Sequence record: NC_054931.1
DNA: 64,000 nucleotides
Direction: 5' to 3' (one strand)
DNA from: Escherichia phage T2
The position numbers and the translations under genes were made by a program. The notes beneath the pieces are model-generated. The model saw only the letters and a program-made list of their open reading frames with translations, searched no databases and was not told the DNA's origin. This document shows positions 1-64,000 of this stretch, piece after piece (position 1 is the first letter of the stretch; each line of letters starts with the position of its first letter).

Positions 1-2
1 AT

Positions 3-251
3 ATTCGTGCCGGATGGATTCCAGGAGTTTCTTCTCGTGGATTAGGTTCATTGACTGACACAAATAAAGGTTATCGTATCGTAAACGAAGGATTCAAATT
101 AACTGTAGGTGTTGATGCAGTATGGGGTCCAAGTGCTCCAGATGCATGGGTAACTCCTAAGGAAATTACCGAATCACAGACGGCGGAAGCCGATACAAGT
201 GCCGATGACGCCTATATGGCTCTCGCAGAGGCCATGAAAAAAGCGTTATAA
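3..251 (+). CDS. 21: prohead core protease gp21, C-terminal part (5' end cut by window edge)
   Basis: Frame open from window start, stop at 249-251; immediately upstream of gene 22 as in the T-even 21-22-23-24 head cluster. Confidence 0.6.
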   Translation: MRAGWIPGVSSRGLGSLTDTNKGYRIVNEGFKLTVGVDAVWGPSAPDAWVTPKEITESQTAEADTSADDAYMALAEAMKKAL

Positions 252-254
252 ATA
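247..254 (+). promoter_or_regulatory. late promoter -10 element TATAAATA upstream of gene 22
   Basis: Exact TATAAATA 28 nt upstream of the gene 22 ATG; T4 late promoter consensus. Confidence 0.5.
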
Positions 255-281
255 TTATTATCTAAACAACAGGACTACAAA

Positions 282-1091
282 ATGCTTAAAGAACAACTGA
301 TTGCCGAAGCGCAGAAAATTGATGCTTCCGTTGCTCTTGATAGTATTTTCGAATCAGTTAATATTTCTCCGGAAGCAAAAGAAACTTTCGGCACTGTATT
401 CGAAGCTACCGTCAAGCAGCACGCCGTTAAATTAGCTGAATCTCATATCGCTAAAATTGCTGAAAAAGCAGAAGAAGAAGTAGAAAAAAATAAAGAAGAA
501 GCCGAAGAAAAAGCTGAGAAGAAAATCGCTGAGCAAGCTTCTAAATTCATTGACCATCTTGCAAAAGAATGGCTCGCTGAAAATAAATTAGCAGTTGATA
601 AAGGCATCAAAGCCGAACTGTTTGAATCCATGCTTGGTGGATTAAAAGAGCTCTTTGTTGAACACAACGTTGTTGTTCCAGAAGAATCAGTTGATATTGT
701 AGCTGAAATGGAAGAAGAGCTGCAAGAACATAAAGAAGAATCAGCTCGTCTGTTCGAAGAACTCAATATGCGCGACGCATATATCAATTATGTGCAGCGT
801 GAAGTGGCATTGAGCGAAAGTACTAAAGATCTGACTGAGTCTCAAAAAGAAAAAGTCTCTGCTCTGGTCGAAGGTATGGATTATTCAGATGCATTCTCAA
901 GTAAATTGAGTGCCATCGTAGAAATGGTGAAGAAGTCTAATAAAGATGAAAGCACTATTACTGATGGTATAAATACTCCTGATACTGAAGCAGCCGGACT
1001 GAATTTCGTCACTGAAGCTGTAGAAGATAAAGCTGCACATGGTGCAGAAGATATTGTAAGTGTATATGCGAAAGTCGCATCTCGTTTCTAA
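282..1091 (+). CDS. 22: prohead core scaffolding protein gp22
   Basis: 269-aa Glu/Lys-rich coiled-coil ORF directly upstream of the major capsid gene; length and position match T4 gp22. Confidence 0.9.
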   Translation: MLKEQLIAEAQKIDASVALDSIFESVNISPEAKETFGTVFEATVKQHAVKLAESHIAKIAEKAEEEVEKNKEEAEEKAEKKIAEQASKFIDHLAKEWLAENKLAVDKGIKAELFESMLGGLKELFVEHNVVVPEESVDIVAEMEEELQEHKEESARLFEELNMRDAYINYVQREVALSESTKDLTESQKEKVSALVEGMDYSDAFSSKLSAIVEMVKKSNKDESTITDGINTPDTEAAGLNFVTEAVEDKAAHGAEDIVSVYAKVASRF

Positions 1092-1109
1092 TTTTAAAGG
1101 TTAACACAA

Positions 1110-2675
1110 ATGACTATCAAAACTAAAGCTGAACTTTTGAACAAATGGAAGCCATTACTGGAAGGTGAAGGTTTACCGGAAATTGCTAATAGCAAACAAG
1201 CGATTATCGCTAAAATCTTTGAAAACCAGGAAAAAGATTTCCAGACAGCTCCGGAATATAAAGACGAAAAAATTGCTCAGGCATTCGGTTCTTTCTTAAC
1301 AGAAGCTGAAATCGGTGGTGACCACGGTTACAATGCTACCAACATCGCTGCAGGTCAGACTTCTGGCGCAGTAACTCAGATTGGCCCAGCTGTTATGGGT
1401 ATGGTACGTCGTGCTATTCCTAACCTGATTGCTTTCGATATTTGTGGTGTTCAGCCGATGAACAGCCCGACTGGCCAGGTATTCGCACTGCGCGCAGTAT
1501 ACGGTAAAGACCCGGTCGCTTCTGGTGCTAAAGAAGCATTCCACCCAATGTATGGTCCAGATGCAATGTTCTCTGGTCAGGGTGCTGCTAAGAAATTCGC
1601 TGCTTTGAAAGCAAGTGATACTCTTGAAGTCGGAACTATTTACACTCACTTCTTCCAGGAAACTGGTACTGTATATCTGCAAGCTACAGAAGTTAAACAA
1701 ATCGATGTCGGTGCTAGTGATGCAGCTAAATTAGATGCTGAAATTAAGAAACAAATGGAAGCTGGTGTACTGGTAGAAATCGCTGAAGGTATGGCTACTT
1801 CTATCGCTGAACTTCAGGAAGGTTTCAATGGTTCTACCGATAACCCATGGAATGAAATGGGCTTCCGTATCGATAAGCAAGTTATCGAAGCTAAATCTCG
1901 CCAGCTGAAAGCTGCTTACTCTATTGAATTAGCACAAGACCTCCGCGCTGTTCACGGTATGGATGCTGATGCTGAACTGTCTGGTATTCTGGCTACAGAA
2001 ATTATGCTGGAAATCAACCGTGAAGTTGTTGATTGGATTAACTACTCAGCTCAGGTTGGTAAATCTGGTATGACCCTGACTCCAGGTTCTAAAGCTGGTG
2101 TATTTGACTTCCAGGACCCAATCGATATTCGTGGTGCTCGCTGGGCGGGTGAATCCTTTAAAGCTCTGTTGTTCCAGATTGACAAAGAAGCAGTTGAAAT
2201 TGCTCGTCAGACCGGTCGTGGTGAAGGTAACTTCATTATCGCTTCCCGTAACGTAGTTAACGTTCTGGCTTCAGTTGATACCGGCATTTCTTATGCTGCA
2301 CAGGGTCTGGCTACCGGCTTCAACACTGATACTACCAAGTCAGTATTTGCTGGTGTTCTGGGTGGTAAATACCGCGTATATATCGACCAGTATGCTAAAC
2401 AGGATTATTTCACTGTAGGTTATAAAGGTCCGAACGAAATGGATGCTGGTATTTACTATGCTCCATATGTAGCTCTGACTCCGCTGCGTGGTTCCGATCC
2501 GAAGAACTTCCAACCGGTAATGGGATTCAAAACTCGTTACGGTATCGGTATCAACCCATTTGCAGAATCCGCTGCTCAGGCTCCGGCTTCTCGCATCCAG
2601 AGCGGTATGCCTTCTATTCTGAATAGCCTTGGTAAAAACGCTTACTTTAGACGTGTATATGTTAAAGGTATCTAA
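1110..2675 (+). CDS. 23: major capsid protein gp23
   Basis: 521-aa ORF beginning MTIKTKAELLNKWKPLLEGEG, recognised as T4 gp23. Confidence 0.97.
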   Translation: MTIKTKAELLNKWKPLLEGEGLPEIANSKQAIIAKIFENQEKDFQTAPEYKDEKIAQAFGSFLTEAEIGGDHGYNATNIAAGQTSGAVTQIGPAVMGMVRRAIPNLIAFDICGVQPMNSPTGQVFALRAVYGKDPVASGAKEAFHPMYGPDAMFSGQGAAKKFAALKASDTLEVGTIYTHFFQETGTVYLQATEVKQIDVGASDAAKLDAEIKKQMEAGVLVEIAEGMATSIAELQEGFNGSTDNPWNEMGFRIDKQVIEAKSRQLKAAYSIELAQDLRAVHGMDADAELSGILATEIMLEINREVVDWINYSAQVGKSGMTLTPGSKAGVFDFQDPIDIRGARWAGESFKALLFQIDKEAVEIARQTGRGEGNFIIASRNVVNVLASVDTGISYAAQGLATGFNTDTTKSVFAGVLGGKYRVYIDQYAKQDYFTVGYKGPNEMDAGIYYAPYVALTPLRGSDPKNFQPVMGFKTRYGIGINPFAESAAQAPASRIQSGMPSILNSLGKNAYFRRVYVKGI

Positions 2676-2690
2676 TCTTTGACGATTTAA

Positions 2691-2720
2691 GGGACCTTCG
2701 GGTCCCTTTAGTTGTTTTTA
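2691..2720 (+). terminator. intrinsic terminator after gene 23
   Basis: GGGACC-TTCG-GGTCCC hairpin followed by T-rich run. Confidence 0.6.
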
Positions 2721-2723
2721 TGG

Positions 2724-2731
2724 TATAAATA
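2724..2731 (+). promoter_or_regulatory. late promoter TATAAATA upstream of gene 24
   Basis: Exact TATAAATA 28 nt upstream of the gene 24 ATG. Confidence 0.55.
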
Positions 2732-2758
2732 AATCATATAAACCAAAAGGAAAGCGCA

Positions 2759-4042
2759 ATGGCTAAAATCAACGAACTTCTGCGCGAATCAACCACAACG
2801 AATAGCAACTCAATCGGTCGCCCAAATCTCGTTGCTTTGACTCGCGCTACCACTAAATTAATATATTCTGACATTGTAGCAACGCAAAGAACTAATCAAC
2901 CTGTTGCTGCTTTTTATGGTATCAAATACCTTAACCCAGACAACGAATTTACATTTAAAACTGGTGCTACTTATGCTGGCGAAGCTGGATATGTAGACCG
3001 AGAACAAATCACAGAATTAACAGAAGAGTCTAAATTAACTCTCAATAAAGGCGATTTATTCAAATATAATAATATCGTTTATAAAGTATTAGAAGATACA
3101 CCATTTGCTGATATTGAAGAAAGCGACTTAGAGCTGGCTCTTCAGATTGCAATTGTTCTTTTAAAGGTTCGTCTATTTTCTGACGCAGCGTCAACAAGCA
3201 AATTTGAAAGCTCTGATAGTGAAATTGCGGATGCTAGATTCCAGATTAATAAATGGCAAACCGCGGTTAAATCTCGTAAACTTAAAACTGGCATCACAGT
3301 TGAATTAGCGCAAGATTTAGAAGCAAATGGATTCGATGCTCCTAATTTCTTGGAAGATTTGCTTGCAACTGAAATGGCAGATGAAATCAATAAAGATATT
3401 CTGCAATCTTTGATTACAGTGTCAAAACGCTATAAAGTTACAGGAATTACTGATAGTGGATTCATCGATTTGAGTTATGCGTCTGCACCTGAAGCTGGTC
3501 GTTCATTATACCGAATGGTATGTGAAATTGTTTCGCATATCCAAAAAGAATCAACTTATACAGCAACGTTCTGTGTTGCTTCTGCTCGTGCCGCTGCGAT
3601 TCTTGCTGCATCAGGTTGGTTAAAACATAAACCAGAAGATGACAAATATCTTTCACAAAATGCCTACGGGTTATTAGCTAATGGTTTACCGCTTTATTGC
3701 GATACTAACAGCCCATTAGATTATGTAATCGTTGGTGTAGTAGAAAATATCGGTGAAAAAGAAATTGTTGGATCAATTTTCTATGCTCCGTATACAGAAG
3801 GTCTCGACTTAGATGACCCTGAACATGTAGGCGCATTTAAAGTTGTTGTTGATCCAGAAAGCTTACAACCGTCTATCAGTTTATTAGTTAGATATGCTTT
3901 ATCAGCAAATCCTTATACCGTAGCAAAAGATGAAAAAGAAGCAAGAGTAATTGATGGTGGAGACATGGATAAAATGGCGGGTCGTTCAGATTTGTCTGTT
4001 TTATTAGGTGTTAAATTACCAAAAATTATTATTGATGAATAA
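2759..4042 (+). CDS. 24: capsid vertex protein gp24
   Basis: 427-aa gp23 paralog immediately downstream of 23; length matches T4 gp24. Confidence 0.93.
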   Translation: MAKINELLRESTTTNSNSIGRPNLVALTRATTKLIYSDIVATQRTNQPVAAFYGIKYLNPDNEFTFKTGATYAGEAGYVDREQITELTEESKLTLNKGDLFKYNNIVYKVLEDTPFADIEESDLELALQIAIVLLKVRLFSDAASTSKFESSDSEIADARFQINKWQTAVKSRKLKTGITVELAQDLEANGFDAPNFLEDLLATEMADEINKDILQSLITVSKRYKVTGITDSGFIDLSYASAPEAGRSLYRMVCEIVSHIQKESTYTATFCVASARAAAILAASGWLKHKPEDDKYLSQNAYGLLANGLPLYCDTNSPLDYVIVGVVENIGEKEIVGSIFYAPYTEGLDLDDPEHVGAFKVVVDPESLQPSISLLVRYALSANPYTVAKDEKEARVIDGGDMDKMAGRSDLSVLLGVKLPKIIIDE

Positions 4043-4048
4043 AACAAA

Positions 4049-4073
4049 GGGACCGAAAGGTCCCTTTTTATTT
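4049..4073. terminator. bidirectional intrinsic terminator between gene 24 and rnlB
   Basis: GGGACC-GAAA-GGTCCC hairpin with T tract on + strand and A tract upstream; lies between convergent genes. Confidence 0.65.
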
Positions 4074-5072
4074 AGCTCACCAACTCAATCCAAGCTGGAC
4101 GAAGTACATCTTACCATTTTAACTAATTCCTTTTTAATCAAAGAAGGATTATCTGCTTGAGTTAGAGTAATACCTTCACGAGAAGTTTCTTCCAAAATAT
4201 CTTGAACAGTTAGCCCCATCACCTTTCCAAAATCCTTTGGACCAATTTCGCCAATTTTAGAAATAACGTTATTTACACGGTTCAGTGTAACGTAACAAGC
4301 TAAAATTCCCACCAATTTGTTATCAGCTTCTGATAGTTCAACTTTAGCTTTAATAGGCTTATCAGACTTTTTCTTTTCACTAAATTTGGAATTCTTGCAT
4401 TTAATTGCTACACGATTTCCATTATGAAGCCAAGAAGGATAACAAGGTTTCAATACATATCCTTCAGCAGTAAATACTTCGCCTTTTGCTTCGGCATTCC
4501 AAACGCATTTATTTGCATCAACTAATCCAGCATGGTCTACTGTAAAATTATAATCTTGGACGACAGAATCTAAATCATTTGGCAATTTAATAAGCTCTTC
4601 AAATTTACCGCGACCTAAAAGTGGAGCAATTTTAAATTTAAATGTATTACAGAATGATTCCATCATATAATCATCAACATAAGTCACATCACCACTTTCT
4701 GTAGTGACAATAATGTCAAATACATAAAAATCTTTATCGCCATAATCAACATTCTTCTGAATGCCAGGTCCAGCGAATTCGCCAAAGACTTGATAAGATA
4801 CAACCGCTGAGGTTTCCATAATATCTTGTACTGCTTTAATGGAATCAGCGTAATTCTTTAGAATAATTTCATACCCAAAGAAATCTTCAGCAGGAAGAAT
4901 CGGTCCAGTACGTTTAGCACAAGTTACTTTATCACGCTCAATAATCAATGAGAAATTTGTGCCGTGAATCTTTTCACGAGCTACCCATTCGCCGCCAGTC
5001 AATCCCAAGCTGTAAAGTTTTTCAATAAATTTAGAGTTGTAATGATTTTCAAGACTGCTACTTTTTAAACAT
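4072..5072 (-). pseudogene. rnlB: RNA ligase 2 (Rnl2) gene disrupted by two 2-bp deletions
   Basis: ATG at 5072 gives MFKK then TAG; the body (KIHGTNF ligase motif) is in a second frame from 5008; the C-terminus switches to a third frame encoding [12 protein letters not shown] with stop at 4072-4074. Confidence 0.75.
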
Positions 5073-5081
5073 AATTAATCC

Positions 5082-5357
5082 TCAAAATGTAATTTCTAAC
5101 CAATCACCATCACGCTGATCACTATTGACTTTAAAATTAAATCCTTCTTTTCTCAGCCAATCACCAATTTCTTCAGTAATCAATTTATCGCGAGCAGTAT
5201 AATAACTAAAATATGTTTTACCTTGTTCAGCTGCTTTATTAGCAAGTTCCGAAAAATCTTTAATAAAACACTCTAGCTTAAACTGTTTACTTTTTAATGC
5301 TTTTTCGCGTAATTGATTAGCAAAAGATTCATTTTCATAAAGTTCATACTGTTCCAT
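5082..5357 (-). CDS. hypothetical protein (24.2-like position)
   Basis: 91-aa ORF, synteny between rnlB and hoc. Confidence 0.55.
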   Translation of the reverse strand: MEQYELYENESFANQLREKALKSKQFKLECFIKDFSELANKAAEQGKTYFSYYTARDKLITEEIGDWLRKEGFNFKVNSDQRDGDWLEITF

Positions 5358-5559
5358 TTTTCACCTTTTTATTGATATGTCTTTTTCTATAGACAACTTT
5401 TTCTCGAGTTTCAAATTTATTCTTAGCAGTCATAGCTCGAGCCCATAATACAGCCACTTCTTTTGCATGTAAGTTTAATTCACGAGCAATTTCAATGAAT
5501 GACTTTCCAGACTCATGAAGAGTAAACACCACAACCTCAGTTCTCATATTCAATCTCAT
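5344..5559 (-). CDS. hypothetical protein (24.3-like position)
   Basis: 71-aa ORF overlapping the downstream gene by 14 nt. Confidence 0.55.
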   Translation of the reverse strand: MRLNMRTEVVVFTLHESGKSFIEIARELNLHAKEVAVLWARAMTAKNKFETREKVVYRKRHINKKVKNGTV

Positions 5560-5628
5560 GTTATCGAGTTGGTGCCATTATATACATCATTTTCTGATTG
5601 TGTTTTGTGTGCTTTCAAAATGAAGAAA

Positions 5629-5642
5629 GGGGCCGAAGCCCC
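5629..5642 (-). terminator. stem-loop/terminator downstream of hoc
   Basis: GGGGC-CGAA-GCCCC hairpin followed on the - strand by a T-rich tract. Confidence 0.5.
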
Positions 5643-5648
5643 TTATGA

Positions 5649-6765
5649 TTATGGATAGGTATAGATGATACCAGTTTCTAAAGCAGTTTTATGAATGATG
5701 TATCCATTACGCGATTCTTGGACATCAACTTCTGGATAGTCTTTCATCATCTTCTGAAGAGTGTAACGATGCAGGTAGTATTTACTCTGGATCTTCAGTT
5801 TTCCAATCTTTACCTTCTTCAGTCATTTTTTGGATTTCATCCATAACCCACCAACCGCACCAGATGTAAGCTGAAGTACGATGTGGAAGAGGATGAACAT
5901 AAGGTAATTCACCTTCTGGTTCTGGAGCAACTTTATCAGTTACCTGAACTTGACCTGTTGTTTTAACTGTTTTGCTATCATAATCAGTAGCAGTAACGAC
6001 GGCAGTCACTTCAATAGTTTGACTTCCAACAGATGAAGTATCAACGGTATATACATTAGTTGACCCTTCTACAGGAGAAGAATCTTTCTTCCATGAATAA
6101 GTAATTTGCGCTTCTTCTGGAGCATCAGTAACATTAGCAGTAAATGTAGCCGAAGCATCTTGTTGAACGTTAATAGAAGGAGGAGTCAATGTAACCTGTG
6201 GATTCATTGTCTTCTTATTAACCGTTAATGACACTTCATTAGAAGTAACGCTTAGTGCATCATAATCTGTCGCGGTTACTTGAGCTACACACTTGATTTT
6301 TTAACTCCACTTGTAGTTGGAGTATAGCTAAATGTAGAGTTAGTTTCTCCACCAACTTGTGAATCATCTACATACCACTGATACGTAGCAGATGCTCCAT
6401 CAGGTTGAGAAGCTAAGGCAGCAGTAAATTGAACTGGGGTTCCGATTACTCCAGCGTCAGGGCTATTAGGAGTTACAGCTAAGGTGGTCGTTTGTGTCTT
6501 ATTTTGAACTGTGATAGTTGTAGTAGCTTCTGCTGTTTCAGCTTCAGCTTCTGGAATTGTATTTGTTGCAACTACTTTAATAGTCTTTTGACCGGCAGGT
6601 ATAACTAAAAGTTGCTTCAGCTCCATCTTGTGGAACATTATCTACGCTCCAAGCATAGGTAATAGTTCCACCTTCAGTTTGACCACTGGGTGCAGCAGTA
6701 AACTGCTTGGTTTCATCAATAACCCCTGTCGGTGTTTTAGGAGTTATATCAACTGTAAAAGTCAT
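5649..6765 (-). pseudogene. hoc: hoc (outer capsid decoration protein) disrupted by three frameshifts
   Basis: N-terminus MTFTVDITPKTPTGVIDETKQF matches T4 Hoc; coding continues in three different frames with breaks near 6600, 6295 (A-run) and 5786; C-terminal ...GIIYTYP read in the third frame to stop 5649-5651. Confidence 0.75.
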
Positions 6766-6774
6766 AAGTTATCC

Positions 6775-7455
6775 TTATTTTAATGTTACGAAAGAAGAAT
6801 TGCGTGTTTCACGAATTAAAACTGATCCGTCGCGGTTAATGTAATAAATTAAGCTAAATAAAGTTTGGTGTGCTGACGCATGTTCAAAACTAGTTGGGTG
6901 AGATTTCCAATCCGGAGTTTCAGCAATCCATTGATAAATCCACCAAGGAACAGTGCAGAATCCTGGATTTTTTCCAATCAGCTGAAGATTCGGACTAAAG
7001 TTTTCCGGAAGAGTAAATACAGACGGCTTTTCAGATTCAATAATCTCAGCTACAGCTTGTTCAAACTTTTCTTCAACAAAAGGAGTATCTTCAATCAAAA
7101 CATCGGTATTTTCAGGAATTTTATCCGTTTCTACTACTTCAATTTTAATGTCAGATTTAACCGGAGAATCAATCAGAAGTGCTGCTTCTGGATTGACTTC
7201 TTCATCGTCATATTTTAATCCCTCTGCGGCATCAGCAGCATCAATTAAGTCTTTAATAGATAACCCATCAGTCTCTGGCATAGGTTCACTAGCGAGCTTC
7301 TGGAGGGCTTCTTCAATATCAACAACGATATTATCAAAAGATTTATTCTTTTTGACCTTTATACCAAACTGTTCAGCATATTCAGCTAATTTAGCTTTAG
7401 CTTCTTTGTTATCATCAAGAGCCTTCAGCTCTGCAATATAATCTTTATCTATCAT
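6775..7455 (-). CDS. inh: inhibitor of prohead protease Inh
   Basis: 226-aa ORF between hoc and uvsW; length and position match T4 inh. Confidence 0.8.
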   Translation of the reverse strand: MIDKDYIAELKALDDNKEAKAKLAEYAEQFGIKVKKNKSFDNIVVDIEEALQKLASEPMPETDGLSIKDLIDAADAAEGLKYDDEEVNPEAALLIDSPVKSDIKIEVVETDKIPENTDVLIEDTPFVEEKFEQAVAEIIESEKPSVFTLPENFSPNLQLIGKNPGFCTVPWWIYQWIAETPDWKSHPTSFEHASAHQTLFSLIYYINRDGSVLIRETRNSSFVTLK

Positions 7456-7468
7456 AATATTTCCTCAG

Positions 7469-7476
7469 TATAAATA
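7469..7476 (+). promoter_or_regulatory. late promoter TATAAATA upstream of uvsW
   Basis: Exact TATAAATA 30 nt upstream of the uvsW ATG in the inh/uvsW divergent intergenic region. Confidence 0.5.
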
Positions 7477-7505
7477 TAGATATATTTATTACATGGTATT
7501 TAGAC

Positions 7506-9017
7506 ATGACTGACATTAAAGTACATTTTTATGATTTTAGTCACGTGAGAATTGATTGTGAAGAAAGTACATTTCATGAACTCCGTGATTTCTTTAGCTT
7601 TGAAGCTGATGGGTATCGTTTTAATCCGAAATACAAATATGGCCACTGGGATGGACGAATCCGTCTTTTAGATTATAATCGTCTTCTTCCATTCGGCTTA
7701 GTCGGGCAAATTAAAAAGTTCTGTGATAATTTTGGCTATAAAGCCTGGATTGACCCACAAATTAACGAAAAAGAAGAATTATCAAGAAAAGATTTTGATG
7801 AATGGCTTTCTAAATTAGAAATCTATTCAGGAAATAAAAGAATCGAACCACACTGGTATCAAAAAGATGCAGTGTTCGAAGGATTAGTTAATCGTCGTAG
7901 AATTCTTAATCTTCCAACATCTGCAGGTAAATCTTTAATTCAAGCTTTGCTTGCGCGATATTATTTGGAAAATTATGAAGGTAAAATTCTTATCATTGTT
8001 CCAACAACTGCTTTAACAACTCAGATGGCTGATGACTTTGTTGACTATCGTTTATTCAGTCATGCAATGATAAAGAAAATTGGTGGCGGAGCATCAAAAG
8101 ATGATAAATATAAAAATGATGCACCAGTCGTTGTTGGTACATGGCAAACTGTAGTTAAACAACCGAAAGAATGGTTCTCACAGTTTGGAATGATGATGAA
8201 TGATGAATGCCATCTTGCTACAGGAAAAAGTATTTCATCTATCATATCAGGTTTAAATAACTGCATGTTCAAATTCGGTTTGTCTGGTTCATTACGTGAT
8301 GGCAAAGCTAATATCATGCAGTATGTTGGAATGTTTGGTGAAATATTTAAGCCAGTAACGACTTCTAAATTAATGGAAGATGGACAAGTAACTGAGCTAA
8401 AAATTAATAGTATTTTTCTTCGCTATCCAGATGAGTTCACTACTAAATTAAAGGGAAAAACTTACCAAGAAGAAATAAAAATTATTACTGGGCTCAGTAA
8501 AAGAAATAAATGGATCGCTAAATTAGCTATTAAGCTTGCGCAAAAAGATGAAAACGCTTTTGTCATGTTTAAACATGTATCGCATGGTAAAGCTATTTTC
8601 GATTTAATTAAAAATGAATACGATAAAGTTTATTACGTATCAGGGGAAGTTGATACCGAAACCCGCAATATAATGAAAACCTTAGCTGAAAATGGTAAAG
8701 GAATAATTATAGTAGCTAGTTATGGTGTATTTTCTACTGGTATTTCAGTTAAAAATCTGCATCACGTTGTTTTAGCGCACGGTGTTAAATCAAAAATCAT
8801 TGTATTACAAACAATCGGTCGTGTATTACGTAAGCATGGTTCTAAGACAATAGCAACCGTCTGGGACCTCATAGATGATTGTGGTGTTAAGCCAAAATCT
8901 GCTAATACGAAAAAGAAATATGTTCATTTGAACTATCTTTTAAAACACGGCATTGATCGTATTCAGCGCTACGCAGATGAAAAATTTAATTACGTAATGA
9001 AAACAGTTAATTTATAA
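7506..9017 (+). CDS. uvsW: UvsW recombination/repair helicase (SF2 ATPase)
   Basis: 503-aa ORF with GKS Walker A and DECH Walker B motifs; recognised as T4 UvsW. Confidence 0.9.
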   Translation: MTDIKVHFYDFSHVRIDCEESTFHELRDFFSFEADGYRFNPKYKYGHWDGRIRLLDYNRLLPFGLVGQIKKFCDNFGYKAWIDPQINEKEELSRKDFDEWLSKLEIYSGNKRIEPHWYQKDAVFEGLVNRRRILNLPTSAGKSLIQALLARYYLENYEGKILIIVPTTALTTQMADDFVDYRLFSHAMIKKIGGGASKDDKYKNDAPVVVGTWQTVVKQPKEWFSQFGMMMNDECHLATGKSISSIISGLNNCMFKFGLSGSLRDGKANIMQYVGMFGEIFKPVTTSKLMEDGQVTELKINSIFLRYPDEFTTKLKGKTYQEEIKIITGLSKRNKWIAKLAIKLAQKDENAFVMFKHVSHGKAIFDLIKNEYDKVYYVSGEVDTETRNIMKTLAENGKGIIIVASYGVFSTGISVKNLHHVVLAHGVKSKIIVLQTIGRVLRKHGSKTIATVWDLIDDCGVKPKSANTKKKYVHLNYLLKHGIDRIQRYADEKFNYVMKTVNL

Positions 9018-9031
9018 GGGCTTCGGCCCTT
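9016..9031. other. GC hairpin AAGGGC-TTCG-GCCCTT between uvsW and uvsW.1
   Basis: 16-nt palindromic stem-loop; reverse complement of the hairpin found twice near rIIB. Confidence 0.5.
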
Positions 9032-9042
9032 TGGAGAAAAAG

Positions 9043-9273
9043 ATGTTACTAGGATTTAAACAATTTCTTTATGAAGCTTCTATTGATGAATTTATGGGTA
9101 AAATTGCCTCTTGTCAAACATTAGAAGGTTTAGAAGAACTTGAAGCTTATTATAAGAAAAGAGTCAAAGAAACTGAATTAAAAGATACTGATGACATCTC
9201 TGTAAGAGATGCTTTGGCAGGAAAAAGAGCTGAATTAGAAGATTCAGACGATGAAGTAGAAGAAAGCTTTTAA
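9043..9273 (+). CDS. uvsW.1: UvsW.1 small acidic protein
   Basis: 76 codons from ATG 9043 preceded by GGAG; ORF track starts at an upstream TTG. Confidence 0.7.
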   Translation: MLLGFKQFLYEASIDEFMGKIASCQTLEGLEELEAYYKKRVKETELKDTDDISVRDALAGKRAELEDSDDEVEESF

Positions 9274-9328
9274 ATTAAAAAAGGCCCAACCAAAAAGGAA
9301 GGGCCAAAACTATAGACTAAAGGTCACA

Positions 9329-9496
9329 CTATAGCAAAAGTTGTGTTTCATTTAATTGTTCTTCCGAACTTTCTGAAACTGGTAGTTCTTTAATGTAATT
9401 ATAGCAAGGCCCAGGATGTACAGGACCTTTGTCTGTTTCAACAACCAATGCAGAATCGATTGGAGTTTTACAGACAACACAAATCTTATCTGACAT
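9329..9496 (-). CDS. small Cys-containing hypothetical protein (uvsY.-2 position)
   Basis: 55-codon ORF MSDKICVVCK... with GAGGAG RBS; below the ORF-track size cutoff. Confidence 0.5.
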   Translation of the reverse strand: MSDKICVVCKTPIDSALVVETDKGPVHPGPCYNYIKELPVSESSEEQLNETQLLL

Positions 9497-9522
9497 GATT
9501 GTCTCCTCTGAATTATATCTAT

Positions 9523-9747
9523 TTATACAACTCTCATATGCATATCAATGCCCATATCTTTAGAATAAAAATATTCATCAAGATATCCGGCAAATTTTCC
9601 TTTAATATAAAGGACATCTTCACCACACGGGTGATCGGCCAGGATACGAATATCCTGACGCTTAAGATTATGCTTTTTCATTAAGAATTGAATCTCAGTT
9701 TCAAATTCTTCTTCATAATTAAAAGCATCATCAATGCTATATCTCAT
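9523..9747 (-). CDS. hypothetical protein (uvsY.-1 position)
   Basis: 74-aa ORF immediately downstream of uvsY. Confidence 0.6.
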   Translation of the reverse strand: MRYSIDDAFNYEEEFETEIQFLMKKHNLKRQDIRILADHPCGEDVLYIKGKFAGYLDEYFYSKDMGIDMHMRVV

Positions 9748-10160
9748 TATTTTCCAGCCTCAAATGCCCGCATGTCTTGAATATGCTTAATAGCAAATCC
9801 GCGTGATTTGATAGCATCAAGAGCTCCGCTACAGAAATCTAATAAAATCCCCCAATACTGTAACGAGGTATCAACCTTTAAAACATCCTTATCCGCTGAT
9901 AGAACTGTCTTCATTTCTGATTTCTCGTAACGATCCATACTAAATTCATCACCATCTCCTCGTCCCGAGTAGTAGTCTAATTTAGCTTTAAGAGCAACTT
10001 TTTTCTGTGCGTCAATTCTAAGCATTTCCTTTTTAATACTTGAATGCTTATTAAGCCATTTACTGTATAACATCACATTATTAGCTGCTTCATACTGTAA
10101 TTTAGTTGAATCTATAAACACATCTTTCTTCAATTCTTCTTGAAGATCTTCTAATCTCAT
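9747..10160 (-). CDS. uvsY: UvsY recombination mediator
   Basis: 137-aa ORF; length, sequence and synteny match T4 UvsY. Confidence 0.9.
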   Translation of the reverse strand: MRLEDLQEELKKDVFIDSTKLQYEAANNVMLYSKWLNKHSSIKKEMLRIDAQKKVALKAKLDYYSGRGDGDEFSMDRYEKSEMKTVLSADKDVLKVDTSLQYWGILLDFCSGALDAIKSRGFAIKHIQDMRAFEAGK

Positions 10161-10200
10161 ATTGTTCTCTATTCAATTGTTATTGGATGGACTTAGATTC

Positions 10201-10227
10201 ATTATACCACGTTTTAACGTGAAGCAT
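10201..10227 (-). promoter_or_regulatory. MotA-dependent middle promoter for uvsY
   Basis: On - strand: MotA box aaTGCTTCA, 13-nt spacer, TATAAT, about 40 nt upstream of uvsY ATG. Confidence 0.6.
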
Positions 10228-10625
10228 TATACCCTATTACTCGAAGCCAGTTGCAGTTTTATCTGCTCAATATCATCAGGGTTATCGATGACCGAAAAGC
10301 GTATTTCTACTATCAGAGTATAATCATCATAAACTGGTATCACATTAACTGATAATTTATCAATACGTGGCTCATAGTTTCTTACTGCGCTTTCGATATT
10401 GCGCTCAACCGTGTCAGCAGTAAGAGGAGTCATATTTTCAAAAAGCTGATCTGATAAATCACATCCAAATTCAGGGTCAAACGGTCTTGAACCTTTTCTT
10501 GTTGTAATAATTCCCAAAAGACTGTTTTTAATTGACCTTAATCCAAGTGATCTGGAAACATCTTTGTTCCAATCCATTTTCATTTCCGGGTCAATGTCAG
10601 AATAAAGCTTATTAATATTTGCCAT
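10227..10625 (-). CDS. 25: baseplate wedge protein gp25
   Basis: 132-aa ORF; T4 gp25 size and synteny. Confidence 0.9.
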   Translation of the reverse strand: MANINKLYSDIDPEMKMDWNKDVSRSLGLRSIKNSLLGIITTRKGSRPFDPEFGCDLSDQLFENMTPLTADTVERNIESAVRNYEPRIDKLSVNVIPVYDDYTLIVEIRFSVIDNPDDIEQIKLQLASSNRV

Positions 10626-11251
10626 TATAGTAACTCAAAGAACTCTTTGAGGCCTCTTATTACATGAGCATGGGTTTTTCCACACTCTGGACATTTAATT
10701 GGAACAGCCAAATAAACGGTAGGCTTTAAAAGCATATCTTTTATAGCTACAATATCTGACTCTGTGATGATAGAATATAAATCTTCTAGTTCTTTTTCAT
10801 TTAAGTCTTCAACTGGAATGCTTTCACCGTTAGCATGAATCGTTTCTATGCATGATACTATCATGTGGGCTATATTTTTATCATCAAAAATTTTAGGGTA
10901 TCGGAATTTAATTTTAATGTCACCCAGTGTATACCAGAGGTCTTCTGGTGCATCTATTTGTGTATGTAATAGATTTATATGGGTTGGTATTTCAGTTCCA
11001 CAGGTGCACTTCCAGGAGTTTTCGTGATTAACTTCTCCAAGAGAATGCGCCCATAAATGAATCAGCAATAGTTCTGATTCTTGGCGGTTTAAATCTTTTG
11101 CATTTGTGCAGTCTTTGATTAGCTTTTTAACAATTACTTCTACGGAACCATTATTTTTGGCAGTAATAAGTTCTAGATATTCTTTAAGCGTGAATGCGCG
11201 ACAATTGATTATTTTAGAACCAACTCTCACATCAAATTTGTATTCATACAT
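10625..11251 (-). CDS. 26: baseplate hub protein gp26
   Basis: 208-aa ORF; synteny 25-26-51-27. Confidence 0.85.
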
Positions 11252-11272
11252 ATTTAGCTCCTTTATTTATCA

Positions 11273-11284
11273 TATTTATAAATA
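11273..11284. promoter_or_regulatory. palindromic bidirectional late promoter (TATTTATAAATA) between genes 26 and 51
   Basis: Perfect 12-nt palindrome giving TATAAATA on both strands, about 20 nt from each divergent start codon. Confidence 0.55.
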
Positions 11285-11301
11285 GAATAAAAGGAGCATC
11301 T

Positions 11302-12051
11302 ATGGCAAACATTATTCGTTGTAAATTACCAGATGGTGTTCATCGTTTTAAACCATTTACGGTAGAAGATTATCGAGATTTTTTGTTAGTTCGAAACGAT
11401 ATAGAACATCGGTCACCACAAGAACAAAAAGAAATAATTACTGATTTAATTGATGATTATTTTGGAGACTATCCGAAGACTTGGCAACCATTTATATTTT
11501 TGCAGGTATTTGTAGGGTCAATAGGTAAAACTAAAGTACCGGTCACATTTGTATGTCCAAAATGTAAAAAAGAAAAGACAGTTCCATTTGAAATATATCA
11601 AAAAGAATTAAAGGAACCTGTTTTTGATGTAGCTAATGTTAAAATTAAATTAAAGTTTCCTTCTGAGTTTTATGAAAATAAAGCAAAGATGATTACTGAA
11701 AATATTCATTCTGTTCAAGTAGATGAAATATGGTATGATTGGAAGGAAATTAGTGAATCAAGCCAAATAGAACTTGTTGATGCCATCGAGATAGAAACAT
11801 TAGAAAAAATTCTCGATGCAATGAATCCTATTAATTTAACTCTACATATGTCATGCTGTAATAAGTACATTAAAAAATACACTGATATAGTAGACGTGTT
11901 TAAGCTGTTAGTTAACCCAGATGAGATATTTACTTTTTATCAAATTAATCACACACTCGTAAAAAGTAATTATAGCTTAAATTCAATAATGAAAATGATT
12001 CCTGCCGAGCGCGGATTCGTATTAAAACTGATTGAGAAGGATAAACAATAA
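11302..12051 (+). CDS. 51: baseplate hub assembly protein gp51
   Basis: 249-aa ORF; synteny. Confidence 0.85.
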
Positions 12052-13226
12052 TGAGTATGTTGCAACGCCCCGGATATCCAAATCTCAGCGTTAAATTATT
12101 TGATAGCTACGACGCTTGGAGTAATAATAGATTTGTTGAATTAGCTGCTACTATTACCACATTAACTATGCGGGATTCTCTTTATGGACGAAATGAAGGA
12201 ATGCTGCAGTTTTATGATTCTAAAAACATCCATACAAAAATGGATGGAAATGAAATAATTCAGATTTCTGTAGCTAATGCAAATGATATTAATAATGTTA
12301 AAACACGAATTTATGGATGTAAGCATTTTTCCGTGTCAGTAGATTCAAAAGGTGATAACATCATTGCTATTGAATTGGGAACTATTCATTCTATAGAAAA
12401 TCTTAAATTTGGTAGACAATTTTTCCCTGATGCAGGTGAATCTATAAAAGAAATGCTTGGTGTCATTTATCAGGATCGCACATTATTAACTCCAGCAATA
12501 AATGCTATAAATGCTTATGTTCCTGATATTCCATGGACTAGCACATTTGAAAACTATTTGTCATATGTAAGAGAAGTTGCTCTAGCTGTAGGAAGCGACA
12601 AATTTGTATTTGTATGGCAAGACATCATGGGAGTTAACATGATGGACTATGATATGATGATAAATCAAGAACCATATCCAATGATTGTCGGTGAGCCATC
12701 TTTAATAGGTCAATTCATCCAAGAATTAAAATATCCATTAGCATATGATTTCGTTTGGTTGACTAAATCGAATCCTTACAAACGTGATCCAATGAAAAAT
12801 GCTACTATCTATGCTCATTCATTTTTAGATTCTTCACTGCCAATGATTACTACAGGAAAGGGTGAAAACTCTATTGTAGTGTCAAGATCAGGTGCTTATT
12901 CTGAAATGACTTATAGGAATGGATATGAAGAAGCTATTCGTCTTCAAACTATGGCACAATATGACGGTTATGCTAAATGTTCTACTGTCGGTAATTTTAA
13001 CTTGACTCCTGGTGTTAAAATTATTTTTAATGATAGTAAAAACCAATTTAAAACAGAATTTTACGTTGATGAAGTTATCCATGAATTATCCAATAATAAT
13101 TCAGTAACTCATCTATATATGTTCACTAATGCAACGAAACTGGAAACAATAGACCCAGTTAAGGTTAAAAATGAATTTAAATCTGATACTACCACTGAAG
13201 AAAGTAGTTCTTCCAATAAGCAATAA
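12051..13226 (+). CDS. 27: baseplate hub protein gp27
   Basis: 391-aa ORF; T4 gp27 size. Confidence 0.9.
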
Positions 13227-13704
13227 AGAAGTTTCTATTCCTAAAATGGGTCTTAAACATTATAACATTTTAAAGGATGTTAAAGGTCCTGATGAAAATT
13301 TAAAACTTCTTATTGATTCTATTTGTCCGAATTTATCACCGGCAGAAGTTGATTTCGTTTCTATTCATTTATTGGAATTTAATGGAAAGATTAAATCTCG
13401 TAAAGAAATAGATGGCTATACTTATGACATTAATGATGTTTATGTATGCCAAAGATTAGAATTTCAATACCAAGGAAATACATTTTATTTTAGACCTCCT
13501 GGAAAATTTGAACAATTTTTAACGGTGAGCGATATGTTATCTAAATGCTTGCTTAAGGTCAACGATGAAGTTAAAGAAATTAATTTTCTTGAGATGCCAG
13601 CATTCGTTTTAAAATGGGCAAATGATATTTTTACAACTTTAGCAATTCCTGGCCCTAATGGTCCAATAACCGGAATTGGCAATATTATTGGATTATTTGA
13701 ATGA
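13171..13704 (+). CDS. 28: baseplate hub distal protein gp28
   Basis: 177-aa ORF overlapping the end of 27. Confidence 0.85.
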
Positions 13705-15473
13705 AAAAGCCACAAGAAATGCAAACGATGCGTAGAAAAGTTATTTCAGATAATAAACCAACACAGGAAGCGGCTAAATCCGCTTCTAACACTTTATCTG
13801 GACTTAATGATATATCTACGAAATTGGATGATGCTCAAGCTGCTTCTGAATTAATAGCTCAAACTGTCGAAGAAAAATCGAATGAAATAGTTGGAGCAAT
13901 TGGTAACGTAGAAAACGCAGTGAGTGATACTACTGCCGGTTCTGAGTTAATTGCTGAAACTGTCGAAATTGGCAACAATATTAATAAAGAAATCGGTGAA
14001 TCACTCGGAAGCAAATTAGATAAATTAACAAGTTTACTAGAGCAAAAAATTCAGACAGCTGGAATTCAACAGACTGGAACTAGTTTAGCCACAGTTGAAA
14101 GCGCTATTCCTGTTAAAGTCGTTGAGGATGATACTGCTGAATCTGTGGGTCCTTTATTACCGGCTCCCGAAGCAGTTAATAATGATCCTGACGCTGATTT
14201 TTTCCCTACCCCTCAGCCAGTTGAACCCAAACAAGAATCGCCAGAAGAAAAACAGAAAAAAGAAGCATTTAACTTAAAATTATCTCAAGCTTTAGATAAA
14301 TTAACAAAGACTGTTGATTTTGGATTTAAGAAATCCATTTCAATTAGTGATAAAATATCAAGCATGTTATTTAAGTACACCATCAGTGCTGCTATTGAAG
14401 CTGCTAAAATGACTGCAATGATATTGGCTGTTGTTGTTGGAATAGACCTGTTGATGGTTCACTTTAAATATTGGTCAGATAAATTTTCAAAAGCCTGGGA
14501 TTTATTTAATACTGACTTTACTAAATTCTCTAGCGAAACCGGAACTTGGGGTCCTTTATTACAGAGCATCTTTGATTCTATTGATAAAATTAAACAACTT
14601 TGGGAAGCGGGAGATTGGGGTGGATTGACAGTAGCTATTGTTGAAGGGCTTGGAAAGGTTCTTTATAATTTAGGAGAACTTATTCAGCTTGGAATGGCTA
14701 AATTATCTGCGGCAATTCTTCGAGTCATTCCTGGCATGAAGGATACTGCTGATGAAGTAGAAGGAAGAGCACTAGAAAATTTCCAAAATTCTACTGGAGC
14801 ATCTCTCAATAAAGAAGACCAAGAAAAAGTAGCAAATTATCAAGATAAACGAATGAATGGAGACCTTGGCCCAATAGCAGAAGGACTAGACAAAATCTCT
14901 AACTGGAAAACTCGTGCATCTAACTGGATTCGTGGTGTAGATAATAAAGAAGCACTGACTACTGACGAAGAACGTGCAGCAGAAGAAGAAAAATTAAAGC
15001 AGCTTTCACCTGAAGAAAGAAAAAATGCTTTAATGAAGGCCAATGAAGCTCGTGCCGCGATGATTCGTTTTGAAAAATATGCTGATTCAGCTGATATGAG
15101 TAAAGACTCAACGGTTAAATCAGTTGAAGCTGCCTATGAAGACCTTAAACAGCGGATGGATGACCCGGATTTAAATAATTCGCCGGCAGTTAAAAAAGAA
15201 CTTGCTTCTAGATTTGCTAAAATTGATGCTACTTATCAAGAGCTCAAGAAAAATCAGCCTAATGCCAAACCTGAAACTTCTGCTAAATCACCAGAAGCGA
15301 AACAGGTCCAGGTTATTGAAAAGAACAAAGCACAACAAGCTCCTGTTCAACAAGCATCTCCTTCAATCAATAATACTAATAATGTTATTAAGAAAAATAC
15401 TGTCGTTCATAATATGACACCTGTTACGAGCACAACTGCTCCTGGTGTATTTGGCGCGACTGGAGTTAATTAA
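13701..15473 (+). CDS. 29: tail tube tape measure / baseplate hub protein gp29
   Basis: 590-aa ORF, ATGA overlap with gene 28. Confidence 0.9.
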   Translation: MKKPQEMQTMRRKVISDNKPTQEAAKSASNTLSGLNDISTKLDDAQAASELIAQTVEEKSNEIVGAIGNVENAVSDTTAGSELIAETVEIGNNINKEIGESLGSKLDKLTSLLEQKIQTAGIQQTGTSLATVESAIPVKVVEDDTAESVGPLLPAPEAVNNDPDADFFPTPQPVEPKQESPEEKQKKEAFNLKLSQALDKLTKTVDFGFKKSISISDKISSMLFKYTISAAIEAAKMTAMILAVVVGIDLLMVHFKYWSDKFSKAWDLFNTDFTKFSSETGTWGPLLQSIFDSIDKIKQLWEAGDWGGLTVAIVEGLGKVLYNLGELIQLGMAKLSAAILRVIPGMKDTADEVEGRALENFQNSTGASLNKEDQEKVANYQDKRMNGDLGPIAEGLDKISNWKTRASNWIRGVDNKEALTTDEERAAEEEKLKQLSPEERKNALMKANEARAAMIRFEKYADSADMSKDSTVKSVEAAYEDLKQRMDDPDLNNSPAVKKELASRFAKIDATYQELKKNQPNAKPETSAKSPEAKQVQVIEKNKAQQAPVQQASPSINNTNNVIKKNTVVHNMTPVTSTTAPGVFGATGVN

Positions 15474-15481
15474 GGAATAAT

Positions 15482-16576
15482 ATGGCAATTGTTAAAGAAA
15501 TAACTGCTGATTTAATTAAAAAGTCCGGTGAGACAATTTCAGCCGGACAGAGCACTAAATCAGAAGTAGGAATTAAAACATACACAGCCCAGTTTCCAAC
15601 TGGGCGTGCTAGTGGTAATGACACTACAGGGGACTTCCAGGTAACAGATCTATATAAGAATGGATTATTATTTACTGCATACAATATGTCATCTAGGGAT
15701 TCTGGAAGTCTTAGATCGATGAGATCTAACTACTCTTCTTCATCTTCGAGTATTTTACGTACAGCCAGAAACACTATTAGTAGTACAGTATCAAAACTAT
15801 CAAATGGATTAATATCAAATAATAATTCAGGAACAATAAGTAAAGCTCCTGTCGCAAACATTCTTTTACCGAGATCTAAATCTGATGTTGATACATCATC
15901 ACATAGATTTAATGATGTTCAAGAAAGCCTTATCAGTAGAGGCGGAGGTACTGCTACTGGAGTGCTAAGTAATATTGCTTCAACCGCAGTATTTGGGGCG
16001 TTGGAAAGTATAACACAAGGTATAATGGCTGATAATAATGAACAGATTTATACGACAGCCAGAAGTATGTATGGTGGTGCTGAAAATAGAACTAAAGTGT
16101 TTACATGGGATTTAACTCCACGTTCAACAGAAGATTTAATGGCTATTATTAATATCTATCAATATTTTAACTATTTTTCTTATGGTGAAACGGGTAAATC
16201 TCAATATGCTGCTGAAATAAAGGGGTATTTAGATGATTGGTATCGTTCTACGTTAATTGAACCTTTATCTCCGGAAGACGCAGCTAAAAATAAAACACTA
16301 TTTGAGAAAATGACATCGAGTTTAACTAACGTTCTAGTAGTTTCAAACCCGACGGTTTGGATGGTGAAAAACTTTGGTGCAACATCTAAGTTTGATGGAA
16401 AAACGGAAATATTTGGTCCATGCCAAATACAGAGCATCAGATTTGATAAAACACCTAACGGTAACTTTAACGGATTAGCTATTGCTCCAAATCTCCCTAG
16501 TACATTTACTCTCGAGATTACTATGAGAGAAATTATCACGTTAAACCGTGCTTCTTTATATGCGGGGACTTTTTAA
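15482..16576 (+). CDS. 48: baseplate-tail tube junction protein gp48
   Basis: 364-aa ORF; synteny. Confidence 0.9.
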   Translation: MAIVKEITADLIKKSGETISAGQSTKSEVGIKTYTAQFPTGRASGNDTTGDFQVTDLYKNGLLFTAYNMSSRDSGSLRSMRSNYSSSSSSILRTARNTISSTVSKLSNGLISNNNSGTISKAPVANILLPRSKSDVDTSSHRFNDVQESLISRGGGTATGVLSNIASTAVFGALESITQGIMADNNEQIYTTARSMYGGAENRTKVFTWDLTPRSTEDLMAIINIYQYFNYFSYGETGKSQYAAEIKGYLDDWYRSTLIEPLSPEDAAKNKTLFEKMTSSLTNVLVVSNPTVWMVKNFGATSKFDGKTEIFGPCQIQSIRFDKTPNGNFNGLAIAPNLPSTFTLEITMREIITLNRASLYAGTF

Positions 16577-17541
16577 TGTATTCTTTAGAGGAATTTAATA
16601 ATCAAGCAATAAACGCAGATTTCCAACGTAATAATATGTTTAGCTGCGTTTTTGCAACAACTCCATCAACTAAAAGCTCTTCGTTGATAAGTTCAATTAG
16701 CAACTTTTCTTATAATAACTTGGGCCTAAATTCAGATTGGTTAGGATTAACTCAAGGTGATATTAATCAGGGAATTACAACGCTAATTACAGCTGGCACA
16801 CAAAAACTAATAAGAAAATCGGGGGTTAGTAAATATCTTATTGGTGCCATGAGTCAACGTACAGTTCAAAGTTTATTAGGCTCATTTACAGTTGGTACAT
16901 ATTTAATTGACTTCTTTAACATGGCATATAACTCATCTGGATTGATGATATACTCTGTAAAAATGCCAGAGAATAGATTATCCTATGAAACTGATTGGAA
17001 CTACAACTCTCCTAATATTCGTATAACTGGGAGAGAATTAGACCCTTTGGTTATTTCATTTAGAATGGATTCAGAATCGTGTAATTACCGTGCAATGCAA
17101 GACTGGGTTAATGCTGTTCAAGACCCAGTAACTGGATTACGTGCTCTGCCACAAGATGTCGAGGCAGATATCCAGGTTAATCTTCATTCTCGTAATGGAT
17201 TGCCTCATACTGCGGTGATGTTCACCGGATGTATTCCAGTGTCAGTGAGCGCTCCTGAGTTATCATATGATGGAGATAACCAAATAACTACATTTGATGT
17301 TACTTTTGCGTATAGAGTCATGCAGGCTGGAGCAGTTGATAGGCAAGCTGCGCTTGAATGGCTTGAATCTGCTGCTATAAATGGTATTCAAAGCTCTTCT
17401 GGAAATAATGGAGGTGTTACTGAACTATCTAGTTCGCTTTCACGACTTAGTAGATTAGGAGGAACTGCAGGAAGCATTTCAAACATTAATACTATGACAG
17501 GGATTGTCAATTCGCAGAGTAAAATATTAGGAGCAATATAA
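16576..17541 (+). CDS. 54: baseplate-tail tube initiator gp54
   Basis: 321-aa ORF; synteny. Confidence 0.9.
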   Translation: MYSLEEFNNQAINADFQRNNMFSCVFATTPSTKSSSLISSISNFSYNNLGLNSDWLGLTQGDINQGITTLITAGTQKLIRKSGVSKYLIGAMSQRTVQSLLGSFTVGTYLIDFFNMAYNSSGLMIYSVKMPENRLSYETDWNYNSPNIRITGRELDPLVISFRMDSESCNYRAMQDWVNAVQDPVTGLRALPQDVEADIQVNLHSRNGLPHTAVMFTGCIPVSVSAPELSYDGDNQITTFDVTFAYRVMQAGAVDRQAALEWLESAAINGIQSSSGNNGGVTELSSSLSRLSRLGGTAGSISNINTMTGIVNSQSKILGAI

Positions 17542-17545
17542 CAAT

Positions 17546-17575
17546 GGGGACCTTTCGGTCCCCATATTTTTATTT
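17546..17575. terminator. bidirectional terminator between gene 54 and alt.-3
   Basis: GGGGACC-TTTC-GGTCCCC hairpin followed by ATATTTTTATTT. Confidence 0.65.
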
Positions 17576-17860
17576 ACGGAATGAAATGAAAGCAGAAACT
17601 GAAGCAACTAAACTGTCTTCAATATAAACTTCAATTTTTACCGGAGCTTCTGACTCAAATTTACCTGTTACTACACCCTGGAAAATGCTTTCAGTCTGTT
17701 CTGGCTTTGAAAAATTTTCAGAAGGAAAAATTCCGAACTTTTTATCTGTTCCAAAAATTTTAATAAATTCATCGTAAACCGCTTCGTTAAAAGCATTATC
17801 AGCAGGAATAACGCCTTCAACTACAAGTTCTTGACCTAAAAAGCGCAAAGAAGATTTCAT
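17570..17860 (-). CDS. hypothetical protein (alt.-3 position)
   Basis: 96-aa ORF downstream of the alt paralogs. Confidence 0.6.
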   Translation of the reverse strand: MKSSLRFLGQELVVEGVIPADNAFNEAVYDEFIKIFGTDKKFGIFPSENFSKPEQTESIFQGVVTGKFESEAPVKIEVYIEDSLVASVSAFISFRK

Positions 17861-17891
17861 TTTGTGTTCCTCATGTTATGTCAGTAAGATT

Positions 17892-17921
17892 ATTATAACA
17901 CAACATAAGGAACTTGTAAAC
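17892..17921 (-). promoter_or_regulatory. T4-type early promoter (GTTTAC, 18-nt spacer, TATAAT) upstream of alt.-3
   Basis: On - strand GTTTACAAGTTCCTTATGTTGTGTTATAAT; near-identical block upstream of alc. Confidence 0.55.
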
Positions 17922-19978
17922 TACATTTTGAACTTTTTAGACATTCCGTTGATGTTAACCAAAGAAGCTAATATTTGAGAAACTTCGTTTTCCTCTTCTT
18001 TTGATTCTTCTACAAGGAATTGATTAAATCCAGCCATTGGACGAACTTCACCAGTTTCCATTAAATGGTCTCCATCATATACTGATTCTTCTAATTGTTC
18101 AGAAGGAGGAACGATTGTACCTTCGATTAGATACTTGTTATAAGCAGTTTCTTTCATAAAGTACGTACTTACTTTATTAATCTTCAGTAAAATTCCACGC
18201 GGTAGAATAACTTCAGCTTCTGATGGAAATCCTGATAAATGACCTGGAACGATAACTTTGATTCGCTCAGCTCCTTTAATTACCATACCCACGCTAGTTT
18301 CAGCATCTTCATTAGCATATGTAGAATGACTACCCATATGCATCAAATCTTCTGCATCAACGGAACCTTCTCCTTCTCCAGAAAATACTGCACCGGAATC
18401 ATCTAGAGCCATATAGTTTTTACCATGCTCGCCAAAGATATTTGGTTTAAGTGATGTCGATACGAAGTTCTTGAAATAGAACATTTTGTTTTCAATGTTG
18501 TGACGCAAAGTTTTAAAGGTAACTTCTTGTCCGCGATAAAGCGTAGTTCCTGGAGGAAGAACTGAACCTTTAGCGAATGCAGAATCCAACGTCTCGATGT
18601 GCTTAATAGCACGTTCCATATATTCTTCACGGGTAGAATCTGGTTTACCCAAAAGGAACGAGTTCATTTCAACATATGAATCTGCACAATAATCTTCAAT
18701 TACATCAGACTCAGCCTGAGTCAGTCCTTTTGGAGTTACTTCAGTGCTTGCATATTCATATGCCTGGGCAGCAGATTCATTAATCAATTTATAAATGCCA
18801 TTCATGACAAATTGAATAATAACTGTCTTTTCATCTGGCGTAGCTTTAGAACCTTTAACCAAATCATTGATAATTTTCTTAATAACATCAAAGCTATTAG
18901 AAATATTAATATCAGCAAGATCACTTAAAATTTTATCAGTTTTATAATCAAAGAATTCTTTATTCTTTAAATATTCTTGAGAACCTTGATATGTTATATC
19001 GCTCTGTAACTTGATAGATGGATCACGTAAACGTGCATGGGCTAATGCAATATGATTTCGGAAGTTTTCTAGTTCATAATCGCTAGATTTAAAACGAGAA
19101 GCACTTCTCATACCACCGATAGCTCCTTTGCTGAAGTTTGAACCAATCTGAATAACGCCAGAGTTCATTGGTCCTTCTGCTTTATATACCGGAACTTTAG
19201 ATTCAAACTCTTGATATTTCTTGGCAGCGAAGCTATCACCCTGAAGTGAAGCATCGACAGTAGAATATTGAGCTTGTGCTGCTAATCGACGACTAATTTT
19301 AGTTTTCTGAATAACCGCTTGGTCAGTACGTTTATCATTTTCTAAAGCAATAGAAGCAGCAACAGCGACAGCTTTAGGAACAGCATCACCTGTTTTAACA
19401 TCTACATAAACATCACCGACCTTCGATTCAACTTTTGCGAATAACTCAGTTGAAATAGGAGGTACACCTGGAATGTCTTCTAAATTGGCATTTTTACGGT
19501 AAACCATAATATATGCATACTTTTTATCATAGTCCCAGATTTCCTTTAAAAGAACATATCGACCTGCTCCTTTAGTACGTACTAAACGGTCAGCAATAAC
19601 TTGCATTTGACGAGCTGCGCCATTTGTTTTACTTTTTAGTACGCGGAATAAGCATGCGTCGATTTTATACTGTTTCATTGTTTGAAGAGCAGTATCAAAA
19701 ACAGCATTAATGACGCCAATTGGATTTCCACCCAAGTTTCTAAGCTTAACCAGCGATAATTTCTCGTTGACACCTATCATTACGATATGCATCATTTTAT
19801 CGCCTGGCTTAACGTTTTTATTTGTATCACCACCAGAGGTGTATGTACAAAATCTAAATCCAGGAAGCACGCTTTCTTCGCCGGCTTGAATAGCAAAAAT
19901 TTGTGGTATTTTATGCTTAGGATTTAAGTTAACAACCGGCGCCGAAGCGCCGTCAAATAATTCTGTAATAAGTTCCAT
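17921..19978 (-). CDS. Alt-family ADP-ribosyltransferase paralog (full length)
   Basis: 685-aa ORF; N-terminal MELITELFD shared with alt; C-terminal R (LYRGQ), STS (FVSTSL) and ExE (SEAEVILPRG) ART motifs. Confidence 0.8.
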   Translation of the reverse strand: MELITELFDGASAPVVNLNPKHKIPQIFAIQAGEESVLPGFRFCTYTSGGDTNKNVKPGDKMMHIVMIGVNEKLSLVKLRNLGGNPIGVINAVFDTALQTMKQYKIDACLFRVLKSKTNGAARQMQVIADRLVRTKGAGRYVLLKEIWDYDKKYAYIMVYRKNANLEDIPGVPPISTELFAKVESKVGDVYVDVKTGDAVPKAVAVAASIALENDKRTDQAVIQKTKISRRLAAQAQYSTVDASLQGDSFAAKKYQEFESKVPVYKAEGPMNSGVIQIGSNFSKGAIGGMRSASRFKSSDYELENFRNHIALAHARLRDPSIKLQSDITYQGSQEYLKNKEFFDYKTDKILSDLADINISNSFDVIKKIINDLVKGSKATPDEKTVIIQFVMNGIYKLINESAAQAYEYASTEVTPKGLTQAESDVIEDYCADSYVEMNSFLLGKPDSTREEYMERAIKHIETLDSAFAKGSVLPPGTTLYRGQEVTFKTLRHNIENKMFYFKNFVSTSLKPNIFGEHGKNYMALDDSGAVFSGEGEGSVDAEDLMHMGSHSTYANEDAETSVGMVIKGAERIKVIVPGHLSGFPSEAEVILPRGILLKINKVSTYFMKETAYNKYLIEGTIVPPSEQLEESVYDGDHLMETGEVRPMAGFNQFLVEESKEEENEVSQILASLVNINGMSKKFKM

Positions 19979-19981
19979 GAT

Positions 19982-22078
19982 TTATCCTTGAACGAACTTG
20001 TAAGGCATGTTTGTAATATCTATGCAAGACGCAATAATTCCGAGAGATGATTCTACTTTCTGTTTAACATTTGATGAAACAAATGATGCAAAGTCAACTC
20101 TGTCTTCTATTTCAATATCACCTGTCATTGCAACTACTTCGCCGGTTTCCATTAAACGGTCTCCGTCATAGATTACCGATTCGGTGAGTTCTTCTGTGGT
20201 CATAACTTCAGCTTGAATGAGTTTTGTATTATTAGACGTGGTTCCGTCATTATTAGAAGCATCAGTTATTTTATTAACTTTGACCATCAATCCGCGCGGT
20301 AGAATAACTTCAGCTTCTGTTGCTATTCCGAGACTTCCTGGATATACAACATTAACTTTATGAGCTCCATCAATTGCCCATCCTATTTGAACTTTAACGT
20401 ATTCAGGATTTTCTTTATACGCTCTTATTTCGTTTGGATTAATAGTTATTCCTTCTTCATTTTTATCAACTGTTAATTCATTGCGAGCTTCTGGTTCTAA
20501 AAGACCAATACCAGCATGTGTAATTCCAAAACGTCCAAAAATGATAGGAGTTAAAGAAGTAGATACAAAATTTCTGAAATAGAACACTTTATTTTTAACT
20601 AGCGCTTCGTATATAGGAGCAGTCATACTTTGAGCACGATAAACTGTAATGCCTTCCGGTATGCGGTCACCATTTTCAAAAGCTGAATCTAAATTATTTA
20701 TAGCAGATTCAATTTCTTTTTCACTCATTACATCATATCGTTCTGGATTGTAACGACCTAAAAGAAGATTATTAATGTCTGTATATCCTGAACCACAATA
20801 CTCTCTAATACCGCGCTTTTGTGATGGTGTATATTTAGAACCATCACAAGCAATAGTAATATCAATCATTGGACCAGCACCAATTCCAGAAAAACTATAA
20901 ATCATTCGTTTGAGGAATTTAGTTTTTGCTGCATTCCAGGCATTTTTAGTTATTTCTCCCCAGACTTCATCTGGCTGCCCTTTACGAGTTTTATTATGTT
21001 TATCAAGCCAATTATCTTTATATTCTTCAAAGAATTGATTGACAGCTGCCGCGTATTTCTCTAAACATTTTATTGAAGTAGTTGGTTCATTTTTAATCGC
21101 GTTAAAAATTACATCTTTAATTTTTTCAGAAACTTCATCAACCTCACTTTTTGAAAAGAATTTATAGTCATAGTGAAGTTCATTCGCAGTTCCTTCGGCA
21201 ATAATTTTTGCTGCCTTTGTTTTAGAAGCTAATGAATTAATTCCAATTTTCATTTCTTCTGCTTCGGGAATTAAAGGAGCGGTAGCAGGCTTATTGAAAT
21301 TAGCTGCGGTAGATTCATACTTCTGGAATAATTCACTTTCAAATCTAGAAGATTCCAATGATTGACTTTGCGCAATTGCTCTACGGGAAATTTTAACTTT
21401 AACGATTACAGCTTGGTCAGTACGTTTATCATTTTCTTGTGCAATAGATGCTGCAATTGCCTCGTTTTTAGTTACTTGAGCTCCAGTATCTTTATTGATA
21501 TAAACATCACCGACCTTCGATTCAACTTTAGTAAAGAGCTCGGTACTAATTTCCGGAACTCCTGGAATGTCTTCTAGTGATACATTTTTGCGATGTATAA
21601 GAATATATGCATACTTTTTATCATAATCCCAGAGTTCCTTAAGAAGGACGTATCTGCCACCTGAACGACTACGGATAAGTCTATCAGCAATAACTTGAAT
21701 TTGTCGAGCTTGACCAGCAGTTTTAGACTTAAGAATACGAAGCATACAAGCATCAATTTTATACTGACGCATTGTTTGCATTGCAACAGTAAAAACTGAA
21801 TTGATATAATTAATTGGGCTTGGACCAAGACCTTTTAATTTAGCAATTGAACCTTTAGCAGTTAATGTAAAAGGAACAATATGCATCATTTTATCGCCCA
21901 TTTTTAAATCGCGATTAGTATCACCTCCAGATGTATAGGTACATAAACGAAAGCCTGGTTGTTCAATTGCATCATCAACATGAACTGAAAAAATTTGTGG
22001 TATTTTCTTCTTTGGATTTAAGTTTGTAATCGGAAGAGTAGTATCTTCGTCAAATAATTCTGTAATGAGTTCCATCAT
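19982..22078 (-). CDS. alt: Alt ADP-ribosyltransferase (internal head protein)
   Basis: 698-aa ORF (MMELITELFD..., second Met may be the start); VYRAQ, FVSTSL and ATEAEVILPRG ART motifs; adjacent to gene 30 as in T4. Confidence 0.85.
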   Translation of the reverse strand: MMELITELFDEDTTLPITNLNPKKKIPQIFSVHVDDAIEQPGFRLCTYTSGGDTNRDLKMGDKMMHIVPFTLTAKGSIAKLKGLGPSPINYINSVFTVAMQTMRQYKIDACMLRILKSKTAGQARQIQVIADRLIRSRSGGRYVLLKELWDYDKKYAYILIHRKNVSLEDIPGVPEISTELFTKVESKVGDVYINKDTGAQVTKNEAIAASIAQENDKRTDQAVIVKVKISRRAIAQSQSLESSRFESELFQKYESTAANFNKPATAPLIPEAEEMKIGINSLASKTKAAKIIAEGTANELHYDYKFFSKSEVDEVSEKIKDVIFNAIKNEPTTSIKCLEKYAAAVNQFFEEYKDNWLDKHNKTRKGQPDEVWGEITKNAWNAAKTKFLKRMIYSFSGIGAGPMIDITIACDGSKYTPSQKRGIREYCGSGYTDINNLLLGRYNPERYDVMSEKEIESAINNLDSAFENGDRIPEGITVYRAQSMTAPIYEALVKNKVFYFRNFVSTSLTPIIFGRFGITHAGIGLLEPEARNELTVDKNEEGITINPNEIRAYKENPEYVKVQIGWAIDGAHKVNVVYPGSLGIATEAEVILPRGLMVKVNKITDASNNDGTTSNNTKLIQAEVMTTEELTESVIYDGDRLMETGEVVAMTGDIEIEDRVDFASFVSSNVKQKVESSLGIIASCIDITNMPYKFVQG

Positions 22079-22098
22079 ATCCTCTCTAGTGTTTATTC

Positions 22099-22106
22099 TA
22101 TTTATA
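22099..22106 (-). promoter_or_regulatory. late promoter TATAAATA upstream of alt
   Basis: TATAAATA on - strand 21 nt upstream of the alt ATG. Confidence 0.45.
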
Positions 22107-22111
22107 AAATT

Positions 22112-22129
22112 AAAGGCCCGAAGGCCTTT
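22112..22129 (-). terminator. stem-loop AAAGGCC-CGAA-GGCCTTT downstream of alt.1
   Basis: 7-bp GC-rich stem with tetraloop, T-rich on - strand. Confidence 0.45.
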
Positions 22130-22316
22130 AATAATCTATAGGTAAGAGAGTACGATATATTTCAAACTTTGGACCTTTTTCATAAGCATCAAAAGTTTCT
22201 GTGAATTTATTATAAGCATATGCATCTATAAATTCAATCATGATTTGTGATACAGAAGTAGAAACATCTCCACCTTCTTTTTGAGCTACAACAATTGTTT
22301 CTAAGTAAGCTTTCAT
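22128..22316 (-). CDS. hypothetical protein (alt.1 position)
   Basis: 62-aa ORF between gene 30 and alt. Confidence 0.55.
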   Translation of the reverse strand: MKAYLETIVVAQKEGGDVSTSVSQIMIEFIDAYAYNKFTETFDAYEKGPKFEIYRTLLPIDY

Positions 22317-23776
22317 AGACCAGTTACCTCATGAAAATCGCCAAATACATCTTCGAACGTATTAGCTTTAGTTTTATCTTCGCGTAAACGAATCGCAATC
22401 GGAAGAAATAATTTAACGTAATCAGTGCGGCCATCAGATTTTAACCAACCGTTGCATTCGCACTCTAGAATTTTTCCAATATAATAATTTTGGTTTTCCA
22501 TAATGCGAGTACGGTCAAGTTCATGCGATTTTACACCGGCTTTATCTTTTAAGCCTGAACCAGCATTTACCTTAATTTTTCCGCACTCTGACTCAAGAAT
22601 AAATCCACCTGCTTTAGTAGGGTCTTTACGGTGAGGATAAATTCCTACAATTTTTAAATCAACATCAATTACTTCTTTAAATTTATAGAGATTTTTTGAA
22701 CGAGCATTTTCCCATAATCCATCGATATTTTTGAGAATAATACCTTCAAGACCTTGGTCAATATACTTTTTATAAATTACCTTAGCTTCATCTAGGTTAT
22801 TTACTACCTGGTTTTCAATTAAAATTACTTTATCATATCCCGATGTCATTTGTTCTAGTTTAGAAAAACGTACATCATACTTCAAACGAAATGCAGGAAG
22901 ACCGTATATTTCTACCAACGGGACATAATCCCAGACCTGAAACTTCATGCATTGAGCTTCTTTTTCAGAAATGGTTCCCTTTAAAGATTTATTGGCGATG
23001 CCATTAGATGCAGTACGTGATTCAGCTACTTCTGTGAAGTCTTTAACTTTACTGTTTTCAGGATGAGCATCAAAAAGAAAATCTAGGCCTTCTGGCTCCT
23101 TTTTAACTTGCTCATGGTATACCAATTCGCCATCAATTAACACGCCTTCTGGATGAATCTGGCGGGCTTCAGCGGTCATTTTGATTAATTCTTCCTTAAG
23201 AAGATCTAATCCTAGATATTCATTACCGGCTCGTGATAAAAGACGAACATCATCTAATTCATCACCTCTGACTTCGGCAAAGCACCGAGCCCCATCAGCT
23301 TTTAACTGGGCAAAAGCTGGAAATTTGATATTCTTATTAATGCCTTTTTCATCATAAGAACTTGCAAGCATTTGAGGTTGTTCAGGAATTAAACCTGGCC
23401 AAACTTTGTTTGCAATAGATACTGAAGCACCACATTCAAGGTCTCGCATCATCACTCGACGCAAAACTTCAACATCATCTTTTTTACCATCGGTGATATA
23501 TCCAGTTAATTCCTCAATTGCTGCATTTCCAGTCAATTTCCGAGTAGCTAATGTGAATTCAATGAAGTCAAGCATATCGATAAGAGTCAACATTCCAAAA
23601 CTCTGGGTAGCAATACCAGGTTTAGGCCATTTCTTGATATAATACTGCAACCCACGAGAATAAGTCAGACGATATACTCGTTTAAGCAATTCATTATCTT
23701 TATTCTTTTCAAGAATTGCTTGCTTCTGCTTAGTTGAACCAATAGATGCTATTTCGTTCAGAATTTTAAGAATCAT
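22313..23776 (-). CDS. 30: ATP-dependent DNA ligase gp30
   Basis: 487-aa ORF; size and sequence recognised as T4 DNA ligase. Confidence 0.92.
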   Translation of the reverse strand: MILKILNEIASIGSTKQKQAILEKNKDNELLKRVYRLTYSRGLQYYIKKWPKPGIATQSFGMLTLIDMLDFIEFTLATRKLTGNAAIEELTGYITDGKKDDVEVLRRVMMRDLECGASVSIANKVWPGLIPEQPQMLASSYDEKGINKNIKFPAFAQLKADGARCFAEVRGDELDDVRLLSRAGNEYLGLDLLKEELIKMTAEARQIHPEGVLIDGELVYHEQVKKEPEGLDFLFDAHPENSKVKDFTEVAESRTASNGIANKSLKGTISEKEAQCMKFQVWDYVPLVEIYGLPAFRLKYDVRFSKLEQMTSGYDKVILIENQVVNNLDEAKVIYKKYIDQGLEGIILKNIDGLWENARSKNLYKFKEVIDVDLKIVGIYPHRKDPTKAGGFILESECGKIKVNAGSGLKDKAGVKSHELDRTRIMENQNYYIGKILECECNGWLKSDGRTDYVKLFLPIAIRLREDKTKANTFEDVFGDFHEVTGL

Positions 23777-24042
23777 TATTCATCCTTCAGAGTTTGGTTT
23801 ACAGCTCTATTATAAATCAATTCATCATTAAGCTCAGTCAAAGACCTATGATATGTGGTTCTAACTTTATTTCCTTGCATCCAGTGCTTGACGTAAATGA
23901 AACCTTGCTCTACACATTTTTTAAAAATTCGTTCGTCTTTTTGAGCTCGGAATTCTGGATTGCATCTAAAAAATTGATTTACGTGACCGTAATCACGTGT
24001 AGTATTACCTTCATTTTCATAAATAGTGTGAACAACAAACAT
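23776..24042 (-). CDS. hypothetical protein (30.1 position)
   Basis: 88-aa ORF, ATGA-coupled to ligase gene. Confidence 0.55.
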   Translation of the reverse strand: MFVVHTIYENEGNTTRDYGHVNQFFRCNPEFRAQKDERIFKKCVEQGFIYVKHWMQGNKVRTTYHRSLTELNDELIYNRAVNQTLKDE

Positions 24043-24884
24043 TAGAATGCTCCTTGGAAAATATTATCACCACTACCACTAGTAAGTCTATTAAAATACC
24101 CTGCGTCGCCAGGCTTAAAACTCCATGTATGGAATGGATGCATCTGGTGTGAGTGTGTATAATATGGATTATAAGGATTAAATCCAGGAGTTCTCCAGGT
24201 AGTGTTCCAAGGAAAAGAATCGTTTTTAATCATCTTCTCGATTGTATCTTTTATGGCTTTTTCACTATCAAAACTTTCTTTATTTTCCTTCGGCGAAAAA
24301 AGCTTATTTTCTACATCATTCCATGTATAAACCCGCTGAGCAGTTTTTGGAATATTGTCACGCTCTCCTCGAGCCATCCAATAAACAGGAACACGTAATA
24401 TTTCACTCGCATGGTCGCAGTGGTGAGCGAGATCGTCAATATAACAAATTACGTTATATTTCTCTTTTGCCTTTTTGAACAGCTCTTCTTTTGAAGAATC
24501 ATGACCACACATCAATACTTCTGAGAAGGCACCAGGAAAAAGAGCATTCAAATTAAATTGACGATTCAGCAGAGCGTCAATAGAATCGCCCAATGCTGTA
24601 ACAGCTACAAAATTATAATCTTCCTTTAATTTGTTAATTACACACAGAGCATCTTTATATGGAGACAAGTAACGAATAAAATCTGAACGATTGTATTTTT
24701 CAATTAACTTGACACCAAGTTCTTCATCACAGTTAAAGAGTTTACCAGGTGAAATAAATTTCTCATCTTGGATCATTTTTAAAATATGTTCTAACGGAAG
24801 ATTATATTTCTGAGCAAAATAAGGAAGGCCTGATTGCCAGCTTAAACATACTCCATCAATATCAGTTAAAATAGTAGGCTTCAT
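24042..24884 (-). CDS. HAD-superfamily hydrolase-like protein (30.2 position)
   Basis: 280-aa ORF with N-terminal DIDGV (HAD motif I) and internal YIDD motif. Confidence 0.6.
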   Translation of the reverse strand: MKPTILTDIDGVCLSWQSGLPYFAQKYNLPLEHILKMIQDEKFISPGKLFNCDEELGVKLIEKYNRSDFIRYLSPYKDALCVINKLKEDYNFVAVTALGDSIDALLNRQFNLNALFPGAFSEVLMCGHDSSKEELFKKAKEKYNVICYIDDLAHHCDHASEILRVPVYWMARGERDNIPKTAQRVYTWNDVENKLFSPKENKESFDSEKAIKDTIEKMIKNDSFPWNTTWRTPGFNPYNPYYTHSHQMHPFHTWSFKPGDAGYFNRLTSGSGDNIFQGAF

Positions 24885-25339
24885 AGAGAGTCTCTTAATA
24901 GGTTTAACACATCAATAAATTCAGCTTCGGTTAGTATTGTATCATCTTTTGTTAGACCACTAGCCATGCTGTGCTTCAAAACTTTTCCTTTCGAGGCTAG
25001 TAATGCATCACGAAAGCCCTTGTTTTGAATCGCTGCTTCAAAATATGCATTTGTATATAATTCTTTCCACGCTGGGGAGTATCTTGAAAACGGAACTCCG
25101 AGCCAGAAGAGGGTCCCACGGTCCTGAGCTCTAGCATAAGACCTTCCAGCTTGTTGGGCGGCAAGCCCGGATAACCCAAATATACGACGTTGTTGTTCAA
25201 CATTTTTCACCTTGCATCCTTGGAGGAATCCTTCAAGACCTCCGAATTGAATACCATCCATGACGAAAGGCCATTGGGCGAAATTACTTAATGCGCATGA
25301 TGGCCATCTAAAATTGCTTCTAATCTCTAACTCAGACAT
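24881..25339 (-). CDS. YbiA/NADAR (DUF1768)-like protein (30.3 position)
   Basis: 152-aa ORF; LSNFAQWPFVMDG...FLQGCK resembles the E. coli YbiA core FSNFAAWPIKVDG...FQAQK. Confidence 0.6.
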   Translation of the reverse strand: MSELEIRSNFRWPSCALSNFAQWPFVMDGIQFGGLEGFLQGCKVKNVEQQRRIFGLSGLAAQQAGRSYARAQDRGTLFWLGVPFSRYSPAWKELYTNAYFEAAIQNKGFRDALLASKGKVLKHSMASGLTKDDTILTEAEFIDVLNLLRDSL

Positions 25340-25550
25340 CTTTAATACTTTATAATTTCAACATCCGCCCAATGACCATAACTTGGCAGACGGTCTTCAA
25401 TAGATAATCCACCATCATATTTAAGCATTTTAATTGTCATAATATGGCTCTAAATGGTCTTCTGTGAGCGTAGAAACGTCAGTCACACGATAAGTAACTT
25501 CAACCATTTCCGTACCTAATAATTTCTGAATTAATTTCTTAAACATATTA

Positions 25551-25838
25551 TCAGAACCTCATCTGAAAACCGTGTGATTTAACATTACCGCCGCCAATAT
25601 CAGAAATATTAATTTCACGCGCAATTGAAGGGTCAATGTCAATTTCGCGATTGAGTTTAGTGATAGCTAAAGTATCACGCCCATTTACTGTACGGAATTC
25701 TAAAGGGCAGACTACATTAACGTAATTTTTAATCGATTCACTGGTAGGTTGCAAATGAGCAGGAAGGTCTTTAGGCGCCTTAGAGAAAACCACTTCACAA
25801 AAATTTTTGCGGGTATCAAAATAAGTAGTCATAAACAT
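25551..25838 (-). CDS. hypothetical protein
   Basis: 95 codons from ATG 25838 preceded by GAGGAA; ORF track starts at an upstream TTG. Confidence 0.5.
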   Translation of the reverse strand: MFMTTYFDTRKNFCEVVFSKAPKDLPAHLQPTSESIKNYVNVVCPLEFRTVNGRDTLAITKLNREIDIDPSIAREINISDIGGGNVKSHGFQMRF

Positions 25839-25854
25839 AACATTTTCCTCAATA

Positions 25855-25868
25855 GGGGCCAAAGCCCC
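25855..25868. other. intergenic stem-loop GGGGC-CAAA-GCCCC
   Basis: GC hairpin between two - strand ORFs, no clear T tract. Confidence 0.4.
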
Positions 25869-25877
25869 TCATTTATT

Positions 25878-26243
25878 TTAAATATCAAATTCGTTAAGAA
25901 CTACATCAAAGATTGCTTCAAGATGCTCAGGTTTAGCTCTGTTACTCAGAATATGACGAATCCAAGTTTTAACCAAAAGCTTGCGATTAGCACCATTCCA
26001 GCAAGGATGAGTCCCTAAATCGCGTTGACGAAAATCATCATCCAGAGCGATTTTAAAGTTGGAACCTTCCATTGTGATTGAAACCGTGATGCCATTTTCA
26101 AATCGCATATAAACATAGTTAGGAGTCATATACTGTTCAATTTCGCATACTGATCCATTTTGATGTTTCCAAAGGCAGATAGTATCAATAGAACCTGCAA
26201 TACCATTAGAAACATATTTACGTTCAAAGTTGATGTAGTTCAT
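25878..26243 (-). CDS. hypothetical protein
   Basis: 121 codons from ATG 26243 with AAGGAG RBS. Confidence 0.55.
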   Translation of the reverse strand: MNYINFERKYVSNGIAGSIDTICLWKHQNGSVCEIEQYMTPNYVYMRFENGITVSITMEGSNFKIALDDDFRQRDLGTHPCWNGANRKLLVKTWIRHILSNRAKPEHLEAIFDVVLNEFDI

Positions 26244-26271
26244 TTTTATTCTCCTTTGTTTGTGTAAGATA

Positions 26272-26301
26272 ATACTATCACAAAGGAACCATACTGTAAA
26301 C
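26272..26301 (-). promoter_or_regulatory. T4-type early promoter
   Basis: GTTTAC, 18-nt spacer, TAGTAT on - strand upstream of the 26243 start. Confidence 0.45.
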
Positions 26302-26330
26302 AACTTTATGCAATCTTTGGAAAATAAAAA

Positions 26331-26350
26331 AGGACTCCCGAAGGAGTCCT
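26331..26350 (-). terminator. terminator hairpin AGGACTCC-CGAA-GGAGTCCT (stem-loop part of a PeSL-like cassette)
   Basis: 8-bp stem followed on - strand by a T-rich tract. Confidence 0.55.
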
Positions 26351-26354
26351 CAAC

Positions 26355-26531
26355 TTATGCTTTCTGCTTACCAAAACGAGAAGCATCATCTCGAAGAACC
26401 GCACGTGCTCGGCGCATGATCTTCTCAACAGTTTGATTGATACGAGAGTTCGACCCACGCTTGTAGCCAGCGCGTTTAGAATCACCAACTTTCTTTTCAA
26501 CTGCTTTCTTTGCTTTAGCTTGTTTTGCCAT
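26355..26531 (-). CDS. small basic hypothetical protein
   Basis: 58 codons from MAKQAKAKKAVEKK; highly Lys/Arg-rich. Confidence 0.5.
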   Translation of the reverse strand: MAKQAKAKKAVEKKVGDSKRAGYKRGSNSRINQTVEKIMRRARAVLRDDASRFGKQKA

Positions 26532-26819
26532 TATAAATTCTCTTTTAAACGAAAATGCAGGACTTATTGGCATTGCCTGCGAAAGCCCTCAAAGGGGTAC
26601 TTAGGTTTTGAATATTTACCGACAGGATAACCATAAACCCGTCATCATACCACCAAGACTTACACAGATAACACTTTTCTGACGCATGATAGTAACATTC
26701 AAGAGGTACACCGTAAAACTGCCGGGGTCTTAAAACTATAATGATTCGCAAATCATTAATCAGACAGTTCGACGGCTCCTCGATTTTAGCTCACACTAAG
26801 GCAGTGAATCTCCAATAAA

Positions 26820-27068
26820 TTACTTCAATGTTACCACAAAGTGACGAACTGCTTTTCGCGCGGCAGAAGCCAGAGGCTTAGCATATTTAAGTTCATCTTT
26901 TTCCTGAAGCTCGGCAGCTAATGCAGTTTGAGCAGGATTCAGATGTTTGAAATAACGCAGGATTTCAAGAGCTTCGGCTTCAACATCAATAGATGCGCCA
27001 TAGTTTTCGTGACCATTATTCCATGCGTTTCGTTGCAGTTCAAGAGCGTGTTGTAATTGTTTAATCAT
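26820..27068 (-). CDS. rIII: rIII lysis inhibition accessory protein
   Basis: 82-aa ORF directly upstream of gene 31; size and position match T4 rIII. Confidence 0.75.
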   Translation of the reverse strand: MIKQLQHALELQRNAWNNGHENYGASIDVEAEALEILRYFKHLNPAQTALAAELQEKDELKYAKPLASAARKAVRHFVVTLK

Positions 27069-27212
27069 TTAAAAATTCTCGTTAGAGATTAAAACTCGGT
27101 AGTCACGTTCTTCTGAATTTCATCTTCTTTCGACAGATCTCTCAGTTGTAGACTACCACATAGAATTGTTCGGTTAACTTATTATTCCGACACCCAATTC
27201 ATATTATTTATA

Positions 27213-27548
27213 TCACTTATAAAGACACGGAATAGCTTTATAATGACAGGTAACGAATTTTTGTTTAATTTCTTTTGGCTGCTTAAGACCCAGAGCTACA
27301 AAAGGATGCGGAACGTTTCGAATTTGACCAACTGGAAGAGAAGTCAAATCACCAACTTCACAAAAACCTTCAGGAACATCAGGACCGACAGAGTGAATTA
27401 CACACAGTTCAGGAACTTCACCTTGAACACGTTTACCGATAATAAGTCCTGATTCTGTAACTTCTTCATCGCCGGCTTGTGCAGGTTCAGAAACTAAAAT
27501 AACATATTCACCGACAGCACGAATTGGTAGCTGTTGTACTTCAGACAT
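27213..27548 (-). CDS. 31: co-chaperonin gp31 (GroES analogue)
   Basis: 111-aa [22 protein letters not shown]...; recognised as T4 gp31. Confidence 0.9.
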
Positions 27549-27604
27549 CGTTTTTCCTTTTTGCTAACAGATGAATTAATAATAACAAATAATTCTTAAA
27601 GCAT

Positions 27605-27913
27605 TTATTTACCAATAAATTGAAGCAAATGCTCAACTTTCATACCATTAACAGAAATCAATTTGTCAATAGAAAAACCTCGCCAAGCGCCAAGTTCAAC
27701 ATCAAATACTGGAATCATATCCGTAGATTCTTTCCGAGTAGATTCAGTCAATTTACCGGTTTGCATGGTTGGCATAAAGTCTGCATCACGAGTACCTTTC
27801 ATAGTACGAATAGTACCATCAGACTTTTCAAAAACTACGTTTGAAACACCCATGGACAATTTAGTTTTCAAAATTTCACGAATTGCTACTTTCTGCTCAG
27901 TTGTCAGTTTCAT
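27605..27913 (-). CDS. hypothetical protein (31.1 position)
   Basis: 102-aa ORF. Confidence 0.55.
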   Translation of the reverse strand: MKLTTEQKVAIREILKTKLSMGVSNVVFEKSDGTIRTMKGTRDADFMPTMQTGKLTESTRKESTDMIPVFDVELGAWRGFSIDKLISVNGMKVEHLLQFIGK

Positions 27914-28150
27914 TTATTTACCTATTACAGTTTTAATATGAGTTGTTCCACGTTCTTTAAGGGTGGAAAGTAATTTTTGGAATTTTTCTAAATCAGATTT
28001 CCAACTATATGGTTTATCAATACAAACCCAATTTGTCTTATAATACTGTTTCCATTTAGAGAAAAAATATTTCTTATACTCTACAGCAAACGAGATGTTC
28101 TCATTAGAATAAGAACTAATTGCTGTGAGCTTTACCAAACGAAATTTCAT
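27914..28150 (-). CDS. hypothetical protein (31.2 position)
   Basis: 78-aa ORF. Confidence 0.5.
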   Translation of the reverse strand: MKFRLVKLTAISSYSNENISFAVEYKKYFFSKWKQYYKTNWVCIDKPYSWKSDLEKFQKLLSTLKERGTTHIKTVIGK

Positions 28151-28731
28151 TATTCACCGCAGAATTCGTTGATATTTTCCCAGTTTAACTTATTCAAGTT
28201 TTTCTTAGGAACATTAAACACTTCAATACCTGCATTTCGCAGAATATCATCCCAGCCAGGTTTATTTTTATCATATGTTTCGCAATAAACCAGCTTTTTA
28301 ATACCAGATTGAGCTATCGCTTTTGCACAATCTGGACAAGGAGAAAGTGTTACATACATAGTAGCACCTTCAATAGAAGAACCATTTCGTGCAGCAAACA
28401 AAATTGCATTTAGCTCAGCATGAATTTCATTTTTAGACGACCATTCAGAGTGAGCACTACGATGTTCTTTCGCCAAGACAAAACGATCAGTTGAACCAAA
28501 TGATACGCATTCAGGCTTATGGCCTTGAATGATAGTATGTTTAGGCTTATTCAGCAACCAACCTTGCTCAGCAGCATAATCACAACAGTTCACACCCCCT
28601 GCGGGTGAACCATTATACCCAGTAGAAATAATACGTCCATTCTTTTCAATTACTGCTCCTACCTTCCAGGAGCAACATTTTGATTCCTGCGATACTAAAT
28701 ATGCAATTTGAAGTACTGTACTCGCTTTCAT
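28150..28731 (-). CDS. cd: dCMP deaminase
   Basis: 193-aa ORF with HAE and PCxxC zinc-binding deaminase motifs. Confidence 0.9.
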   Translation of the reverse strand: MKASTVLQIAYLVSQESKCCSWKVGAVIEKNGRIISTGYNGSPAGGVNCCDYAAEQGWLLNKPKHTIIQGHKPECVSFGSTDRFVLAKEHRSAHSEWSSKNEIHAELNAILFAARNGSSIEGATMYVTLSPCPDCAKAIAQSGIKKLVYCETYDKNKPGWDDILRNAGIEVFNVPKKNLNKLNWENINEFCGE

Positions 28732-29066
28732 TTCATAATCACCAGATAAGCAGATTTAGCAGTTTCAACACGATAAATTTCGTGACGAAGTTTAGTTATA
28801 CTTTTAATAACAGAACTAATTATATTCTGCCCATCTTTAAAGCGGTTTTTCTTATCAATAAAAACTGCGCCAGTCATCTTTTTATGAAGCTCAACTGGAT
28901 ACTTCGTCACAATAATAGCATCATACACAGAAGGATGAATACTATTCACCAGAGTATCATTCATTAAAGTTATTCTAATGAACTTTGCTGTTTCAGAGTC
29001 AAGCGCTCTATGATCGCCAGTATCATTTTCAAGACAATTATCAATTATATCAGTTAAATTCATCAT
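28728..29066 (-). CDS. hypothetical protein (cd.1 position)
   Basis: 112-aa ORF. Confidence 0.5.
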   Translation of the reverse strand: MMNLTDIIDNCLENDTGDHRALDSETAKFIRITLMNDTLVNSIHPSVYDAIIVTKYPVELHKKMTGAVFIDKKNRFKDGQNIISSVIKSITKLRHEIYRVETAKSAYLVIMK

Positions 29067-29302
29067 AGTACGCCATACACCCTTTGTGCTTCAACTAATC
29101 CATCAAAATCCAGTTTAAGATGCGATATTTGATCGCCATCACCTGGATTCACAATTACTAATACTGAACGAGGAGTTTCGGTAATAACACGAACCGATGT
29201 TTCAGGAAATCGTTCAGAAACCTTATTTACCAATTCCTGCGCAAATAGCTTAACTTTTTCTTGGAATTCTTTAACAGTAATCGGTTTTTCACTTAGCAGC
29301 AT
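29063..29302 (-). CDS. hypothetical protein
   Basis: 79-aa ORF. Confidence 0.5.
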   Translation of the reverse strand: MLLSEKPITVKEFQEKVKLFAQELVNKVSERFPETSVRVITETPRSVLVIVNPGDGDQISHLKLDFDGLVEAQRVYGVL

Positions 29303-29361
29303 TTTGTTTTCCTCATTTGTTTGGTAGAGCTAATATCACAACTCTACCGTAAAGTAAACTA

Positions 29362-29637
29362 TTAAATTGCTTTGAATTCTGCTGTCTGCGATTCAAAACG
29401 AATATCGCCTTTGATGACTAGCTCAGCATCAAGACCGAATACAACAATGATATGCGCGGAACCTGGATACAGCGTAATGGCAACAGAATCCACCTGGTCT
29501 GGAAGCAAAGTGTTCAATACATGAGTCACTTGAGCATGGATTCGAAGCTCGGCTGCGTTATCAAGTTTTTCAAACATATTATTAGCGATAATTTGGCTAA
29601 ACACTACTTCTACGATTTTAGAATAAGTAGGAAACAT
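29362..29637 (-). CDS. hypothetical protein
   Basis: 91-aa ORF. Confidence 0.5.
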   Translation of the reverse strand: MFPTYSKIVEVVFSQIIANNMFEKLDNAAELRIHAQVTHVLNTLLPDQVDSVAITLYPGSAHIIVVFGLDAELVIKGDIRFESQTAEFKAI

Positions 29638-29701
29638 ATTTACCTCACATAATTTTCTTCAAGCCAATTAATAATATCCCAAGTTTCATGGTGCAAAGCC
29701 A

Positions 29702-30852
<1,151 letters not shown>

Positions 30853-30918
30853 GTATACTGCACCATGACATGCATCAATGTAACGGTCTGAGCATTCAAT
30901 ATAGCATTAGCAGAGTTT

Positions 30919-31149
30919 TCATTTATTTTTCTCAACCAATGATTGAATATAATCATGCAGGTCTTTAGATGCTTTGCCCCACTTATTTTGATATTCATTT
31001 TTGAGATTAGCACGTGATTGAGCTAACAAAACATCATTAGTCGGAGGTAAAGATTCTAACCGCTGAATCTGGCGTCCATAAATCATTGCAGCCATCTCGG
31101 ATTCATAAATCAATTCTTTGAGATGTTCAAATTGATGCCATGAAATCAT
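30919..31149 (-). CDS. hypothetical protein
   Basis: 76-aa ORF; its stop lies in an A-run and the adjacent frame stays open for 30 codons. Confidence 0.45.
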   Translation of the reverse strand: MISWHQFEHLKELIYESEMAAMIYGRQIQRLESLPPTNDVLLAQSRANLKNEYQNKWGKASKDLHDYIQSLVEKNK

Positions 31150-31445
31150 TTACATTTATCCTCTTTTAACTCTTGACGATAATAACATATCATAGTTTTC
31201 TGGTCATGTACATATCGTTTTACATCATTAAGCCAAATACGAAATTCCTGGGAATCTTCAAATGGCATACCGACCCAAGCTTTACCATCGATAACTTTAA
31301 CTTGCCAAGATAGTTTAGCTTCATCATATGACTTTATTTGTACAGGCCAATTAGGATGAACTGTTTCTTTCTTTACTTCTAGAGGCTTTGTCGAACAACC
31401 AACTAGAAGACCAATAGATAATATTACTGCTGATAGTTTAATCAT
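31146..31445 (-). CDS. predicted lipoprotein
   Basis: 99-aa ORF with N-terminal signal peptide and lipobox LVGC (MIKLSAVILSIGLLVGCS). Confidence 0.55.
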   Translation of the reverse strand: MIKLSAVILSIGLLVGCSTKPLEVKKETVHPNWPVQIKSYDEAKLSWQVKVIDGKAWVGMPFEDSQEFRIWLNDVKRYVHDQKTMICYYRQELKEDKCK

Positions 31446-31795
31446 TTAGAAAGGTCCTGGATGTCTTCTGCGAACTTGTTGAAGGAGTTGTTGATTTGTT
31501 TTTCAACCAATCCTGGCTTATGAGCCACCACATCCGCCTTCTTTGCGTCTTTGCGCAGTTTTTCATTTTCACGCTCAATAGCAGAAATTGCCTCACGATT
31601 TTTAGTATTCATCGCATCAATATAATTATACTGAATTCGCAAATTATTTAATGCTAAAGCGTTTTCATTGGCCGTTTTTGTAATTTCTACAACAGACGTT
31701 TCTAATCTTTCAATTTTATTTTTTAAAATTAAAGAAGTTCCGCCTAATGCAATTACAATTAATAGCAAACCTGCTGTCGTATTACTTAATTGCAT
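31442..31795 (-). CDS. hypothetical membrane-anchored coiled-coil protein
   Basis: 117-aa ORF with N-terminal hydrophobic segment. Confidence 0.5.
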   Translation of the reverse strand: MQLSNTTAGLLLIVIALGGTSLILKNKIERLETSVVEITKTANENALALNNLRIQYNYIDAMNTKNREAISAIERENEKLRKDAKKADVVAHKPGLVEKQINNSFNKFAEDIQDLSK

Positions 31796-32292
31796 AAAGT
31801 TTTAATAACCTCTATAATATCGTCTTGAGAAAGACCGTTAATTAAAATATGATGTTCAGCTGGAGATTTAGAAATTTTAAAGCATGCCTCAACATCTTCT
31901 GCCATATCCGATGCACTACGATTTGGATTACTAATCCCAAGGCGGTGTTTTCCCGTCAAAGGATTAACGATGATGTAGCATTTACAACTATTGATATGAA
32001 CATTAGGCTGAGTCTGATTAATGAATACTTCGCACTCATACTTAGCGAGTTGATTTTCTAAAAAGACTTTCATCTCTTCAACCGCATCAGGAAGCATATC
32101 ACGGGCTTGCTCAAGACGACGATTTCGATATTCTTTAATGGTCGTTTTCCGCTTGACTTGCTTAGCTAAATCTTTCTTAAGATCAGTGATATATCCAACT
32201 CGACGATTTCCTTTGAATACAGAAATCCCATCTGTAGTATCACCGTATGCTTCAACGACCATTTCAGTAGTAATAAGCTGCAAATCCATCAT
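31786..32292 (-). CDS. alc: Alc transcription termination/host shutoff protein
   Basis: 168-aa ORF between pseT cluster and rnlA; size and position match T4 alc. Confidence 0.7.
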   Translation of the reverse strand: MMDLQLITTEMVVEAYGDTTDGISVFKGNRRVGYITDLKKDLAKQVKRKTTIKEYRNRRLEQARDMLPDAVEEMKVFLENQLAKYECEVFINQTQPNVHINSCKCYIIVNPLTGKHRLGISNPNRSASDMAEDVEACFKISKSPAEHHILINGLSQDDIIEVIKTLCN

Positions 32293-32320
32293 AAAGTCCT
32301 CATGTTATGTCAGTAAGATT

Positions 32321-32350
32321 ACTATAACACAACACGAAGGACTTGTAAAC
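32321..32350 (-). promoter_or_regulatory. T4-type early promoter upstream of alc
   Basis: GTTTAC, 18-nt spacer, TATAGT; promoter plus leader near-identical to the block at 17866-17921. Confidence 0.55.
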
Positions 32351-32353
32351 AGC

Positions 32354-33941
<1,588 letters not shown>

Positions 33942-33968
33942 AATAAAATGGGCCTTGCGGCCCACTCC

Positions 33969-35147
33969 TTAAAAATATTTTTTAAAACTCATCATAACTT
34001 TATCATCAACATCATTATCAATCTGTGCAACAAGGTAAGATGACAGTTCTACTTCTTGTGGCGCGGATTGAACATTATCAGAATTAAGATATTCACGAAT
34101 CCAAGGATATGGATGTTTAACCGGAGCATCGGTAATTGGGCATGGAAGACCGCACTGTTTCATACGAGATACAGTTAAGTAATCAATAAAGCTCCACATG
34201 CTATTTGTATTTAGTCCGGGAACGTCTCCATCTTTAAATAAATGAACCGCCCAATCTTTTTCTTGGCGGTTAACTTCCATGAAAATATCAACTGCTTCTT
34301 GTTCACACTCTTTGGCAATTTTAACCCATTCATCACCATCAGTGCCAAGTTGAAGTTGACGAATAATATATTGTGTACCTTTAAGATGAAGCTGCTCATC
34401 ACGTGCAATGAACTTCATAATCTTGGCATTACCTTCCATGATTTCCATGTTCTTATGGAAGTTAAAGGTACATGCAAAAGATACATAAAAACGAATAGCT
34501 TCCAATGCGTTGATTACGTGCAGGCAGAGGTAAAGAGAGCGCATTAGTTCACGTTTCCAATACATTTCATGCTCTATGGCATCTTTAATATCATCTTCGT
34601 CTGCGTTAATTTCTTTTTTGTACTCAATATCAGCTTTAGCATTCTGCCAATATCTAGTTTTCTCAATAACATCATCATAATAACGACCAATAGATTCAGC
34701 ACGTTTCATGATAGCTTTATCTAATACAATCTCATCAAATACCTTTGATGGATCAGTATAAAGATTTCGCATAATATGAGTGTATGAACGACTGTGAATA
34801 GTTTCACTAAAAGTCCATGTAGCAACCCATGTATCAAGACTTGGGTCTGAAATTAACGACATAAGTACAGCAGACGGTGCACGACCCTGAATGCTATCTA
34901 GAAGTGATTGATACTTCAGGTTATTAGTAAAAATATCTTGCTGATATTGAGGAAGCTTGTTAAATTGCGCAGCATCCATCATTAAGTTTACTTCTTCAGG
35001 ACGCCAGAAAAATGACAACTGCTTTTCGGTTAAATCTTCAAAAACTTTATGACGTTGAATATCATAACGCGCAATACCAAGACCTGAACCAAAAAACATA
35101 GGTTCTTTTAAAACATCAACTGGATTTGTATTAAAAACTGTGCTCAT
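33969..35147 (-). CDS. nrdB: ribonucleotide reductase small subunit NrdB, uninterrupted
   Basis: 392-aa continuous ORF; no intron (T4 nrdB carries a group I intron). Confidence 0.92.
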   Translation of the reverse strand: MSTVFNTNPVDVLKEPMFFGSGLGIARYDIQRHKVFEDLTEKQLSFFWRPEEVNLMMDAAQFNKLPQYQQDIFTNNLKYQSLLDSIQGRAPSAVLMSLISDPSLDTWVATWTFSETIHSRSYTHIMRNLYTDPSKVFDEIVLDKAIMKRAESIGRYYDDVIEKTRYWQNAKADIEYKKEINADEDDIKDAIEHEMYWKRELMRSLYLCLHVINALEAIRFYVSFACTFNFHKNMEIMEGNAKIMKFIARDEQLHLKGTQYIIRQLQLGTDGDEWVKIAKECEQEAVDIFMEVNRQEKDWAVHLFKDGDVPGLNTNSMWSFIDYLTVSRMKQCGLPCPITDAPVKHPYPWIREYLNSDNVQSAPQEVELSSYLVAQIDNDVDDKVMMSFKKYF

Positions 35148-35198
35148 AAATTTTCCACTTAGTTAATAGATAGTGACTCGTCCATGAGTCAAATTATA

Positions 35199-37463
35199 TC
35201 ATAATTTACAGGATGAACAATCTTCAGCTTTTGGAGTTTCTATTTCATAATCATCAGTACCAGAACCATCGCGGGTATTATGATAATAGAAATTTTTAAT
35301 GCCATAATACCATCCGTATAACATGTCATCAATCATTATTGACATTGGAACCTTTCCTTTTGGAAAAATCTGCGGGTCATAATATGTATTCGCTGAAGCT
35401 GATTGACATACCCATTTCAGCATAATAGCTACCTGCGTAAGATAAGGTTTATTACCTTTCTTAGCTAATTTCCATGTATAATCATATAGGTCTATGTTAT
35501 GTTCAATATTGGGCACGACTTGATTAAAGGAACCCTCTTTTGATTCTTTAACAGAGACTGGTCCACGTGGAGGCTCGATACCGTTTGTACTGTTAGAAAC
35601 TTGGGAAGATGACTCACATGGCATAAGTGCTGATAATGTGCTATTACGGATGCCAAAGAGCTTAAGGTCTTCCCGCAGCGACGACCAGTCACAAACGTAT
35701 TTTGGAGCTGCGATTTGGTCAATCTTTTTATTGTACCAGTCGATAGGTAATTCGCCTCGAGACCAACGAGTGTCTGAATAATATTCACAAGGTCCTTTTT
35801 CTTTGGCGAGCTTAATGGATGCTTTAATGAGTCCATACTGTAATCTCTCAAATAGTTCATGTGTTAAATCGTTAGCATCTTCATAAGAAGCAAAGTTACT
35901 TGCCAGCCAAGCTGCATAGTTAGTAACACCTACACCAAGGTTACGACGCTTTTTAGCTTTTTCTGCTTCAGGAACTGGATATCCTTGGTAATCCAACAGA
36001 TTATCAAGAGCACGAACTTGAACTTCTGCCAATTCATTAATTTTATCTTGGTCTTGCCAGTCAAAATTATCTAGTACGAATGCAGAGAGAGTACACAATC
36101 CAATTTCAGCATCAGGACTATTCACATCATTTGTTGGAATAGCAATTTCACAGCACAAGTTACTCTGACGAATAGGTGCCTTTTCACGAATAAACGGAGT
36201 ATAGTTATTCGTATTATCAATGAACTGCACATAAATCCTTGCTGTTCCTGAACGTTCAGTCATGAGCAATTCAAATAGTTCACGGGCTTTAATACGCTTT
36301 TTACGAATATTAGGGTCTTTTTCTGCTGCTTCGTATAATTCACGGAAACGGTCTTGGTCTTTAAAATAAGAATAATACAGCTCTCCACCCATTTCATGCG
36401 GACTGAACAAAGTAATGTAATCGTTCTTTCCGAATCGTTCCATCATCAAATCATTCAGTTGAACACCATAATCCATATGACGGATGCGGTTTTCTTCTAC
36501 GCCTTTGTTATTTTTCAAAACGAGAAGATTTTCAACTTCCAAATGCCAAATAGGATAATAAGCAGTAGCAGCGCCGCCACGAATTCCACCCTGTGAACAT
36601 GATTTAACAGCAGTCTGAAAATGTTTCCAAAAAGGAATAACACCAGTATGGCGTACTTCACCCATGCCAATCTTAGAACCTTCGGCACGAATCATACCAA
36701 CGTTAATTCCAATTCCAGCGCGTTTAGAAATATATTCAACAATTGAAGCAGAAGCTTTATTAATTGACTTTAATGAATCACCAGCTTCAATAACAACGCA
36801 TGAACTAAACTGCCGAGTTGGAGTACGGCAACCAGCCATAATAGGAGTTGGCAGTGAAATCTGTCGAGTAGATACTGCTTCATAAAAACGAATAACATGT
36901 TTTAATCTGTCAACAGGTTCATCTTGATGCAATGCCATTCCAATAGTCATAAATGCAAACTGTGGAGTTTCATAAATTTGACCAGTGGTTTTATCTTTAA
37001 CGAGATATTTTTCTTTTAATTGCATCGCCCCGGAATAAGTAAATTCCATATCCCGCTCGTGCTTAATTTTTGATTCTAAAAATGTAATTTCTTCTGCAGA
37101 ATATTTTGACAACAATTCAGGGTCGTATTTACCTTCATTTACACAGTAAGAAATATGGTCAATAAATGAACGCGGTTCATACTGCCCATAAACATGTTTA
37201 CGAAGAGCAAACATTAAACAGCGTGCAGCTACATATTGATAATCAGGTTCTTCAACCGAAATAGAATTCGCAGCAGCCTTAATGACAATAGTCTGAATGT
37301 CATCAGTGGTCATTCCATCACGGAGATATGATTTAATATTTTCATATAATTCATAAGGATCTACAGATGTTCCTTCAGCTGCCCAAGATAAAACTTTAAT
37401 AATTTTTTGCGGGTCAAAGCTCTGAGAAACACCACTACTTTTGATAACATTAATTAATTGCAT
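35199..37463 (-). CDS. nrdA: ribonucleotide reductase large subunit NrdA
   Basis: 754-aa ORF; size and sequence match T4 NrdA. Confidence 0.95.
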   Translation of the reverse strand: MQLINVIKSSGVSQSFDPQKIIKVLSWAAEGTSVDPYELYENIKSYLRDGMTTDDIQTIVIKAAANSISVEEPDYQYVAARCLMFALRKHVYGQYEPRSFIDHISYCVNEGKYDPELLSKYSAEEITFLESKIKHERDMEFTYSGAMQLKEKYLVKDKTTGQIYETPQFAFMTIGMALHQDEPVDRLKHVIRFYEAVSTRQISLPTPIMAGCRTPTRQFSSCVVIEAGDSLKSINKASASIVEYISKRAGIGINVGMIRAEGSKIGMGEVRHTGVIPFWKHFQTAVKSCSQGGIRGGAATAYYPIWHLEVENLLVLKNNKGVEENRIRHMDYGVQLNDLMMERFGKNDYITLFSPHEMGGELYYSYFKDQDRFRELYEAAEKDPNIRKKRIKARELFELLMTERSGTARIYVQFIDNTNNYTPFIREKAPIRQSNLCCEIAIPTNDVNSPDAEIGLCTLSAFVLDNFDWQDQDKINELAEVQVRALDNLLDYQGYPVPEAEKAKKRRNLGVGVTNYAAWLASNFASYEDANDLTHELFERLQYGLIKASIKLAKEKGPCEYYSDTRWSRGELPIDWYNKKIDQIAAPKYVCDWSSLREDLKLFGIRNSTLSALMPCESSSQVSNSTNGIEPPRGPVSVKESKEGSFNQVVPNIEHNIDLYDYTWKLAKKGNKPYLTQVAIMLKWVCQSASANTYYDPQIFPKGKVPMSIMIDDMLYGWYYGIKNFYYHNTRDGSGTDDYEIETPKAEDCSSCKL

Positions 37464-37780
37464 AAGTCCTCAACTTGAAAATCGTCTTTAAACAATCGGT
37501 TAACTATATGAGCTATTATATCACCATGACACGGCTTTGGTTTACATGTGCATCCTAGCCTCATTCCACGTAAAGGCTCTAAATGTTCTTTAGTTATTTC
37601 TCCGGATTTAATTCGACGTATAAAATCTTTTTTGAATAATTCAATGGCAGCCTCCCGGCTGCCAGCATCTTTACCGACGTAATTTCCCCAAAATGTACCA
37701 CGGTGAATATTAACATCAAAGTCGGATTTATATTTATTCACTACCTGGCATAGACGGCCCGCGCGGCGATAATTCGTCAT
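37454..37780 (-). CDS. hypothetical protein with [12 protein letters not shown] Cys/His motif
   Basis: 108-aa ORF between td and nrdA. Confidence 0.5.
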
Positions 37781-38009
37781 ATTGTTTTTCCGTTAAAACA
37801 GTAATATCATAGTAACAATCTGAAGAAGTTTTAACTGTAGAAATTTTATTATCAAAATACTCACGAGTCATTTTATGAGTATAATATTTTTTGCCATAAA
37901 TGATAATAGGCTGATTTGGTCCTGGAACTTCTAACTCGCTTGGATTAGGAAGTGTAAAAAGAACGACACCAGAAGTATCTTTAAATCGTAAAATCATATA
38001 TCCTCGCAA
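37734..38009 (-). CDS. hypothetical protein
   Basis: 91-aa ORF. Confidence 0.5.
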
Positions 38010-38020
38010 TTAAATTAAAA

Positions 38021-38881
38021 TTATACCGCCATCTTTCCTTTAATTGGCGGGTGAGATACATAGTTGTTAAGAACGAAATCTTTAGGCCTAAGTTTAAGAA
38101 CATATTTTAATTGTTCTTTAGTAGAAAGATATCGGAATTTATAAGGTAGACCACTTATTACCAGCTCACAAAGCTCTTTAGGTTCACGACGCAAAATTTC
38201 TTTACATTGTTCTACGTGATTCATATAGATATGAGTATTACCGCCAGAAAATATCAAATCTCCAGGAATAAGATTACACATCTTAGCTACAATATGAACT
38301 AACGCAGCATATGATGCAATATTAAATGGAAGACCAAGAAAAACATCTACTGATCGTTGATACCACTGCAAATCCAAATAGCCATTACGCACATTAAACT
38401 GATAGAACATATGACAAGGCGGTAATGCCATATATTTAAGTTCAGCTGGATTCCACGCAGAAACAATTTGTCGCCTATCATTCGGCAGTTTTTTAATACG
38501 ATCAATAACTTCTACAATTTGGTCTACACCGCCAAAATCACGCCACTGTTTTCCATAAATTGGACCAAGTTCACCGCTATGGTATCCTAAATCTTTTGCT
38601 TGATTTTCGTAATTTTCATCCCAGACTGTTTTGCCTTGAATTAATGAATCATGCTGAATTAATCGTAAATCATTGACATTTGTGCTTCCTGATAAAAACC
38701 AAAGTAGCTCAGCAATGCAAGCTTTCCAGGCGAGCTTTTTAGTTGTTACTGCAGGAAAACCTTTACTTAAATCCCAGCGTAATTTAGTACCGAACAAAGC
38801 AATTGTTCCTGTGCCTGTTCGATCATCGGTTTCATAGCCATTTTCAAAAATGTCTTTAATTAAATCTTGGTATTGTTTCAT
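38021..38881 (-). CDS. td: thymidylate synthase, uninterrupted
   Basis: 286-aa continuous ORF MKQYQDLIKD...; no intron (T4 td carries a group I intron with I-TevI). Confidence 0.95.
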   Translation of the reverse strand: MKQYQDLIKDIFENGYETDDRTGTGTIALFGTKLRWDLSKGFPAVTTKKLAWKACIAELLWFLSGSTNVNDLRLIQHDSLIQGKTVWDENYENQAKDLGYHSGELGPIYGKQWRDFGGVDQIVEVIDRIKKLPNDRRQIVSAWNPAELKYMALPPCHMFYQFNVRNGYLDLQWYQRSVDVFLGLPFNIASYAALVHIVAKMCNLIPGDLIFSGGNTHIYMNHVEQCKEILRREPKELCELVISGLPYKFRYLSTKEQLKYVLKLRPKDFVLNNYVSHPPIKGKMAV

Positions 38882-38926
38882 TTAGTACCTTATATAAATT
38901 ATAATACATTTTATGAAGCTAAATAA

Positions 38927-39274
38927 TCAATACGGTTTAGCATCAAATTTTCTTTCGATTTCAGGAGTGAAATATAATTCTTTACCGCGTTTAGAAAAGC
39001 GACCAATAATATGATAATTATTCTCATCAAACGTAATATTGCCAATATCCATGGCTTTCAACCAAATATCGATATTTCTATCCAGTTTTATATCAAAATT
39101 CCAATACGGAGAACTATTACCGAAAATACTGCAAGCGGATTCAGTGAAACAACTGCTATAAATCTTGTCTTTAGGAACTACTAATTGATAGACGCCTTTA
39201 ATAAACTGAGGACCCTGCCATTTTGGTTGTTTCGCGTCTTTTTCTAATAGAATAGGGTAATAATTAAAGTTCAT
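38927..39274 (-). CDS. hypothetical protein encoded by an insertion between frd and td
   Basis: 115 codons from ATG 39274 (MNFNYYPILLEK...), weak RBS GGCGGA; not present at this junction in T4. Confidence 0.5.
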   Translation of the reverse strand: MNFNYYPILLEKDAKQPKWQGPQFIKGVYQLVVPKDKIYSSCFTESACSIFGNSSPYWNFDIKLDRNIDIWLKAMDIGNITFDENNYHIIGRFSKRGKELYFTPEIERKFDAKPY

Positions 39275-39294
39275 ATTTTCCGCCACGCGTTATT

Positions 39295-40121
<827 letters not shown>

Positions 40122-40131
40122 ATCATCTCCT

Positions 40132-40374
40132 TCAAACAGACTTTTTCACAATTTTCCAATCAGTTTTAAACTGCTCGACGTCAGAATGGTAAATCCAGAA
40201 TCCTGCGCTTTCTCCGTCTTCATAAAGAGGACATCCATCGCATTCATCTTCCCATCCCATATCACGTAAAAGATGTTCAGCTTTTTCAACAAGTTCAGAA
40301 TCTTTACCGATGATATTAAAATACCATTTACCTCTAACTTCTGAATCTTTGATGCTTTGGCGTTGTAATCTCAT
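40132..40374 (-). CDS. hypothetical protein
   Basis: 80-aa ORF. Confidence 0.5.
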   Translation of the reverse strand: MRLQRQSIKDSEVRGKWYFNIIGKDSELVEKAEHLLRDMGWEDECDGCPLYEDGESAGFWIYHSDVEQFKTDWKIVKKSV

Positions 40375-40399
40375 TTTATTCTCCTTAGTTGATAGGGTA

Positions 40400-40429
40400 A
40401 TAGTATCACACTACTACCCTTCTGTAAAC
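40400..40429 (-). promoter_or_regulatory. T4-type early promoter
   Basis: GTTTAC, 18-nt spacer, TACTAT, then conserved early-promoter downstream block. Confidence 0.45.
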
Positions 40430-40794
40430 TACTTTTTGAAAGTTTTTCGCAAAAGTTCAATGATTTCATCTACATTGTTTTCGTCTACAATGCAGTGAAT
40501 TTTTGTTACGCCAGAAACCTTGTCTTCGATTTCATCTTCTTCAGAAGTCTGTTCTTTATACTCACGAAAACAATGAAATTCATCTTCACAAATGTTAAAG
40601 TAAAAATGCTTTCCATTTGCGCATTCAATGTGTTTTATTGCTCTAAATCCATCAACAAAGAAAGTTTCTTTAACTTCAAACCACCCGCCATTTTCTTCAA
40701 TAATTTTAACTATTGATGAATTAGAACGTGGGCGATAATTAATAAATGTATCAATAAGTCTTGGAACAAGTTCATACTTTTTGCCAATATACAT
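40429..40794 (-). CDS. hypothetical protein
   Basis: 121-aa ORF. Confidence 0.5.
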   Translation of the reverse strand: MYIGKKYELVPRLIDTFINYRPRSNSSIVKIIEENGGWFEVKETFFVDGFRAIKHIECANGKHFYFNICEDEFHCFREYKEQTSEEDEIEDKVSGVTKIHCIVDENNVDEIIELLRKTFKK

Positions 40795-40838
40795 TACGTT
40801 TTCCTCATTTTAACGGGGCTGTAATAGCCCCTTGATAA

Positions 40839-41066
40839 TTATTGTTCAATCAGTCCCATGTAAAATTCTGCGTCTTCAGAATCCATACCATCGCAATATT
40901 CATTAGCCATAAAGCGGGTGAGGTCTTCAAGAGGACCTTCAATAACGATTTGAATACTCCAAAACTTAGAATCTTGCACGCTTGTGATACTAAGTTCAGG
41001 ATAACGATTACGAATAATTTCTTCAATATATTCAAAATCAACGATGTCAATATCAACTTTAGCCAT
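40839..41066 (-). CDS. hypothetical protein
   Basis: 75 codons from [11 protein letters not shown] with AGAGGAAAA RBS; ORF track extends further upstream. Confidence 0.5.
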
Positions 41067-41109
41067 ATTATTTTCCTCTTTAATCATCAGCAGTATTGCC
41101 GATAGTTGT

Positions 41110-41139
41110 ATAGTACCATGGAAGGACAAGGATGTAAAC
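41110..41139 (-). promoter_or_regulatory. T4-type early promoter (PeSL-like cassette with hairpin at 41170-41188)
   Basis: GTTTAC, 18-nt spacer, TACTAT, ACAACTATC downstream block; shares about 60 nt with promoters at 58510, 61659 and 62147. Confidence 0.55.
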
Positions 41140-41169
41140 CGTTTTGTGAAAAATTTTTGAAATAAAAAA

Positions 41170-41188
41170 GGGGACCCTAGAGGTCCCC
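41170..41188 (-). terminator. terminator after gene 32
   Basis: GGGGACC-CTAGA-GGTCCCC hairpin followed on - strand by TTTTTTATTT. Confidence 0.65.
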
Positions 41189-41210
41189 AATTAATTAGTA
41201 ATATAATCTA

Positions 41211-42119
41211 TTAAAGGTCATTCAAAAGGTCATCCAGGTCCGTGTCATCAGCACTAGATGAACTGCCAGAGCTTGAGCTCATAAAATCATCTTCAGTTTT
41301 TGTATTGAAGTCATCAACATTGAATGCATCCAAATCATCAGCAACTTTATCAGCTTTCTTAGCAGCAGTCGCTGCGGCACCACCCATAGCAGCAGTTCCC
41401 ATAACTTGACTAAACTTAGTGCTCAGTTCTTCGAACGATTTGAATTTATCTTTAGAAGTCATTTCAGAAAGGTCAACCATTTGTTCGAACAGTTCTTTCT
41501 GGAAAGATTCATCGTCAATGTTTGGAATCGCAGATTGATTCAGGAATTTAGATTCGTCGTAGTTACTAAATCCGGAAACTTGTTTAACTTTCAGTACAAA
41601 GTTAGCACCTTCCCACGGACAAGTTACATCAACCGGAGTTTCACCCATTTCAACATCAACTGCAATCATTGCATTGATTTTATCCCAGATTTTCTTACCG
41701 AAACGGTATTTAAATACTTTACCTTCGTTTTCTGGAGCAGCTGGATCTTTTACTACAAGAATGTTAGCCCAGTAAGAAGTTTTACGTTTAACAAGACCGT
41801 ACTCTTTATTGTCAGTGTTGTACAAATCATTTTTACTGATGTACTGACATACTGGACAAGAATCGTAATCACCGTGGGTAGATGAGCAATTTTCGATATA
41901 CCATTTACCGTTTTTCTTGAAACCGTGATTTACAAGAATTGCAAATGGTGCTTGTTCATCATTTTTAGACGGAAGAAAACGAATTACTGCTTGACCGTTA
42001 CCCGCATTATCGAGTTTCAGTTTCCACTCGCCTTTATCTTCAGAAGAAAAACCACCTTTATTTCCAGCCAGTTTAGCCATTTGTGCAGCGAGTTCAGCAG
42101 TAGATTTACGTTTAAACAT
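41211..42119 (-). CDS. 32: single-stranded DNA-binding protein gp32
   Basis: 302-aa [20 protein letters not shown]... with acidic Ser/Asp-rich C-terminus; recognised as T4 gp32. Confidence 0.96.
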
Positions 42120-42218
42120 TTTTATTTCCTTTTTAATTTAATTAACAGTTGGTGCTATGACGATGTATGACCTCATAGCTGGTCAGTGAGATAATTATAA
42201 TCTATTTATAATAAGCAA

Positions 42219-42872
42219 TTAATACTTGCAAGATTTCACAGTTTCAATGAAAACATTTTTAGCTTTCTGTGAATCAATATTTAAAATTTTTCTATAAGCC
42301 TTTAACTTTATAGAATAATTATTCCAGACTAAATTATCAGTCTGTTCATCGTGTTTATCAATTATATTTAAAAACGAATCAAGCAAGATAAACGTTTCAA
42401 ACGAAATTATATTCGACTGAAGCAGTTTAAAAATATAACTTGATTGAACCTTTGGATTATATTCAAAGATTTCTTTAAAAGCAGAAACTTCAACTTTTTT
42501 ACTAAAATAATAAATGTTGCGAATATCTTCTTCAAACTTAAATTTAATTTGCTTTAAGCGTCCGATATATTCACGATAAAACACAAGTGCATCAGCGTCA
42601 GAGATGTCACCAATCCAAGCATCTTGGTTAGCAACCAAATTACTTATAAAAATTAAAGCAAGTTCCTTTAATTTATATTTTTCTGATAACTTCTGGAAAA
42701 AATACTTATCCCTTCGCTTTTGATAAGCGGCATCAGACACCCGCATGCACCAATTATACTTAATAACATCATACTTTCCATTCATATGCTGTTTTATCAT
42801 TAAGTATAATTTATAAACTGATTTACCATCAATGTATCTTTCACCACCAGCAGGCATGCGGAATTTAATCAT
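42219..42872 (-). CDS. 59: helicase loader gp59
   Basis: 217-aa ORF; size and synteny next to gene 32. Confidence 0.88.
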   Translation of the reverse strand: MIKFRMPAGGERYIDGKSVYKLYLMIKQHMNGKYDVIKYNWCMRVSDAAYQKRRDKYFFQKLSEKYKLKELALIFISNLVANQDAWIGDISDADALVFYREYIGRLKQIKFKFEEDIRNIYYFSKKVEVSAFKEIFEYNPKVQSSYIFKLLQSNIISFETFILLDSFLNIIDKHDEQTDNLVWNNYSIKLKAYRKILNIDSQKAKNVFIETVKSCKY

Positions 42873-43207
42873 AGTAGAAAATCTAATGTATTAGTTTTTT
42901 CACAGCGAACAACAGAAGGACGTAAAAGATTTTCGTCAATAGCTTCTGACTGAATTTTTTCAATTATACCCGAAGGAATAAATTTAGCAAATTGAGTTTC
43001 AGGAATAGAATTTTCTTCTAAGAATGCTGTTGTAGCTTCAAGATAACTCATTCCAAACTCTTCTACCATTTTTTCAATAATAAATCCATTTTCTTGACGA
43101 TCAAGAAGCTTTGCTATTTCATCCTTTTCTTTCTTGATTGAAAGTTCTTTTTCTGAAAGACCGGTCTCATCGACCGGACGAATATCATTTAGAGAAAACT
43201 GTGTCAT
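42869..43207 (-). CDS. 33: late transcription co-activator gp33
   Basis: 112 codons from MTQFSLNDIRP. Confidence 0.85.
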   Translation of the reverse strand: MTQFSLNDIRPVDETGLSEKELSIKKEKDEIAKLLDRQENGFIIEKMVEEFGMSYLEATTAFLEENSIPETQFAKFIPSGIIEKIQSEAIDENLLRPSVVRCEKTNTLDFLL

Positions 43208-43454
43208 AAAGTTCAACTACCTCTTCAGTTTCAGCTTCAAACACATCACGGTTATCTTTATGATACAAAGCTAATAGACGATTAAACATCTTACCATCAA
43301 CGCCAAGTTCATCTTTAGCACGAATTCGAATATCTTTAATCAGTTCATTATAACCGGAAATTTTCAGTTTATGATCAGATGCTTCTTTAATAAATTTAGC
43401 CAAGTCTTCGCCATGGATAGCTTCATCAAATTCAACCATTTCTTTTTTAGCCAT
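43185..43454 (-). CDS. dsbA: dsDNA-binding protein DsbA
   Basis: 89-aa ORF; synteny 33-dsbA-rnh. Confidence 0.8.
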   Translation of the reverse strand: MAKKEMVEFDEAIHGEDLAKFIKEASDHKLKISGYNELIKDIRIRAKDELGVDGKMFNRLLALYHKDNRDVFEAETEEVVELYDTVFSK

Positions 43455-43462
43455 TATTCACC

Positions 43463-44380
43463 TCAAAATTCATTAATGCTATTAGTTAATTTAGAAAGAC
43501 CCGCTTTTACAAAATATGAATAAATTTTGCCACGCGGTGGTAATTTATATGAATTATAGTAATTCACAATGTTTGAAGCAATATTATCAGGAATATAATC
43601 AAAATCAATTAGAACTAAATTTTCTTTATAACGATTATATTCAGATTCTGTGAGAAGCACCTTAGCTTGCTCACGGTCATTAGCAATGGCTTCAACGATT
43701 GAAGTTTTCATTGAAGGAGTTCGTTCACCTTCAACTCTGGTAAACCAGAAGTCAGATCGTACTTTAACTGAAGCAACGTTATCCTTTTTGTCGCCTTTAA
43801 GGATTTTAGTCATACAGTCAATTTCAGCAGAACCGCTTTTAATTTTAACCCATTTCTTATGCATTGGAGACCATTGCTTAACATTTGGATATTTGTGAAG
43901 CTGTGTAAAGTCACCATCCGACGAAATGATTAAAATCTTATGTCCTTCTAAAGAGAACTTTTTAACAAGAACAGCAATATGGTCATCCGCTTCATACTTA
44001 TCAATATCCATAACAATGTATGGCATATAAGCTTTCAATTCATCTATAACTTTATGGCTGGATTCAAAATAACCTTCCCAGTCCCAAGTAGATTCTTCTC
44101 GTGCTTTTCCACGGTTTTTCTTATAATAATAAGCAAAATCACGACGCCAATATCCAGATTTCGCGTTATCAATACACAACACGATTTTAGTGTATCCAAG
44201 CGTTTTTGCTTTTTTGACATTAAACTTAATTGAGTTCAATATCAAATGACGAACCATTGATAAATTAATTTTTTCTTTATCTGGGAAGTTTACTAAAGCA
44301 GTTGAAAGCGCAATTTGACTAAAGTCAATAAAGCAAATTCCCTCTTTGTAATCTTCATCCAGCATCATTTCTAAATCCAT
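43463..44380 (-). CDS. rnh: RNase H (5'-3' exonuclease)
   Basis: 305 codons from MDLEMMLDEDYKEG; recognised as T4 RNase H. Confidence 0.92.
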   Translation of the reverse strand: MDLEMMLDEDYKEGICFIDFSQIALSTALVNFPDKEKINLSMVRHLILNSIKFNVKKAKTLGYTKIVLCIDNAKSGYWRRDFAYYYKKNRGKAREESTWDWEGYFESSHKVIDELKAYMPYIVMDIDKYEADDHIAVLVKKFSLEGHKILIISSDGDFTQLHKYPNVKQWSPMHKKWVKIKSGSAEIDCMTKILKGDKKDNVASVKVRSDFWFTRVEGERTPSMKTSIVEAIANDREQAKVLLTESEYNRYKENLVLIDFDYIPDNIASNIVNYYNSYKLPPRGKIYSYFVKAGLSKLTNSINEF

Positions 44381-44409
44381 ATGAACCCCGTTCAATTAGT
44401 GAGATTTCT

Positions 44410-44439
44410 ATTATATACCATCCAAATCTTAAAGTAAAC
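44410..44439 (-). promoter_or_regulatory. T4-type early promoter for rnh
   Basis: GTTTAC, 18-nt spacer, TATAAT on - strand; divergent from the gene 34 late promoter. Confidence 0.5.
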
Positions 44440-44442
44440 AAG

Positions 44443-44450
44443 TATAAATA
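44443..44450 (+). promoter_or_regulatory. late promoter TATAAATA upstream of gene 34
   Basis: Exact TATAAATA 35 nt upstream of the gene 34 ATG. Confidence 0.55.
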
Positions 44451-44484
44451 CTTATTATTGAAAACACAATAGGAGCCCGGGAGA

Positions 44485-47400
44485 ATGGCCGAGATTAAAA
44501 GAAAGTTCAGAGCAGAAGATGGTCTGGACGCAGGTGGTGATAAAATAATCAACGTAGCTTTAGCTGATCGTGCCGTAGGAACTGACGGTGTTAACGTTGA
44601 TTACTTAATTCAAGAAAATACAGTTCAACAATATGATCCAACTCGTGGATATTTAAAAGATTTTGTAATCATTTATGATAACCGCTTTTGGGCTGCTATA
44701 AATGATATTCCAAAACCAGCAGGAGCTTTTAATAGCGGACGCTGGAGAGCATTACGTACCGATGCAAACTGGATTACGGTTTCATCCGGTTCATATCAAT
44801 TAAAATCCGGTGAAGCAATTTCGGTTAATACTGCAGCTGGAAATGACATCACGTTTACTTTACCATCTTCTCCAATTGATGGTGATACTATCGTTCTCCA
44901 AGATATTGGAGGAAAACCCGGAGTTAACCAAGTTTTAATTGTAGCTCCAGTGCAAAGTATTGTAAACTTTAGAGGTGAACAAGTACGTTCAGTACTAATG
45001 ACTCATCCAAAGTCACAGCTAGTTTTAATTTTTAGTAATCGTCTGTGGCAAATGTATGTTGCTGATTATAGTAGAGAAGCTGTAATTGTAACACCAGCGA
45101 ATACTTATCAAGCACAATCAAACGATTTTATCGTGCATAGATTTACTTCTGCCGCACCGATAAATATTAAACTTCCGAGATTTGCTAATCACGGAGATAT
45201 TATTAATTTCGTTGATTTAGATAAACTAAATCCACTTTATCATACAATTGTTACTACATACGATGAAACTACTTCAATACAAGAAGATGGAACTCATTCT
45301 ATTGAAGACCGTACATCAATCGACGGTTTCTTGATGTTTGATGATAATGAGAAATTGTGGAGATTGTTTGACGGGGACAGTAAAGCACGTTTACGTATCA
45401 TAACGACTAATTCAAACATTCTTCCAAATGAAGAAGTTATGGTATTTGGTGCGAATAACGGAACAACTCAAACAATTGAGCTTCAGCTTCCAACTAATAT
45501 TTCTGTTGGTGATACTGTTAAAATTTCCATGAATTACATGAGAAAAGGACAAACAGTTAAAATCAAAGCTGCTGATGAAGATAAAATTGCTTCTTCAGTT
45601 CAATTACTGCAATTCCCAAAACGCTCAGAATATCCGCCTGAAGCTGAATGGGTAACTGTCCAAGAATTAGTTTTTAACGGTGAAACTAATTATGTTCCAG
45701 TTTTGGAGCTTGCTTATATTGAAGATTCTGATGGAAAATACTGGGTTGTACAGCAAAACGTTCCAACCGTAGAAAGAGTAGATTCTTTAAATGATTCTAC
45801 TAGAGCAAGATTAGGCGTAATTGCTTTAGCTACACAAGCTCAAGCTAACGTCGATTTAGAAAATTCTCCACAAAAAGAATTAGCAATTACTCCAGAAACG
45901 TTAGCTAATCGCACTGCTACTGAAACTCGCAGAGGTATTGCAAGAATAGCAACTACTGCTCAAGTGAATCAGAACACCACATTCTCTTTTGCTGACGATA
46001 TTATCATCACTCCTAAAAAGCTGAATGAAAGAACTGCTACTGAAACTCGCAGAGGTGTTGCTGAAATTGCTACGCAGCAAGAAACTAATACAGGTACTGA
46101 TGATACTACAATCATCACTCCTAAAAAGCTTCAAGCCCGTCAAGGTTCTGAATCATTATCTGGTATTGTAACTTTTGTATCTACTGCAGGTGCTACTCCA
46201 GCTTCTAGCCGTGAATTAAATGGTACGAATGTTTATAATAAAAACACTAATAATTTAGTTGTTTCACCTAAAGCTTTGGATCAGTATAAAGCTACTCCAA
46301 CGCAGCAAGGTGCAGTAATTTTAGCAGTTGAAAGTGAAGTAATTGCTGGAAAAAGTCAGGAAGGATGGGCGAATGCTGTTGTAACGCCAGAAACGTTACA
46401 TAAAAAGACATCAACTGATGGAAGAATTGGTTTAATTGAAATTGCTACGCAAAGTGAAGTTAATACAGGAACTGATTATACTCGTGCAGTCACTCCTAAA
46501 ACTTTAAATGACCGTAGAGCAACTGAAAGTTTAAGTGGTATAGCTGAAATTGCTACACAAGTTGAATTCGACGCAGGCGTCGACGATACTCGTATCTCTA
46601 CACCATTAAAAATTAAAACCAGATTTAATAGTACTGATCGTACTTCTGTTGTTGCTCTATCTGGATTAATTGAATCAGGAACTCTCTGGGACCATTATAC
46701 CCTTAATATTCTTGAAGCAAATGAGACACAACGTGGTACACTTCGTGTAGCTACACAAGTTGAAGCTGCTGCAGGAAAATTAGATAATGTTTTAATAACT
46801 CCTAAAAAGCTTTTAGGTACTAAATCTACCGAATCGCAAGAGGGTGTTATTAAAGTTGCAACTCAGTCTGAAGCTGTGGCTGGAACGTCAGCAAATACTG
46901 CTATATCTCCAAAAAATTTAAAATGGATTGTGCAGAGTGAACCTTCTTGGAGAGCAACTACTACGGTAAGAGGGTTTGTTAAAACTTCGTCTGGTTCAAT
47001 TACATTCGTTGGTAATGATACAGTCGGTTCTACCCAAGATTTAGAACTTTATGAGAAAAATAATTATGCAGTATCACCATATGAATTAAACCGTGTATTA
47101 GCAAATTATTTGCCGTTAAAAGCAAAAGCTGTAGATAGTAATTTATTGGATGGTCTAGATTCATCCCAGTTCATTCGTAGGGATATTGCACAGACGGTTA
47201 ATGGTTCACTAACCTTAACCCAACAAACGAATCTGAGTGCCCCTCTTGTATCATCTAGTACTGCTACGTTTGGTGGTTCAGTTTCGGCAAATAGTACATT
47301 AACTATTTCTAATACTGGTACGACTTCTTCTCGATTTACATTTGAGAAAGGTCCTGCTTCTGGTAGTAATGCTGATTCTGCATTGTATGTTCGTGTATGG

Positions 47401-48357
47401 GGTAATAAGTACAGCGGCGGTTCTGATGTAACTCGTGCAACGATTATAGAATTCTCTGATGCTACCGGCTCTCATTTCTATTCTCAAAGAGATACGTCAA
47501 ATAATGTGTTGTTCAACATTTCAGGTACGATGCAATCAGTCAACGCTAGCGTTCGTGGTGTTCTGAACGTTACAGGTGTCTCAACGTTTAATAGTTCAGT
47601 TACAGCCAATGGTGAATTCATCAGTAAATCACCAAATGCTTTTAGAGCAATAAATGGAAATTACGGATTCTTTATTCGTAATGCTGGTAATGACACCTAT
47701 TTTATGCTCACTGCAGCAGGTGATCAGAGCGGTGGATTTAATGGATTACGTCCATTATCAATTAATAATCAATCCGGTCAGGTTACGATTGGTGAAAGCT
47801 TAATCATTGCCAAAGGTGCTACTATAAATTCAGGTGGTTTGACTGTTAACTCGAGAATTCGTTCTCAGGGTACTAAAACATCTGATTTATATACCCGTGC
47901 GCCAACATCTGATACTGTAGGATTCTGGTCAATCGATATTAATGATTCAGCCACTTATAACCAGTTCCCGGGTTATTTTAAAATGGTTGAAAAAACTAAT
48001 GAAGTGACTGGGCTTCCATACTTAGAACGTGGCGAAGAAGTTAAATCTCCTGGTACACTGACTCAGTTTGGTAATACACTTGATTCGCTTTACCAAGATT
48101 GGATTACTTATCCAACGACGCCAGAAGCGCGTACCACTCGCTGGACACGTACATGGCAGAAAACCAAAAACTCTTGGTCAAGTTTTGTTCAGGTATTTGA
48201 TGGTGGAAACCCTCCTCAACCTTCTGATATTGGTGCTTTACCTTCTGATAATGCAACAATCGGAAACTTGACAATAAGGGATTTCTTAAGGATTGGTAAT
48301 GTCCGCATTATTCCAGACCCTGTGAATAAATCTGTTAAATTCGAGTGGATTGAATAA
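44485..48357 (+). CDS. 34: long tail fibre proximal subunit gp34
   Basis: 1290-aa ORF with internal ERTATETRRG...IAT sequence repeats; size matches T4 gp34. Confidence 0.95.
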   Translation: MAEIKRKFRAEDGLDAGGDKIINVALADRAVGTDGVNVDYLIQENTVQQYDPTRGYLKDFVIIYDNRFWAAINDIPKPAGAFNSGRWRALRTDANWITVSSGSYQLKSGEAISVNTAAGNDITFTLPSSPIDGDTIVLQDIGGKPGVNQVLIVAPVQSIVNFRGEQVRSVLMTHPKSQLVLIFSNRLWQMYVADYSREAVIVTPANTYQAQSNDFIVHRFTSAAPINIKLPRFANHGDIINFVDLDKLNPLYHTIVTTYDETTSIQEDGTHSIEDRTSIDGFLMFDDNEKLWRLFDGDSKARLRIITTNSNILPNEEVMVFGANNGTTQTIELQLPTNISVGDTVKISMNYMRKGQTVKIKAADEDKIASSVQLLQFPKRSEYPPEAEWVTVQELVFNGETNYVPVLELAYIEDSDGKYWVVQQNVPTVERVDSLNDSTRARLGVIALATQAQANVDLENSPQKELAITPETLANRTATETRRGIARIATTAQVNQNTTFSFADDIIITPKKLNERTATETRRGVAEIATQQETNTGTDDTTIITPKKLQARQGSESLSGIVTFVSTAGATPASSRELNGTNVYNKNTNNLVVSPKALDQYKATPTQQGAVILAVESEVIAGKSQEGWANAVVTPETLHKKTSTDGRIGLIEIATQSEVNTGTDYTRAVTPKTLNDRRATESLSGIAEIATQVEFDAGVDDTRISTPLKIKTRFNSTDRTSVVALSGLIESGTLWDHYTLNILEANETQRGTLRVATQVEAAAGKLDNVLITPKKLLGTKSTESQEGVIKVATQSEAVAGTSANTAISPKNLKWIVQSEPSWRATTTVRGFVKTSSGSITFVGNDTVGSTQDLELYEKNNYAVSPYELNRVLANYLPLKAKAVDSNLLDGLDSSQFIRRDIAQTVNGSLTLTQQTNLSAPLVSSSTATFGGSVSANSTLTISNTGTTSSRFTFEKGPASGSNADSALYVRVWGNKYSGGSDVTRATIIEFSDATGSHFYSQRDTSNNVLFNISGTMQSVNASVRGVLNVTGVSTFNSSVTANGEFISKSPNAFRAINGNYGFFIRNAGNDTYFMLTAAGDQSGGFNGLRPLSINNQSGQVTIGESLIIAKGATINSGGLTVNSRIRSQGTKTSDLYTRAPTSDTVGFWSIDINDSATYNQFPGYFKMVEKTNEVTGLPYLERGEEVKSPGTLTQFGNTLDSLYQDWITYPTTPEARTTRWTRTWQKTKNSWSSFVQVFDGGNPPQPSDIGALPSDNATIGNLTIRDFLRIGNVRIIPDPVNKSVKFEWIE

Positions 48358-48365
48358 GAGGTATT

Positions 48366-49481
48366 ATGGAAAAATTTATGGCTAAGTTTGGACAAGGATA
48401 CGTCCAAACGCCATTTTTATCGGAAAGCAATTCAGTACGATTTAAATTAAGCATAGCGGGATCTTGCCCGCTTTCTACAGCAGGACCATACGTTAAATTT
48501 CAAGATAATCCTGTAGGAAGTCAAACATTTAGCGCAGGTCTTCATTTAAGAGTTTTTGACCCTTCCACCGGAGCATTAGTTGATAGTAAGTCATATGCTT
48601 TTTCGACTTCAAATGATACTACATCAGCTGCTTTTGTTAGCTTCATGAATTCTTTGACAAATAATAGAATTGTTGCTATATTAACTAACGGAAAGGTTAA
48701 TTTTCCTCCTGAAGTAGTATCTTGGTTAAGAACTGCAGGAACGTCTGCTTTTCCATCTGATTCTATATTGTCAAGATTCGACGTATCATATGCTGCTTTT
48801 TATACTTCTTCTAAAAGAGCTATTGCATTAGAGCATGTTAAACTGAGTAATAGAAAAAGCACAGATGATTATCAAACTATTTTAGATGTCGTATTTGACA
48901 GTTTAGAAGATGTTGGAGCTACCGGGTTTCCAAGAAGAACGTATGAAAGCGTTGAGCAATTTATGTCAGCGGTTGGTGGAACTAATAACGAAATCGCGCG
49001 TTTACCAACTTCGGCTGCTATAAGTAAATTATCTGATTATAATTTAATTCCTGGTGATGTTCTTTATCTTAAAACACAGCTATACGCCGATGCCGATTTA
49101 CTTGCTCTTGGAACTACGAATATATCCATTCGATTTTATAATGCATCAAATGGATATATTTCCTCGACACAAGCTGAATTTACCGGGCAAGCTGGTGTTT
49201 GGGAATTAAAAGAAGATTATGTAGTTGTTCCAGAAAATGCAGTAGGATTTACGATATATGCACAAAGAACTGCACAAGCTGGTCAAGGTGGAATGAGGAA
49301 CTTAAGCTTTTCTGAGGTATCAAGAAATGGTAGTATTTCGAAACCCGCTGAATTTGGTGTCAATGGTATTCGAGTTAATTATGTCTGTGAATCTGCTTCA
49401 CCTCCGGATATAATGGTACTTCCTACACAAGCATCGTCTAAAACTGGTAAAGTGTTTGGGCAAGAATTTAGAGAAGTATAA
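48366..49481 (+). CDS. 35: long tail fibre hinge (knee) protein gp35
   Basis: 371-aa ORF; synteny. Confidence 0.9.
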   Translation: MEKFMAKFGQGYVQTPFLSESNSVRFKLSIAGSCPLSTAGPYVKFQDNPVGSQTFSAGLHLRVFDPSTGALVDSKSYAFSTSNDTTSAAFVSFMNSLTNNRIVAILTNGKVNFPPEVVSWLRTAGTSAFPSDSILSRFDVSYAAFYTSSKRAIALEHVKLSNRKSTDDYQTILDVVFDSLEDVGATGFPRRTYESVEQFMSAVGGTNNEIARLPTSAAISKLSDYNLIPGDVLYLKTQLYADADLLALGTTNISIRFYNASNGYISSTQAEFTGQAGVWELKEDYVVVPENAVGFTIYAQRTAQAGQGGMRNLSFSEVSRNGSISKPAEFGVNGIRVNYVCESASPPDIMVLPTQASSKTGKVFGQEFREV

Positions 49482-49486
49482 ATTGA

Positions 49487-49513
49487 GGGAGCCTTCGGGT
49501 TCCCTTTTTCTTT
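49487..49513 (+). terminator. terminator after gene 35
   Basis: GGGAGCC-TTCG-GGTTCCC hairpin followed by TTTTTCTTT. Confidence 0.6.
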
Positions 49514-49520
49514 ATAAATA
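49513..49520 (+). promoter_or_regulatory. late promoter TATAAATA upstream of gene 36
   Basis: Exact TATAAATA 24 nt upstream of the gene 36 ATG. Confidence 0.55.
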
Positions 49521-49543
49521 CTATTAAAATAAAGGGGCATACA

Positions 49544-50203
49544 ATGGCTGATTTAAAAGTAGGTTCAACAACTGGAGGCTCTGTCATTTGGCATCAAGGA
49601 AATTTTCCATTGAATCCAGCCGGTGACGATGTACTCTATAAATCATTTAAAATATATTCAGAATACAATAAACCACAAGCTGCTGATAACGATTTCGTTT
49701 CTAAAGCTAATGGCGGTACTTATCTAAACCGAGTTATCTTTAACCGGGGTATTCAAGTCCCGGGAGCCGGCAATGGTCTGACCGGGATGTTTGTTGGGCC
49801 AGGTGATGGAGCAACTTATGATAATGTTAACCTTGATATAATATCTTGGTATGGTATCGGATTTAAATCATCTCAAGGAACAGGACCCAGGACAATTGTT
49901 TTTAACGTTCGTGACGGTGAAATTTCGGCCCGTGGTAATATAAATTCACAGCGTCAGGTGCGAGCCGAAGCCGCAGCGCCCATTGCCGCGAATGACCTTA
50001 CTAGAAAGGACTATGTTGATGGAGCAATAAATACTGTTACAGCAAATGCGAACTCTAGAGTGTTGCGTTCTGGCGATACTATGACAGGTAATTTAACCGC
50101 GCCAAACTTTTTCTCGCAGAATCCCGCATCTCAACCTTCACATGTTCCACGATTTGACCAAATCGTAATTAAGGATTCTGTTCAAGATTTCGGCTATTAT
50201 TAA
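49544..50203 (+). CDS. 36: long tail fibre distal connector gp36
   Basis: 219-aa ORF; synteny. Confidence 0.9.
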
Positions 50204-50211
50204 GAGGACTT

Positions 50212-53200
50212 ATGGCTACTTTAAAACAAATACAATTTAAAAGAAGCAAAACCGCAGGTGCACGTCCTGCTGCTTCAGTATTAGCCGAAGGTGAATTGGC
50301 TATAAACTTAAAAGATAGAACAATTTTTACTAAAGATGATTCAGGAAATATCATTGATTTAAGCATTTCTGCTGGTGGTAATATCAGTGGAAATATCACT
50401 CAAACTGGTGATTATACACAGACTGGAAAATTTAATTTAATTGGTCCGCAAATTGTAGCAAGCGGTGGATATATTGAGTTTAATTATCGTACTACTGGAA
50501 GTGGGGCTTGGTCCGGTCAACATACTGCGAAAGCTCCAATTTTTGTAGATTTAAGCTCAGCTACTTCCACATCTGAATATAATCCTATAATTAAACAGCG
50601 CTTTAAAGATGGAACTTTTTCATTAGGTACTTTAGTTTCTGAAGGTTCGTTGAAGATTCATTATATCAATGAATCTGGCGATTCGAAATATTGGACGTTT
50701 CGACGTGACGGCGGATTTACTGTTGACGGTGGAGGTTTAGGAGTATCAGGAGGTAGTATAACTACATCTGGAAATATTGCAGCTCTCGGAAATATTACTT
50801 CGCCTCAGATTAATACTAAAAATATTATTTTAGATACAAAAGCATTTGGACAATACGATTCGCAATCATTAGTTCAATATGTTTATCCTGGAACAGGTGA
50901 AGAAAATGGTATAAACTATCTTCGTAAAGTTCGAGCTAAATCAGGCGGAACCATTTACCATGAAATCGCTTCAGCTCAAACCGGTAAAAATGATGAAATT
51001 TCTTGGTGGACCGGAAATACACTTACTACTAAATTAATGGGTCTTCGTAATGATGGCGCAATGGTATTACGTCGTTCACTTGCTATTGGCACAATTACTG
51101 CTGACGAAAATACCAATAACTACGGCTCTCCTACTCCAATGGGAGAAAGATATATTGCTTTGGGCGATGCTGCCACTGGTTTAAAATACATTAAGCAGGG
51201 CGTTTATGATTTAGTAGGTAATTGGAATTCTGTTGCTTCTATTACTCCTGATAGTTTCCGTAGTACTCGTAAAGCATTATTTGGACGTTCAGAAGACCAA
51301 GGCGGAACCTGGACAATGCCTGGAACGAACGCTGCTCTCTTGTCTGTTCAAACTCAGGCAGATGTGAATAACGCAGGTGATGGACAAACTCATATCGGTT
51401 ATAACTCCGGCGGGAAAATGTCCCACTATTTCCGCGGTAAAGGCCAAACTAATATTAATACTCAAAAAGGCATGGAAGTTAACCCTGGTATTTTAAAATT
51501 GGTAACTGACTCTAATAACGTACAGTTTTATGCTAATGGAACAGTATCTTCAATACAAAGAATTAAATTTGATAACGGATTAGTTCTTACTGGTGCTAGA
51601 CCCGACGGTATTCAACTTGACGCTCCTACAGCAGCAGATGGCACTAAAACTATACTGTGGGCTGGTGGTACTCGCGCAGGTCAGAATAAAAGTTATGTAT
51701 CTATTAAAGCGTGGGGTAATTCATTTAACGCATCTGGCGATCGTGCTCGTGAAACGGTTTTTGAGGTAGGTGATGGGCAAGGTTTCCATTTTTATTCTCA
51801 ACGTGTAGCTCCTGCGCCTGGTTCGACTGTCGGGCCTATTCAACTCCGAGTTAATGGTGGTTTATTAACTGCAGGTAGTATTGTTGCTTCTGGTTCTATT
51901 ACAACTGAATCTTCTTTAAATGTTAATAATGGATTGTCTGTAAATGGACAAGCTAAATTTGGTGGAACAGCAAACGCACTGAGAATTTGGAACGCTGAAT
52001 ACGGTGTTATTTTCCGTCGTTCTGAAAGTAACTTTTATATTATTCCAACCAATCAAAATGAAGGCGAAAGTGGAGACATTCACAGCTCTTTAAGACCCGT
52101 GAGAATAGGATTAAACGATGGTGCGGTTGGATTAGGAAGAGATTCTTTTATAGTAGATCAAAATAATGCTTTAACTACGATAAACAGTAACTCTCGCATT
52201 AATGCCAACTTTAGAATGCAATTGGGGCAGTCGACATATATTGATGCAGAATGTACTGATACTGTTCGACCAGCTGGTGCAGGTTCATTTGTCTCGCAAA
52301 ATAATGAAAACGTTCGTGCTCCATTCTATATGAATATTAATCGTACAGATACAAGTACTTACGTTCCTATTTTAAAACAACGTTATGTTCAAGGAAATAG
52401 CTGTTATTCTTTAGGTACATTAATTAGTACGGGTGATTTTAGAATTCATTATCATGAAGGTGGTGATAATGGTTCAACAGGTCCACAAAAGGCGGATTTA
52501 GCATGGCAATTTAGACGTGATGGCTCGTTCCGTTCACCTAATAAAATTGAAATTAATGCCGTTACAATTGGTACTGATGGCAACATCACAGGTGGTACTG
52601 GTAATTTTGCCAACTTAAATACCACGTTAAATCGTAAAACGACTGTGGGAGGTTGGGCTGGTAGTTCCGTTGTTGGATGGTACAAATTTGCTACAGTAAC
52701 AATTCCTCAGAGTACTGGCACAGTAACTTTTAAAATTTCCGGTGGAGCTGGTTTTAATTTTAAAAGCTATAACCAAGCTTCTATTGCTGAGATAGTTCTT
52801 CGCACAGGTAATAATCCTAAAGGCATAAACGCTGTACTATGGAACAGGTCAGACCTGAGTTTTAATCAGATAGCTACTATGAATACATCTGATGATACTT
52901 ATGATGTATACGTATTCTGTGAAGGTTATACAAACGCATTGATAGTTGAATATTCATGTAGTGAAAACTCTTCAGTAACTGTAGTCGGTCTTAACGGAGG
53001 CATTCAACCAGTTGTTGATGCATTGCCTGAGGGACATGTTGTAGGTAAAACAGTTCGTCTGTTAAATAATATTGGCGGAACTTTCGCAGCTGGCGAATCT
53101 GACATTGTTACTCGTGGTGAATACGTTGCTGATAATCAAAAAGGCATGCGTATTAAATCTAACGGTAATAATATCGGTTCTAATGCTGCTATACTTCGAA

Positions 53201-54237
53201 ATGACGGCGGAAGTTTTTATATTTTAGCTACAGATAAAAATACAGCAGAAAAATCCGATGCAGCTAATGGTGATTGGAATGGCTTAAGACCTTTCGCCAT
53301 TAATATGGCTGATGGTCGCGTTGGTATGAACCATGGTCTAAATATTACCGGCGGTGGCTTGAATGTTACTGGTGGCTTGAATGTTACTAGTGGTAATACT
53401 AGTTTAGGTAATATTTCGTCTCGTGTGGTGGCTCGTTGGCGAGGAGCGTCCGGTTGGGCTGATAACTCGGATACAATGAAATCTAAAATCACCTTTATGG
53501 CAGACCATGGGGATTTATCTAATTCAGACAGTTATTATCCTATTGTAGGCGCATACAGCAACTATGGTTCAGCGGGTTATCGTCAAACCTTTGAGTTCGG
53601 ATGGGTCGGTTCCGGCACTACAGCGGGTTGGCGCGATGGTATTATTCGTATTCGCGGAGATAATGCTAATGGCCAGCAAGCAAGATGGCGCTTTACAATG
53701 GACGGTACTTTAGATTGCCCTGGTAAAGTACTGCTACCACAAACAGGTGCCTTTGGTGTCAATACATCAAATGGTCTCGGTGGAAATAGTATAACATTTG
53801 GTGATAGCGATACTGGTATTAAGCAAAATGGCGATGGATTATTAGACATATATGCGAACAGCGTACAAGTATTCCGTTTCCAAAACGGTGATTTGTACTC
53901 ATACAAAAATATAAATGCTCCAAACGTTTATATTCGTTCTGATATTCGTTTAAAATCCAACTTCAAACCTATCGAAAATGCGCTTGATAAAGTTGAAAAA
54001 CTTAACGGTGTCATTTACGATAAAGCTGAATACATCGGTGGAGAGGCAATTGAAACTGAAGCGGGTATTGTGGCTCAAACGTTACAAGACGTTTTACCAG
54101 AAGCTGTCCGTGAAACAGAAGACAGCAAGGGTAATAAAATACTCACTGTTTCTTCTCAAGCCCAGATTGCTCTTCTAGTTGAAGCTGTGAAAACACTTTC
54201 TGCTCGTGTAAAAGAACTTGAATCTAAACTTATGTAA
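50212..54237 (+). CDS. 37: long tail fibre distal subunit gp37, T2-type with C-terminal intramolecular chaperone domain
   Basis: 1341-aa ORF (T4 gp37 is about 1026 aa); last 99 codons (53938-54234, [18 protein letters not shown]...) resemble self-cleaving chaperone domains of phage fibres. Confidence 0.9.
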
Positions 54238-54239
54238 AA

Positions 54240-54255
54240 GAGGGCTTCGGCCCTC
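54240..54255 (+). other. stem-loop GAGGGC-TTCG-GCCCTC between genes 37 and 38
   Basis: GC hairpin without strong T tract; possible RNA processing or stability element. Confidence 0.4.
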
Positions 54256-54267
54256 TAAGGATTTTTA

Positions 54268-55056
54268 ATGGCAATTGTAGGTGTTCCTGGCTGGATTGGA
54301 GAATCTGCCGTGAATGAAACTGGACAACGCTGGATGGATGCTGCGATGAGAGCTGTTCATGTTTCAGTTCCCGGCTGGATGAGCTCAATGGCAGGACAAT
54401 CAAAAGAAATTTATCTATCTATAGGGGCTAACCATAATTATGATAGAAACTCCCTTATTAACTGGATGAGGGCTCAAGGTGGTGCGCCCGTGGTTATTAC
54501 AATCACTGGTGACTTAGTATCAAACAGCACAGGTAACGCTTGTTTGGAATTTCCTAGTGACCTTCCTAACGCGTATATTCAACTTATCATTAATAGCGGT
54601 GTGACTGTTTATGGCCGAGGAGGTAATGGTTCTACTAATAGTTCGGCAGGTGGAAACGGTGGTACAGCTATCCATAATGCAGCCGGAACTAAACTCCGTA
54701 TTCGTAATAACGGCGCTATTGCCGGTGGTGGCGGTGGTGGCGGTGCCGCATCATTGAAAAATAGCTATCCAACTAATGGTAGCTGCGGTGGTGGCGGCGG
54801 TAGACCATTTGGCGTAGGTGGCAAAATAGGCTCTGACTCTATATTGTCCGGTTCGAATGCGTCTTTAACAGATGCCGGTACAGGTGGTACTACATTCCAA
54901 TACGGCGCAGGTAACGGCGGTAACGTTGGAGCTGGCGGTGGACGAGGATGGGGCAAAAATGTTTATACTTCAGAGGGTGGCGCAGCTGGTGCTGCTGTCA
55001 CAGGCAATGCTCCTAACTGGCAAAACGTAGGAACTATTTACGGCTCAAGAGTCTAA
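54268..55056 (+). CDS. 38: T2-type receptor-binding adhesin gp38 (glycine-rich motifs)
   Basis: 262-aa ORF with several poly-Gly blocks (GGGGGGGAAS, CGGGGGRPFGVGG, GAGGGRGWG) separated by variable segments; unlike the 183-aa T4 gp38 chaperone. Confidence 0.88.
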   Translation: MAIVGVPGWIGESAVNETGQRWMDAAMRAVHVSVPGWMSSMAGQSKEIYLSIGANHNYDRNSLINWMRAQGGAPVVITITGDLVSNSTGNACLEFPSDLPNAYIQLIINSGVTVYGRGGNGSTNSSAGGNGGTAIHNAAGTKLRIRNNGAIAGGGGGGGAASLKNSYPTNGSCGGGGGRPFGVGGKIGSDSILSGSNASLTDAGTGGTTFQYGAGNGGNVGAGGGRGWGKNVYTSEGGAAGAAVTGNAPNWQNVGTIYGSRV

Positions 55057-55087
55057 TTTTTGAATAAATATCTTAAAAGGAGGGTCT

Positions 55088-55744
55088 ATGGCAGCACCTA
55101 GAATATCATTTTCGCCCTCTGATATTCTGTTTGGTGTTCTAGATCGCTTGTTCAAAGATAACGCTACCGGGAAGGTTCTTGCTTCCCGGGTAGCTGTCGT
55201 AATTCTTTTGTTTATAATGGCGATTGTTTGGTATAGGGGAGATAGTTTCTTTGAGTACTATAAGCAATCAAAGTATGAAACATACAGTGAAATTATTGAA
55301 AAGGAAAGAACTGCACGCTTTGAATCTGTCATCCTGGAACAACTCCAGATAGTTCATATATCATCTGAGGCAGACTTTAGTGCGGTGTATTCTTTCCGCC
55401 CTAAAAACTTAAACTATTTTGTTGATATTATAGCATACGAAGGAAAATTACCTTCAACGATAAGTGAAAAATCACTTGGAGGATATCCTGTTGATAAAAC
55501 TATGGATGAATATGCAGTTCATTTAAATGGACGTCATTATTATTCCAGCTCAAAATTTGCTTTTTTGCCAACTAAAAAGCCTACTCCCGAAATAAACTAC
55601 ATGTACAGTTGTCCATATTTTAATTTGGATAATATCTATGCTGGAACAATAACCATGTACTGGTATAGAAATGATCATATAAGTAATGACCGCCTTGAAT
55701 CAATATGTTCTCAGGCGGCCAGAATATTAGGAAGGGCTAAATAA
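55088..55744 (+). CDS. t: holin T
   Basis: 218-aa ORF MAAPRISFSPSDILFGVLDRLFKDN... with single TM segment; recognised as T4 holin. Confidence 0.93.
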   Translation: MAAPRISFSPSDILFGVLDRLFKDNATGKVLASRVAVVILLFIMAIVWYRGDSFFEYYKQSKYETYSEIIEKERTARFESVILEQLQIVHISSEADFSAVYSFRPKNLNYFVDIIAYEGKLPSTISEKSLGGYPVDKTMDEYAVHLNGRHYYSSSKFAFLPTKKPTPEINYMYSCPYFNLDNIYAGTITMYWYRNDHISNDRLESICSQAARILGRAK

Positions 55745-56017
55745 TTATTTGTTTGTATACATCTCTAGATATCGATATACACCCTCAAAACCCTCGTTGA
55801 ATTCGTCGATGAGGGTTTTCTTATCTTCTTGAGTTAATTCAGAAACAATTTTACGGAATGAATTCTGATTTAACTTTCTACCTTCATGCGTTACTCCAAT
55901 CTCATTCAGAAATGCAATAAAATTAGCACGATTCTCAACAATATCTTCTCTGGAAAATTTAATCAAAATAGACGCAACAGTAATAATTTCACGAACTGTA
56001 TCAATATTTTTATTCAT
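55745..56017 (-). CDS. asiA: anti-sigma-70 factor AsiA
   Basis: 90-aa ORF MNKNIDTVREIITVASILIKF...; recognised as T4 AsiA. Confidence 0.92.
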   Translation of the reverse strand: MNKNIDTVREIITVASILIKFSREDIVENRANFIAFLNEIGVTHEGRKLNQNSFRKIVSELTQEDKKTLIDEFNEGFEGVYRYLEMYTNK

Positions 56018-56033
56018 TAACTATACCACTCAA

Positions 56034-56180
56034 TTAGTTGACTTTGTTAATATCATCAGACGCTTGATTTGTAAACTGGTCTGTGTTATTTTCTTCAAAA
56101 ATTTTTTCTACGAATTCCTTGAACGACTCACGTTCCTGAGCTACATTGTGCTCGATTACATTTTCAAGATTATGACTCAT
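56034..56180 (-). CDS. small acidic hypothetical protein
   Basis: 48-codon ORF, ATGA overlap with arn stop; below ORF-track cutoff. Confidence 0.4.
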   Translation of the reverse strand: MSHNLENVIEHNVAQERESFKEFVEKIFEENNTDQFTNQASDDINKVN

Positions 56181-56455
56181 TCGAAATAATCTTCAATTTC
56201 GTAATCATGGACATAAAACATTATAGTTTTTAATACATCATCAATACTTTTTCCTGGAGCTGGAATTACGTAAAAATACCCTGCTTTTGAGAGGTCTTTA
56301 TAAGTTCCAATCAAGAAATCATTATTCTCAAGATGTAACTCTTCAACTAATTCATTAACAATTGAGTGGTATAAATTTGGTAGAAACTTATATAGCTTTT
56401 CTAGAATATCAATTTTGATTGTGTATTGAACCACAGATTGAGAATCAATAATCAT
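56177..56455 (-). CDS. arn: Arn anti-restriction protein (McrBC inhibitor)
   Basis: 92-aa acidic ORF downstream of motA cluster; size and position match T4 arn. Confidence 0.8.
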   Translation of the reverse strand: MIIDSQSVVQYTIKIDILEKLYKFLPNLYHSIVNELVEELHLENNDFLIGTYKDLSKAGYFYVIPAPGKSIDDVLKTIMFYVHDYEIEDYFE

Positions 56456-56538
56456 AGACCTTCCCCTTATGTTTCTGTTTGCGATTAGATTCTTTAAACG
56501 CTTTCTTCTTATCCTTATGAACAGAAGCTTTATTAAAA

Positions 56539-56757
56539 TTATGTTTTGCGACTAAATTGTTCATAGTGCTGAATTACCTCTCTCAAACATTTGCATGTGA
56601 ATGAAAACTTTTTAGCTACACCACATTCAAATATATGTTCTCTTAAATCACGTGTATCGGTATATCCCATCTCAACGATAAAATGCCGTATTAGATTTTT
56701 ATCTTTATCATTGAGAGAATTAAAATAATCGGATTTTGAATTAATTTCCCTGGCCAA
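56539..56757 (-). CDS. hypothetical protein (arn.1 position)
   Basis: 72-aa ORF. Confidence 0.5.
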   Translation of the reverse strand: MAREINSKSDYFNSLNDKDKNLIRHFIVEMGYTDTRDLREHIFECGVAKKFSFTCKCLREVIQHYEQFSRKT

Positions 56758-57037
56758 ATTGAATCACCTTCAGTTGACGTTTTAATTCTTTTATCATCTC
56801 TTCGTTCATCGCAATATAAAGATCGCGTAAAGCAGGTTTTAACATTCCATTTACTGGAGAACTAAATGGACATACATAATCTTTTCCTACGAGCTTTTTA
56901 GTGAATTCAATATTACAGAACTGAAATGCCGGCTCATTGGTATAAATTCCCCAATTAGTTGACATCATTTTATTGGCATATTCCAGTGCCTGGATTTGAT
57001 TCATAATTCCATCAATTTGAAACTGTTTAATATTCAT
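56741..57037 (-). CDS. hypothetical protein (arn.2 position)
   Basis: 98-aa ORF. Confidence 0.5.
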   Translation of the reverse strand: MNIKQFQIDGIMNQIQALEYANKMMSTNWGIYTNEPAFQFCNIEFTKKLVGKDYVCPFSSPVNGMLKPALRDLYIAMNEEMIKELKRQLKVIQFGQGN

Positions 57038-57498
57038 TAGTAAAGGTCCTCAGAGTAAAGTTCTTTTTCACTACCACCACGTTCAATACGTACTTGTCCA
57101 GCGTAAGTTGCAATAATCATTGCTTCTTCACGTGTCCAATAATTACTATATTGGTCAATAAACCCTTGGTCATCATCACAAACTTGTTGAGTAACTAATT
57201 GAGGTTTAACTACATCTAAAACTTCTGCCATATCTTTAGAATAATGACGAGCACCTGGAATAATAAGAGTTCGTCCATCTTTTAATTTAAAACGATTAGC
57301 TGCACAGACAATTCGTCGTTGATACTTTTGGTTTTCATCCCAATATGCAGTCTGCCAACAGATTTCAGGAACTTCTTTCAGAATATCTTCTTCTGTGCAT
57401 TTATAACCATGCGCTTTAAATTTTTCAACAAGACTTTCTGGAGTTTCACGAGATAAAGGAACATTCAGCATTTTTAAACGATTAATAAATGGGTTCAT
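57037..57498 (-). CDS. hypothetical protein (arn.3 position)
   Basis: 153-aa ORF. Confidence 0.5.
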
Positions 57499-57806
57499 TT
57501 AAACCATCCTTTAATACGTTGCCACAAAGTTTTCTGCTGAGCTTTGTTGACACCAATTGAACGAATAACTGGTTGAGATTCCTGGAATTCTTTATAATCG
57601 GCAAGGTAAATTTCGTAAGCTGCATCCGTAAATGAACTTATCGCTGCCATAAAATTATTGCGAATACCTACTGGAGCATCTTTACTTTCACGAATAATCA
57701 TGTATTTACCAGTCTTAATCTTTACAATAGTTCCAAGATAAGCTATGGTACCAAATATCCCAACCCTCTTGAGTAGGTTCTGCACAACGACGAAGTTCAT
57801 TAACAA
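57495..57806 (-). CDS. hypothetical protein (arn.4 position)
   Basis: 103-aa ORF. Confidence 0.5.
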
Positions 57807-57832
57807 TTTCTAACTTGTTCATTATTTATTCC

Positions 57833-58468
57833 TCACAGTTCAGATGCTACAGTGATTACAGCTTCAATGTTTTCTGCCGAGCGTTTAATGTCAAGATACA
57901 CATTACCGTTTTTAGCGATTTTACATGACATTCCGATGTCAGTAAATTTCTGAATATGATGTTCCATCATTTTATATCCAAAAATTCGCATATTTCCATT
58001 GTTGTTAATTTCAAAATTACGAATTCCGTGAGTGCGTTTTTCTAAAATAGCGAGATAGTTACTGCGATAAGTTTCAACCTTTTTAAGAACAAATCCATTT
58101 TCATCTAAAAGTTTTAACATGAGGTCTTTATCTTCTTCCATATCGGAAGTAATCTCACGAGCTTTACGAGTTGCTCGTTTTTTCAGCAGTTCCGGAGCAT
58201 TTTCTTGTGCGTATAAAGTTGCTGCATTTGAAATAATATCCTGAGCTTCACCAGTAATGATTAATCCATCACCAGATTTCTCCACCAGGCCTTTTTTAAT
58301 CAATACCCCAATATTACTATTAACTACTGCGTTACCTAAATCTGGATGCACCTCACGAACTTCTGCAGCTGTAATGAAATCTTTCTTAGCAATGGTAATT
58401 AAAATCGCAGCAGTTTTTTCATTCAGAACATCGTTAGAAGCTTTGATGATGTAAGTTACTTTAGACAT
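57833..58468 (-). CDS. motA: MotA middle-transcription activator
   Basis: 211-aa ORF MSKVTYIIKASNDVLNEKTAAILITIAKKDF...; recognised as T4 MotA. Confidence 0.93.
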   Translation of the reverse strand: MSKVTYIIKASNDVLNEKTAAILITIAKKDFITAAEVREVHPDLGNAVVNSNIGVLIKKGLVEKSGDGLIITGEAQDIISNAATLYAQENAPELLKKRATRKAREITSDMEEDKDLMLKLLDENGFVLKKVETYRSNYLAILEKRTHGIRNFEINNNGNMRIFGYKMMEHHIQKFTDIGMSCKIAKNGNVYLDIKRSAENIEAVITVASEL

Positions 58469-58509
58469 TTTCTAATCTCCGTAATTCTGTATCAGTAGTT
58501 GATAGTTGT

Positions 58510-58539
58510 ATAATACCACAGTATGCTTTGGTTGTAAAC
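58510..58539 (-). promoter_or_regulatory. T4-type early promoter upstream of motA (PeSL-like cassette)
   Basis: GTTTAC, 18-nt spacer, TATTAT, ACAACTATCAAC downstream block; A/T-rich upstream. Confidence 0.55.
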
Positions 58540-58571
58540 CGTTTTGTGAAAAAAATTTTAAAATAAAAAAA

Positions 58572-58591
58572 GGGAGAGCCTCGGCTCTCCC
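58572..58591 (-). terminator. terminator hairpin downstream of the 52.1-like ORF
   Basis: GGGAGAGCC/GGCTCTCCC inverted repeat followed on - strand by TTTTTTTATTTT. Confidence 0.6.
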
Positions 58592-58596
58592 TAAAA

Positions 58597-58746
58597 TTAC
58601 TGCATGACTGTGATAACTGTCATGATAACACGTTGAATTCCGAACGCAAGAAGACCTCCTGCTACGGCTGGAACAACGCCTAAACCCGCCAGTAAAATGC
58701 TACCGGATACTAATGCAGCGCTTGTAATACCTATGAATGGACTCAT
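58597..58746 (-). CDS. small hydrophobic protein (52.1-like)
   Basis: 49-codon ORF MSPFIGITSAALVSGSILLAGLGVV..., start overlaps gene 52 stop (ATGA); below ORF-track cutoff. Confidence 0.45.
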   Translation of the reverse strand: MSPFIGITSAALVSGSILLAGLGVVPAVAGGLLAFGIQRVIMTVITVMQ

Positions 58747-60071
58747 TTGATTTCCTCTAAATCTTTGGTGTATTCGGTAACTACATCAGTAGTTTTCCAA
58801 TATTCGTTTTCTTCTTTTTTAGCTTTAGCTTCTTCAGCAAGTTTCTTCGCTTCATCGGAAGTCATATGAAAAATATTCATTCCAACTAGTTTATCAACAT
58901 AAGAAGAATACATATCGATTTTCGAAAGTTCTTCGGTCAGTTCTTTACGAGTTTTACCCTGTACAACAATTTCACCTGAAATTACTTTCTTAATGAAATG
59001 TGCTTTGGCAAAGGCTAAACGAAAAGCTGACTCAGTTTCTTTAATTTTGTTATCAATTCGTTTTTGGACATAAGTTTTACGAACTTCAACAAAGTCTTTA
59101 ATTAAATCAACTACGTTATCGTAAACTTGCAGCTTTCCTTTCTCATTAATAACCGTAATATTCTGGGAACGACGTTCAATCAGTCCGAAGTCTTTCATAA
59201 TTTTTGCATGGCGTTCTTCTTCGTTATCGCTCAAAGAATATTCTTTACGGAATTTAACTTTGAATCCAAAACCATGCTCACCACAAGCATCATCCCATGT
59301 AATGAAGCCTTTATCTTCAAGTGGGTCTAAAATTTTACTCACGTAAGTTTCACGATCATACTTATACGGAATCTCAGTGATATGCATTTGAGTTCGTGAA
59401 GTAAACTTATATGTTCCGCGAATTTCATATTGACCATCAATCTCAACGACTTCACCACGAAATTCTGGGAATTCTACCTTCGGTTTAGTTACTTTCTTTC
59501 CTTGAAGAGCTTGCAGTACAGCTTTCTTGACAGAAGAAACACTATGAGGAAGAATGTAAGTTGCATAACCAGTTGCAATACCGGAAACGCCATTAAGAAG
59601 AACAGTAGGAATAATAGGCAAATAGAAAGCAGGCGGAATGTGTTCTTTATCTTGATGTACCGGAGCATATTCAGTATCTTTATATACGTTATAGAAATTT
59701 TTACTTACACGAGCAAAAATATAACGACTTGCCGCTGCTTTTTGAACGGTACGAGAACCGAAGTTTCCTTGACCATCTAACAGAGGAAAGTTATTATTCC
59801 AAGTGTTAGCCATCAAAGCTCCCGCATCTTGCGCAGAGTTTTCTCCATGGTGATATCCAAGGTCCGCTACACCACCTGCAATAGAAGCGAGTTTGTGAAA
59901 CTTATCTTTATTCCCTCGTGCCAAATCAAGAGCTCGAGCAATAACAAATCGTTGAACCGGCTTAAATCCATCAATCATATTTGGGATAGCACGATTTTCA
60001 ACCGTGTACATAGCATAAGCCAATGCTTCATTATCAATGATACTTTTTAAATCGCGATTATTCAGTTGCAT
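58743..60071 (-). CDS. 52: DNA topoisomerase II medium subunit gp52
   Basis: 442-aa ORF; size and sequence match T4 gp52. Confidence 0.93.
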   Translation of the reverse strand: MQLNNRDLKSIIDNEALAYAMYTVENRAIPNMIDGFKPVQRFVIARALDLARGNKDKFHKLASIAGGVADLGYHHGENSAQDAGALMANTWNNNFPLLDGQGNFGSRTVQKAAASRYIFARVSKNFYNVYKDTEYAPVHQDKEHIPPAFYLPIIPTVLLNGVSGIATGYATYILPHSVSSVKKAVLQALQGKKVTKPKVEFPEFRGEVVEIDGQYEIRGTYKFTSRTQMHITEIPYKYDRETYVSKILDPLEDKGFITWDDACGEHGFGFKVKFRKEYSLSDNEEERHAKIMKDFGLIERRSQNITVINEKGKLQVYDNVVDLIKDFVEVRKTYVQKRIDNKIKETESAFRLAFAKAHFIKKVISGEIVVQGKTRKELTEELSKIDMYSSYVDKLVGMNIFHMTSDEAKKLAEEAKAKKEENEYWKTTDVVTEYTKDLEEIK

Positions 60072-60075
60072 AAAT

Positions 60076-60216
60076 TTACCATACTAGTGAATGTAGTGCC
60101 ATAATAACATCAGAAATGAAAAGCACGACTTGAATTAATCCGAACATTATTCCGTAATATAACGCTATCAATAAAATAGCAAGGTCTAATGAATAGCCCA
60201 AGATTTTCTTAATCAT
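60076..60216 (-). CDS. small membrane protein
   Basis: 46-codon hydrophobic ORF MIKKILGYSLDLAILLIALYYG... ending 4 nt before gene 52. Confidence 0.4.
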   Translation of the reverse strand: MIKKILGYSLDLAILLIALYYGIMFGLIQVVLFISDVIMALHSLVW

Positions 60217-60364
60217 TAGATAACAACACAAATGTTAAATATGCACACATACCCTGGGCTAAAGCCTGCGAAAACACACTACTGGCATCGATACAGATAG
60301 TTAAAACACATGCTACTATCCAACAAATAAATTAAATAACTCCTAATAATTTTGCGATATTCAT
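60209..60364 (-). pseudogene. ac-like small membrane protein ORF with in-frame TAA at codon 11
   Basis: ATG 60364 with GGAGAA RBS, MNIAKLLGVI, TAA at 60332-60334, then 40 more open hydrophobic codons; 52 codons in total. Confidence 0.4.
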
Positions 60365-60378
60365 AGTGTTCTCCTCAA

Positions 60379-60462
60379 CTATTTTTTAAAACCTAAAATA
60401 CCAAAGTTTTTAAGATTGTTACGATAGAACTGCATCACATGTTCGTTATGGAAATTACTCAT
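60379..60462 (-). CDS. stp: Stp-like peptide (activator of host PrrC anticodon nuclease)
   Basis: 27-codon [30 protein letters not shown]; first 18 residues match T4 Stp as I recall it; ATG overlaps ndd stop. Confidence 0.65.
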
Positions 60463-60920
60463 TAATATGCCTGCAAAACGAATTTAAAATTATCAGCCAA
60501 CATACGGTTCATTTCTTCAAGTGTTTGATACTCAGAATGATGATTACGAGTAAACGCTAAAGCTAACTGTCCTTTTCCAAATCCCGTCGTCAGAGGTTTC
60601 ATCTTAGAAGCAGGCAGATAAAATACTGTGTATGGAACATTGTTATTTGCAATAGTACGTGCAAGCTGAGACCGACGTTGACGAATATGACTTAGAACTG
60701 CACTGAATCCTTGCTTAGAACGCTGATTACCTACATAAAATCGTGCAGACACGCATGGATTACTAAATGGACGACCATCTAATTTACTCACTAAAAAGTA
60801 AAATCCAGGTTTAGATAAAATATCTTTATGCGGAGTTCCTAAAAACCATTCACCACCCTTAATTGTACCAATAACAGTAGCGCCTGCATTATTCAGATCA
60901 GTAACAGTCATATATTTCAT
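60462..60920 (-). CDS. ndd: Ndd nucleoid disruption protein
   Basis: 152 codons from [18 protein letters not shown] with GAGGAAA RBS; recognised as T4 Ndd. Confidence 0.85.
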
Positions 60921-60980
60921 ATTAATTTCCTCTAAATTATTTTCTACTCCAAGGCCGCATGAATACACACGGCCATTAAA

Positions 60981-61196
60981 TTAATCGTCGCAGTCGACGC
61001 TCAATTCCCAAAACTCTTCAACAGTATAAGTTTCAGTATCATTTTCAATACAGAAACGTTCATTACTGTTATTTGCTAAAGTAGCGTTAACTGTCATTTT
61101 CTCGCTGGTGCTCTTAAGAGGTGAAATACGAATTAGCTGATCACCACTATCCAAGCAAAAAATTTCGCCAACTTTTACATCTTTAAAAATTTTCAT
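60981..61196 (-). CDS. hypothetical protein (ndd.1 position)
   Basis: 71-aa ORF with GAGGTG RBS. Confidence 0.5.
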   Translation of the reverse strand: MKIFKDVKVGEIFCLDSGDQLIRISPLKSTSEKMTVNATLANNSNERFCIENDTETYTVEEFWELSVDCDD

Positions 61197-61204
61197 AATT
61201 CACC

Positions 61205-61315
61205 TCAGGGAGTATAAAACCCAAATGCAGTTGTTGACCATCCCATCCAATACGGAAAATTTGCACCGATGTAAAACACGAGAATATAAAACCAAATACC
61301 CAGTAAATTCATCAT
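61205..61315 (-). CDS. micro-ORF, predicted small membrane protein
   Basis: 36 codons MMNLLGIWFYILVFYIGANFPYW... Confidence 0.3.
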   Translation of the reverse strand: MMNLLGIWFYILVFYIGANFPYWMGWSTTAFGFYTP

Positions 61316-61389
61316 TTTACACCATTCCAAATTGTTTCAACTACGGATTTTAAACCATTTTGATGAATATCCATTCCGACTACTTCCAT
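61312..61389 (-). CDS. micro-ORF
   Basis: 25 codons, stop overlaps next start (ATGA). Confidence 0.25.
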   Translation of the reverse strand: MEVVGMDIHQNGLKSVVETIWNGVK

Positions 61390-61410
61390 CAAATAGATTC
61401 CAACTACAAC

Positions 61411-61509
61411 TTAACCCAAGGCGAAAATCAGCATGAAAATGAATAAAGCCGGAAAAATATTATCGAAAAACCATTCCATAAATGTAAAAGCACTGCGTTT
61501 ACTCTTCAT
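61411..61509 (-). CDS. micro-ORF, predicted small membrane protein
   Basis: 32 codons MKSKRSAFTFMEWFFDNIFPALFIFMLIFALG with GAGGAAAA RBS. Confidence 0.3.
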   Translation of the reverse strand: MKSKRSAFTFMEWFFDNIFPALFIFMLIFALG

Positions 61510-61516
61510 ATTTTCC

Positions 61517-61630
61517 TCACATAAATCCAAAGTAAACGTTTAATACATCAATCATTAAAACGATTGGGAATATACTCAAAACTATTAGTATTATAACTAC
61601 ATTCCATATAGCTTTAACAATCTTTTTCAT
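61517..61630 (-). CDS. micro-ORF, predicted small membrane protein
   Basis: 37 codons MKKIVKAIWNVVIILIVLSIFPIVLMIDVL... with GGAGGAACAG RBS. Confidence 0.4.
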   Translation of the reverse strand: MKKIVKAIWNVVIILIVLSIFPIVLMIDVLNVYFGFM

Positions 61631-61658
61631 TTTCTGTTCCTCCGTAGTTGATAGAGTA

Positions 61659-61688
61659 ATAATACCACAGAGGAACAATCTTGTAAAC
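61659..61688 (-). promoter_or_regulatory. T4-type early promoter
   Basis: GTTTAC, 18-nt spacer, TATTAT on - strand. Confidence 0.5.
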
Positions 61689-61695
61689 AACTTTT

Positions 61696-61794
61696 TTAAA
61701 AATATTCGTAATAAATGTGAATACCAATCACTACTGCCGAAACTTGTGCAACCCACCACGCACAAGCAATAAGTACAGAATTAAAAATTTTCAT
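61696..61794 (-). CDS. micro-ORF, predicted small membrane protein
   Basis: 32 codons MKIFNSVLIACAWWVAQVSAVVIGIHIYYEYF. Confidence 0.3.
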   Translation of the reverse strand: MKIFNSVLIACAWWVAQVSAVVIGIHIYYEYF

Positions 61795-61877
61795 AATAAC
61801 CTCATCACAAAAGTAAATGTTAAACAAATTAATGGAATACTAATTAACCAAACAAAACACCACCATAATGAACTCAT
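61791..61877 (-). CDS. micro-ORF, predicted small membrane protein
   Basis: 28 codons MSSLWWCFVWLISIPLICLTFTFVMRLL, ATGA-coupled. Confidence 0.3.
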   Translation of the reverse strand: MSSLWWCFVWLISIPLICLTFTFVMRLL

Positions 61878-61905
61878 AGTTCAATCTCAACGATTTTCAT
61901 TTTAC

Positions 61906-62112
61906 TCAATAATCCGCTAAAAGATCGACGATTGCATCACGAAGACACTTATTCGCAATACGTTTAAGAGCAATTTCAGTTTCTGGAGCATTTTGAATAA
62001 TCATTGAATTCAATTCAGCCTCAGCAAACTGAAGTTCTTTAACTAATTCAGCTTTATATTTTCCTTGCCCTTTCTTAGCTTTTGCTCGTTTTAGTTCAGC
62101 TGTAGTAAACAT
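61906..62112 (-). CDS. hypothetical protein
   Basis: 68 codons from ATG 62112 (MFTTAELKRAKAKK...) with GGAGAA RBS. Confidence 0.5.
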   Translation of the reverse strand: MFTTAELKRAKAKKGQGKYKAELVKELQFAEAELNSMIIQNAPETEIALKRIANKCLRDAIVDLLADY

Positions 62113-62146
62113 TTTATTCTCCAAATCCGTATCAGTTGATAGTTGT

Positions 62147-62176
62147 ATATTACCACAGTCCTTGTGGTATGTAAAC
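62147..62176 (-). promoter_or_regulatory. T4-type early promoter
   Basis: GTTTAC, 18-nt spacer, TAATAT, ACAACTATCAAC downstream block. Confidence 0.5.
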
Positions 62177-62194
62177 CGTTTTGTGAAAAAATTT

Positions 62195-62752
62195 TTAAAT
62201 GGAAAGATACCATCCGTTGTAGTTGCTTTTTCTTACAACCTTACGAAGGTCTTCTCTATCACCGATGAATTTCGGAGTGTACTGGATGACACCTGGATGA
62301 ATTTCTTTAGTGTTGAATATAATTATACAGTCAGCGACTTGATGATTTAGAATGGGCCCTAGATTTATTCCAGAACCATATGGATACTCTCCGCTGCATC
62401 CGGTTGTTACCGAAATCCATCGTGAGTCAGTTTGATGTGTTTTGACTTCTACACGAAGCCCACAGTATTTTGGATGCGCCAATACATCCCATGCATATGT
62501 ATATGGGTCATTAACATCCTCTTGGCCTTTGTTAACATACCCGCTTAGCCAATCTGCTACAAAAAATTCTGCGTACACAGCGATACGACATCTTTCAATA
62601 ACTTCTGCTTTATCCTGGTTCGGGTTTTGTTTTAAAGAGTATCTTGCTGTATCAGCAATTTTGACCTTCATTTCACTAGTCAAGTCACTGTTCGATAGGG
62701 TAAATGTCGGAATCTGAAATAGTCTCTGTAAACCCGGATTCGTTTTCTGCAT
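62195..62752 (-). CDS. denB: endonuclease IV
   Basis: 185-aa ORF MQKTNPGLQRLFQIPTFTLSNSDL...; recognised as T4 DenB. Confidence 0.9.
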   Translation of the reverse strand: MQKTNPGLQRLFQIPTFTLSNSDLTSEMKVKIADTARYSLKQNPNQDKAEVIERCRIAVYAEFFVADWLSGYVNKGQEDVNDPYTYAWDVLAHPKYCGLRVEVKTHQTDSRWISVTTGCSGEYPYGSGINLGPILNHQVADCIIIFNTKEIHPGVIQYTPKFIGDREDLRKVVRKSNYNGWYLSI

Positions 62753-62815
62753 TGAACTTTCCTTTTACGTCGGAATCACTGATATTCATATAAATCATAA
62801 TTTCTCTTAAAACAA

Positions 62816-62831
62816 AAGGGCCGAAGCCCTT
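62816..62831. repeat. hairpin AAGGGC-CGAA-GCCCTT, copy 1
   Basis: 16-nt palindromic stem-loop identical to 63048-63063; T-rich flank on - strand. Confidence 0.6.
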
Positions 62832-62834
62832 ATT

Positions 62835-63029
62835 TTATTTGAATTGCGCAATTCTTTTCTCTAGACACTCAGCATAAGATTTCATTGAGATAAACTGCGA
62901 AAGTAGCAGTTCTTGCTCAACTGCACTAACCGTTAGAAACTTTGTGCTTTCTAAAAATTTACTCAGTGCATTAATTTTGAGCATTAATTGATCGTATTCT
63001 TCTTTTACTCGTGCTTGATAACCTAACAT
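62835..63029 (-). CDS. hypothetical protein (denB.1 position)
   Basis: 64-aa ORF with AAGGAAAA RBS, bracketed by two identical hairpins. Confidence 0.5.
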   Translation of the reverse strand: MLGYQARVKEEYDQLMLKINALSKFLESTKFLTVSAVEQELLLSQFISMKSYAECLEKRIAQFK

Positions 63030-63047
63030 AATTTTCCTTAATATGAT

Positions 63048-63063
63048 AAGGGCCGAAGCCCTT
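63048..63063. repeat. hairpin AAGGGC-CGAA-GCCCTT, copy 2
   Basis: Identical 16-mer overlapping the rIIB stop codon. Confidence 0.6.
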
Positions 63064-64000
63064 ATTTAAATTGTTCAGTAACGTCTTCAACTACTTCGTA
63101 TTGGCAGGTACGCATTTTAGCATCGTTGTAATCAATCGGAATTGATACTACATCACGCGGATGTACTTTAACTTTTACAACTCGACTGGTTGAACTGCCA
63201 AAGTGACGAATATAAGATTTAGAACACACATGCAGACCACGAGAACAAGTTTGTGTATCATCGTCATTCACACGAGTACGTGGCATTTTAACTACTTTAC
63301 CCGGACTGTTATCAAAGGTGTTTGAGTGACAGTCAAAGTAGTTGTCACGAACTACTTTCCAAGCATAGAAGTAACCATCTTCGGTGATTTCAATATCGTT
63401 TGCTACCAAGAAATCAAAGAGTCGAGATACCGCTTTTTGGCTTGGGTTTTCCAGCAGATTTTCCAAGAACGGAAAATAAAATTCAAAGTTTTCGCCTTTT
63501 TCCATCGAGTCAAGAATACGATCAACCAAACCAGACCGCAATTCAATATTTTGATAGAACAAGCTTCCACCTTCAATTCGAACATCGCCGGAAATATATT
63601 TTTCAACAGCGCGACGAACATTAATTTTTTGCGCAGCTTCTTCCAGCTTATCCGCTACAAGCAGATTAAGAATTTCCTGAAAGTTTGAATGAGTATTAGG
63701 AGTTGCGTTATAAGTTACACCGTCAACAGTAATTGAAATGAATTTTTTAGATGCATTCCAAATAATGTCAGATTTAGCAACTGGAGCAATAACTGCATCG
63801 CTATTAACTTTAACTGTAATATCACCGCTAATAGTAACTTTAGGGCGTTTAGCTTCTTCAGCATTTTTCAAAACACGACGGATTGTGTCAACCGATACAC
63901 CTTGCCAATCAGCCAATTCCTGTTGGGTGTAATTACCACTTGAATACAGTTTAACAATTTCAGCTTGTTCGTTTTTGGTCAGGCATTTAATATTGTACAT
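63062..64000 (-). CDS. rIIB: rIIB protein
   Basis: 312-aa ORF MYNIKCLTKNEQAEIVKLYSSGNYTQQELADWQG...; start codon is the last three bases of the window. Confidence 0.95.
   Translation of the reverse strand: MYNIKCLTKNEQAEIVKLYSSGNYTQQELADWQGVSVDTIRRVLKNAEEAKRPKVTISGDITVKVNSDAVIAPVAKSDIIWNASKKFISITVDGVTYNATPNTHSNFQEILNLLVADKLEEAAQKINVRRAVEKYISGDVRIEGGSLFYQNIELRSGLVDRILDSMEKGENFEFYFPFLENLLENPSQKAVSRLFDFLVANDIEITEDGYFYAWKVVRDNYFDCHSNTFDNSPGKVVKMPRTRVNDDDTQTCSRGLHVCSKSYIRHFGSSTSRVVKVKVHPRDVVSIPIDYNDAKMRTCQYEVVEDVTEQFK

Follow-up and report, generated by a model that had tools for sequence, protein, structure and literature searches.

Phage T2 carries an ochre codon at position 11 of its ac gene

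The ac locus of phage T2

The analysed window comprises 64,000 nt of the Escherichia phage T2 genome (NC_054931.1) and matches positions 138816-163815 of the T2 record AP018813 with 100% identity over its last 25 kb. A chain of small genes on the minus strand of this part includes an interrupted reading frame between stp and gene 52.1 (Table 1). Re-reading and translation of the sequence confirmed the positions that a sequence-only reading had given for this frame, i.e. the ATG at 60364, a TAA at 60332-60334 and the terminal TAA at 60209. The ATG is preceded by GAGGAG five bases upstream (AACAC T spacing). Codons 1-10 read MNIAKLLGVI and are followed by TAA as codon 11 (60334-60332), after which 40 further sense codons stay in frame (FICWIVACVLTICIDASSVFSQALAQGMCAYLTFVLLSND) up to the terminal TAA (60211-60209).

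Table 1. Coordinates of ac and its neighbours in the window
Feature	Position	Strand	Basis
ac of phage T2, 51 codons plus stop, ochre at codon 11	60209..60364	(-)	50/51 residues identical to T4 Ac; PHROG 2501; synteny
TAA ochre, codon 11 of ac	60332..60334	(-)	alignment with T4, T6 and vB_Eco_EL; allele-specific searches
GAGGAG, Shine-Dalgarno-like, 5' of the ac ATG	60371..60376	(-)	direct sequence reading
13-codon ac remnant (MCAYLTFVLLSND), called 'ac' in MH751506	60209..60250	(-)	MH751506 locus 871-912
gene 52.1, 46-aa predicted membrane protein	60076..60216	(-)	DUF7396, E=1.4e-21; phrog_3595
stp, 27 aa, anticodon-nuclease activator family, upstream neighbour of ac	60379..60462	(-)	PF08133, E=1.4e-14
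gene 52, DNA topoisomerase II medium subunit, 442 aa, downstream neighbour	58743..60071	(-)	
ndd, nucleoid disruption protein, upstream of stp	60462..60920	(-)	

The name ac had been proposed for this frame from its position and size only and is now borne out by homology, as 50 of the 51 residues in the conceptual translation match T4 Ac (NP_049877). The T4 product comprises 51 aa (MNIAKLLGVISFICWIVACVLTICIDASSVFSQALAQGMCAYLTFVLLSND; N-terminal part MNIAKLLGVISFICW, ending SND; NC_000866). Genes in T4 are arranged in the order ndd, stp, ac, 52.1, 52 (NC_000866), and the T2 synteny stp-ac-52.1-52 is alike: T2 ac is located downstream of stp, overlaps the start of 52.1 and precedes gene 52, as does its T4 counterpart. 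The DNA alignment of T4 and T2 ac, which the sequence-only reading had suggested as a check, revealed a single difference in meaning, namely TCA to TAA at codon 11. This codon is TCA (Ser) in T4, T6 and vB_Eco_EL, and the ochre codon corresponds to one C-to-A change in the coding strand at window position 60333. The remaining differences between T2 and T4 ac (n=5) are all synonymous.

Profile searches matched T4 Ac to phrog_2501 (E=2.2e-25) and to no Pfam family. As profile position 1 of PHROG 2501 aligns to Ac residue 1, the start of the family lies upstream of the ochre codon. The earlier reservation that T-even homologs might comprise only about 40 codons and start past the stop does not hold: homologs have 51-52 codons and use the same upstream ATG. 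In T2, the uninterrupted ORF of 51-52 codons from this conserved ATG is broken by the TAA at codon 11. Kyte-Doolittle means over 11 residues in the T2 conceptual translation reach up to 2.8 for residues 6-26 and ~2.0 for residues 38-49, and two hydrophobic helices are discernible at about residues 4-25 and 29-48. ESMFold likewise depicts Ac as two helices (bioRxiv 10.1101/2025.06.30.662393). Ac is a very hydrophobic, probably two-helix inner-membrane protein of 51 residues that renders infected cells acridine-sensitive. Judged by sequence, the T2 frame is identified as the ortholog of T4 gene ac. Both genes are alike in their position between stp and 52.1, the ATG, the Shine-Dalgarno sequence and the meaning of 50 of the 51 codons, whereas codon 11 is TCA in T4 and TAA in T2, for which a peptide of only 10 residues is predicted as product.

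The adjacent 46-codon ORF (60076-60216), which had been considered as an alternative candidate for ac, is gene 52.1 (Pfam DUF7396) and was rejected as ac; it matches PF24129 over its full length (residues 1-46 versus profile positions 1-46) and is close to T4 gp52.1.

Additional differences were observed among the small genes of this region. T2 Stp is identical to T4 Stp (26 aa, ...LKTKGVFGRQ) at residues 1-18, and the C-terminal tails are unrelated; the T2 tail resides outside the PF08133 match (residues 1-24), and the T6 Stp tail is of the T2 type. The spacer between stp and ac also differs between T2 and T4. The ndd.2a ORF (window 61312-61389, minus strand) starts with MEVVG, which is the reference state in LC348380, and E2A and G5* were reported in the 25-codon ndd.2a of the 1972 T2-Hancock stock (PMC8573959 Data Set S1). 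Polymorphism between T2 stocks extends to ndd.2a as a further small ORF of the early region. Phage vB_Eco_EL (OZ034682; 747-902 and 913-1068) possesses a second, diverged ac paralog between stp and ac, which comprises 51 aa, is 45% identical over 40 residues and also belongs to PHROG 2501. A two-piece ac match of this kind occurs in at least 11 of 60 listed Tequatrovirus records, and T2 is without the second paralog.

Distribution and age of the ochre allele

The 521-nt region around ac is 100% identical in six records, five of them from Escherichia phage T2 and one from Enterobacteria phage SV76 (classified as Tequatrovirus T2), and shares 93-97% identity with several hundred other Tequatroviruses (564 matched records overall). 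To trace the allele, a 55-nt megablast query was placed with the changed base in its middle, which forces the 28-base seed to include the site. The TAA version of this query matched only six records (PV958097, MH751506, AP018813, OM339528, PV648363 and PV648364), and the TAA allele was not found with it in ~560 other Tequatrovirus records. An exact 34-mer containing TAA yielded no match in IMG/VR, compared with five for the same 34-mer containing TCA, and when the variable base was left open in a metagenome scan, six of six contigs carried TCA within uninterrupted ORFs (51 or 52 aa). Tblastn with T4 Ac retrieved 458 phage records, 456 of them at full length. The six TAA carriers span separate projects and hosts (Japan; E. 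coli B; BW25113; the SV76 project). The TAA allele is real and specific to the T2 lineage. It is also already visible in public T2 records; the SV76 record has nothing annotated at the ac locus, and MH751506 only the last 13 codons, as 'ac'.

SV76 (OM339528), recorded from sewage in France, is 100% identical to T2 across window positions 39001-64000, the ac ochre included, and its genome has the same size as that of AP018813 (163,826 bp). SV76 may be T2 itself; if not, it is a near-clonal relative. Gene 52 is entered in OM339528 as a misc_feature only.

Comparison of 11 distinct ac alleles with T4 revealed almost exclusively synonymous differences, the exceptions being one A27V substitution, a frequently found additional Thr codon close to the C-terminus, the T2 stop and two frameshifted alleles. 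Since nearly all variation in ac is synonymous, this pattern indicates purifying selection on the gene in nature. Apart from one synonymous change and the stop, the T2 allele is identical to that of T6/vB_Eco_EL. As T2 ac is otherwise undecayed, its inactivation looks recent on an evolutionary scale. Some information on its minimal age comes from a T2-Hancock stock of 1972, which differs from LC348380 at 12 positions, none of them near ac (PMC8573959 Data Set S1, Subedi and Barr). Thus, if LC348380 has the TAA like AP018813, the ac ochre is older than 1972. The legend to Figure 5 of a recent preprint lists T2 twice (LC348380 and the authors' re-sequenced stock) and uses '*' for a stop codon, and the stop in T2 ac is not discussed in the text (bioRxiv 10.1101/2025.06.30.662393).

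Apart from T2, at least two disrupted alleles thus occur among the sampled records, both frameshifted and each found in a single record, while the other sampled alleles are intact. Phage T6 record MH550421 (756-905) has an extra G at ac codon 40 (GTATGTGGTGC), shifting the frame of the last 12 codons and leaving a product of 49 aa. Neither T6 record AP018814 (256-411) nor the T6-Hancock stock of 1972 (variant at 164706 in PMC8573959) has the extra G, which is either stock-specific or an error. Salmonella phage pSe_SNUABM_01 (NC_054937, 301-455), in whose record ac is not annotated, has lost one nucleotide from a TTTT run at ac codons 20-21, leading to a premature stop.

Origin of the lesion and its consequences for Ac and gene 52.1

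It had been left to resequencing whether a sense codon stands at 60332-60334 in reality. That the TAA reflects a sequencing or assembly error, with TCA at codon 11 of the real T2, could be imagined for a single-base difference, and the lesions of T6 MH550421 (+1 G) and pSe_SNUABM_01 (-1 T within a run of T), each known from one record, may indeed be errors. However, the T2 ochre is a substitution outside any homopolymer and identical in six records of differing project, host and year, which excludes sequencing error for practical purposes; the annotators of MH751506 evidently also saw a truncated gene, as they called the 13-aa remnant only. The probability that we assign to an error is therefore close to nil. 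The ochre would most likely have become fixed in T2 stocks through drift or bottlenecks during stock propagation; alternatively, it may have originated in a wild ancestor of T2. Spontaneous acriflavine-resistant T4 plaques arise at about 2.4e6 per 1e10 (bioRxiv 10.1101/2025.06.30.662393), a frequency implying that ac null mutants are frequent and viable, so that fixation of one of them in a repeatedly bottlenecked stock is unsurprising. Adaptive loss of ac, i.e. selection of the T2 lineage for escape from Ac-mediated sensitisation to intercalators or another natural or laboratory agent, would account for the apparent cost of a gene that confers sensitivity (bioRxiv 10.1101/2025.06.30.662393; PMC13250531) and for independent ac lesions in three lineages. 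Yet two of these three lesions rest on single records, no acridine exposure is known from the history of the T2 stocks, and purifying selection is clear in natural isolates and metagenomes, where ac is nearly always intact and changes are almost entirely synonymous. We thus regard an adaptive loss as unlikely and favour fixation by drift or bottlenecks.

A functional product might nevertheless be made by read-through of the ochre, by reinitiation just past it, e.g. at ATT codon 13, or as a short protein from GTG30 or ATG39. In favour of this, an internal GGAG (codons 8-9) is located 11 nt before codon 13, all 40 codons past the stop have been preserved perfectly, and the remnant starting at ATG39 is the one called 'ac' in MH751506. 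However, recent mutation explains the preservation equally well, ATT is a very poor initiator, and none of the intact homologs has a downstream start. GTG30 and ATG39, the first canonical in-frame restarts, are without a usable, properly spaced Shine-Dalgarno sequence, and their products would lose helix 1, the main hydrophobic one; the ATG39 product would in addition be devoid of Gly38, the substitution of which abolishes T4 function (bioRxiv 10.1101/2025.06.30.662393). The nine T2 tRNAs, i.e. Arg(tct), Asn(gtt), Tyr(gta), Met(cat), Ser(tga), Pro(tgg), Gly(tcc), Leu(taa) and Gln(ttg), include none with a UUA anticodon for reading ochre codons, and tRNA genes are absent from the window; a phage-encoded ochre suppressor was accordingly rejected for the T2 tRNA cluster and the window. 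The context of the ac ochre is TAA-T, which ranks with the most efficient termination contexts in E. coli. An RNA element or structure at the ochre was likewise rejected, as the ac region had no Rfam match and the local fold was no better than that of shuffled sequences (z=-0.02). Hence, T2 ac has neither the suppressor tRNA nor the read-through context nor the structure of programmed stop-codon recoding or suppression. Residual function by any of these routes appears very unlikely. A scan for promoters and terminators gave no excess over shuffled sequences.

Translation from the good Shine-Dalgarno sequence and ATG would stop at the end of MNIAKLLGVI, with the first hydrophobic helix still incomplete. 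Neither of the two full helices, and hence no functional Ac, would be made in T2. We consider it highly probable that T2 is an ac null through a recent TCA-to-TAA change at codon 11 that is fixed in the sequenced stocks of the T2 lineage and absent from the other sampled relatives. In kind, the T2 allele represents an ordinary loss of function, a change of one nucleotide having created a nonsense codon in a known gene that is non-essential.

The lesion may also affect the gene downstream. The ac stop overlaps the start of 52.1 (ATGATTAA, 60216-60209, minus strand), 52.1 is without a Shine-Dalgarno sequence of its own, and its stop is located 4 nt before the ATG of gene 52. The chain of small ORFs ac-52.1-52 therefore looks translationally coupled. 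A stem predicted around the 52.1 start pairs ac codons 35-38 with 52.1 codons 5-8, without statistical support. Since the overlapping start has no Shine-Dalgarno sequence and ribosomes would terminate about 120 nt upstream of it, translation of 52.1 may fall in T2. If true, T2 would be a ready-made hypomorph for the membrane protein gp52.1 as well.

Acridine sensitivity and comparison with other ac alleles

In T4, the G38R substitution as well as deletions of ac lead to acriflavine resistance, and E. coli cells that express ac become sensitised to acriflavine, for which the authors propose that Ac blocks efflux through AcrAB-TolC (bioRxiv 10.1101/2025.06.30.662393). The latter is repeated as an assumption in PMC13250531. 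As loss of ac makes T4 resistant and T2 very probably is an ac null, resistance of T2 to acriflavine is predicted: infected cells would not be sensitised and T2 would plate on acriflavine like T4 delta-ac, under conditions where T4 is blocked. Literature searches for the acriflavine phenotype of T2 found no data and nothing beyond the 2025 preprint, and the contingency-locus preprint does not mention ac.

The older genetics of T2 fits poorly with this prediction. Hessler (1963) and Silver (1967) are said to have treated wild-type T2H as acridine-sensitive and to have isolated and mapped resistant 'pr' mutants. An acridine-sensitive T2H is hard to reconcile with an ac-null wild type, so that either pr is another gene or T2H differs from the sequenced T2. 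One preprint equates T2 'pr' with ac, leaving the interruption of the T2 copy unmentioned. It is a rather doubtful idea that the circulating T2 phages are all natural ac nulls, probably since before 1972, with pr/q not being ac or with reference T2 stemming from a resistant subline. If true, the classical genetics of T2H 'pr' and 'q' would have concerned a gene other than ac, so that the phage would possess another determinant of acridine uptake or efflux, or, alternatively, today's reference T2 would descend from an acridine-resistant subline unlike Hershey's T2H. This discrepancy is the only route by which a finding beyond a stock polymorphism could emerge.

Otherwise, the T2 allele is of practical, not conceptual, value. 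Together with T4 and T6, T2 commonly serves as a reference phage in screens for defence systems and chemical defence, and if T2 is an ac null, a trivial genetic cause would account for unequal sensitivity of T2 and T4 to acriflavine and possibly to further substrates of efflux pumps. T2 and a TAA-to-TCA revertant would form a natural isogenic pair for studying the mechanism of Ac. Moreover, the public annotation of the T2 locus is inconsistent, giving a 13-aa 'ac' or nothing.

Several known systems invite comparison. E. coli AcrZ (49 aa), which binds AcrB, is a small hydrophobic inner-membrane peptide like Ac, and Ac is hypothesised to act on AcrAB-TolC. However, AcrZ has one helix and assists efflux, whereas Ac has two predicted helices and would inhibit it; homology was rejected, as no sequence similarity between Ac and AcrZ was detectable, and the resemblance is one of kind only. 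In T6 MH550421 and pSe_SNUABM_01, ac of a cultured Tequatrovirus has likewise been disrupted independently, but these alleles are single-record frameshifts, whereas the T2 ochre is present in every record of the T2 lineage. A further parallel is provided by the classical and engineered T4 ac mutants (delta-ac, T4del, T4ins and the G38R mutant T4sub), in which a small non-essential gene is inactivated by point mutations or indels (bioRxiv 10.1101/2025.06.30.662393), and the T2 lesion is of the same kind. However, while the T4 alleles are selected laboratory mutants that display acriflavine resistance, the T2 lesion constitutes the 'wild-type' reference state, for which resistance is predicted.

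Follow-up and report, generated by a model that had tools for sequence, protein, structure and literature searches.

Identical C(UUCG)G hairpins on either side of denB.1 in phage T2 are probably RNA punctuation rather than ends of a mobile element

The window analysed here, a stretch of 64,000 nucleotides of the Escherichia phage T2 genome, contains a small gene, denB.1, bracketed by two identical 16-nt hairpins. Our results indicate that the two hairpins are probably RNA punctuation, i.e. standard T-even C(UUCG)G intercistronic hairpins of the sense transcript, and not the ends of a mobile element. The hairpin repeat is real and far from chance, yet it is a textbook feature: the hairpin class, noted for its high stability, has been known since 1988, both sites already stand in terminator lists, and PeSL cassettes were described in 2010 and 2014, and the consequence for biology at large is small. 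The by-products of the analysis are a picture of the rIIB-denB interval in which the rIIB 3' hairpin is deeply conserved, denB.1 and the second hairpin are optional and the DUF7418 gene is mosaic, together with a few annotation corrections for T2 and T4 and a question that has become cheaply testable, namely whether terminator-only repeats can also mediate cassette indels.

The rIIB-denB interval and its hairpins

A 1.9-kb query over the locus matched Escherichia phage T2 AP018813.1 at 100% (window position equals record position minus 99815) and about 480 other Tequatrovirus records at 94-97% identity. Every gene of the rIIB-denB interval lies on the minus strand, in the order rIIB, 64-aa ORF, denB, and the features discussed below are as follows.

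63062..64000, minus strand: rIIB, 312 aa, from the ORF list; aligns with T4 rIIB
63046..63065, minus strand: hairpin 1, AUAAGGGC-UUCG-GCCCUUAU, with the 16-nt core at 63048-63063
62835..63029, minus strand: denB.1 ortholog, 64 aa, with T4 denB.1 at the matching position; Pfam PF21825
62807..62831, minus strand: hairpin 2, AAGGGC-UUCG-GCCCUU, a stem-loop at 62816-62831 followed by UUUUGUUUU at 62807-62815
62685..62798, minus strand: 37-aa ORF that begins after hairpin 2 and overlaps the start of denB
62195..62752, minus strand: denB, endonuclease IV, 185 aa, from the ORF list, the annotation and comparison with T4
9016..9031, plus strand: third identical hairpin, overlapping the stop of uvsW (7506..9017, plus strand)

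The first-pass annotation had reported exact copies of AAGGGCCGAAGCCCTT at 62816-62831 and 63048-63063, a 64-aa ORF at 62835..63029 between them and the reverse complement of the repeat at 9016-9031, and all of this was borne out, with the ORF on the minus strand. Its description of the copy at 9016 as inverted holds for the DNA only; this copy is on the plus strand because uvsW is, and on the transcript all three copies read UAAGGGCUUCGGCCCUU. When up to two mismatches were allowed, the 16-mer had six matches in the window against 0.02 expected, and the three imperfect ones carry paired changes that keep the stem. The two copies flanking denB.1 extend to a 41-nt direct repeat of 78% identity at a spacing of 232, as found by a repeat search.

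In the RNA sense both flanking copies read UAAGGGC-UUCG-GCCCUU. The UAA stop codon of rIIB overlaps the 5' arm of hairpin 1, and the transcript runs from rIIB as ...CAA UUU AAA UAA GGGC UUCG GCCC UUAUCAUAUUAAGGAAAAUUAUG to the SD (AAGGA) and AUG of denB.1; in T2 the stem is followed by AUCAUAUU and by no sense-strand U-tract, and hairpin 1 thus lacks the form of an intrinsic terminator. From denB.1 to the next ORF the transcript reads ...CAA UUC AAA UAA AAUAA GGGC UUCG GCCC UUUUGUUUUAAGAGAAAUUAUG, and hairpin 2 with its U-tract UUUUGUUUU has the GC-hairpin-plus-U-tract form of a terminator on the sense strand, for which hairpin 1 was not flagged. After the hairpin at 9016 come GGAG and the AUG of a 76-aa downstream ORF. 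On the plus (antisense) strand, T-rich tails ATTTTATTTG and ATTTAAATTG follow the hairpins (62816-62841 and 63048-63073); hairpin 2 is terminator-like on both strands, and both hairpins could also stop antisense (clockwise) transcription.

By sequence comparison, the bracketed 64-aa ORF is denB.1, a small accessory gene that is fixed in Tequatrovirus. Its product scores 69 bits against Pfam PF21825 (crAss001_48-related; gathering cutoff 24.8, E = 3e-19) and matches PHROG 774, and a sequence search of the PDB returned no solved relative, only a chance match (E = 0.52). The 37-aa ORF after hairpin 2 is what an in-frame internal deletion has left of a DUF7418 (PF24193) gene, namely its first 12 and last 25 residues; slur02 has the intact gene, with 109 aa (L002:1086-1415). 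About 40% of the Tequatrovirus matches listed are longer here by ~214 bp. T4 shares the T2 remnant, unannotated, and fPS-65 has an additional 22-nt deletion in the remnant region. The product names of the T2 record AP018813.1 are unreliable across the window: rIIB is wrongly named 'ribonucleotide reductase ... beta subunit', the ~300-aa gene associated with terminator '32' of UFV13 is a 'hypothetical protein', and the label 'single stranded DNA-binding protein' has been placed on a 754-aa ORF.

Membership in the T-even UUCG hairpin class

A census of UUCG hairpins with stems of at least 4 bp found nine intergenic ones in the window, with GC-rich stems of 6-10 pairs (G-U allowed) and mostly an AAGGG..C 5' arm. 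All nine are at or just 3' of a stop codon, and in all nine the loop is UUCG, never CGAA, in the sense of the upstream gene. This sense orientation and the position at stop codons point to a function at the RNA level rather than at the DNA level. In all three copies of the 16-mer the UUCG loop is closed by C-G on the transcribed strand. According to a review (PMC4371310), C(UUCG)G tetraloop hairpins were first described in T4 mRNA in 1988 by Tuerk et al., and the T2 hairpins resemble these intercistronic hairpins in loop, closing pair, short GC stem, position after the stop codon and sense orientation. We found no essential difference from that class; what is particular here is that two hairpins with an identical stem stand on either side of one gene.

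Both sites have been predicted as terminators in related phages. Table 2 of the UFV13 (vB_EcoM-UFV13) report lists predicted terminators 'denB.1' (CAAATAAATAAGGGCTTCGGCCCTTTTGTTTTAA) and 'rIIB' with the same two sequences at the same positions as the T2 hairpins (PMC5931544), although the 'rIIB' terminator is listed on the opposite strand, where ATTTAAATT comes next, whereas T2 hairpin 1 has no U-tract on the sense strand. The GenBank records of G50 and fPS-65 also carry terminator features at both hairpin sites. Our literature search found no transcript 3'-end data for T2 or T4 and no experimental data on denB.1. The nearest-neighbour energy of the 16-mer is modest (-8.8 kcal/mol), 66-nt windows fold no better than shuffles (z of -0.9 to -1.5), a comparison that says little because the shuffles retain the GC bases and for which covariation is the better substitute, and an Rfam scan of 62100-63300 with E up to 1 returned no family. 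Elsewhere in the window, a minus-strand CGGCGC-UUCG-GCGCCG hairpin (19937-19952) is located just downstream of a 697-aa ORF and 26-41 nt into the 685-aa ORF that follows it (17921..19978), counted from the annotated 5' end of the latter, and the annotated start of the 685-aa ORF may be too far upstream.

From the anatomy of the two hairpins alone, we infer roles in termination, attenuation and stabilisation. Hairpin 1 would most likely be a pause site or a 3'-exonuclease barrier that stabilises the rIIB message, since it has no U-tract in T2, and RNA polymerase would read through it into denB.1. Hairpin 2 may be a leaky intrinsic terminator at which rIIB-denB.1 transcripts stop and which would damp read-through into the nuclease gene denB. 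Neither the promoter scan for early promoters nor the MotA-box scan for middle promoters found one in the right orientation between rIIB and denB, so denB would presumably be reached by read-through and hairpin 2 would have to be leaky. The 16-nt identity of the hairpins is best explained by a very narrow sequence space, made up of a UAA stop, a 4-bp G-rich stem, C-G on the UUCG loop and then U's, to which local copying or gene conversion may have added.

Conservation among the T-evens

rIIB is at least 95% identical in 493 records and denB.1 at least 90% identical in 494; denB.1 is therefore fixed among T-evens and is no variable module there. It had been proposed that the bracketed ORF could be a shuffled module, an idea that finds no support among T-evens, where denB.1 is in essentially all of the ~490 Tequatrovirus records. 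The deeper comparison described below lends it some support, as denB.1 is patchy between genera and its identities are incongruent with those of its neighbour genes. The first-pass annotation had also suggested comparing the denB-rIIB interval and had held that an ORF universally present between non-identical flanks would refute mobility; the ORF is indeed universal among T-evens, but in most of these phages its two flanks match each other as well.

In T4, T4T (resequenced), slur02, fPS-65, G50 and five Tequatroviruses from IMG/VR, denB.1 and the two hairpins stand where they do in T2. The two hairpin copies drift independently, since the loop of hairpin 1 is UUUG in contigs L021 and L022, which retain UUCG in hairpin 2, and the closing pair of hairpin 1 is broken in slur02. 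The T4 reference NC_000866 has one base fewer in each hairpin, GGCTTCGGCCC and GGGCTTCGGCC (L005, ~2440-2465 and ~2220-2245), and differs from T4T HM137666 (L187) by one codon in denB.1. The stems are full in T4T and all relatives, and the missing bases of the T4 reference are probably old gel-compression errors at GC hairpins.

Another small ORF, close by, does vary among these phages. The 68-aa ORF cassette at 61906-62112 (minus strand), without a match in Pfam, is present in T2, slur02 and G50 and absent from T4 and fPS-65. Its insertion point is precisely a start codon, and it is bordered by direct repeats, GAGAATAAAATG and TTGAGTAAAATG, with ..TAAAATG repeated at the two start codons; it is an ORF-precise indel via start-region microhomology, with no hairpin involved.

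Comparison between genera

Of the 14 genus-level lineages sampled, 13 have a C(UUCG)G hairpin at 0-12 nt past the stop of rIIB, including Tequatro-, Dhaka-, Gapriver-, Kanagawa-, Marfa-, Winkler-, Mosig-, Jiaoda-, Karam- and Biquartavirus and Yersinia phage MHG19; the exception is Krischvirus, in which no rIIB 3' hairpin was found. The stems read GGGC, GGAGGC, GGGGC, GGGGAC, GGAGAC, GGAGCC, GGGCC or GGCCCUC across the lineages, and the loop is almost invariant. In a loop-anchored alignment, 96% of cells are paired, a percentage inflated by anchoring on hairpins that we had picked ourselves, and five of the six stem pairs change on both sides; none of 500 shuffles reached the observed values and no slid register came close. 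The compensatory stem changes of hairpin 1 across the 14 lineages are, in this hand-anchored alignment, those of a structure maintained by selection, and to judge from these sequences the rIIB 3' hairpin is ancient.

What follows the hairpin varies. denB.1 comes next in Tequatro-, Dhaka-, Gapriver-, Kanagawa-, Marfa- and Winklervirus. Mosig-, Jiaoda-, Karam- and Biquartavirus and MHG19 have no denB.1, and in them a single hairpin joins rIIB directly to the next gene. This orthologous hairpin of the genera without denB.1 has a sense-strand U-tract, unlike T2 hairpin 1. In the four genera a gene of ~95-110 aa comes straight after the hairpin, its U-run and an SD, and denB follows that gene; in MHG19 the next gene is unrelated. 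The ~95-110-aa gene was identified as DUF7418 (PF24193) in the phages tested, LF82-7 and, for Tequatrovirus, slur02, and its product shares a MI(N/H)P start in Jiaoda- and Karamvirus. Hairpin 2, with its U-tract, is confined to Tequatrovirus and Winkler-like phages, and the Winkler-like phages have different stems in hairpins 1 and 2; the distant Winkler-like contig L043 has the exact AAGGGC-UUCG-GCCCUU after denB.1 and a different rIIB hairpin.

On a neighbour-joining tree of rIIB the distribution of denB.1 is patchy, with Tequatrovirus (denB.1 present) and Mosigvirus (absent) as sisters at 71% bootstrap and Marfavirus (present) and Jiaodavirus (absent) as sisters at 100%. Marfa- and Kanagawavirus are 78-84% identical in denB.1, 63-64% in rIIB and 42% in denB. 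MAFFT aligned the single hairpin of the genomes lacking denB.1 to either hairpin 1 or hairpin 2, which is the appearance of an indel between repeats. Two allelic types of the DUF7418 gene, ..NLRG.H...KLVKHPGDVHY.. and ..LHGNHH...LYCND.., are found between denB.1 and denB, with a distribution at odds with the rIIB tree (L006-L011, L014-L016, L026-L033), and both types occur in the close Dhaka-like contigs L026-L030. denB is mosaic as well, with SP18 and IME08 49% identical in denB and 78% in rIIB.

Early promoters and PeSL-type units

Promoters of the early type, some of them preceded by a hairpin, occur at the following places in the window.

26272..26351, minus strand: PeSL-type unit with GAGGACUCC-UUCG-GGAGUCCUU hairpin, U-run and GTTTAC..TAGTAT early promoter
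41110..41188, minus strand: PeSL-type unit with GGGGACC..GGUCCCC hairpin, U-run and early promoter
58510..58591, minus strand: PeSL-type unit with GGGAGAGC-CGAG-GCUCUCCC hairpin, U-run and early promoter, upstream of motA
61659..61688, minus strand: early-type promoter with no upstream hairpin
62147..62176, minus strand: early-type promoter with no hairpin, just 3' of denB, predicted to drive the 68-aa ORF cassette 61906..62112

The GC hairpin, U-run and GTTTAC...TAnnAT promoter that had been noted at 26272-26351, 41110-41188 and 58510-58591 are all present, and GTTTAC-N16-18-TANNAT has nine matches in the window, all on the minus strand, against 0.72 expected. Four promoters had been said to share about 60 nt; those at 41110, 58510 and 62147 do share 52-57 of 70 aligned positions, but for the one at 61659 the figure is no more than 41-47 of 70. 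The hairpin and U-run at 41110..41188 lie downstream of a 302-aa ORF (41211..42119), and their counterpart in UFV13 is terminator '32' (Table 2, PMC5931544).

A PeSL (promoter-early stem-loop) consists of an AT-rich stretch, a stem-loop, a sigma70-like early promoter (TTTACW-N17-TAYWAT in T4/PST), an SD and an ATG (Comeau 2014, PMC4122927). PeSLs flank ORFs that differ between close relatives, and recombination between units yields mini-circles (PMC2839356, PMC4122927); the crossovers were mapped to the stretch that separates the SD or ATG from the -10 element (Arbiol 2010, PMC2839356), and homology of less than 50 bp is enough for recombination in T4 (PMC2839356). The ndd.4/.5 exchange next door has been ascribed to PeSLs (Comeau 2014, PMC4122927). 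The earlier PeSL reading is sound for the units at ~26.3, 41.1 and 58.5 kb, which fit the published definition, and does not extend to denB.1: TTTACW-N17-TAYWAT is absent from 62780-63100, and the flanks of denB.1 are not PeSLs because neither has a promoter. They resemble PeSLs in having a stem-loop, an SD and an ATG, in lying in a plastic early region and in being repeated units around a small ORF, and differ from them in the missing promoter and in the lack of extended AT-rich/-35/-10 homology. Moreover, PeSL-flanked ORFs vary among close relatives, whereas denB.1 varies between genera only.

Origin of the repeat

The exact 16-mer was found in at least 120 IMG/VR stretches, against 7 for a non-folding control of the same composition. 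Its contexts are mostly unrelated contigs; a stop triplet lies just upstream in 116 of the 124 occurrences listed and a U-run is present at 56 of the 124, with an SD and ATG at many others. Such a spread over unrelated contigs means that identity can arise by convergence, and convergence on this minimal 16-nt hairpin is common. The flank similarity of the two T2 copies gives a summed score of 19, which is reached by only 1-3 of 123 unrelated occurrences listed, and this likeness of the flanks, together with the 41-nt repeat at 78%, is a hint that the copies have a common origin and did not arise by convergence alone. A chance repeat has essentially no probability left and is already refuted by the six matches against 0.02 expected and by the conservation of the sites at orthologous positions. 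A palindrome acting in the DNA, whether bound by a protein, extruded as a cruciform or mobile in the manner of REP/MITE elements, would account for the presence of a perfect 6-bp inverted repeat at several intergenic sites, but we regard it as very improbable: the loop follows the transcribed strand in nine of nine cases, which a symmetric DNA site does not require, the stems covary across genera while the loop stays constant, and no transposase or target duplication is associated. The REP/MITE-like form was rejected because of the strict sense orientation.

Two further readings concern where the second hairpin, or the gene, came from. In one, the hairpin-SD-ATG unit is a promoter-less analogue of a PeSL and serves the recombination system of the phage as a short homology patch by which denB.1 was inserted, or can be excised, at the junction of rIIB and the DUF7418 gene. 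This concerns origin and is compatible with an RNA function of the hairpins; we hold it as tentative and on balance doubtful. It would explain why denB.1 is patchy on the rIIB tree (Tequatro against Mosig, Marfa against Jiaoda), why genomes without it have a single hairpin, U-run and SD before the DUF7418 gene exactly as recombination between hairpins 1 and 2 predicts, why MAFFT places that single hairpin on either copy, and why denB.1 of Marfa- and Kanagawavirus is more alike than the adjoining genes; flank similarity marginally above the null, the position of PeSL crossovers and the short homology that suffices in T4 (PMC2839356) also agree with it. Against it stand the absence of any presence/absence polymorphism of denB.1 in ~490 Tequatroviruses, the four genera in which denB.1 is accompanied by one hairpin and abuts or overlaps the next gene, the Winklervirus hairpins that differ from each other, the other ORF-precise indels of the interval that use start-codon microhomology and no hairpin, the homologs of denB.1 outside T4-like phages that lack such hairpins, and a homology of 16 to 41 nt, which is short. 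In the other reading, which we consider unlikely, the ORF is immobile and hairpin 2 arose from hairpin 1 by lineage-specific local copying, or gene conversion has homogenised them. Hairpin 2 is missing in Dhaka-, Gapriver-, Kanagawa- and Marfavirus, relative to whose TAAAATGATT junction Tequatrovirus has ~35 nt more (hairpin, U-tract, SD), and in Tequatrovirus only do both upstream genes end in ...QFK-UAA; but the copies drift independently in L021/L022 and slur02, and the identical 16-mer also occurs after uvsW and in many unrelated phages.

RNA punctuation remains the reading that we prefer for the hairpins themselves. Since denB.1 is patchy between genera and the indels have their edges at the hairpins, these may long ago have mediated a gain or loss of the gene; over deeper time a hairpin-bounded event of this kind is plausible, if hardly probable. 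Promoter-less hairpin-SD-ATG units might even, like PeSLs, be recombination linkers of the Tevenvirinae, with the rIIB hairpin as a docking point for denB.1, Tequatrovirus as the two-hairpin intermediate and Mosigvirus as the excised state; we think this improbable, but if true, denB.1 would have been repeatedly gained, lost or exchanged between genera.

The ...QFK-UAA endings that rIIB and denB.1 share in Tequatrovirus only were rejected as proof of duplication, as F-stop endings are ancestral in both genes (TEQF* in rIIB of SP18, RF* in denB.1 of Kanagawa and Marfa). Repeated copies of the 16-mer were also seen within unrelated contigs: L109 has two copies 344 bp apart, and L116 (IMGVR_UViG_3300021425_000182) has three in 1.2 kb (39-54, 704-719 and 1181-1196) with common extended flanks, ACTCTTAAAAACAA...hairpin...TTTTTAA. 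The segments between the L116 copies, of ~460-650 nt, have room for no more than one small gene each, and a hairpin layout like that of denB.1 thus occurs in another phage group as well.
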